DNA from: Microcystaceae cyanobacterium
GTDB taxonomy: Bacteria > Cyanobacteriota > Cyanobacteriia > Cyanobacteriales > Microcystaceae
NCBI GenBank assembly: GCA_041746575.1
Contig: JBGTGT010000005.1
Location: forward strand, 1-33,084
Length of the DNA stretch: 33,084 nucleotides
Direction: 5' to 3'
The position numbers and the translations under genes were made by a program. Below, piece after piece: positions 1-33,084 of this stretch. Positions within the stretch are counted from its first letter, which is position 1; every line of letters starts with the position of its first letter. The notes under the pieces are model-generated. The model worked only from the letters and a program-made list of their open reading frames with translations, was not told where the DNA came from and did no database searches.

Positions 1-139
1 CCTTTGTAGCCGATGGACAGTCGGTGATACTGCCTGTGGAGGAAGGTTGCTTGGGAACCCCGATGAAGCAGGAAAAACCAACCGCAAGGAAGGGAAGCCA
101 GCACCGTACCCGTTAGGGTCGGTGTCTGGAGGATGTCAC
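1..139 (+). mobile_element. Right end of an IS200/IS605-family element (tnpB 3' end / omegaRNA region), truncated by the window start
   Basis: Subterminal hairpin CCAG-CACCG-t-ACCC-gtta-GGGT-CGGTG-t-CTGG (98-129) is followed by AGGATGTCAC, ending in the TCAC tetranucleotide (136-139). GC-rich sequence switches abruptly to AT-rich at 140. It overlaps a TnpB-like C-terminus. Confidence 0.8.
3..116 (+). CDS. tnpB: C-terminal fragment of RNA-guided endonuclease TnpB (partial)
   Basis: Manual translation gives FVADGQSVILPVEEGCLGTPMKQEKPTARKGSQHRTR*, resembling the A.GQ.V...PVE...P.KQE tail of cyanobacterial TnpB. It overlaps the IS605-type right end. Not in the ORF track. Confidence 0.7.
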   Translation, partial: FVADGQSVILPVEEGCLGTPMKQEKPTARKGSQHRTR

Positions 140-218
140 TGCTCAATTTATTGAATAAATTCTATTGATAATTTTACATACATAGTTTTCTGTCAATGTT
201 TAGATAACGAAAAAAAAA

Positions 219-248
219 TTCACAAAACTTTACAAAGATGAGTATAAT
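219..248 (+). promoter_or_regulatory. Putative ndhD2 promoter with an HLR1 (RpaB)-like direct repeat overlapping the -35
   Basis: TTCACAAA-ac-TTTACAAA (219-236) resembles the HLR1 consensus (G/T)TTACA(T/A)(T/A)-N2 repeat. TATAAT lies at 243-248, 18 nt after TTCACA. Confidence 0.5.
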
Positions 249-288
249 GACTTAAACAGGATAAGCAAAAACTCATACCTCAAAAGAC

Positions 289-1971
289 ATGACAGCGGAT
301 CACTTTCCTTGGCTCACCGCGATATTCCTTTTACCCCTTGTCGCCGCCTTTGCCATTCCCTTTCTCCCCGATAAAGAAGGCAAACAAGTTCGGTGGTATG
401 CCTTTGGCGTAGGACTCACCGATTTTATATTAATGTGTTATGTTTTCTGGCAACATTATGATATTAACGATCCCGCCGTACAGTTAGTCGAAAAATACGA
501 ATGGTTACCCCAATTAGGACTCAGTTGGGCTGTTTCAGTAGATGGCATTTCCATGCCTTTAGTTCTCTTAGCAGGGCTGGTTAGCACCTTAGCGATCTTT
601 GCCGGTTGGCAAGTTGATCGCAAACCCCGACTTTTCTACTTTCTGATGCTGTTGCTATATTCGGCTCAAATTGGGGTTTTTGTCGCACAGGACTTACTAC
701 TTCTCTTCATCATGTGGGAACTGGAGCTAGTCCCTGTATATCTGTTGGTTTCCATTTGGGGGGGTCAAAAACGGCGTTATGCAGCCATGAAATTTCTGCT
801 CTACACCGCCGCCGCTTCGATTTTTATTTTGGTTGCCGCCTTAGCAATGGCTTTCTCCGGCGACGGACAGATAACCTTTGATTGGGTTGAATTGGCAGAG
901 AAAAACTTCCCTATTGTCTTAGAGTTAGCTCTTTATGCCGGATTGTTAATTGCCTTCGGCGTAAAGCTTGCAATTTTTCCCCTTCATACTTGGTTACCCG
1001 ATGCCCACGGCGAAGCCTCTTCTCCTGTCTCAATGATTTTGGCCGGTGTCCTTTTAAAAATGGGCGGTTATGGGCTTATCCGTCTTAACATGGGCTTACT
1101 GCCCGATGCTCATGTCTATTTTGCTCCTATTTTGGTGATTTTGGGGGTCGTAAATATTGTTTACGGCGGATTTGCCTCCTTTGCTCAAATCAACATGAAA
1201 CGCCGTTTAGCCTATTCTTCGGTGTCTCACATGGGTTTTGTCTTATTAGGATTGGCTTCTTTTACCGACATCGGCTTAAGTGGTGCCATGTTGCAAATGC
1301 TATCCCACGGGTTAATTGCGGCAGTCCTGTTCTTCTTAGCGGGAGTCACCTACGATCGAACGCACACGATGGCTTTAGATGAAATGGGTCATATTGGTAA
1401 AGTGATGCCGAAAGTCTTCGCCTTATTCACAGCAGGAGCGATGGCATCTTTAGCGTTACCCGGTATGAGTGGCTTTGTCAGCGAATTATCGGTTTTTGTC
1501 GGTGTTACCAGTAGTGATCTCTATAGTTCTCCCTTCCGCACCGTAACGGTCTTTTTAGCCGCCATTGGTTTGATTCTGACACCGATTTATCTACTTTCAA
1601 TGTTACGTCAGTTATTCTACGGATCTGTGATCAATCCGATGTGTAATGTCGCAAATAGTCAGTTAGCGAACGTCGAAGATCAACCCGCCGTTTGTTTTGG
1701 CAATAGTTGTATTTTACCGTCTGAAGCCACTTACAAGGACGCTAACCCCCGTGAATTGTTGATTGCCGCTAGTTTTCTTGCTCTAATTATAGGAATTGGT
1801 CTATATCCCAAATTAATCACCCAATGGTATGATGTGAACACGGTAGCCATTAACGCTCAAGTTCGTCAATCTTACCTTCAGATTGCAGAAAACAACCCAG
1901 CCGTTTATGCCTTTGGACAGAAAGCCCCCAAAATCTCTGAAGTAGCTTCTATTTCCAAAATTATTCCTTAA
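289..1971 (+). CDS. ndhD2: NAD(P)H-quinone oxidoreductase subunit 4 (NdhD2 type)
   Basis: 560-aa multi-TM protein with NuoM/NdhD motifs ([58 protein letters not shown]). The Cys-containing insertion near the C-terminus (CNV...CFGNSCILP) is typical of NdhD2. Confidence 0.9.
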
Positions 1972-2001
1972 AATTAGTTAATCATTTTATTGCTGAAATC
2001 G

Positions 2002-2032
2002 GGGGCATAACAAGGATATGTCCCTTTACTTT
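2002..2032 (+). terminator. Probable intrinsic terminator after ndhD2
   Basis: Stem GGGGCATA / TATGTCCC (2002-2009 / 2017-2024) followed by TTTACTTT. Confidence 0.6.
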
Positions 2033-2239
2033 GGCTATAGAAAAACGCAGAAATTAGGATTAAAACCCTTAATGTACTTGAAATTTGCTGTCAAATACTC
2101 TAATCGTAACGTTCCTATTGCGGTTACGCCTCTTCCATCTCCCTTTTTCGTGACCCATCAGATGGAGAATCGGACAGGAAAAGGTTAAGCTTAATAAAGA
2201 ATAGGCTATTTTTAGACAGTTGACCACTGAATATTGTCA

Positions 2240-2944
2240 ATGCTTGATCAACTTTTAGATTCCTCCATCAATTTGGGACTGAAAACCCCCCTCATTTTAA
2301 TTGTTTTAATTGCTTTAGAGGCGGTCTTATCGGCTGATAATGCGATCGCCCTTGCCGCCATCGCTCAAGGCTTGGAAAATCGCAAATTACGAGGCTACGC
2401 CCTGAATATTGGTTTATTGATTGCTTATGTTCTGCGAATTACTCTGATTTTAACGGCCACTTGGGTAATCAATTTTTGGCAGTTTGAGTTATTGGGGGCG
2501 ATTTATTTATTATGGTTAGTCGGACGATATTTCTTATCTTCGGACAAAACAGACGGAAATAAACATAATTTTCGATTTGATTCACTCTGGCAAGCAATTC
2601 CTTTGATTGCTGTGACCGATCTAGCCTTTTCTTTAGATAGCGTGACAACGGCGATCGCGGTAGCCGATGAACTCTGGTTAATTTTAGTGGGGGGAACGAT
2701 TGGGGTATTGACGTTACGTTTTCTGGCGGAGTTATTTATTGAATGGTTAGAGGAATTTAGCCATTTAGAAGACGCTGGCTTTATCACTGTTGGTTTAGTG
2801 GGTTTGCGCTTGTTAATACGGGTGATTAATCCCCTTTGGGTTCCGCCAGAATGGGTTATGATCCTCCTGATTGCGGTTTTATTTATGTGGGGATTTTCTA
2901 AACGACGCACCGAAGAAGTCACCCCAGAACCGGAAGATTCGTGA
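2240..2944 (+). CDS. TerC family integral membrane protein
   Basis: LEAVLSADNA and DLAFSLDSVTTA TerC signature motifs with about 7 TM segments. ATG at 2240 is preferred over TTG at 2234. Confidence 0.88.
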   Translation: MLDQLLDSSINLGLKTPLILIVLIALEAVLSADNAIALAAIAQGLENRKLRGYALNIGLLIAYVLRITLILTATWVINFWQFELLGAIYLLWLVGRYFLSSDKTDGNKHNFRFDSLWQAIPLIAVTDLAFSLDSVTTAIAVADELWLILVGGTIGVLTLRFLAELFIEWLEEFSHLEDAGFITVGLVGLRLLIRVINPLWVPPEWVMILLIAVLFMWGFSKRRTEEVTPEPEDS

Positions 2945-3019
2945 AATTCTGGCGGGAAACAAACGCTTTGAAATTGAGTCATACATCCTTGGTAACAACT
3001 GGGCAAAAATAGACAAACC

Positions 3020-4420
3020 ATGGATTCTTTAAGCCGCTTATCCCTCGCTGGACTTCTCTGCATTACTTCTATTGCCTTTCCGGTGACTGCCCAAACTCCC
3101 CTCTGTTACGAAATCACCCAAGCCACCGATATCCGAAAATACGGCACTGATGGAATTCAAGGGAAAAATGGGCAAGAAGGGGAAAGTAGGGGAGACAGTG
3201 AGAGTGTGACCATATTTGCTGACGGCTCTCCCCTCAATTTAGATTTATCTGGTAAGAATGGAGAAAATGGGCAAACAGGACAAGAAGGTCAAAGCGGTAA
3301 TTGTCGCAATCAACCCACCGATGTGCGGTACAATGTGCAAGCCCCTAGTGGAGGGAGTGGGGGTAATGGCGGCAGTGGCGGCAACGGTGGTAATGGTGGC
3401 TTATTAACAGTTTATTCAGCCAATTTAGCTGATTTGAAACAAATTTATGTTAATGCGTCTGGAGGACAAGGCGGACAAGGTGGACAAGGTGGACAAGGTG
3501 GACAAGGGTGTCAGTGTGAACAACCCTTCTGGACGGTACAAACCTGTGAGGGAAAGCCGGGCGATCGCAATTATCGCTGTTCAACTCAAGAATTTCAATG
3601 TATTCGGGGTCGTAATGGTATATCAGGGGTAATTGGTCAAGGAGGACAGAATGGATTGCCTGGGCAATTGACCTTAATTAATTCAGATAAACCCTTAGAA
3701 ATCGATCAACCCTCAGCAACGGTTACCCTTTCTATTCTGAAAAATAATGGTTTTGTGCTTTCGCAAAATCGTTGGGAAACCCGTCAAGGTGCGACCGATT
3801 TATTTGCTCCCGGTTCAGTTATTGATGACCAATATCGGGTTTTATTAGAACGTAGAGAAAGATCATTTTTATTAATTTGGAATGCGCCTCAAGCCTTTAA
3901 TAAATTCGCCGATAAAACCATGACTCTTACCCTTAAAGATAGCGGGGAAATTGAAGTTAAAACCCCACAAGATGTTTGGGTTGAAGGTACAACACAACAA
4001 CGACAAGAACGAACCGAATTTATTGTTTACAATGCTGTTTTTGCAGAGGAAGCTATCCAATTACAGGAAAGCGAATTAATCGGCAGAGGACGGGATCTAA
4101 GGATTGTCGTTACGGATAACGCTAATTTATCTGATATTATTAAAACGACTTTTTTGGTTAAATATAAAACGACTCGCTATGATCCCCGTTTTCGGCCGAC
4201 TTCTACCTATGATGTTAAATTTGAGGGAGAAATGCCGGCTGATTTGGTCACTTTACGGGGCAATCAATTTACTTTAAATTTAGGACGACTGGATATTCCA
4301 GAAGATAGTTTTCGTCCCGATATTGGCGTAGAAGTGGAAATTATTGCAGTCCGTTCTTTTGGCGGAAACTCAGCAGAAAAAAGAATGGTTATTAAGGATA
4401 AATTGAGTTCTTTCAATTAA
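3020..4420 (+). CDS. Secreted glycine-rich (collagen-like GXX/GGX repeat) protein
   Basis: Signal-peptide-like N-terminus (…AFPVTA-Q), five Gly-X-X/GGX tracts, several Cys, and a beta-rich C-terminal half. Confidence 0.75.
   Translation: MDSLSRLSLAGLLCITSIAFPVTAQTPLCYEITQATDIRKYGTDGIQGKNGQEGESRGDSESVTIFADGSPLNLDLSGKNGENGQTGQEGQSGNCRNQPTDVRYNVQAPSGGSGGNGGSGGNGGNGGLLTVYSANLADLKQIYVNASGGQGGQGGQGGQGGQGCQCEQPFWTVQTCEGKPGDRNYRCSTQEFQCIRGRNGISGVIGQGGQNGLPGQLTLINSDKPLEIDQPSATVTLSILKNNGFVLSQNRWETRQGATDLFAPGSVIDDQYRVLLERRERSFLLIWNAPQAFNKFADKTMTLTLKDSGEIEVKTPQDVWVEGTTQQRQERTEFIVYNAVFAEEAIQLQESELIGRGRDLRIVVTDNANLSDIIKTTFLVKYKTTRYDPRFRPTSTYDVKFEGEMPADLVTLRGNQFTLNLGRLDIPEDSFRPDIGVEVEIIAVRSFGGNSAEKRMVIKDKLSSFN
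3464..3508 (+). repeat. 9-bp tandem repeat (GGACAAGGN) x5 encoding (GQG)n
   Basis: ggacaaggc ggacaaggt ggacaaggt ggacaaggt ggacaaggg, read directly. Confidence 0.9.
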
Positions 4421-4430
4421 GGGAATTTTA

Positions 4431-4452
4431 TAGGGGCGCAAGGCTTGCGCCC
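4431..4452. repeat. REP-like palindrome between convergent genes, possibly a bidirectional terminator
   Basis: TAG-GGGCGCAAG-G-CTTGCGCCC has a perfect 9-bp stem and resembles the cyanobacterial (G)TAGGGGCG...CGCCC REP-type repeat. Confidence 0.6.
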
Positions 4453-4532
4453 AAAAGTGTATGATATTAAATCGCAATTTGCTATAAATTAGCGATCGCT
4501 TTAATAGTCGTTGGTCAATCTCTATCATTTTA

Positions 4533-7226
4533 TTATTTGCTCTCTGCGTCATCCCAAATCTGAGCAAAATGTTCTAATAACATTCGATGGAAAAAGACAT
4601 AACCTCCCCCCACTTTTTTCATTAAAAGATGCGCCGAAGCGAAGTCAAGAAACTTGGCATAGTTCCAAGGAATAAATCCATTTTGATGAAGCGTCCTTCG
4701 CAGTGCAAAATGCTTCATAATAGTAGTTCCACCAAAGTTTAATCCTAAAAATGGAACAAACAACGATAAAAAACGCAATATCAATAAAGAAATTCTTGAT
4801 ATAATCGAAGGTATTTCTTTGACCTCAAAATTAGTTGTTAACGTAAAAATTAGCATGATTACAACAATTATAAGTATTGGCACTAAAAGTGATGCTAAGA
4901 TAAAGACGACAGCATTTCTTCCCGATTTCCAAATTCCTTGATTAGGAAAGCTTGTCTTTTCCTGTTCTTTGATCGTTATTCCTGGTATTAATCCTAATAT
5001 GAAGAGCGTTAAACATAAATTGATTGTGCCTGAAATACTGATAATATGATCATGCTGTGAAGATGAAGAAGATGAGTAATAAATTGATATAATTATGGAT
5101 ACTACACCCAATATACCAGCTGAATATAAGAAGAAAAAGGGTAGTGTTTTACGCCATGACCAACCCAAGGACTCAACTAATATTAAGCTTTCCATATCTT
5201 CTTGAAACCTTGACAGAGAAAAGAATAAAGTCCATCCCATTTGTGGTAGAAAAGAAGTGCGACCTACTATATAACCACAAATACAAGTTACAATTAAAAT
5301 TAGTATGAGGTTTGTATCTTCTTCGATTAATCCAAACGTTGGTGTAAATATAAGCCCAAAAAGTAATCCAGACATTACGCCTAGCTTTTTCAGATAATCC
5401 TTTTTTAAAGTTTGACTATTTAACCAAGTCGGTTGCATTTTCTCAATCAAAAAGATCGTCTGTTTTTCCTGCACTATCCGACTGGCTAACCAACTGAGCC
5501 ATCGTAATATTTTATCCTTAGAATATTCAGCAATTGTCCCTTGTTCTAATCTTCGATCTATATAATCATTAAATAAATTGTTCTTGCAATTTTCCTCTGA
5601 AACGGAATATAATTGGGGTAATAATTCTTGGACTGACCATCCTTGATAAGCCACACTCATAAAGTTTAAAATCAAAGGCGTTTGCGCAAACTGCTCTAAT
5701 TTTGTCTCTCTTTTTAACAAGGTTTTTAAACCCGATAAAGAACCACCAACCTTATCCAAAAACTGATAGACTTGCTTCGGTTTTAAAGGTTGTAAGCCCA
5801 AAGCACTGCTAATCTTGAGACGTTCGGTTAACACTTCATAATCCTTCACTCTGCTACAAATTGCCACTTCTGTTTGCGGAAATAGCCCCATAAACGTATT
5901 CAACGCTCTTACACAATCGTTCCGATATTCTTCCTTCACTTCATCCAATTCATCCAGCAAGAGAATAAGCTGTTGTTGTCTCAACCACGGTTCACTTAAC
6001 GTCTTGGAAACTTGATATTTTTCCCGTAATTCGTTAATTAACCACGCTATCATTGGTTTTTGTTCTTTTGCCCAAGAAGATAGGTTAAAAACAACGGGTA
6101 TCGGTAAATCTGGTTTTAATTCACTCCGTTTAATTAAACGCTGGGCTAATTGCAGGAGCGCAAGGGTTTTTCCTGCTCCGGGAGAGCCTAAGATTAATAA
6201 TGTGCGACCTTGCCCAATTTCCTCATAAATTCGTGTATTTTGCAACGTTTCATAAGAAGCATCTAATTCTACCGCTAATGCTTCAATTCCTTGAGATAAA
6301 TCTGCGATCGCATCAGGACGATTCTCAAGATCTAGCTTGATTATTGGGCTATTCTGACAAGAAGGTTTTAAAAATCCCTCAATCCAAAAATCCTTGACTT
6401 TATTTAATAAAATTTTACGCTGTTTAACCTCTTCCTTTGTAAGAGAAACCTGATTCTGCGCTGAAAACTTACCAAAATGATCATAAGCATTCCTCGCTTG
6501 ATCTTTGTATTTCTTACGATCAATTTCTTCTTTCAGGAAATCAACCCATTCTTGCGCAAGATCAGGCTGAATCGGAATACTTTTACAGAGATGACTTCCT
6601 TTTAAATCACTTCTTTTCAATAAAATCGGTTTAAGGTATTCTACTACGGAAAGTCGTTTCCTTTCTTCAATGAGGATAAACTGTCGATACTGCTGTGATT
6701 GGCTAGATTGAGCGTTATTTTCACACCAGATTTGAATTTGAGTGCAACCAATATTGTATGCTTTCTCAATCGACTTCCCTGCCGCTAATCCAGTATAAAA
6801 CCCCACCGAGAAGACGTAAGCGGCTTGATCCAAAATCGGTTGACTCATACCGATGACATAATCAATATCTTCTACAATCGCTTTCGCTTGGCGATCGCTA
6901 TCACAAGCATTGAGAACTACACAATTAATTTCATCAGAAAAATTATGAAAGATTCGTGCCAATAGCTCTGTGCTGATCAGTTTTTCTTGTCCCTGCTCAT
7001 CCTGAAACACCAATCCCCGTTTACCCGCTCCATGCCCACAAAAATGAACAATTTGGGGTCTATGTTCTGCTAGGAGTCCCTGTAACTCTTGAGAACGAGC
7101 TTCAAAGCCAAATCTAAGTTCAAACCGTCCCAAACGCTGTATAGCAGTCGTTAAATCAGAGATTTCTCGATTAAGATTTAAGTCTCGTCTCGGATTCGAG
7201 GATAAGATCAGTATTTTGGACATCAA
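4533..7226 (-). CDS. CHAT (caspase-like) domain + NACHT NTPase + multi-transmembrane protein
   Basis: N-terminal KILILSSNP, IVHFCGHG and VVLNACDS (CHAT His/Cys dyad). Walker A GSPGAGKT, Walker B LLLDELDEV, and a TPLIL motif. About 6 hydrophobic helices, ending with the PWNYAKFLDFA...GGGYVFFHRMLLEHF tail typical of cyanobacterial NACHT-TM proteins. Confidence 0.85.
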   Translation of the reverse strand: MMSKILILSSNPRRDLNLNREISDLTTAIQRLGRFELRFGFEARSQELQGLLAEHRPQIVHFCGHGAGKRGLVFQDEQGQEKLISTELLARIFHNFSDEINCVVLNACDSDRQAKAIVEDIDYVIGMSQPILDQAAYVFSVGFYTGLAAGKSIEKAYNIGCTQIQIWCENNAQSSQSQQYRQFILIEERKRLSVVEYLKPILLKRSDLKGSHLCKSIPIQPDLAQEWVDFLKEEIDRKKYKDQARNAYDHFGKFSAQNQVSLTKEEVKQRKILLNKVKDFWIEGFLKPSCQNSPIIKLDLENRPDAIADLSQGIEALAVELDASYETLQNTRIYEEIGQGRTLLILGSPGAGKTLALLQLAQRLIKRSELKPDLPIPVVFNLSSWAKEQKPMIAWLINELREKYQVSKTLSEPWLRQQQLILLLDELDEVKEEYRNDCVRALNTFMGLFPQTEVAICSRVKDYEVLTERLKISSALGLQPLKPKQVYQFLDKVGGSLSGLKTLLKRETKLEQFAQTPLILNFMSVAYQGWSVQELLPQLYSVSEENCKNNLFNDYIDRRLEQGTIAEYSKDKILRWLSWLASRIVQEKQTIFLIEKMQPTWLNSQTLKKDYLKKLGVMSGLLFGLIFTPTFGLIEEDTNLILILIVTCICGYIVGRTSFLPQMGWTLFFSLSRFQEDMESLILVESLGWSWRKTLPFFFLYSAGILGVVSIIISIYYSSSSSSQHDHIISISGTINLCLTLFILGLIPGITIKEQEKTSFPNQGIWKSGRNAVVFILASLLVPILIIVVIMLIFTLTTNFEVKEIPSIISRISLLILRFLSLFVPFLGLNFGGTTIMKHFALRRTLHQNGFIPWNYAKFLDFASAHLLMKKVGGGYVFFHRMLLEHFAQIWDDAESK

Positions 7227-7433
7227 ATTGAGATTAAAGCTTGTTATTGTTATACCAAAGATATTAACGAGAAAGCTTCAAATCGGATAAATACAATTTC
7301 GGAAAAGCTTTTGGCGAGTGACGACAAAGGATTCGTGGGCGTTAAGGGGTTATGTAAACCCGTTTTGAGCCATAAAAAATGTGGACATTTAGCCCACAGC
7401 AACTATATTATCACTCAATCGTTGAAATGTTAT

Positions 7434-7952
7434 TCAACTATTGACGTCAACGTCTCCGGTTTTAAGACCTCGTTTGGATAAGATTTCTTGTAATTGGGAC
7501 TCTTCGTCTTTACTCAAAGAGGTACGTAGGATTTTCCCGCCATAAGGCGCAACTTCGTCAAGAACCTTATCGGGGGTGACTTTACGAACTAGTAAAAATA
7601 AAGCAGACGTACCGGGTTGTAGGGTTTCTCCTAAAGAGCGCATGAAATTATCATCAACGCCGATATCATTTAAGGCACCTGCTAAGGCTCCACTAGCGGC
7701 TCCCACTGCGACTCCTAATAAAGGAGATAAAAAGAGTACTCCCACTAATAATCCCCAAAAACTGCCACTAGCTGCCCCTGCAGCAGTTAAATTAATGGCT
7801 TGATTCAGTTTTACTTTACCATCTTCTTTTTTAACGACAATGGCTGCATCTTCCAGTTCGATGAGGTGTTCTTTTTGGAGTTTCGCTAAAGCAAGACGCA
7901 CTTCTTCAGCTTTAAATTCGTCTTCGTAGGCAACGACAATTAAATCACTCAT
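7434..7952 (-). CDS. DUF1269 family membrane protein
   Basis: MSDLIVVAY...LEDAAIVVK..DGKVKL, Gly-zipper GAASGSFWGLLVGVLFLSPLLG, and LQPGTSALFLLV...DKVL. Confidence 0.8.
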   Translation of the reverse strand: MSDLIVVAYEDEFKAEEVRLALAKLQKEHLIELEDAAIVVKKEDGKVKLNQAINLTAAGAASGSFWGLLVGVLFLSPLLGVAVGAASGALAGALNDIGVDDNFMRSLGETLQPGTSALFLLVRKVTPDKVLDEVAPYGGKILRTSLSKDEESQLQEILSKRGLKTGDVDVNS

Positions 7953-8086
7953 GATTGTTTCCTAAAGAGAAATAAAATTCCTACAAATGAGTATAAAGGA
8001 AATGATTCTTCAGTGCGACTCAAATGTAAAGAATAATACCAAAGGATGAGATACAAACGACTATTTTTCCGATGAAAAGGGTTTAT

Positions 8087-9031
8087 TTAGGAATTCAGAG
8101 CAGAATTTACTTCTAAGGAGAGTAATTCTTCATTATGAACGGTATGTACTGATAAAGGGGGTAAGACAGGGAAAGAAGGCTGATGAAGACTAATTAACTG
8201 CGCTAAGGTTCGTTTAAGTTGGGTTCGAGGCACAATTGCATCGACAAAACCGTGTTGCAACAGATATTCAGAGGTTTGAAAATCGTCAGGTAACTTTTCG
8301 CGGATGGTTTGCTCAATCACCCGTCGTCCAGCAAAGCCGATGGTGGCCTTGGGTTCAGCAATAATAACATCTCCTAACATCGCAAAACTAGCGGTGACCC
8401 CTCCCGTGGTAGGATGGGTTAAAACGGGGATATAAAGAAGTTTCGCTGTCCGATGTAGCTCTAAAGCCCCAGAAATCTTGGCCATTTGCATTAAACTGAG
8501 CATCCCTTCCTGCATTCTTGCTCCTCCGGAGGCACAGACAATGACCACGGGGAAGCGTTCTTGGGTGGCGTGTTCAATCAGACGACAGAGTTTTTCGCCG
8601 ACAACTGAGCCCATACTTCCCCCCATAAAGCGGAAATCCATTACCCCTAGAGCGACAGGAAGACCGTCAATTAAGCCTGTCCCTGTTTGAACGGCGTCCT
8701 TGAGTCCCGTTTTTTCTTGATATTCTTTAATACGATCGCCGTAAGACTTCCGATCTTTGAATTGTAGGGCATCTTTGGGGCTAAGATGTTCATTGAGGGG
8801 TGTCCACGTCTGAGCATCAATCAGTTGTTCAATGCGTTCAGTACTATCTACTGTAGTGTGGTAGCCACAGGACTCACAAACCCACTGATTAGCTCTTAAA
8901 TCTTTGGTATAGGTTAATTGGTCACAAGCTTGGCATTTCGTCCATAAACCATCGGCAATCTCCCTTTCAGGGGTTTTATGGATGGTCGGTTCTGTTTGTT
9001 GTCGGTTCGCAAACCAATCGAATAGAGACAT
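8087..9031 (-). CDS. accD: Acetyl-CoA carboxylase carboxyltransferase beta subunit
   Basis: DGLWTKC..C zinc finger, [25 protein letters not shown] and [11 protein letters not shown]. Confidence 0.97.
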
Positions 9032-9060
9032 AGATATTAATATATTGATATGATAGAGAG

Positions 9061-9300
9061 TTAAATGGGTTCAGTGTCTTCGGGGGTACTCAGTAACAGT
9101 AAAGCAGTCCACTGATCGAGAGAACGCACTTGTAACGCCGCCTGACTTCCTTGACCACAATAAATACCGAGTCCGATATCGACGACTCGACTGGGAATAT
9201 CATACGCTGTTAGGAGTTGCTGCATCAATTCCGCTTCCCATCTTGCCCTTGTTTTTCTAATGGTAATCCAATATACCGATTCCATTTTATCAGGTGTCAT
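9061..9300 (-). CDS. Small conserved cyanobacterial protein (DUF2007-like), upstream of accD
   Basis: W...[21 protein letters not shown]...G...LQV pattern. It ends 29 bp before the accD start on the same strand. Confidence 0.65.
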
Positions 9301-9524
9301 CCGGTTTGCTATCTAAACGCTTAAGCTAACTGTAACGGTTTCTCCCGAATCTTGAAGTTATAGGGGTATCAGGGCAGACGAGACTGCTTTCTAATCATGC
9401 TCATTGTAGATTAGATGGATGGCGTTGCGCTAATTTCAGGCAATGGATGCAAACCGCCCATTTTCTTCTATTTTTGGGAAAATGCTTGAGTTATGAGTTA
9501 GCAGATAATGAGTTTCAGAAGATC

Positions 9525-10922
9525 CTACATGAAGTCGTTTTTACCCCATTCTGTGCGTCCTGATAAGCGATCGCTAAAATAACGTTGATAAAGTTCACAA
9601 CTGACCTTTACTTGATTGCCTTGTAAGGTCACCAGCCCCATACTGTGTAATTTAAAAGCCAATAATTGATCCAATTCAATAGGGGTTGAAACGTTAATCA
9701 CCTGCTCATAGGCTTGCCCTAGCATCGGGTTTTCCTGTAAGGATTGTAACAGACGATGGAGGTGATGATGATAGATTCCTTCGTCAGTGGCTGAGGTTTG
9801 AATCAGTGGCTCTAAGGTTAAGGATTGACTGGTGAGATGATAAAAGGCTTGCTGAGTGAGGTAGGGATGGCCGCCCATTAAGTCCATTAACGGTAACAAG
9901 TCTTGCTCTGATAACGATAAACGATAGCGATGAGCTAAATCTTGAACCTGTTCTAGGGTAAAGGGGTGCAATTCGATGGCAAAGCCCACATTAAAAGGGG
10001 ATTTATTGATATCTAGGGGAATATAAACTTCAGTAGAATGCACAATAATCAGGCGTAAATTTTGCCAAAGCGGATTACCACTGGCACCGTAGGCGGCTTC
10101 TTCGTACCAAGATCGCAATAACGTAAAGAAATCATCGGCAATCTCAGGATGCAAAAAGACTTCATCCACTTGATCTAAAGCCAAAATAAGACTTCCTTCA
10201 AGATCGGGTAAGATGCAATCTTCAAAAAAGGCGGTGCAGTTACTCTTACTGCCGAAGGTATCACTCCAGTAGTCATCAATTTTGTGAGGTGTCTGAAGTT
10301 TTCGAGACACAGCATAGCAAAACCAGCGTAAAAATCGATCTAAATCCGAAAAAGCCGCTTTATCTGCCCGTTGCAAACTTAAAGGAATAACCGTTAAGGC
10401 ATTCTTTTCACTCTGTTGTTGAGCATGAGCAAGAATTCTGACCATGAGAGACGTTTTTCCCATTTTTCGAGGAGCTTTAATGCGAATTAACGCACCGGGG
10501 CGCATGATCTCTTCATAGCAACGGTGTTCAACCGGATAACGATCAATATAGAAACTTGAATCGAGAGGAATAACATTGGTTAAGGATTCAGAAATCACGG
10601 TAATAGGGGGAGAAGCCCTCTTCACTGTTTCAGTCTTTGCTTTTTGGCTGAGAACAGCAATCAATGTAGTTTTACTGACCTTTTCTCCTAAGCTAGCCGA
10701 CAAAATTTTCCACAATTTCGGGCCGACATCATGTTTAATATATTCAGGTGCGTAACCGACCCTATCAGCAATTTCATCATAACTTTGTCCTAACCAAGCC
10801 CCTTGTAAGACAGCCACTTCGATATTTTTGAGATGTCTAGAAGTCTGAGAAAAAACCGCCTCGTCCGCAACGCTTAAAGCCATTTCAAAAGAGAGGGGCG
10901 GTTCTCTGAGATAGTCTTCCAT
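9525..10922 (-). CDS. N-terminal HTH (vWA-MoxR-associated-type HTH) + AAA_35 (STAND-like) ATPase; predicted soluble regulator
   Basis: LKNIEVAVLQGAWLGQSYDEIA...GPKLWKILS..LGEKVSK HTH-type N-terminus. AAA_35 motifs SSFYIDR, IKAPRKMGKTSL (Walker A), LILALDQVD (Walker B), SPFNVG and GGHPYL. No TM segment. Confidence 0.82.
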   Translation of the reverse strand: MEDYLREPPLSFEMALSVADEAVFSQTSRHLKNIEVAVLQGAWLGQSYDEIADRVGYAPEYIKHDVGPKLWKILSASLGEKVSKTTLIAVLSQKAKTETVKRASPPITVISESLTNVIPLDSSFYIDRYPVEHRCYEEIMRPGALIRIKAPRKMGKTSLMVRILAHAQQQSEKNALTVIPLSLQRADKAAFSDLDRFLRWFCYAVSRKLQTPHKIDDYWSDTFGSKSNCTAFFEDCILPDLEGSLILALDQVDEVFLHPEIADDFFTLLRSWYEEAAYGASGNPLWQNLRLIIVHSTEVYIPLDINKSPFNVGFAIELHPFTLEQVQDLAHRYRLSLSEQDLLPLMDLMGGHPYLTQQAFYHLTSQSLTLEPLIQTSATDEGIYHHHLHRLLQSLQENPMLGQAYEQVINVSTPIELDQLLAFKLHSMGLVTLQGNQVKVSCELYQRYFSDRLSGRTEWGKNDFM

Positions 10923-11043
10923 TGACGCTAACCCAACGTTGAGATGTGTCGTTTATTTTAACCCACAACGCTAATAAGTCAGCAAATTTTAAGTTTAATT
11001 TCTATTTAGATACTGACATTCTGTGAGCCATTCAGCTTAAAGA

Positions 11044-11949
11044 TTAGTATCTTTGTCGTAGATATAAACCCACTAAACAAAAAATTCCGACGGCTCCTAG
11101 GCTATTAAGTAAATTCGGTTCGGGAACTTGTTCAATTCTAATACGAGCCACTGAGTAATTGGGTGTTGTGGGGTCAGAATTAAGAAAAGAACCCCCAAAG
11201 AAGTCCAAAATTCCCCCACTACCGGCGGGCAAAAAACCGGGGTGCAGTTGAATCGCTTCTGTTTCGGTCACCCCTTGAGCAATTTGAGGTAACGTAAAAG
11301 GAACATTGGCTAAACTTTCATCATTCACTTCCGTCCCTGCATCCCAAACTTGATTGCCTGATACAAGAAAATCTGCTCCCCGAAAATTGCCATTTATATC
11401 AAAAATTTCAATCGGGTTTTGATCAGCAATAAAAGCGTCGTTACTGGGAAAAAACATAGCGGCAAAGCTAAAATAACGGTTTTGTCCCCCCTTACCGTTG
11501 AGCTTAATAAGGGTTGAATTAACCTCTTCCGGAAAGAAGCCAATAAACGGGTTGTCGGGAGTAGAAAGAATTCCTTGAACACCGCCATTACTGCTTTGAC
11601 TATTAGCAAATAAACCCGAAATAGTATTGTCTAAAGGAATGACAAAATTATTAGGATCAAAGCCCAATCCCTCAAACCCCGGTAATTGACTTTCTAGCCC
11701 AGTGTAGCCATCTTCTGCAATATGTTCAATCCCCGTAGAAGCCAATGCTCCCGCATCAAATGTATTGAAACTTCCATCATGAAAACCAAACCATAAAGGG
11801 GTAACGATTGCCCCTTGAGGGGGGGTTAAGTTTTCGAGCGTAATTTTTAAGGTAATCGCTTTTACTTCCAAAGGAATAGTGAGCAGAGAGGTCAAGGAAA
11901 GGGTTATAGCGATCTTTGTTTTGCTAATAGGTAGGAACGGTTTTAACAT
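11044..11949 (-). CDS. Spondin_N-domain protein with PEP-CTERM sorting signal
   Basis: Signal peptide, then ITLENLTP, TPLWFGFHDG, IAEDG, FAAMFFPSNDAF and WDAGTEVNDE (Spondin_N). C-terminal VPEP + hydrophobic stretch + RQR. RBS AGGAG. Confidence 0.85.
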   Translation of the reverse strand: MLKPFLPISKTKIAITLSLTSLLTIPLEVKAITLKITLENLTPPQGAIVTPLWFGFHDGSFNTFDAGALASTGIEHIAEDGYTGLESQLPGFEGLGFDPNNFVIPLDNTISGLFANSQSSNGGVQGILSTPDNPFIGFFPEEVNSTLIKLNGKGGQNRYFSFAAMFFPSNDAFIADQNPIEIFDINGNFRGADFLVSGNQVWDAGTEVNDESLANVPFTLPQIAQGVTETEAIQLHPGFLPAGSGGILDFFGGSFLNSDPTTPNYSVARIRIEQVPEPNLLNSLGAVGIFCLVGLYLRQRY

Positions 11950-11993
11950 ATTTTCTCCTGTTAAGGTAAGACCAAAAATGACAAAAAAATTGA

Positions 11994-12230
11994 TTAAGCA
12001 AGGGCAGAATTAAAAGGAAACTTCGTGGCAGGTTGAGGCGCAAGACTATTTCCCCCTAATTGATAGGCAACCCCTCGATATTTCAGCAAGCTATTCAGTT
12101 GAGCAATTTTTGGCTCTCCTTTTTCAAGGATGTCGTTAACCCCTCGATACTTGATCTCAATAGAATGGGGACGATAGGCTGAGGTAGCGAAATCTTTTTG
12201 GTATTGACAACCCCGATAAGATAAAAGCAT
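11994..12230 (-). CDS. DUF4278 family small protein
   Basis: Three (L/I).YRG..Y-type repeats (LSYRGCQY, IKYRGVND, LKYRGVAY). RBS AAGGAG. Confidence 0.8.
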   Translation of the reverse strand: MLLSYRGCQYQKDFATSAYRPHSIEIKYRGVNDILEKGEPKIAQLNSLLKYRGVAYQLGGNSLAPQPATKFPFNSALA

Positions 12231-12268
12231 AAAATTTTCTCCTTGCGTTATTGTTTGGCGTTAATACC

Positions 12269-12312
12269 GTTATAAGTTCCATCCAGATAAATGGCGATAC
12301 AGAAAAGTTAAG
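12269..12312 (-). promoter_or_regulatory. Leftward promoter with shared 24-bp motif (copy 1)
   Basis: Minus strand reads CTTAACTTTTCTGTATCGCCATTT (12312-12289), with TATAAC starting 38 nt from the motif start (12274). Confidence 0.6.
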
Positions 12313-12497
12313 CATTTCTCTTTTGAATCCCCCTTAACTGATCTGTAGAGAAATTCAAGCAAAAAAACTCGTAACATGAACAAGCCTTTGATGAGGGATA
12401 CCATCTATCCACAATCGTTCATGAAAAACATACCAATCTTGTTTATAGGTCAATAATTCTCTAAACCGATAAAGATCTAAAATCCGTCAAAAAGATC

Positions 12498-12541
12498 CTT
12501 AACTTTTCTATATCCCCTTTTTGGGTCATTGACTCTATAAA
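12498..12541 (+). promoter_or_regulatory. Rightward promoter with shared 24-bp motif (copy 2)
   Basis: Plus strand reads CTTAACTTTTCTATATCCCCTTTT (12498-12521), with TATAAA starting 38 nt from the motif start (12536). It is 21/24 identical to copy 1. Confidence 0.6.
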
Positions 12542-12580
12542 GAATATAACCTCCTTGTTCTCCTAACCTAACGAATTCTA

Positions 12581-15500
12581 ATGTTTGACCTTATTTCCTA
12601 TAAATACCAAGTAGGGGGTGGCTTACCCTCTAATGCCCCCAGTTATGTCATTCGCAAAGCCGATGATGAAGTCTATCAAGCGTTGAAAGCAGGAGAATTT
12701 TGTTATGTTCTCAATGCGCGTCAGGTGGGCAAATCCAGTTTACGCGTCCGTGTCACTCAGCGATTACAAGCAGAAGGATTTGTTTGCGTCAATGTTGATC
12801 TTTCAGGGATTGGCAATCGAGACAGTACCCCTGCCCAATGGTATGCCGATATTATGATGCGCCTGATACGGGGGCTAAAATTATCAAAAGAGATTAATCT
12901 GCGTCATTGGTTAGCAGAACGACAAAATCTGTCTCCTATCAACTGTTTAGGAGAATTATTGCAAGATTTTCTCCCCGAAAAAATTGAGCAACCCATCGTG
13001 ATCTTTTTCGATGAAATTGACAGTACCTTGAGTCTTCCCTTTAATACCGATGACTTTTTTGCTCTTTTGCGGTCTTGCCATGAATATTCCCACTTAACCT
13101 TTACTTTACTAGGAGTAGCTACCCCTTCTGACTTGATTGCCGATAAAACCCGAACCCCCTTCAATGTCGGCTGTAGTATTCAACTCAAAGGATTTGAACT
13201 CGAAGAAGTACAGCCCCTCATCGTGGGCTTAGAATACAAAGTCAAACAACCACGGTGGGTGATGCAGGAAATTTTGAATTGGACTGGAGGACAACCCTTT
13301 TTAACTCAGAAACTCTGCCAAATGATTACTTCCCATCAAGGAATGCCTCTAGACACCTTAGACGTTCGTGAAATTGTTCAAGCGAAAATGATTGATAATT
13401 GGGTAGCGCAGGACGAACCCCCTCATTTACGAACCATTCGCGATCGCTTATTAACCCACGAACAACGCGCTAGTCGTCTGTTAGGACTCTATCAGCAAAT
13501 TTTACGGCAAGGTAACGTCGTCGCCGATGATTCCCCCGAACAAATTGAACTGTTACTCTCAGGTTTAGTCGTTAAAGAAGACGGAAATCTCAGAATATAT
13601 AATCAAATTTATGCAGAAGTTTTTAATTTAGATTGGGTAGAAAAACAAATTAATCAATTACGTCCTTATGCTGAACATTTTAAAGCGTGGGTGACCTCCA
13701 ATTACCACGATGAAACCCATTTACTGCGCGGACAAGCCCTCCTCGAAGCCCAAGCGTGGGCCAAAGACAAGAACTTAAGTAACCCAGACTATCGTTACTT
13801 GGCCGCCAGTCAGGAAGTAGAAAAACGAGAGGTTCAAGGGAATTTAGCGATTACTCAAAAAGCCAATCAAATTTTAACCACTGCTGAACAGAAAGGCAAA
13901 AAAATTATTCGATTGGGGGCGTTTATTGCCATTATCCTCCTTGGGGTTGCGGGATGGCTAACCCTCTTAACGGCTTCCCAAAAAAGACAAGTTGCCTTTG
14001 GGGAAATTAAGGCGATGACGCTCTCTTCGGAAGTCGCCTTTGAATCCCATCATACCCTCGATGCCTTGCTGGAAAGTCTAAAAGCAGGGATAAAACTACG
14101 GCAAATGGGCTGGGAAAGCGCAGATACCGACCTAAAAGTCCGATTAGAAAAAGCTCTCAGTCAATCACTCTATTGGATACGAGAGCATAATCGCTTAGAC
14201 GGCCATGAAGATGTGGTCACAAGGGTCAAGTTTAGCCCTGATGGTCAAACCCTTGCCACCGCCAGTTGGGATAAAACCGTAAAAATTTGGCAAACCGATG
14301 GTACGCTTTTACACACCCTCAAAGGTCACACTGATGCGGTATGGAGTGTCAACTATAGCCCCGATGGTCAACTGATTATCAGTGCCAGTCGCGATAAAAC
14401 CGCTAAAATTTGGCGAGTGAAGGATGGTAAAGAAGTTACGACTCTGCCTGTGGGTAAAGATTGGGTAGCCTGTGTGGGATTTAGCCCCGATAGTCAAATG
14501 GCCGCCACCATGGGCTGGAATGGCACGATTTACTTATGGAATATCAATGGGACGCTGATCAGATCCTTCCCGACCCATAAAGCTCCCGTGGTTGCCATTC
14601 ATGTCAGTCCCCAAGGGGATAAAATTGCTACCGCCAGTCGAGACGGTACAGCCAAAATTTGGAGTTTGGAGGGCAAAGAATTAGCCACCCTCCGAGGACA
14701 TCAGGATTGGGTCATGTATGTAAACTTTAGTAGCGATGGTCAAACCCTAGTAACGGGAAGTAAGGATAAAACGGCAAAAATCTGGGATCTTCAGGGCAAG
14801 GAACTAGCGACCTTACAAGGACACACGGATACGGTCGGCAGTGCCGTTTTTAGCCCCGATGGCCAAACGATTGCCACCGCAGGATTTGATAAAACTGTTC
14901 ATCTCTGGAATCGCCACGGCAAACCCCTACAAGTTCTCCAAGGCCACACGGAAGCAGTATGGGGCGTTAATTTTAGTAATGATGGTAAAACCCTCGCTAG
15001 TAGCGGAGAAGACGGCACCGTTAGACTGTGGAAACTAGATCAGGGCGCAAACGGCTCAAGATCCTTTGAACTTCTACCAATGGGAGAAGATGCGATCGCC
15101 CACGTCAGTCTCAGTCCCGATGGTCAGATTTTGGCAACGGCGGGACGCTATACGATGGCAAAGCTTTGGGATTTACAAGGCAATCTACTAACCGTTCTTA
15201 ACAGTCATGGCGATAATCTCAGAAGTATTCACTTTAGTCCCGATGGACAATTGATCGTTACCACCAGTCGCGATAAAACCGCAAAGGTGTGGAATCTTCA
15301 AGGCAAAGAATTATTGACCTTGCGCGGCCATCAAGGCGAAGTTCGAGATGCCCGTTTTAGCCCCGATGGACAGTTAATTGCCACAGCTAGTTGGGACACG
15401 ACAGCTAAAGTGTGGAATCTTCAAGGAAAAGAAATCTTAACCTTAAAAGGACATCAAGGCGTCATCAGAAAGGTCAGTTTTAGCCCCAATGGTCAAATTT

Positions 15501-16033
15501 TAGCAACGGCTAGTGAAGACGGCACCGCCAAACTCTGGAATTTGCAGGGGCAACTTTTAAACACGTTAAAAGGCCATAAGGCGGGCATTTTAGCAGTGGC
15601 TTTTAGTCCTGATGGACAGCTCATTGCTACAGCTAGTAAAGATAAAACGGTCAAACTCTGGAATCTAGAGGGGCAAAACCTAGAAACGCTTCAAGATCAT
15701 GAGGCAGAGGTCAACGATGTCAATTTTAGTCGGGATGCTCAGCAAATTGCCACTGTTTCTGAAGATGGTACGATTAAATTATGGTCACAAAAGGGTGAGG
15801 TACTTCAAACCTTAGGGGGTCATCGTTCAGGTGTAAAAAGTGTCAGTTTTTTGCCGGATGGTCAACGCATGATTACATCCGATTCTATTGGTAATATCAT
15901 TCTGTGGCAAGGGTCTTGGGATGTTGAACCCGAAAAACTCTTAACACAAAGCTGTGAATGGCTGAAAGATTACCTAAAAAGCAATGCAAATGTCAGTGCA
16001 TCTGAGCGAAATCTCTGCGATTTGGTTAAATAA
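12581..16033 (+). CDS. AAA_35 (STAND-like) ATPase + single TM + 14 WD40 repeats
   Basis: YQVGGGL...SYVIR.AD, LNARQVGKSSL (Walker A), IVIFFDEID (Walker B), TPFNVG and GGQPFLTQ. TM LGAFIAIILLGVAGWLTLLTA is preceded by KGKKIIR. 14 GH...FSPDG...W repeats counted, consistent with two 7-bladed propellers. Confidence 0.9.
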   Translation: MFDLISYKYQVGGGLPSNAPSYVIRKADDEVYQALKAGEFCYVLNARQVGKSSLRVRVTQRLQAEGFVCVNVDLSGIGNRDSTPAQWYADIMMRLIRGLKLSKEINLRHWLAERQNLSPINCLGELLQDFLPEKIEQPIVIFFDEIDSTLSLPFNTDDFFALLRSCHEYSHLTFTLLGVATPSDLIADKTRTPFNVGCSIQLKGFELEEVQPLIVGLEYKVKQPRWVMQEILNWTGGQPFLTQKLCQMITSHQGMPLDTLDVREIVQAKMIDNWVAQDEPPHLRTIRDRLLTHEQRASRLLGLYQQILRQGNVVADDSPEQIELLLSGLVVKEDGNLRIYNQIYAEVFNLDWVEKQINQLRPYAEHFKAWVTSNYHDETHLLRGQALLEAQAWAKDKNLSNPDYRYLAASQEVEKREVQGNLAITQKANQILTTAEQKGKKIIRLGAFIAIILLGVAGWLTLLTASQKRQVAFGEIKAMTLSSEVAFESHHTLDALLESLKAGIKLRQMGWESADTDLKVRLEKALSQSLYWIREHNRLDGHEDVVTRVKFSPDGQTLATASWDKTVKIWQTDGTLLHTLKGHTDAVWSVNYSPDGQLIISASRDKTAKIWRVKDGKEVTTLPVGKDWVACVGFSPDSQMAATMGWNGTIYLWNINGTLIRSFPTHKAPVVAIHVSPQGDKIATASRDGTAKIWSLEGKELATLRGHQDWVMYVNFSSDGQTLVTGSKDKTAKIWDLQGKELATLQGHTDTVGSAVFSPDGQTIATAGFDKTVHLWNRHGKPLQVLQGHTEAVWGVNFSNDGKTLASSGEDGTVRLWKLDQGANGSRSFELLPMGEDAIAHVSLSPDGQILATAGRYTMAKLWDLQGNLLTVLNSHGDNLRSIHFSPDGQLIVTTSRDKTAKVWNLQGKELLTLRGHQGEVRDARFSPDGQLIATASWDTTAKVWNLQGKEILTLKGHQGVIRKVSFSPNGQILATASEDGTAKLWNLQGQLLNTLKGHKAGILAVAFSPDGQLIATASKDKTVKLWNLEGQNLETLQDHEAEVNDVNFSRDAQQIATVSEDGTIKLWSQKGEVLQTLGGHRSGVKSVSFLPDGQRMITSDSIGNIILWQGSWDVEPEKLLTQSCEWLKDYLKSNANVSASERNLCDLVK

Positions 16034-16039
16034 GATGAA

Positions 16040-17416
16040 TCATTTGTCACAGTTCCATTGTTCTCGAAAGGTTTGCACGACTCGATTTAAACCGACTGAA
16101 TTAGACGCTTTAAACAGAATACGATCTCCTGAGGTTACAATTGACAATAATTCTTTTAATAAAGCTTCATGTGTACTAAAACAATCTGTTTTGACCCCAG
16201 ATGCCCCCTCTGCGATCGCTTCTGCTTCTCCATCATCTACTAAAATCAACAAGTGATCAATTCCCAAATCTTTGACTGTTTTTCCGACTTTTTCATGTAA
16301 TTCTGCTGACTTTTCGCCCAACTCTTTCATTGTTCCTAATACGGCTAAATAACGCTTGCCCTCTGTATCCTTGAGGAGTTGTAACGCCGCCAACATAGAT
16401 TCCAAACCCGCATTGTAGGTTTCGTCCAACACGACCACATCTGAGTTTAAATCATAACGTTGCGATCGCCCACTGGGTAAATTGACGGTAATACCATCCA
16501 ACAATAAAGACCAATCAAGACGAAGAACCTTAGCCACCGCTAAAGCCGCTAAATAATTTAAAGCATTGTGACGACCGGATAAAGGGATCGGGAATTGCAT
16601 CCCTTCCACATCTAGCACCTGAAAATCCCGAATTTTCCCCGTCATATCTCCTCCCTCTAAACCATAAGTTATCGTTTCACCTTGCCAAACCTTAGCCGCC
16701 GTTTCTAACAATAACGGATTGTCATGATTAAGAATTGCCACACTATCTGCCGGCATTTCTGCCAATAATTCACATTTTGCCTCAGCAATCGCTTCCCGTG
16801 ACCCCAAGCGTCCAATATGTGCTGTTCCCACATTCGTGATCAAACCAATCGTAGGTCGACTCATTTGACTGAGAAGGGCAATCTCCCCCCTGCCTCGCAT
16901 AGCCATCTCGATTACCCCATAATCATGCTCAGATCTCAGCTCAAGTAAAGTTTTCGGAACGCCGATTTCATTATTATAATTAGCTTGGGTCTTATGCACT
17001 CGACCATAAACCCTCAACATTCCTGCGATAAGCTCCTTTGTGGTGGTTTTTCCCACTGATCCGGTTATACCAATTATCGGAATCGTAAATTGATTGCGCC
17101 ACCAATAGGCTAACCGTTGATAAGCCATCAGCGTATCAGACACCATCAGGTGAGGAATTTTCTGAACCGATAATGCCGTAAGAGGGGTATCAACAATTAA
17201 GACCACTGCCCCTTTCTTAAAGGCAATTTCCGCAAAACGATGACCATCAAAATGCTCTCCCCGTAATGCTAAAAAAGCATCGCCCGTCTGAAGATTTCGG
17301 GTGTCTGTGCAAATATTTCTAACCCATTCCGTTCCTTTTTGTTCGGGTAAATTTACGGATTGACAGTCGAGAATTTCACGGAGTTGGTTAATATTAAATA
17401 GATAAGACATAGACAA
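16040..17416 (-). CDS. murF: UDP-N-acetylmuramoyl-tripeptide--D-alanyl-D-alanine ligase
   Basis: DTR, GEHFDGH, GITGSVGKTTTKE, NYNNEIGVP, EMAMRGRGEI, DETYNA, LGTMKELG and LFKAS. Confidence 0.96.
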   Translation of the reverse strand: MSMSYLFNINQLREILDCQSVNLPEQKGTEWVRNICTDTRNLQTGDAFLALRGEHFDGHRFAEIAFKKGAVVLIVDTPLTALSVQKIPHLMVSDTLMAYQRLAYWWRNQFTIPIIGITGSVGKTTTKELIAGMLRVYGRVHKTQANYNNEIGVPKTLLELRSEHDYGVIEMAMRGRGEIALLSQMSRPTIGLITNVGTAHIGRLGSREAIAEAKCELLAEMPADSVAILNHDNPLLLETAAKVWQGETITYGLEGGDMTGKIRDFQVLDVEGMQFPIPLSGRHNALNYLAALAVAKVLRLDWSLLLDGITVNLPSGRSQRYDLNSDVVVLDETYNAGLESMLAALQLLKDTEGKRYLAVLGTMKELGEKSAELHEKVGKTVKDLGIDHLLILVDDGEAEAIAEGASGVKTDCFSTHEALLKELLSIVTSGDRILFKASNSVGLNRVVQTFREQWNCDK

Positions 17417-17809
17417 AAAATCGCAAGAAATAAGCGAAGTTACTGAATAACAAACATGATTCTAAAAGTGATCAGGATCACATGCAAAATGTGTTTTTAT
17501 CCGTTATTGTGGCAGATGAAAGCCATAATAATATGGGAAAAAGCTATGAAGACAGGACTTTATCCAATCTTTATAATTATTTAAAGAGATGGTTTAAATT
17601 TCTCTCAAAATTCAAATACTCTCCCTTATCAATTGCTTTCTTTCTCAATATCGTTTAAAACAAAATTTAATTTCTCTAGACGATAAATTCAGGAAAATGT
17701 TGCCATTATGCTGATTTTATTTTCAGCGATCACCCCTTAATTAAGCCTAAGTTAACCTTTATGTTTCTAGCCCATGGCGATTATCTATATATAAGGAGGG
17801 CTGCGTCCT

Positions 17810-19105
17810 ATGAATCCTAATCTTAATGCTAATACCACCTTTAATCCCGGTATTCGCCATCAAACGAGGGCGGAAGAACAACTTCTCTATGATTATTTCC
17901 TAGAAGGCGTCCAAACCGAATCGCCTGACCAACTTATTGAAGATTTCCGCCATTTATTTATTGAAGGACGAGGTTTTAAACAGGCTCAGATTTATGCGGC
18001 ACTAGAAAGAATTATCAAAAGCAAAGAAGCCGATCAAACCTTTGATTATTTTTTAAATAGATGTTGCCATATTTTAGTAAATCGTTGGCAAATGCAACCT
18101 CAATTCGGGGGGGCAATTCCCGATTTAATTGGCTTATTTGAAAATCTTCCTCCTCCCCGGCAAGGCTATTACAATACGCCCAATCGACTGCGTCAACTGG
18201 TTAAAAATTTCACCCAGTCAGGCCACTATATCAAGCTACAACGCTTAACCAGAGTTGTTAATATTAAACAACAAAATTCTCCTGCTGTGGGCAATTTAAT
18301 TCATCGCTATCCTTATCTGTACAATCATTGTTTATTGGGAGAGGATAGCAGTTACGAGCATCAGCAGACAGTACGTCAAATTAAAACACAAACAGAACGC
18401 CGCTACGAGGTTAATTTATCTCGTTATATTACCTATAAAGTTAGGATGGCGCAACTGGCCAAAATTCAACAAGAGCAAAGTGGAGAACGCATTATTCGGC
18501 CGGTTAATAATCCAACCTTATTAAGTGATCAAGAATTAAATCGTTCCCTAAAGCATTATGTCGGAACCGTGGGCGATGGCTATACTTATAAAAGCCTATC
18601 CCATCATTTTTTAAGTAATACATTACATACCCCTACCTTTGGCGGATTTAAGGGACAACTGTACGAATATTTAGTTGCAGCCATGGGAACAGAACAAGGA
18701 AAAAGTCAATTTAATCGAAAAATTTATAATCTTTTGCAAAATACTTTACCGGAATGTGACGCCCAAAAACCCAGTGAATTTTTAATGTTAAGAACGGCTA
18801 GTCAACTCTTAAATTATTTAGTGGTCGATAGCCCACAAAACCCTGAGCATTATGTGTTTATTGATCTCATCAGTAACATGGGAGTGACTCGCACGGTGGG
18901 CTTATTACTCAAAGTCTTATTAATTTGTAAAAAAGTAAAACCTTATCTCGAAAAACGCTTTTCGATTTTATTTAATCATTATGAATCTTTTACAAAAGAT
19001 GGCGTACCTTGGTTAGTCAAATCTTTAGAAAATATTCAGATTGCCTTTAGTGTTCACTTTGGCAAAGTGGATTTATCTTGTCTGAATCAAGTAAAGATGG
19101 GATAG
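17810..19105 (+). CDS. Conserved-looking cyanobacterial hypothetical protein (soluble, helical)
   Basis: 431-aa ORF with RBS AAGGAGG. Motifs such as LNRCCHILVNRW, RYPYLY and NPTLL recur in cyanobacterial hypotheticals, but no function was recognised. Confidence 0.75.
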   Translation: MNPNLNANTTFNPGIRHQTRAEEQLLYDYFLEGVQTESPDQLIEDFRHLFIEGRGFKQAQIYAALERIIKSKEADQTFDYFLNRCCHILVNRWQMQPQFGGAIPDLIGLFENLPPPRQGYYNTPNRLRQLVKNFTQSGHYIKLQRLTRVVNIKQQNSPAVGNLIHRYPYLYNHCLLGEDSSYEHQQTVRQIKTQTERRYEVNLSRYITYKVRMAQLAKIQQEQSGERIIRPVNNPTLLSDQELNRSLKHYVGTVGDGYTYKSLSHHFLSNTLHTPTFGGFKGQLYEYLVAAMGTEQGKSQFNRKIYNLLQNTLPECDAQKPSEFLMLRTASQLLNYLVVDSPQNPEHYVFIDLISNMGVTRTVGLLLKVLLICKKVKPYLEKRFSILFNHYESFTKDGVPWLVKSLENIQIAFSVHFGKVDLSCLNQVKMG

Positions 19106-19110
19106 AACGC

Positions 19111-19207
19111 TATAGCCGTTCTCTTATAGACGAGAGACAGCGTCTTTAGTTGTCGGAAATCGGGGAGCATTTTGAAGTGTATCTCACGGCGAAAGAGAAA
19201 TACTACA
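19111..19207. repeat. Degenerate inverted-repeat (MITE/REPIN-like) element between convergent genes
   Basis: Left arm TATAGCCGTTCTCTTATAGACGAGAGACA versus reverse complement of the right arm TGTAGTATTTCTCTTTCGCCGTGAGATACA; both share T.TAG...TTCTCTT......GAGA.ACA. Confidence 0.5.
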
Positions 19208-19217
19208 CCTAGATTTT

Positions 19218-20138
19218 TTAGCGATTTTTGGCATCTAAATTTAGGTTTAGGTTACTGTATTGTCGATAAATCAACCCTATTAAACCGACTCCTATTAATA
19301 GCATAAGGAAAGTAACCACCACTAACGCTGAACCATAACCAAAGTCCAAATAACGCATGATCGTTGTATAAATATACATCGAGAGGGTTTCCGTCGCTCC
19401 GGCAGGGCCTCCCCCTGTCATAACCTGTACGAGGTCGAAAATGCCAAAAGCTTGAGCAAAACGAAACAAGGCGGCAATGAGCAACTGAGGTTTTAATAAC
19501 GGCAGTGTCATTTGATAAAAACTTTGCCACGAATTTGCCCCGTCGAGGGCGTGGGCTTCATATAAATCTTGCGGAATGGCTTGTAATCCAGCTAATAAAA
19601 TAATGCTAATAAAAGGTGTTGTTTTCCAAACATCCGCACTAATTAGAGCTAACATTGCTAAGGTGGGATTTCCTAACCAATTGATCTTTTGGTCAATCAA
19701 TCCGAGGCGTAGCAACAGATCATTGACGATACCATATTGGTCATTAAAAATCCATGCCCAAGCTAATCCCATTACGGCGGTGGGTAAAGCCCACGGTAAA
19801 ATAGCGACGGTACGGACGAATCCTCGACCCCGAAAGGATTGATGCAATACTAAAGCAATGACCATGCCTAAAATCAGTTCAAGGGTAACGCTGATAAAAG
19901 TAAAAATAAGTGTATTTTGTAAGCTTTGTCCAAAACGACCGTCTCCCACCATGCGCTGATAGTTGCTAAATCCTGAAAAAATAGGCTGTAATTGGCTTCC
20001 TAAGTTTTTCGTAAAAAGGCTGAGCCAAATAGCACGGCCAATAGGATAAATGAAAACCAGTCCTAAGAGAAACAGCGCAGGAAATAGCATTATCCCACCG
20101 ATGTTGTTTTGTCCAAACTGTTTTAGCGATCGCTTCAT
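19218..20138 (-). CDS. Carbohydrate ABC transporter permease (MalF/UgpA-like)
   Basis: GFSNY, LPWALP, WKTTPF, EAA-loop variant LQAIPQDLYEAHALDGA, MTGGGP and FGYGSA. ATG at 20138 is preferred because the longer ORF overlaps kaiA. Confidence 0.9.
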   Translation of the reverse strand: MKRSLKQFGQNNIGGIMLFPALFLLGLVFIYPIGRAIWLSLFTKNLGSQLQPIFSGFSNYQRMVGDGRFGQSLQNTLIFTFISVTLELILGMVIALVLHQSFRGRGFVRTVAILPWALPTAVMGLAWAWIFNDQYGIVNDLLLRLGLIDQKINWLGNPTLAMLALISADVWKTTPFISIILLAGLQAIPQDLYEAHALDGANSWQSFYQMTLPLLKPQLLIAALFRFAQAFGIFDLVQVMTGGGPAGATETLSMYIYTTIMRYLDFGYGSALVVVTFLMLLIGVGLIGLIYRQYSNLNLNLDAKNR

Positions 20139-20148
20139 GAAACTTACA

Positions 20149-21069
20149 TTATTCAATTCGATAGAGCAAATCAAGGGGAATATCTTCTCGGGGAATTGAG
20201 CGACGATACATTTCCCCTAAATGAGCTAGGACGTCAATTAGCGTCAGACGGTAATCTAACAAAATTTCTTCGTTTCTTCCTTCTAATTTGAGTTGTTGCG
20301 CAAATTCATCCATCAGTTTCATGTGAATTTCCAAAAATTGAGAGGCAGAAACATCTGCAAAAAAGGCTTGATTGACTAATTGATCAATTAATTGATTGAC
20401 ATCGGAATCTTGAGAAAAATAACAAAGAATAATATCACGATAATAAGAATTGAGTTGTTGTAATAAGTTCTTTTTTTGGTCAGGGAAAAGGTTGCGATAA
20501 AAGTATTTTGGGTCTCTTTTATAATACACACCCAAATAGCCCAATCGTTCTTTCAGTTTCTCCGCTAGGCGACGTTGTTGTAAGATGAGAGAACTGGGAT
20601 GATCGTCGATTTTTTGAAGAGTAGAGGAGGTTTTCGGGGCTGACGATAAAAGGCAACTAGGAGCAAGATGAAGAAATTGCGTAATTGCTAAATCAATGGA
20701 CGTGTTAATCTGCCCTAATTGCTCGAGTTTGAGATGAACTTCTGAATTATGGTAAAAATAAATGGGGCATTCTGAGAGATTATCTCTAAAAAAGACCTCC
20801 TTGTCTAGTGCATCAATAATAACAACCGGTAAAAGAGTTCCCTGCTCATATAACTGATTGAAAATGGGTAGAATAGCCGTTTCTGACAAAACAATCAAAC
20901 AATCAATCTCTTCGGTATGATTTTTAACATGGTGAATAAAAGCCTCAGCGGAATCTACAAAATGTAGGTGATATCGCCCGTCACTCAAACTTTCTTTCAA
21001 GAATTGAGCGGTGTTGGCTGAGGAAACAAATAAACAAATGGATAGTTGAGAATACAAGGAAATTATCAA
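20149..21069 (-). CDS. kaiA: Circadian clock protein KaiA
   Basis: N-terminal pseudo-receiver (IDCLIV, LLPVVII, YHNSEVHL) and the C-terminal KaiA domain QQRRLAEKLKERLGYLGVYYKR...EIHMKLMDEF...EGRNEEILLDYRLTLIDVLAHLGEMYRRSIP. The start is uncertain (TTG 21069 or about 21057). Confidence 0.95.
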   Translation of the reverse strand: MIISLYSQLSICLFVSSANTAQFLKESLSDGRYHLHFVDSAEAFIHHVKNHTEEIDCLIVLSETAILPIFNQLYEQGTLLPVVIIDALDKEVFFRDNLSECPIYFYHNSEVHLKLEQLGQINTSIDLAITQFLHLAPSCLLSSAPKTSSTLQKIDDHPSSLILQQRRLAEKLKERLGYLGVYYKRDPKYFYRNLFPDQKKNLLQQLNSYYRDIILCYFSQDSDVNQLIDQLVNQAFFADVSASQFLEIHMKLMDEFAQQLKLEGRNEEILLDYRLTLIDVLAHLGEMYRRSIPREDIPLDLLYRIE

Positions 21070-21245
21070 CTTTACAGCTAAAATAATGATACCCGTTAAG
21101 TTTTGTCACTATAAGGGTTCTGGTAAAAACGTTAGCATAAACTGCCCAGTTAAATTAATATTTGTTTATAATCAAGACAAAACTGTAATAAATTATGAGT
21201 TCAAGCTGTCAGATCATCAGCAGATAAGTCCATAATAGAGAAAAA

Positions 21246-23234
21246 TTGTTGTCTGGATTTGGAAAAAACGTGACGGACTCAAGCGTCCCTGACCCCCTTC
21301 TCACTGCCTCTTCTCCCTATCTAGCTTTAGAAACATGGCTGGACACTTTACCCTTGCCCATTTTACTCAAAAAAGAATCCGGTGAAATTTTGTACCAGAA
21401 TCGGCTTTGGTGTGAAAAGATTGGCAACTTTAGTCCTTTATCCCCCGAATCGCTCCCCTCTATTTTTCTGCGTTCTCCTACCCTGCCTGAGACGGACGCG
21501 AACAATTTTGAGGATTTCCGTGCTTATTCTGAGTGGCAATCTAGCAAAAAAGCGGATTATATTGATTTTTGTCCTTCTCAATCCTTGTTTCCTCAGCATC
21601 GCTGGCAGTTTCTTTATTTTCCCTATTTAGGATTGTCTCTTCAACAGAAAACGGTCTTAATCATTGCGCTTGATATTACAGAACAACAGCAGGACTTCCG
21701 AACATTAGAAGCACAAAATGCAGATTTATTGCAATTAAACCGCTTGAAAGATGAATTTTTAGACTTTATTAGCCACGAATTAAAATCCCCTTTAACGGCT
21801 GTCGTCGGTTTATCTAGTTTATTACAAGATCGCCGCGTAGGCCCTTTGAACGCGGCACAGGAACGTTATGCTAATTTAATTTACCGTAGTAGCCGTCAAT
21901 TGATGGTTTTGGTCAATAATTTACTAGATTTAACTCGCTTAGAGAATGGGCAACTGCAATTAAATTCGCATTCGATTGATGTTCCGAGCCTTTGTCAGCA
22001 AGCCTATCAAAATCTGCGCAATAATAACCCTGAAAGTGATTTGCCGGATTTTATTCTTGAAATTGACAATCACGAAACTTTGATAGCCGATGAACAACGA
22101 CTGCAACAAATGTTAAGTGTTCTTTTGGAGAATGCTGCTAAATTAAGCCAGAATGATGGAAAAATTGGCATTCGTGTCAAAGGATGTCCCCGTTGGGTGA
22201 CTTTTACGGTTTGGGACACGGGAGAAGGTATTCCCGAAGACATTCAATCTTCTCTTTTGCAACACGGTCAATCCCCTAATCCCTGTCTTAATGCCCATTA
22301 TCCTCAGGTAGGACTTGGCTTAATCTTAACGCAACGTCTCGCCCGCGCTCATGGTGGAGATTTATCGTTTCGCTCGAAAATGGGACAAGGAAGTCAATTT
22401 ACCTTACTGCTACCGGTTCAAAATCAGGAATATTCCGCTTCAGCTTCCTCTAAACGTCAACCGTTAGTTTTAGTGGTAGAAACGCTCCCTCATTGGATTG
22501 AAGACTTGACAGATAAGTTGTCGGAATTGGGAAATCAGGTAGTAATTGCCCGTACAGGGACAGAAGCTTTAGAAAAAGCCCGTCAACTGAAACCAGACAT
22601 CATTTTTCTTAATCCTTGGCTTCCTTTATTGTCAGGATGGGATGTCTTAACCTTACTGAAGTCGGATGTTCAAACACAGCAAATTCGCATTATTTTGACC
22701 GATTATCAAACAGATAGTTCTCTCAAAACCTATCAAGCTGATGCGATATTAAGCTTACCTAGCGATTTAGAGGTGTTAAAGCGGCTACTGAACGAAAATA
22801 AAGAAGGAAAGTCTTTAGAAAATCCCCTCTCGAACCCCTCTTTGACTTTGTTATTTCTCCATCCTGATAGTGATACCTTTCAAGGTTCTACCCTAACCCC
22901 CCAAGATTTAGCTCTCATTAATCAACTTTCTAAGCAGAATCATCGTATCTTACAAGCGGATGACTTAGAGCAAGCGTCCTTACTTGTCTCAGTATGGGAT
23001 GTGGACGTTGTCGTCTTGGATGGACATAAACTTAAGCATAAAAATGATTACCTACGAATATTTGCTACCCTTCCTGAATTGGCTACTTTACCCTTAGTTA
23101 CCCTCGATAAAGCGACAACGAAATTAGCCAATCGTCTCCCCAGTTTAAGGGTTTTTCCTTGTTTAGATCCTGATGGTCAAGAGGCTTTAAGTCAACTGTG
23201 GCAGGTTGTTCAAATTGCCGCAAAAATGCCGTAG
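21246..23234 (+). CDS. Hybrid sensor histidine kinase with degenerate receiver domains, divergent from kaiA
   Basis: H-box ISHELKSPL, N-box LLENAAK, G1 WDTGEGIP and G2 GLGLILTQRLARAHGG. Receiver-like LVLVVE...KPDIIFLNP has Asn at the phospho-Asp position. A second receiver-like segment (VVVLDG) follows. Confidence 0.85.
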   Translation: MLSGFGKNVTDSSVPDPLLTASSPYLALETWLDTLPLPILLKKESGEILYQNRLWCEKIGNFSPLSPESLPSIFLRSPTLPETDANNFEDFRAYSEWQSSKKADYIDFCPSQSLFPQHRWQFLYFPYLGLSLQQKTVLIIALDITEQQQDFRTLEAQNADLLQLNRLKDEFLDFISHELKSPLTAVVGLSSLLQDRRVGPLNAAQERYANLIYRSSRQLMVLVNNLLDLTRLENGQLQLNSHSIDVPSLCQQAYQNLRNNNPESDLPDFILEIDNHETLIADEQRLQQMLSVLLENAAKLSQNDGKIGIRVKGCPRWVTFTVWDTGEGIPEDIQSSLLQHGQSPNPCLNAHYPQVGLGLILTQRLARAHGGDLSFRSKMGQGSQFTLLLPVQNQEYSASASSKRQPLVLVVETLPHWIEDLTDKLSELGNQVVIARTGTEALEKARQLKPDIIFLNPWLPLLSGWDVLTLLKSDVQTQQIRIILTDYQTDSSLKTYQADAILSLPSDLEVLKRLLNENKEGKSLENPLSNPSLTLLFLHPDSDTFQGSTLTPQDLALINQLSKQNHRILQADDLEQASLLVSVWDVDVVVLDGHKLKHKNDYLRIFATLPELATLPLVTLDKATTKLANRLPSLRVFPCLDPDGQEALSQLWQVVQIAAKMP

Positions 23235-23282
23235 CTACTGATTAATGGTAATTTGGGTACTAATTACTGATCATCAATCCTT

Positions 23283-24575
23283 ATGGTAAAAACCCCTTTC
23301 TCAAAACGGGTCAATTTTCCTAAAACCCCTTTGGCTAGTCATTTGTCCTTTCCGTTATTGATGGGAATTTTAAGTCGTGGGGTAATTCTGCTCGCCATGT
23401 TAGGAGTGGCTCCCCTCTTAGCCCAACCTTCAGGCGGAATCGCCGCAGAATTTGGATGGCAAGTCTTTTCAGCATGGGATAGTGAGGCTTATCTGAGTAT
23501 TGCTGCTTCGGGTTACGAAATATTAGAAAATCATCAACCCGGTGCCAATGTGGCTTTTTTCCCGTTATATCCCCTCTTAATTAGTCTTGCGATGAAATTC
23601 GGTTTATCGGGGATTATTGCTGGAACATTGAGCAATAATTTAGCCTTTTTTGCGACATTGATCGTTGTTTATGATTGGGTAGCGCAAAATCATGACAGCA
23701 AAGCGGCAAAGTGGACAACCGCCGTCCTTGCATGGTGTCCCTTGTCCCTCTTTGGTACAGTGGTCTATAGCGAGGGATTATTTTTGCTATGTAGCACTTT
23801 AGCTTTACGTTGTTTCGATCATCGACGTTACGGATTAGCCGCCATCTGGGGAAGTTTAGCAACGGCAACACGTGTCACGGGATTAGCTCTCATTCCTGCT
23901 CTTTTGATGACTGCTTACCGTAAAAAAGAATCATTTACTGCTTATCTCTCTGCTTTACTTTGTAGCGCAGGAGTTTTCGCCTATGGAGTCTATTGTTGGC
24001 TCACCTTTGGTCATCCGCTTGCCTTTATCACTGTACAACATACTATTTGGCAAAGAAGTCGAGGCTTCGATGGGCTAGGATGGTGGCGTATGATTGTCGA
24101 AATTACGGCAGGTAGCGCAAACTGGCATCATGGGAGCATCAAAGATCCCCTTCACCCTTTAATTTTCGGTTTAATCGGGGCGATCGCTGTTCTCCTATGG
24201 CGTTTTAAGACAAAATTAGGTCAGTCCACGGTTGATTATGGCTTTTTTGCCCTATTTGTCATTTTATGGCTCTTAGCGGGTGACCCTTTGCTGAATACGC
24301 TGTCAATTTTAGGGGGATGCTATCTCCTTTGGCATTTAAGACGACATTTGAGTCTCGTAACCCTTCTTTATGGATTTTGTGCATTAGGTTTAATTTTGTC
24401 ATCAGGTGGCACCAGTTCTCTCAATCGTTACGCCTACGGGATTATTTCTCTTTCAATTGCCCTCGGAGTGTTATTCTCTCGTTCTTTCCGTTGGGGTTAT
24501 AGCATGATGGTCTTTTTTGGCGTTGTTCTTATCAGTTTTTCGATTCGTTTTGCTCAACATTTATGGGTCGCTTAA
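23283..24575 (+). CDS. GT-C fold mannosyltransferase-like membrane protein (PIG-V / Mannosyl_trans2-like)
   Basis: WDSEAYLSIAASGY, AFFPLYPLL, YSEGLFL and LATATR..G, with many TM helices. Confidence 0.8.
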   Translation: MVKTPFSKRVNFPKTPLASHLSFPLLMGILSRGVILLAMLGVAPLLAQPSGGIAAEFGWQVFSAWDSEAYLSIAASGYEILENHQPGANVAFFPLYPLLISLAMKFGLSGIIAGTLSNNLAFFATLIVVYDWVAQNHDSKAAKWTTAVLAWCPLSLFGTVVYSEGLFLLCSTLALRCFDHRRYGLAAIWGSLATATRVTGLALIPALLMTAYRKKESFTAYLSALLCSAGVFAYGVYCWLTFGHPLAFITVQHTIWQRSRGFDGLGWWRMIVEITAGSANWHHGSIKDPLHPLIFGLIGAIAVLLWRFKTKLGQSTVDYGFFALFVILWLLAGDPLLNTLSILGGCYLLWHLRRHLSLVTLLYGFCALGLILSSGGTSSLNRYAYGIISLSIALGVLFSRSFRWGYSMMVFFGVVLISFSIRFAQHLWVA

Positions 24576-25574
24576 TTAAGCGTTATTTTGCCCAAAGTGC
24601 TGAAATCCTGCTGCTAAAGTCAAAATTTTAGAAGAATTTAGGCTCATTAAACGCACCGTTTTATCTTTCGTAATTTCACCAATAATTGCCGCCTCTTCTC
24701 CTAATTCTGCGATTAATCTCTCGGCGTTTTCTCTTGGCAAACAGAGAACTAATTCAAAATCCTCTCCGCCGTATAACGTCCAGTCTAAGGCGGGTTCTTC
24801 TCCTACCCATTCCGCTAATTCTGAGGCAAGTGGTAATAATTTTGTCTGAATTTGCGCTCCTACCTCGCTACAACGACAAATCTGAATAATGGCATCTGCT
24901 AGCCCGTCACTGCTATCCATTCCGGCGATAGATAAAAAATAATCCTTGTCTTGTAAAATCTCAATGACGTCTAGACGGGGTTTGGGGCGTTGATGAGCGT
25001 TGATCAGTTTATTTTTGGCATTTTTTGCTAAATGACTTCCTTTTTCGGGATGTACTAATAAGTCTAAGCCTCCTCTTGATAACCCATGATATCCCGTAAC
25101 GAGAATGGCATCTCCGACTTGTGCGGTAGAACGACGGATAATTTTCTGCGGAAAAACCCAGCCTAACGCTGTAATAGAAACCGTTATCTTTGAAGACCGA
25201 CAAATATCCCCTCCTAGGATTACTCCACCATAGGTATTAAGACAATTTGCCATCCCTTGGTATAAACTTTCTAGCCATTTTAGGGGTTTATCTTCTGTTA
25301 AGCCTAATCCTACCGTAATTCCTAACGGTAAAGCCCCCATTGCCGCTAAATCCGATAAGTTAGCAGTAACGGCTCGCCATCCCACGTCTTCGGCTGAAGT
25401 GGTGCGATCGCTAAAATGAACCCCTTCTACTAACATATCCGTTGTGACGACCAATTGCTGTTCAGGGGGAACGGGTAACACCGCCCCATCATCGCCAATG
25501 ATATCGGACGGACAAAAAGCTTGTAAAAGTTTTAAAACTCCCTGTTCTCCGCAATCTTTGATCGTTTTTTCCAT
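24576..25574 (-). CDS. thiL: Thiamine-monophosphate kinase
   Basis: IGDDGAV, TTDMLVEGVHF, NLSDLAAMGA, GGD, MDSSDGL and GGEDFELV. Confidence 0.96.
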   Translation of the reverse strand: MEKTIKDCGEQGVLKLLQAFCPSDIIGDDGAVLPVPPEQQLVVTTDMLVEGVHFSDRTTSAEDVGWRAVTANLSDLAAMGALPLGITVGLGLTEDKPLKWLESLYQGMANCLNTYGGVILGGDICRSSKITVSITALGWVFPQKIIRRSTAQVGDAILVTGYHGLSRGGLDLLVHPEKGSHLAKNAKNKLINAHQRPKPRLDVIEILQDKDYFLSIAGMDSSDGLADAIIQICRCSEVGAQIQTKLLPLASELAEWVGEEPALDWTLYGGEDFELVLCLPRENAERLIAELGEEAAIIGEITKDKTVRLMSLNSSKILTLAAGFQHFGQNNA

Positions 25575-25642
25575 AAAGAACCCCTTTGTCTGTTTCTGAT
25601 TGCCTTTCTTAAAGGAGTCCCCTAAAATAATAGTAGAGGATT

Positions 25643-25855
25643 TTAATCTGCTCGATACTCCTGACGTTCCAGCCAGTCAAAGATACAATCTAACTGTCGC
25701 AGGGTAATTAAACCATATTTCCACAAAATCATCGGTAACGAGCCCAAAGGGAGAGCAGGATCTCGTAGAGCGAGTGAAATAGACTCCACCGGAATTTGGA
25801 GTTCCTCCCGTAAAAAGTAGATAAGTTTTTGTCTGCGTTTTACCAATTCAACCAT
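25643..25855 (-). CDS. DUF2949 family protein
   Basis: FLREELQIP..SI.LALR...LPMILWKYGLITLRQLDCIFDWLE. Confidence 0.85.
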   Translation of the reverse strand: MVELVKRRQKLIYFLREELQIPVESISLALRDPALPLGSLPMILWKYGLITLRQLDCIFDWLERQEYRAD

Positions 25856-26076
25856 GATTTTTTAAGCGGGGTATTCAACACAACTGATTCCATTGCTGGA
25901 TGATTAGCCATTGAGTTTACAGAACAATTGTGAAGATTCCGTGACCGTCAAATGACGTTTTAATGAAAGTAACGTTTTTGACCTGTCGGAAAAATCACCC
26001 AATTGGCTGAAGTTTAGTGATATCTTAGGAGGAGAATCGGTCTGTCTTAAGCGTTTTGTCTGGAGTCAATTCTTTT

Positions 26077-26385
26077 ATGCCCCAAGCTGTTGGTGTTATT
26101 CAAACCCTTGGTTTTCCCCCCGTCATGGCAGCCGCTGATGCGATGGTTAAAGGAGGGCGGGTTACCCTTGTTTATTTTGATAAAGCGGAAAGAGGGGAAT
26201 TTGTCGTGGCGATTCGAGGGCCGGTTTCTGAGGTGAATCAGGCGATGAAGGCGGGTTTAGAGGCGGCAACCCAAGGTTATGGCGGCAACGTGGTGAGTCA
26301 TTATACGGTGCCTAACCCTCCCGAAAACTTATTAGCGGTTCTTCCGGTAGATTATAGCGAAGAAGTGTCAGAATTTCGAGTTTAA
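26077..26385 (+). CDS. ccmK3: Carboxysome shell protein CcmK3 (BMC-H)
   Basis: MPQAVGVIQTLGFPPVMAAADAMVKGGRVTLVYFDKAERG...PNPPEN. ATG at 26077. First gene of the K3-K4 pair. Confidence 0.9.
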   Translation: MPQAVGVIQTLGFPPVMAAADAMVKGGRVTLVYFDKAERGEFVVAIRGPVSEVNQAMKAGLEAATQGYGGNVVSHYTVPNPPENLLAVLPVDYSEEVSEFRV

Positions 26386-26528
26386 ATGGTTGTATGACTA
26401 AAATTACTTCTTCTCCTGACAAACCTCTAGTTTGGTGTACCCCCTTTCGACTATAGTAGAGAGGCTAAAGATTCAAGCATAACGGCATTTTGAATTTTTA
26501 AATTTGTATTTATTTAGGAGTTGACCCC

Positions 26529-26882
26529 ATGCCTGCACAATCTGCTGTTGGCTCGATTGAAAGTAAAGGATTTCCTGGGATTTTGGCGGCGGCTGATGCC
26601 ATGGTTAAAGCGGGAAGAATTACCATTGTTGGCTATATTCGGGCAGGAAGCGCGCGATTTACTTTGAATATTCGCGGAGATGTTCAAGAAGTGAAAACGG
26701 CTATGGCGGCAGGGATTGAAGCCATTGAAAAAACGGAAGGGGCAGCGTTAGAGACTTGGGTGATTATTCCCCGTCCTCACGAAAATGTCGTCGCTGTCTT
26801 GCCGATTGACTACAGTGAAGCGGTTGAGCCCTTTCGGGAAGCGGCAGAAGGCATTGCCTTACCGAGTTTTCGCCGTCCTTAA
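26529..26882 (+). CDS. ccmK4: Carboxysome shell protein CcmK4 (BMC-H)
   Basis: QSAVGSIESKGFPGILAAADAMVKAGRITIVGYIRAGSARF...IIPRPHENV. RBS AGGAG. Confidence 0.92.
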   Translation: MPAQSAVGSIESKGFPGILAAADAMVKAGRITIVGYIRAGSARFTLNIRGDVQEVKTAMAAGIEAIEKTEGAALETWVIIPRPHENVVAVLPIDYSEAVEPFREAAEGIALPSFRRP

Positions 26883-26895
26883 GGGTTGGTCAAAA

Positions 26896-27264
26896 TTATG
26901 GGCTAAAATCCGTCTCATTCGTATTGAGGGTTTTTTGGATTTTTTCCCATAGGTTTATCATATCTTGCCAAGAGATATTCAGGAGCGATAAAATTCCGAC
27001 TAGAATTAAAATTGTCCCCAAAAATACATTACTTTTATACAGAAATAACCCTACTAAGACAATAAAATAAGGGGATAAAATACCGCTAATTTTTTCAACA
27101 ATTGTCACCACTTCGGGCGAAGCATCCACTCCCTCTTGATTTTCAGAAGCAGTTACCCTTATCATTTCTTGAGTGTCGTCTGATAAGGACATTTCGGTCG
27201 GTAAGGGGTTATTGTTGGGGAATAATTCGGAATTTTCGGATTCTTGACGTTGTCGTCCAAACAT
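26896..27264 (-). CDS. Small membrane protein of unknown function (acidic N-terminus, 2 TM)
   Basis: 122-aa ORF with a hydrophobic hairpin (ILSPYFIVLVGLFLY / FLGTILILVGILSLL). RBS-like GAGG upstream. Confidence 0.7.
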   Translation of the reverse strand: MFGRQRQESENSELFPNNNPLPTEMSLSDDTQEMIRVTASENQEGVDASPEVVTIVEKISGILSPYFIVLVGLFLYKSNVFLGTILILVGILSLLNISWQDMINLWEKIQKTLNTNETDFSP

Positions 27265-27450
27265 GATGATTAACCTCTAGGAGGAACGGTAATTGTTCAA
27301 CGATCAGGTTCGTTATTTATCTTACAACCGTTTTTAGGTCTGACAGTTCTCTTAATAGATGACTTTATTTCGTTAACATCAATCATAAACGATAACGCCT
27401 AATGATGATCTTATAAAATGCTATATTCCCTTGATTCTAAGCAAAATTCG

Positions 27451-27822
27451 ATGACCTATCCCCTTAATACTCTACGGCGTGCCGAACGGGCTTTAAGATG
27501 TTCTCCCTTTAAACGGGCGTTATGGGTTGATCTTAAAGATCATAGCGTTCCTTTGCCTCAAATTGCCGGTCAAAATGGACTTAAACAAGGCTATCTTAGT
27601 AAAATTCTCTCAGAAAATCAAGTTGAACGAGAACTTTTATGGTTAATTAAAGTCGGATTATTAAGGCGAGAAGTCGACGGACAAGGGATTACTGATAGTT
27701 TTCGACTTACCCCCTTAGGACGTCAAATATTAGACAACTATGAATCGAAAGACGATGAAATTCTATTTCCAACGATATTGGCTAGATTTCAGAATTTTCT
27801 AAGGCGTTTAGGCTCATTTTAA
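27451..27822 (+). CDS. Npun_F0494-family (winged-helix-like) cyanobacterial protein
   Basis: RAERALRCSPF...ELLWLIKVGLLRREVDGQGITDSFRLTPLGRQ. The start is ATG 27451 or 27418. Confidence 0.75.
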   Translation: MTYPLNTLRRAERALRCSPFKRALWVDLKDHSVPLPQIAGQNGLKQGYLSKILSENQVERELLWLIKVGLLRREVDGQGITDSFRLTPLGRQILDNYESKDDEILFPTILARFQNFLRRLGSF

Positions 27823-27898
27823 TTTTTGAAAGAGCGCGTGTCATCAAATAATTTTGTTTTACAATGAAACGAAGTCCACTGAATGAAGCTGTACTAAA

Positions 27899-28405
27899 AT
27901 GACTTATCTTTGCGATCTCGGAAAAGGACAAAAAATATATTTCGATAACCTAGGTAACCAAACGGCGATAACCTTAGTCAGTCAAAGCAGAGGACAGCAA
28001 CAACAGTCCAGCAGTCAATTTACGACCGGAATCTGGTCTTCTCCCCCACAAATCTATTCTACAGGGGACGGTATGGTGATTAAAATTATGACTTCCCAAG
28101 GAGAACACCATTTTATCTTGCAAGGATCTCAAATGAGTATCGCTAGTGGTTCAATGAATCTAAGTAACAGGGCATCATTACCACTCCAACAAACGTCCTC
28201 CAGCGAAATTCAACCCCTAGAACCAATGCAACCCCTGCAACCGATGAACATGGGCAATATGCAGATGAAAATGGGTAATATGGCAATGAACATGGACGCT
28301 TCACCGGCTTCCCAGCGACGCTTTTGTACACAATGTGGTTCTCCGGTTAAACCAGAAGATCGTTTTTGTGCCAGTTGCGGTCATCCGTTGTCAGGACAAC
28401 CTTAA
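27899..28405 (+). CDS. Zinc-ribbon domain protein with Met/Gln-rich linker
   Basis: C-terminal CTQCG...DRFCASCG and the low-complexity tract PLEPMQPLQPMNMGNMQMKMGNMAMNM. Confidence 0.8.
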   Translation: MTYLCDLGKGQKIYFDNLGNQTAITLVSQSRGQQQQSSSQFTTGIWSSPPQIYSTGDGMVIKIMTSQGEHHFILQGSQMSIASGSMNLSNRASLPLQQTSSSEIQPLEPMQPLQPMNMGNMQMKMGNMAMNMDASPASQRRFCTQCGSPVKPEDRFCASCGHPLSGQP

Positions 28406-28419
28406 AGCTTAAAAAAAGT

Positions 28420-28650
28420 TTAAGTGAAAGCAGGGGCTAACCCTTTCGATTGATCATCAATTTCCACCAGTTTAAATCCCATTTGACATTCGTATAATGT
28501 CGGTCTTGACCCTTCAGCAGCATGGATGGTTCGCCCACAACTCAGATGACCTTGATACCAACGAGGTCGACCTTGACGGGTGGCTAATAAACACCCAGAA
28601 CAAACTTTCTGAGGAGAGAGAACATTTTCTGCCGTTAGAATCACTAACAT
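28420..28650 (-). CDS. Small Cys-containing conserved cyanobacterial protein
   Basis: MLVIL...VCSGCLLA...PRW..G.L.CG...YECQMGF. RBS GGAGG. Confidence 0.7.
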   Translation of the reverse strand: MLVILTAENVLSPQKVCSGCLLATRQGRPRWYQGHLSCGRTIHAAEGSRPTLYECQMGFKLVEIDDQSKGLAPAFT

Positions 28651-28880
28651 AGATTCCTCCCGTTGATCCTCTAATGAATTGTTTCTATTGTAGTCTCAAT
28701 TTTTGAGAAAAATGCTAAATTCGCTACATAGCTTAACAGACTTTCAATGGAATTTAAAGATTCAGATCAAGAAAATCAAGAGGCAAAAAGCAAGAGAAAG
28801 AGATGTTTTCTTAATGGCAATTAATTTTATTCTCATTCAGGTCAACAGTTTAGTTTTTCGTGCAAACCCTTGCAATGATT

Positions 28881-30041
28881 TCAACTTAAACCCGTGACGG
28901 GAAAATGGCGTAATTGATGGGTTTCAACGCCAATATTAACGGCTGTCTCGTAGGTATCCACCACATGATTTGGCATAAAATCGCCTCCTTGGGATAAAAA
29001 TGACCATTCTTGACCCACATGAACGTAAATTCCCCTTAGTTTCGTTGGAGGTAACAGGGTAATCGCATCTGCTAGGTTAACCACTCGATAGCTATTAGGG
29101 ACGGTTTGCGAATGCAGCTGGGCAAATGTAACATCGCCAATCCGAGGACTGGCATAGGTGTAGAGACGAATTTGGGAAGCTAGTTGGGGGACATTGAGGG
29201 CAATGTCTAAGGCCGCTAAAATGGCCAGCGAAGATCCTAAACTATGGCCAGTAATATAAAAAGGAATATTAGGATTAAGAGTCTTAGCAACATCACGAGG
29301 AATTGGAGCAATGATTCTTTTGTAATTAGACAGAAATCCTTCGTGAATTTTGCCAAAATACTTTCCTGAAACGGGATCAGTATAGTCCGTTTGAATAGCC
29401 GTTAAGTTATTGAGCCACTCAATACTGGTTTGTGTTCCCCGAAAAACCATAATATTTTCCGTCGGCGAGGATAAAACAAAGCCATAATAGACAGGTATCT
29501 CTTTTTTGAGCTTAACTACCATTTTAATGGCATCATCTATCTGATTTTCCGCTTTACCTAAGTTTTGCTCAACAGGGTCGATCGCATCTTTTTGAGCTGT
29601 GGTGGGCATTTCCACTTCAACGGGTTGGGTAATTTGAGCTTCTTTGCCTCGAAAAGCGGCAATTTGTTGATACTGCTTTAGATTAGGGTCATAGGCGGGT
29701 AAGGTTTCAATTCTGCCGTCATAGGTGGGAATCGTTTTTCCCGTTAAATATTGTTGCGTGGCAATTTTACTACAGCGAATTAGACGTTTAGAAACGTTTG
29801 AATTATAAGGAATGTGGGGATGAGATAACTTAAGGGAGCGAATAATAGATTCTCCTTCATAAATCTTTTCTGCATCCGCTTCAAAAGCCGCTTTTAACAA
29901 ATTTTGGGGATTTTGGGGTTCTTGTTGTTCAGCCAATTCGATCAATTGTTTTTTTTCTTGCCGTACTTCATATTCAGATCCTACGGTCGCTACAATGCCT
30001 GTACCCACGCATCCTAAGAGAATTTGGCGACGTTTCATCAT
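28881..30041 (-). CDS. Class 3 lipase family protein with putative Tat/N-terminal anchor
   Basis: VFRGT..EW, IHEGF, nucleophile elbow ITGHSLG, YASPRIGD, RVVN..D and a C-terminal His (PNH). The N-terminus is MMKRRQILLGCVG. Confidence 0.88.
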   Translation of the reverse strand: MMKRRQILLGCVGTGIVATVGSEYEVRQEKKQLIELAEQQEPQNPQNLLKAAFEADAEKIYEGESIIRSLKLSHPHIPYNSNVSKRLIRCSKIATQQYLTGKTIPTYDGRIETLPAYDPNLKQYQQIAAFRGKEAQITQPVEVEMPTTAQKDAIDPVEQNLGKAENQIDDAIKMVVKLKKEIPVYYGFVLSSPTENIMVFRGTQTSIEWLNNLTAIQTDYTDPVSGKYFGKIHEGFLSNYKRIIAPIPRDVAKTLNPNIPFYITGHSLGSSLAILAALDIALNVPQLASQIRLYTYASPRIGDVTFAQLHSQTVPNSYRVVNLADAITLLPPTKLRGIYVHVGQEWSFLSQGGDFMPNHVVDTYETAVNIGVETHQLRHFPVTGLS

Positions 30042-30472
30042 GATGACTTTATTTCCTCAGAAAGGGCTTCAATTCGTCCAACTTGATAAAAATGATGGGT
30101 GGCCTGTCCGACAATCCAGACAAGCGTAAAAAAGGCAGCTGCTACGGCAAAACCTTTTAAATAAGGCACATAAATTCCGATGGCAAAAAGGGTAAACCAT
30201 GCCATCAACGCCATCGTAACGCCGCCAATCCAACCGGCCACATAACCGGCGATCGCCAACCCGTCTTGTCCATCGGGAAATTGCCAAATTGCCCCTAAAT
30301 CCCACATCATTTTTAAAACCAAAGCGATCGCTACCAGAAATTTTAGAGTTAAAATGCCCCCAATGGGAATTAAGCCCAAAATTGACGTACCAAGAGCATA
30401 ATCCAGCACCAATTGACGGGATCTTTTGCCTTTCTGAAGAATTTTTTGGAAGGCTTCTTGCTCTAAGGACAT
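30038..30472 (-). CDS. Small multi-TM protein (DUF697-like), translationally coupled to the lipase
   Basis: YALGTSILGLIPI...KMMWDLGAIW with 3-4 hydrophobic segments. Its stop overlaps the lipase start (ATGA). Confidence 0.65.
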   Translation of the reverse strand: MSLEQEAFQKILQKGKRSRQLVLDYALGTSILGLIPIGGILTLKFLVAIALVLKMMWDLGAIWQFPDGQDGLAIAGYVAGWIGGVTMALMAWFTLFAIGIYVPYLKGFAVAAAFFTLVWIVGQATHHFYQVGRIEALSEEIKSS

Positions 30473-30507
30473 CGGAAGTGATTAATATTGATGATTAACA
30501 CTTTATC

Positions 30508-31170
30508 TCAAGGGTTAACACTTTCGCCAAATAAAATTCGACCGAGACGAATCATTGTTGAGCCGGCTTGAATGGCAAGGGGATAATCTCCCGACATTCC
30601 CATCGAGAGTTCTGTCAAAGATAAAGTAGATTGATCGTTAATTTTGGTTTTTAAGGCTTGAATCGTTTTAAATGCGTTGAAGGTCTCTTCTTGGCTTAAA
30701 CTGAGCGGTAAAATTGTCATTAATCCTGCGGTTTTAAGCGATTTTAACCGTTCTAATTCGGGTACATCTTGCCATAATTCGTCTATCGTCCAACCATATT
30801 TATTGTCATCTTTTAGGGGTTTTACCTGTAAACATATTTTAGGAGAAATATTGGAATTTTCGGCTAAAATCGCTAATTTTTGCGCTAATTTTAGACTGTC
30901 CACTGAATGAATCCAAGGGAAGTTTTCTAAAGCCTTTTTCGCCTTATTTGTCTGTAGATGACCAATAAAATGCCAGCAGATGTCTGATAAATCCTTTAGC
31001 TGTTCTTGCTTTTCTAGAGCTTCTTGCAAGCGATTTTCAGCCAAATCTCTGATACCCATCTCATAAGCTTGACGGATAGAGGCGGGAGAAACTTGCTTTG
31101 TCACCGCGATTAATCGCACGTTAGGGGGGATTTCTGTTTTAATCTGTTGAATCTGTTGAGAAATGGTCAT
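30508..31170 (-). CDS. pipY: PLP homeostasis protein (YggS/PipY family)
   Basis: LIAVTK (PLP lysine), ENRLQE, WHFIGHLQTNK, HSVDS, GLMTI, LSMGMSGDY and GSTMIRLG. Confidence 0.93.
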   Translation of the reverse strand: MTISQQIQQIKTEIPPNVRLIAVTKQVSPASIRQAYEMGIRDLAENRLQEALEKQEQLKDLSDICWHFIGHLQTNKAKKALENFPWIHSVDSLKLAQKLAILAENSNISPKICLQVKPLKDDNKYGWTIDELWQDVPELERLKSLKTAGLMTILPLSLSQEETFNAFKTIQALKTKINDQSTLSLTELSMGMSGDYPLAIQAGSTMIRLGRILFGESVNP

Positions 31171-31240
31171 GAATCTAATCAGGCAAAAGACGGCTTGAAT
31201 CGGCTGAGATTAAGCTATAATGTTATCTTAGAGAAAAATT

Positions 31241-31314
31241 GGACACGTAGCTCAGTTGGATAGAGCATCAGGTTCCGGTCCTGAGTGTCGGGGGTTCGAA
31301 TCCCTCCGTGTTCG
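31241..31314 (+). tRNA. trnR: tRNA-Arg (anticodon CCG)
   Basis: Acceptor stem GGACACG/CGTGTTC, D arm GCTCAGTTGGATAGAGC, anticodon arm TCAGG-TTCCGGT-CCTGA and T arm GGGGG-TTCGAAT-CCCTC. CCA is not encoded. TATAAT lies at 31216-31221. Confidence 0.97.
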
Positions 31315-31360
31315 TTGGTTATGAAACGTCATGCTTTGAGACTCCCTAACATGACAAAAG

Positions 31361-31453
31361 AGGGTTAGTCAATCAGTCAAACTCTTGCGCTTTGCCTTGG
31401 TTCAACCGATCAAAAGGAAGCTGAAGCTTAAGTGTCAAAGTTAAAATAGCCAT
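31361..31453 (-). pseudogene. Possible decayed N-terminal fragment of a TnpB-family gene
   Basis: Manual translation gives MAILTLTLKLQLPFDRLNQGKAQEFD*LTNP. From memory it resembles a TnpB N-terminus of the form TLTLKLPF.RLNQ.KA.EF.RLT. It has an in-frame TGA and a 6-bp near-duplication (AAGCTT CAGCTT). Confidence 0.4.
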
Positions 31454-31505
31454 ATCGTTGTCTTAACGTATATCCTGCGTAGTAAGTAGTGCAAGATTAT
31501 TTTAA

Positions 31506-31704
31506 CGTGAGTTCGACGAGGGCAATTATCTTAATCCTTTTGTTCATTCTAGTTTACTTGGGATTAGGAAAAGAAAAACAAATTCTTGATTGGGGGACTA
31601 GCCCCCCAAACCCCCCAACGGGGGACGGAGTGCCTCCCCCGCACCCCCTGCACAAAAAAATTAAATAAAGAAGTCTCGTAGATTTTTTGATGGTCGAACT
31701 CACG
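31506..31704. mobile_element. 199-bp MITE with 12-bp terminal inverted repeats and a 9-bp target-site duplication
   Basis: TIRs CGTGAGTTCGAC (31506-31517) and GTCGAACTCACG (31693-31704). Identical flanks TTATTTTAA (31497-31505, 31705-31713). Internal GC-rich hairpins at about 31592-31648. No ORF. Confidence 0.88.
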
Positions 31705-31848
31705 TTATTTTAAGAGAAAATACAATGGCTTAAAATGCTTAGTCTCGCTCCACAGCCAGCTATTAAAATGGACGGGCTTTCTCTCACTTGACGGTTGCTT
31801 TTGGTAAAAACCGAACCAAGCATAGGTTGACAGACACTTCAATTAATT

Positions 31849-31888
31849 GTTACATTTATTTACAGATTGATTAACAAAATTTAACACT
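31849..31888 (+). promoter_or_regulatory. Tandem HLR1 (RpaB)-like direct repeats
   Basis: GTTACATT-ta-TTTACAGA (31849-31866) followed by TTAACAAA-at-TTAACACT (31871-31888), immediately upstream of the small TM gene. Confidence 0.6.
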
Positions 31889-31905
31889 ATAGCGGAGAAG
31901 ATACA

Positions 31906-32136
31906 ATGTTTGTTTTATTAATTGCATTATTGATTATTGGTTGGGCTGCGGCAGCCGTCATTGGGACTCAAGCTTACTTCCGAGGCGAGCAAAGTAAACC
32001 AATTCACGAAAGAAACTGGCGTTCTGCCTCTTTTGAGCAAGTGGCCAAATCTGTTACAGGTAAAGACAATAACAATGATCGCGTCCCTGGGTTTACGGTA
32101 GACGCCTACACCAGCCAAAATTTACCCAATAGCTAG
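31906..32136 (+). CDS. Small single-TM cyanobacterial protein (Psb35-related, tentative)
   Basis: N-terminal TM followed by GTQAYFRGEQSKPIHERNWRS.SFE. RBS GGAG. The family name is from memory. Confidence 0.7.
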   Translation: MFVLLIALLIIGWAAAAVIGTQAYFRGEQSKPIHERNWRSASFEQVAKSVTGKDNNNDRVPGFTVDAYTSQNLPNS

Positions 32137-32187
32137 GTATTGATTGATCACTGAGAATATTGTCGTCTGATTGCTAGAGAGGCGTTT

Positions 32188-32805
32188 TTACGTCTCTTTT
32201 CTCATATTTGAGAAATAAATCTTGGATTTAACTGGATCTGCACTCATCGTTTTATCTCCTTCCTGCCAACCGACGGGGCAAACTTCGTTGGGATGAGATT
32301 GAACGTGTTGAATCGCTTGTAGGGTACGCAATGTTTCGTCCACACTGCGACCAAAAGAGAGGTTATTGATAGTTTCGTGTTGAAGGATGCCTTCTTTATC
32401 TATAATAAATAAACCGCGTAACGCGACACCGGCCTCTGTATCAAGGACATTGTAGGCGGTGCTAATTTCTTTCTTGAGATCCGAGACGAGGGGGAAAGAG
32501 ACCTCCTCAATTCCTCCTTCCTTGCGATCAGTTTGAATCCATGCGAGGTGAGAAAACTCACTATCTACTGAAATCGCTAAAATTTCCGTATTTAACTGAT
32601 TGAATTCGAGGTAGCGATCGCTGAACGCATTAATTTCTGTCGGACAAACAAAAGTAAAATTCAAAGGATAGAAGAAGAGAATAACATATTTTCCCCGATA
32701 ATCGGAAAGTTTAATGGTTTTAAAGGCTTGATCACATACGGCTGTTGCCGTAAAATCTGGAGCGAGTTGACCCACTCTTAAACAGTCTTCACTGGGATTG
32801 GTCAT
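32188..32805 (-). CDS. 2-Cys peroxiredoxin (AhpC/TSA family)
   Basis: [14 protein letters not shown] (peroxidatic Cys), [21 protein letters not shown] (resolving Cys) and a C-terminal YF. The start is probably ATG 32805, after RBS GAGGAG. Confidence 0.92.
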
Positions 32806-32945
32806 GGTTATTTTCTCCTCAATCATAGATAATCCTATCATACATAAAGGTCTATTGAAATAATCGGTTATTCTTTAAGATTAGCATCCGATTTAAGGAT
32901 TAATTCTGTTTTGGGGATTAAGCGTTTTTGTTGCAATTCAGATAA

Positions 32946-33084
32946 TAAGTAGCTAGGCAGAATTAAATAGAAAACGTTCTGTAGTATGTTGCGATCGTTG
33001 TGCGCGAGTTTCTACACTCTCGATTACAGTGATCGCCAAATCATATTCGTCTTCAAAAATCCGACCAGCCAGTTCATGTGTTTT
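32946..33084 (-). mobile_element. End of an IS630-family element, truncated by the window end
   Basis: The transposase C-terminus runs into the terminal sequence TAAGTAGCTAGGC, with a TA dinucleotide at 32946-32947. IS630/Tc1 elements target TA. Confidence 0.7.
32953..33084 (-). CDS. IS630-family transposase, C-terminal fragment (partial)
   Basis: Manual translation gives KTHELAGRIFEDEYDLAITVIESVETRAQRSQHTTERFLFNSA*, resembling the cyanobacterial IS630 tail K.HE.AGR.FEDEYDLA...ERF.FNS. Not in the ORF track. Confidence 0.75.
   Translation of the reverse strand, partial: KTHELAGRIFEDEYDLAITVIESVETRAQRSQHTTERFLFNSA

Follow-up and report, generated by a model that had tools for sequence, protein, structure and literature searches.

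When two ATPases are encoded on either side of a divergent promoter region, one of them carrying an HTH and the other a membrane segment followed by β-propellers, the question arises whether together they could carry a signal from outside the cell to a promoter without any kinase. Such a locus is found in the window, by which we mean the whole 33,084-nt stretch of Microcystaceae cyanobacterium DNA that was analysed. Its features are the following:

9525..10922, minus strand: protein A (465 aa), with an HTH (aa ~12-101), a linker and a type-A AAA_35 STAND ATPase (aa 117-450)
11044..11949, minus strand: spondin-domain protein (NF038123) with an N-terminal hydrophobic leader and a PEP-CTERM-like tail, putative cargo of the left operon
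11994..12230, minus strand: small DUF4278 protein (78 aa, three YRG repeats, Pfam E 3e-9), first gene of the left operon
12269..12312, minus strand: left element, with the proximal box and -35-like hexamer at 12312-12292, a 17-nt spacer and a -10-like hexamer at 12274-12269
12333..12342, minus strand: distal box, an inverted copy lying 24 nt upstream of the proximal one, at the modal distance
12498..12541, plus strand: right element, before the gene of protein B, with the box at 12498-12512, a degenerate -35 at 12513-12518 and a -10-like hexamer at 12536-12541
12581..16033, plus strand: protein B (1150 aa), with a type-B AAA_35 STAND ATPase, a helical linker, a TM segment, a helical stretch, 14 WD40 repeats and a C-terminal Cys pair (C1125/C1146)

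The four open reading frames described in the first-pass annotation were confirmed in position and orientation, three of them (DUF4278, spondin and HTH-AAA_35) being read leftward and one (AAA_35-TM-WD40) rightward, as befits a divergon. That annotation had also assigned both ATPases to the same family. The PFNVG and GG.P.L motifs are indeed common to the two AAA domains, but these are merely 23% identical and represent two distinct AAA_35 subtypes, here type A and type B.

Protein A consists of an HTH model and an AAA_35 domain (E 1e-142, Pfam) only, in line with its earlier description as a soluble HTH-ATPase devoid of a sensor domain; the chain ends after the winged helix, with the HTH at the N-terminus and no C-terminal effector. 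Like B, it displays the features of the STAND class, namely a P-loop with Walker A and B, a GxP helical domain and a winged helix, with G351-H-P353 and G236-Q-P239 conserved in the pair and, in A, the Walker A GK[TS] in 60/60 orthologs. Since the residue following the Walker B Asp is Q in 40/60 orthologs, hydrolysis by A is uncertain. Fold searches, run for A only (aa 107-458), returned 2qen, 2fna, NLRs and MalT, the best match being the archaeal PAB2304 (2qen; Z 20.4, rmsd 4.4, 310 aligned), with SSO1545 (2fna) at Z 19.6 and MalT (8bob) at Z 14.9. Both PAB2304 and SSO1545 belong to the MNS clade of STAND ATPases.

The N-terminal ~100 aa of A have no Pfam match, and their model resembles a LuxR/NarL-like helical HTH, the best Z of 7.2 (rmsd 2.4, 64 aligned) being middling, within the range of common helical arrangements and tied by sigma-region-4 matches. 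LuxR/NarL-family domains fill the top 10 rows of this fold search, and the GerE profile reaches the A family weakly (best E 0.035, 7/48 members), so that the fusion of an HTH to a STAND core, typical of MalT, is recognisable in A by fold and weakly by profile. Foldseek gave no match to the HTH model at E<=0.001, and PDB sequence searches started from an alignment of the whole of A or of the HTH gave no meaningful match, a lysozyme-repeat match among them looking spurious. Each position of the recognition helix (59-71) is identical in 58-60 of 60 orthologs, and paralogous HTHs differ from it; the regions upstream of stand-alone HTH paralogs hold no common 12-mer. At E<=1e-140, A has one match per genome in 50/50 genomes. 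Protein A is proposed to be a soluble transcription factor.

Protein B, proposed as the membrane sensor, carries its AAA_35 domain at aa 14-348 (E 1.5e-30, Pfam), with the Walker A GK[TS] in 70/70 orthologs and a Walker B region, FFDEID, whose D and E are equally kept in 70/70. The TM helix and the fourteen WD40 repeats previously noted were both recovered: a single hydrophobic segment (aa 445-463, nt 13913-13969, KD 2.42) follows KGKKIIR, and ~41-aa Trp spacing gives 14 repeats (13 by Pfam), forming a double propeller. Because the segment is kept in 70/70 orthologs, K/R residues are richer before than after it in 67/70, and the C-terminal Cys pair is invariant (70/70), the propeller probably lies outside the cytoplasm, as had been suggested.

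What is new here is a conserved putative promoter element tied to the A/B pair, of the form CTTAACTTTTCTGTATCGAC-N18-TATAAA, with a 20-base conserved part and, often, helically phased inverted boxes upstream. Both divergent promoters carry it, and it tracks the HTH-ATPase, which makes the earlier proposal that the divergon is a transcriptional target probable. With the window excluded from training, the left element has the best PWM score in the genome (31.4 bits) and the right one the third best (24.4 bits). Three sites exceed 18 bits in the 4.2 Mb of this genome, vs none in the reversed control, and all three are intergenic and precede island-type genes: the two window promoters, plus one before the gene of a secreted CSLREA/Gly-rich protein that is not linked to them (C55:5612-8494 of L223). 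The element is present in 49/50 A-positive genomes vs 1/29 A-negative relatives, a count that is partly circular, as the PWM was derived from the same loci and kin are not independent. An even sample of the phylum gave 6/6 genomes with A vs 1/344 without, one of the six positives (G109) being a training genome and the protein search scoring at most 4 candidates per genome.

At the level of loci, 97 distinct sites were found in 55/101 A-ortholog loci vs 0 in 48 other AAA_35 loci. The element stands before 31/37 cognate B genes (18/23 by hand count once motif-fetched loci are excluded) vs 0/32 other type-B genes, the training set having contained no B genes, and directly upstream of A in 0/65 A orthologs. 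An independent metagenome scan yielded 41 distinct sites, of which 7 by BLAST precede B orthologs, 6 DUF4278 and 4 CSLREA genes. Candidate targets are B orthologs, DUF4278 genes and variable secreted or secondary-metabolism genes. Viral contigs gave 0 exact matches, and a match in G010, inside an ORF and without a -10, is probably due to chance. A generic sigma-70 promoter scan was uninformative (4 found vs 7.0 expected), and none of the sequencing runs listed holds RNA.

The sites also resemble, in silico, the multi-box promoters of MalT-type activators, the fixed proximal box being joined by an inverted box upstream in 66/88. The gap of 24 is the mode (22/91 upstream boxes), and 59/76 boxes within 60 nt comply with an 11-bp phase, the sequences being related; of the 19 distinct gap values only 11 fit this phase, and 8 boxes have a gap of 19.

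Pairing of A with B is a trait found across the AAA_35 family, not a peculiarity of the window locus. In 10 near-complete genomes, 27/45 type-B domains have a type-A neighbour no more than 15 kb away, far above chance (~1.25 expected). Besides B, the window's own genome encodes 6 non-cognate type-B proteins. A B ortholog (ATPase 61-85% identical) occurs within ~20 kb of the A ortholog in 20/40 extended regions, two linked B genes being truncated (L144, L145); B's ATPase was not seen in the other 20/40, where one side was searched and many contigs were short, though 4 of these show a WD40 end (57-67%) at the region edge. A 50-genome search for B missed several B genes seen directly elsewhere and was not used for absence. 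In 3/20 loci picked for A/B proximity (L105, L106, L107) the two proteins are fused, both orders occurring. The islands around A and B also hold MACPF, toxin-antitoxin and ParA-like genes.

The modelling check proposed for the two AAA domains gave an ipSAE of 0.80 for the predicted complex of B(1-420) with A(110-458), vs 0.00 for the best of three controls. The runs agree in at least 86% of contacts, with a partner pLDDT of at least 81; the mark that the pair attains is reached by 116/157 solved complexes and 2/215 mismatched pairs, and such a pass may reflect memory of AAA+ rings or be shared by close cousins. In the model, B's nucleotide face is set against the face of A that bears the invariant Arg270. 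Linkage, fusions and predicted complex support the notion, already put forward in the first-pass annotation, of a cognate receptor/regulator pair split between A and B.

The reading that we consider probable is a split STAND sensor/transcription-factor system, MalT-like, in which paired ATPases control transcription without a kinase. B would make a single pass through the cytoplasmic membrane, its ATPase being inside and its double β-propeller outside; a signal at the propeller, the best guess being an extracellular product made by the population itself or by neighbours, would switch B's ATPase, which would assemble head-to-tail with that of A. Through the resulting oligomer, several HTH domains would reach an operator with multiple boxes, made up of a fixed box abutting the -35 hexamer and of inverted boxes on the same helical face, and A would bind there. 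The predicted regulon would comprise B itself, as feedback, the DUF4278 protein and variable secreted, surface or secondary-metabolism genes, which in the window's own genome would mean DUF4278-spondin-A, B and the unlinked CSLREA/Gly-rich protein. By analogy with MalT and LuxR-type proteins, activation is favoured over repression, with moderate confidence. The existence of A-B fusions as single chains favours an obligate hetero-oligomer over sequester-and-release.

The two genes do not always keep together: some genomes (G215, G096, G037, G067, G079) have A and B at distant or unlinked sites, and no type-B domain lies within 15 kb of 23/44 type-A domains. Together with the fact that the B gene itself sits behind the element, and with MalT-MalK as a known case of membrane sequestration of a STAND activator (PMC10427625), this would suit A as a stand-alone STAND transcription factor reading the element, with B a mere regulon member or a MalK-style sequestering anchor. 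We regard this as unlikely: A has no sensor domain, the predicted interface joins B's nucleotide face to the Arg270 face of A, and partners fused in either order cannot release each other.

In a less likely reading still, an alternative sigma factor or another regulator borne on the island recognises the element, and A and B are an NLR-like module for defence or cell death located on the same island. The conserved stretch does extend across the -35 position, with a -10 following at fixed spacing, like a sigma-specific promoter, and the MACPF, toxin-antitoxin and ParA-like genes would be fitting company for defence. However, the element follows one A ortholog group across scattered genera, the HTH-NB-ARC-WD40 gene of the island was not found in G000, G031 and G078, all of which have the element, and no sigma factor was identified among the recurrent neighbours. 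Against defence, A bears no toxic effector, the best PADLOC match being a weak PDC-S27 (E 9e-4 over 88 aa), and B's propellers are not hypervariable, being about as conserved (0.68-0.72) as the helical region (0.73).

As for the cargo of the left operon, the spondin domain is well recognised (NF038123, 110 bits, cut-off 40), while Pfam Spond_N and PEP-CTERM both fall below cut-off; by eye, the tail shows VPEP followed by hydrophobic and basic stretches, and the genome holds a cyanoexosortase A (CrtA; 279 bits, cut-off 150), as expected for a PEP-CTERM protein. Three other spondin homologs elsewhere in the genome have no element. Linked spondins occur in the window and at L050/L150, L072/L145 and L132, behind the element directly or via DUF4278, a linkage that would agree with the idea, raised at the outset, of a closed module in which B's propeller binds the spondin protein as its ligand or as the carrier of that ligand. 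This is highly improbable, as only 2/74 ortholog loci have a spondin gene within 8 kb while B is conserved, the linked copies are only 39-66% identical, and in G239 a monooxygenase takes the same divergon position. Nor is there a conserved four-gene module, its exact order being found in 0/74 ortholog loci. Judging from these loci, spondin is an exchangeable cargo of the left operon, and DUF4278 is one of the two most constant predicted targets; of 11 DUF4278-like genes in the genome (by pattern), the window copy alone has a high-scoring element.

Finally, that the inverted repeat forms an RNA hairpin (terminator or riboswitch) instead of a protein-binding site is scarcely credible: the distal and proximal boxes are complementary with a T-run at the end, and glutamine riboswitches are known before DUF4278 genes (PMC6212724), but at each of the two divergent promoters the boxes lie upstream of -35/-10 and hence outside either predicted transcript, the loops of the A/T-rich stem measure 9-55 nt and cluster at ~11-bp steps, the partner box is missing in 22/88 sites, and positions 9000-13000 have no Rfam match.

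The significance of the split STAND system lies partly in its breadth. AAA_35 proteins occur in 30/31 cyanobacterial genomes, with roughly 4-19 domains per genome across 10 cyanobacteria; the literature searched gives no function for them and no paper on an A/B pair with operator or regulon. For a direct test of AAA_35 function the locus offers a specific pair of putative sensor and regulator, together with a 20-base candidate operator and the regulon predicted from it, and the pair also occurs in strains that are in culture and have complete genome sequences, Chlorogloeopsis fritschii PCC 6912 (L080, L143) among them. It is conceivable, at somewhat less than even chance, that a membrane STAND receptor driving a soluble STAND transcription factor by hetero-oligomerisation constitutes a distinct class of transmembrane signalling, beside two-component, one-component and ECF systems, and perhaps an autoinducing, quorum-like circuit, since the sensor itself belongs to the predicted regulon, along with surface proteins, small exported peptides, an exporter of cyclic peptides, and genes of NRPS/FAAL-like and monooxygenase type. 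If so, AAA_35 domains would form a large signalling network in which inputs (WD40, CHASE2, kinase chains) and outputs can be exchanged. Confirmation would also mean that NLR-type paired receptors serve trans-membrane transcription control, not immunity, and would provide a means of switching silent clusters for NRPS products, peptides and surface proteins.

Among known systems, two-component and ECF sigma/anti-sigma pairs likewise join a membrane sensor to a soluble regulator carrying a NarL-like HTH, with autoregulation and a local regulon; however, their hallmark domains (histidine kinase, receiver, sigma region 2, anti-sigma) were not detected in A or in B aa 1-533 (Pfam, NCBIfam). Synechocystis Hat (slr0143) is a membrane-associated protein of ~1190 aa. 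It can be likened to B by description only, as a WD-repeat protein from a cyanobacterium whose regulatory phenotype concerns inorganic-carbon transport (PMC2951903 and PMC4057619).

Paired NLRs (NAIP-NLRC4, plant pairs) and the nSTAND2 operon resemble A/B in dividing labour between two STANDs, but act in cytoplasmic immunity or death, whereas here the sensor crosses the membrane and the predicted output is DNA binding. The AAA_35 A/B proteins may correspond to what Leipe et al. (2004) called the 'Npun2340/2341 family'. PMC8195603 names that family, whose name suggests two adjacent cyanobacterial genes, labels Aeromonas proteins as such in its supplement rows, and describes the nSTAND2 two-gene operon, in which two STAND proteins are predicted to hetero-oligomerise; no operator, regulon or function for an Npun2340/2341-type pair was found in the literature searched. 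In nSTAND2 one partner has eroded NTP motifs and is fused to GT4 or HEPN, whereas both Walker A motifs are intact in A and B, and Pfam gave no match to GT4 and no significant one to HEPN. Antiphage STANDs of the Avs/bNACHT type carry a toxic N-terminal effector, in contrast to A, which has an HTH only.

A close likeness is with MalT, whose HTH is LuxR-type and which shares with A a STAND core joined to a DNA-binding domain, a fold match and multi-site promoters. The MalT oligomer binds promoters with several sites (PMC10427625). MalT, however, is a single soluble protein that includes both the sensor and a C-terminal effector and responds to a sugar in the cytoplasm, whereas A has its HTH at the N-terminus and, unlike MalT, would delegate sensing to a second, membrane-spanning STAND, protein B.

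The window sequence and domain scans bear out the four genes, orientations and domains of the first-pass annotation:

9525-10922, minus strand: A, an HTH plus type-A AAA_35 STAND ATPase
11044-11949, minus strand: spondin-PEP-CTERM protein
11994-12230, minus strand: DUF4278 protein
12581-16033, plus strand: B, a type-B AAA_35-TM-WD40 ATPase

The ATPase domains of A and B share 23% identity, and the genes flanking the divergon, an accD-type carboxyl transferase and a Mur ligase, are housekeeping and lie outside the unit. Elsewhere in the window, a separate CHAT-NACHT protein (4533-7226, minus strand, 897 aa) lies 2.3 kb from A, with no tie to the A/B pair seen, and at 20149-23234 kaiA is accompanied by a divergent hybrid histidine kinase, adjoining kaiB/kaiC ORFs being absent. 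Conservation of the four-gene order was not upheld by a gene-neighbourhood check: none of the 74 loci found with A (50-77% identity, record titles nearly all cyanobacterial) has it, spondin lying within 8 kb of the A ortholog in two and DUF4278 in 13. In 50 genomes from those loci, A gives a single match at E<=1e-140 per genome, and in most Nostocales a MinD/ParA-like gene precedes it (44/74 loci), within a larger island. Once 40 A regions had each been lengthened in one direction, by 20 kb at most, a B ortholog was seen in 20, and the B propeller end alone, at the region edge, in 4 more; in some genomes A and B are far apart or on separate contigs. Given this recurrence of B and the unfixed gene order, A and B are a cognate pair, inherited together in a rearranging island with variable cargo. 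Recurring neighbours of A in the Nostocales islands (L035-L085) include a coiled-coil and MinD/ParA-like gene, a pyridoxamine-oxidase-like gene, a GST and a third STAND protein, a divergent soluble HTH-NB-ARC-WD40. In PLSDB, 45 plasmids, mostly cyanobacterial, carry type-B AAA_35 genes; one of them, NZ_CP091914.1, has a B ortholog (61%), so the island can be plasmid-borne.

AAA_35 itself falls into two subtypes, A-like domains scoring high and B-like domains low. The window's own genome has six type-A and seven type-B domains, with two further tandem A-B operons. Across 10 near-complete relatives (3 of 92 rows left out as fragments), a type-B domain lies within 1.5 kb of 17 of the 44 type-A domains, and a type-A domain within 15 kb of 27 of the 45 type-B domains, where about 1.25 would be expected. 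Among 20 loci selected for A/B proximity, three fuse A and B in a single chain, both orders being represented, and another places four B genes behind one A. At L108 (G028:C1:4595000-4614999), one of the four tandem type-B TM-WD40 genes after the single type-A gene is broken by an insertion element. Giant proteins of 1,900-2,100 aa ending in a type-B domain lie near type-A genes at L106, L107 and L118-L123, separated from them by a multi-gene cassette at L119, L122 and L123.

In the model of A (mean pLDDT 84.9), an N-terminal domain of five helices is joined by a flexible linker to a STAND core closest in fold to archaeal PAB2304 (Z 20.4) and SSO1545 (Z 19.6). The N-terminal domain best matches NarL/LuxR HTHs (Z 7.2, a middling score); across 60 orthologs its recognition helix is almost invariant. 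In B, a hydrophobic segment at the same position in 70/70 aligned orthologs, basic residues commoner before than after it in 67/70, and two C-terminal cysteines kept in 70/70 together fit an external propeller with a disulfide. The predicted complex of B(1-420) with A(110-458) scores 0.80 (best control 0.00), a mark reached by 116/157 solved complexes and 2/215 mismatches; at least 86% of contacts agree between runs, partner pLDDT is at least 81, and the nucleotide face of B is set against the A face bearing invariant Arg270. The model supports A-B binding, although AAA+ likeness may inflate the score. Together with the linkage and fusions that mark cognate inheritance, it favours the earlier proposal that the two ATPases form a receptor/regulator pair.

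A promoter element, the presumed operator, is present in 20/27 island DUF4278 upstream regions: a proximal box and a -35-like TCGAC hexamer are followed, after a 17-nt spacer, by a -10-like hexamer. A matrix trained solely on these 20 sites, with the window left out, finds three sites above 18 bits in the own genome and none in the reversed genome; they precede DUF4278, B and an unlinked CSLREA/Gly-rich gene whose family is present in other genomes' islands. The own genome has at least 11 DUF4278-like genes, several as tandem pairs, with a high-scoring element solely at the window copy. The element occurs in 49/50 A-positive genomes versus 1/29 A-negative relatives, a partly circular test (reversed control 2/79), and, among 350 genomes sampled evenly across the phylum, its exact pattern occurs in 6/6 with A versus 1/344 without, five of the six lying outside the training set; B or DUF4278 genes follow 5/9 of the phylum-sample sites inspected. 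It precedes cognate B in 31/37 cases and other type-B genes in 0/32, and lies directly upstream of none of 65 A orthologs. A metagenome scan that started from the motif yielded 41 distinct sites, of which 28 have a correctly spaced -10-like start. Inverted boxes number 91 upstream versus 5 downstream of the element, an enrichment inflated by relatedness; their gaps cluster near 14, 24 and 36 nt, just 11 of 19 distinct gaps being in phase. Three genomes keeping the element gave no match to the other HTH protein of the island, so A is the best candidate reader.

Behind the element lie B, DUF4278, spondin-PEP-CTERM and CSLREA proteins, as well as a cyclic-peptide exporter (TIGR01194), flavin monooxygenases, a MACPF protein and small proteins of about 59 aa; four further labels (NRPS-like, FAAL-like, double-glycine-leader, peptidoglycan-binding) were assigned by eye from N-terminal sequences rather than by family scan. 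The theme of the predicted regulon is extracellular: surface, biofilm and competition. The glutamine synthetase inhibitor IF17 contains DUF4278 (PMC6212724), which is present here in a short form, and PEP-CTERM export in Nostoc is linked to motility and biofilm (PMC12188702). The third own-genome site (G000:C55:35513-38493; L223:5514-8494) lies upstream of a 960-aa secreted CSLREA/Gly-rich/RTX-repeat protein, a probable trans target. A conserved unannotated protein of about 59 aa (L043:10417-10596 and six homologs), which has a hydrophobic leader as well as a QAC motif, is possibly a lipoprotein or peptide precursor; it lies behind the element and adjoins a flavin monooxygenase and a cyclic-peptide exporter. 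A 55-aa peptide with a double-glycine-type leader (L125 near 9544; L130), also behind the element, adjoins a peptide-export ABC transporter.

Three short stand-alone proteins of the own genome share the HTH type of A with a different recognition helix (L230-L232; G000:C132:3146-4904, C129:6685-8241, C82:1259-2848). Their genes are divergent from PEP-CTERM surface genes, which they may regulate; a fourth (C92) is not so placed, and no common 12-mer was found at the stand-alone loci. The HTH recurs in a 270-aa protein upstream of a ferredoxin/V4R-like cluster (G000:C12:976-7205), which we take to resemble the Synechocystis slr0144-0151 operon, whose neighbour is hat (slr0143).

A working scheme can be drawn from the observed gene content, linkage, fusions, element and its co-occurrence with A, and from the modelled folds and A-B dimer. 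With the B propeller presumably outside, a signal would pass via ATP-dependent A-B hetero-oligomerisation, and A would bind the element and thereby activate transcription. The template for this scheme is MalT, because oligomeric MalT binds multi-site promoters and MalK can hold it at the membrane (PMC10427625). That same membrane holding makes MalK-like sequestration of A, instead of hetero-oligomerisation, the main rival, against which the single-chain A+B fusions argue. Repression rather than activation is conceivable, because the conserved bases extend into the -35 hexamer.

The A/B pair may correspond to the Npun2340/2341 family (Leipe 2004). Its parts are of known kinds, namely STAND transcription factors, paired STANDs and WD40 sensors, and paired STANDs are already described in PMC8195603. 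The accessible portions of PMC7159879, PMC11119718, PMC10907252, 10.64898/2026.01.04.697583 and 10.64898/2026.10.19.760177 contain no such system, and a literature search found no published account of such an operator or regulon. There is a real chance that transmembrane signalling by the A/B pair forms a class of its own.
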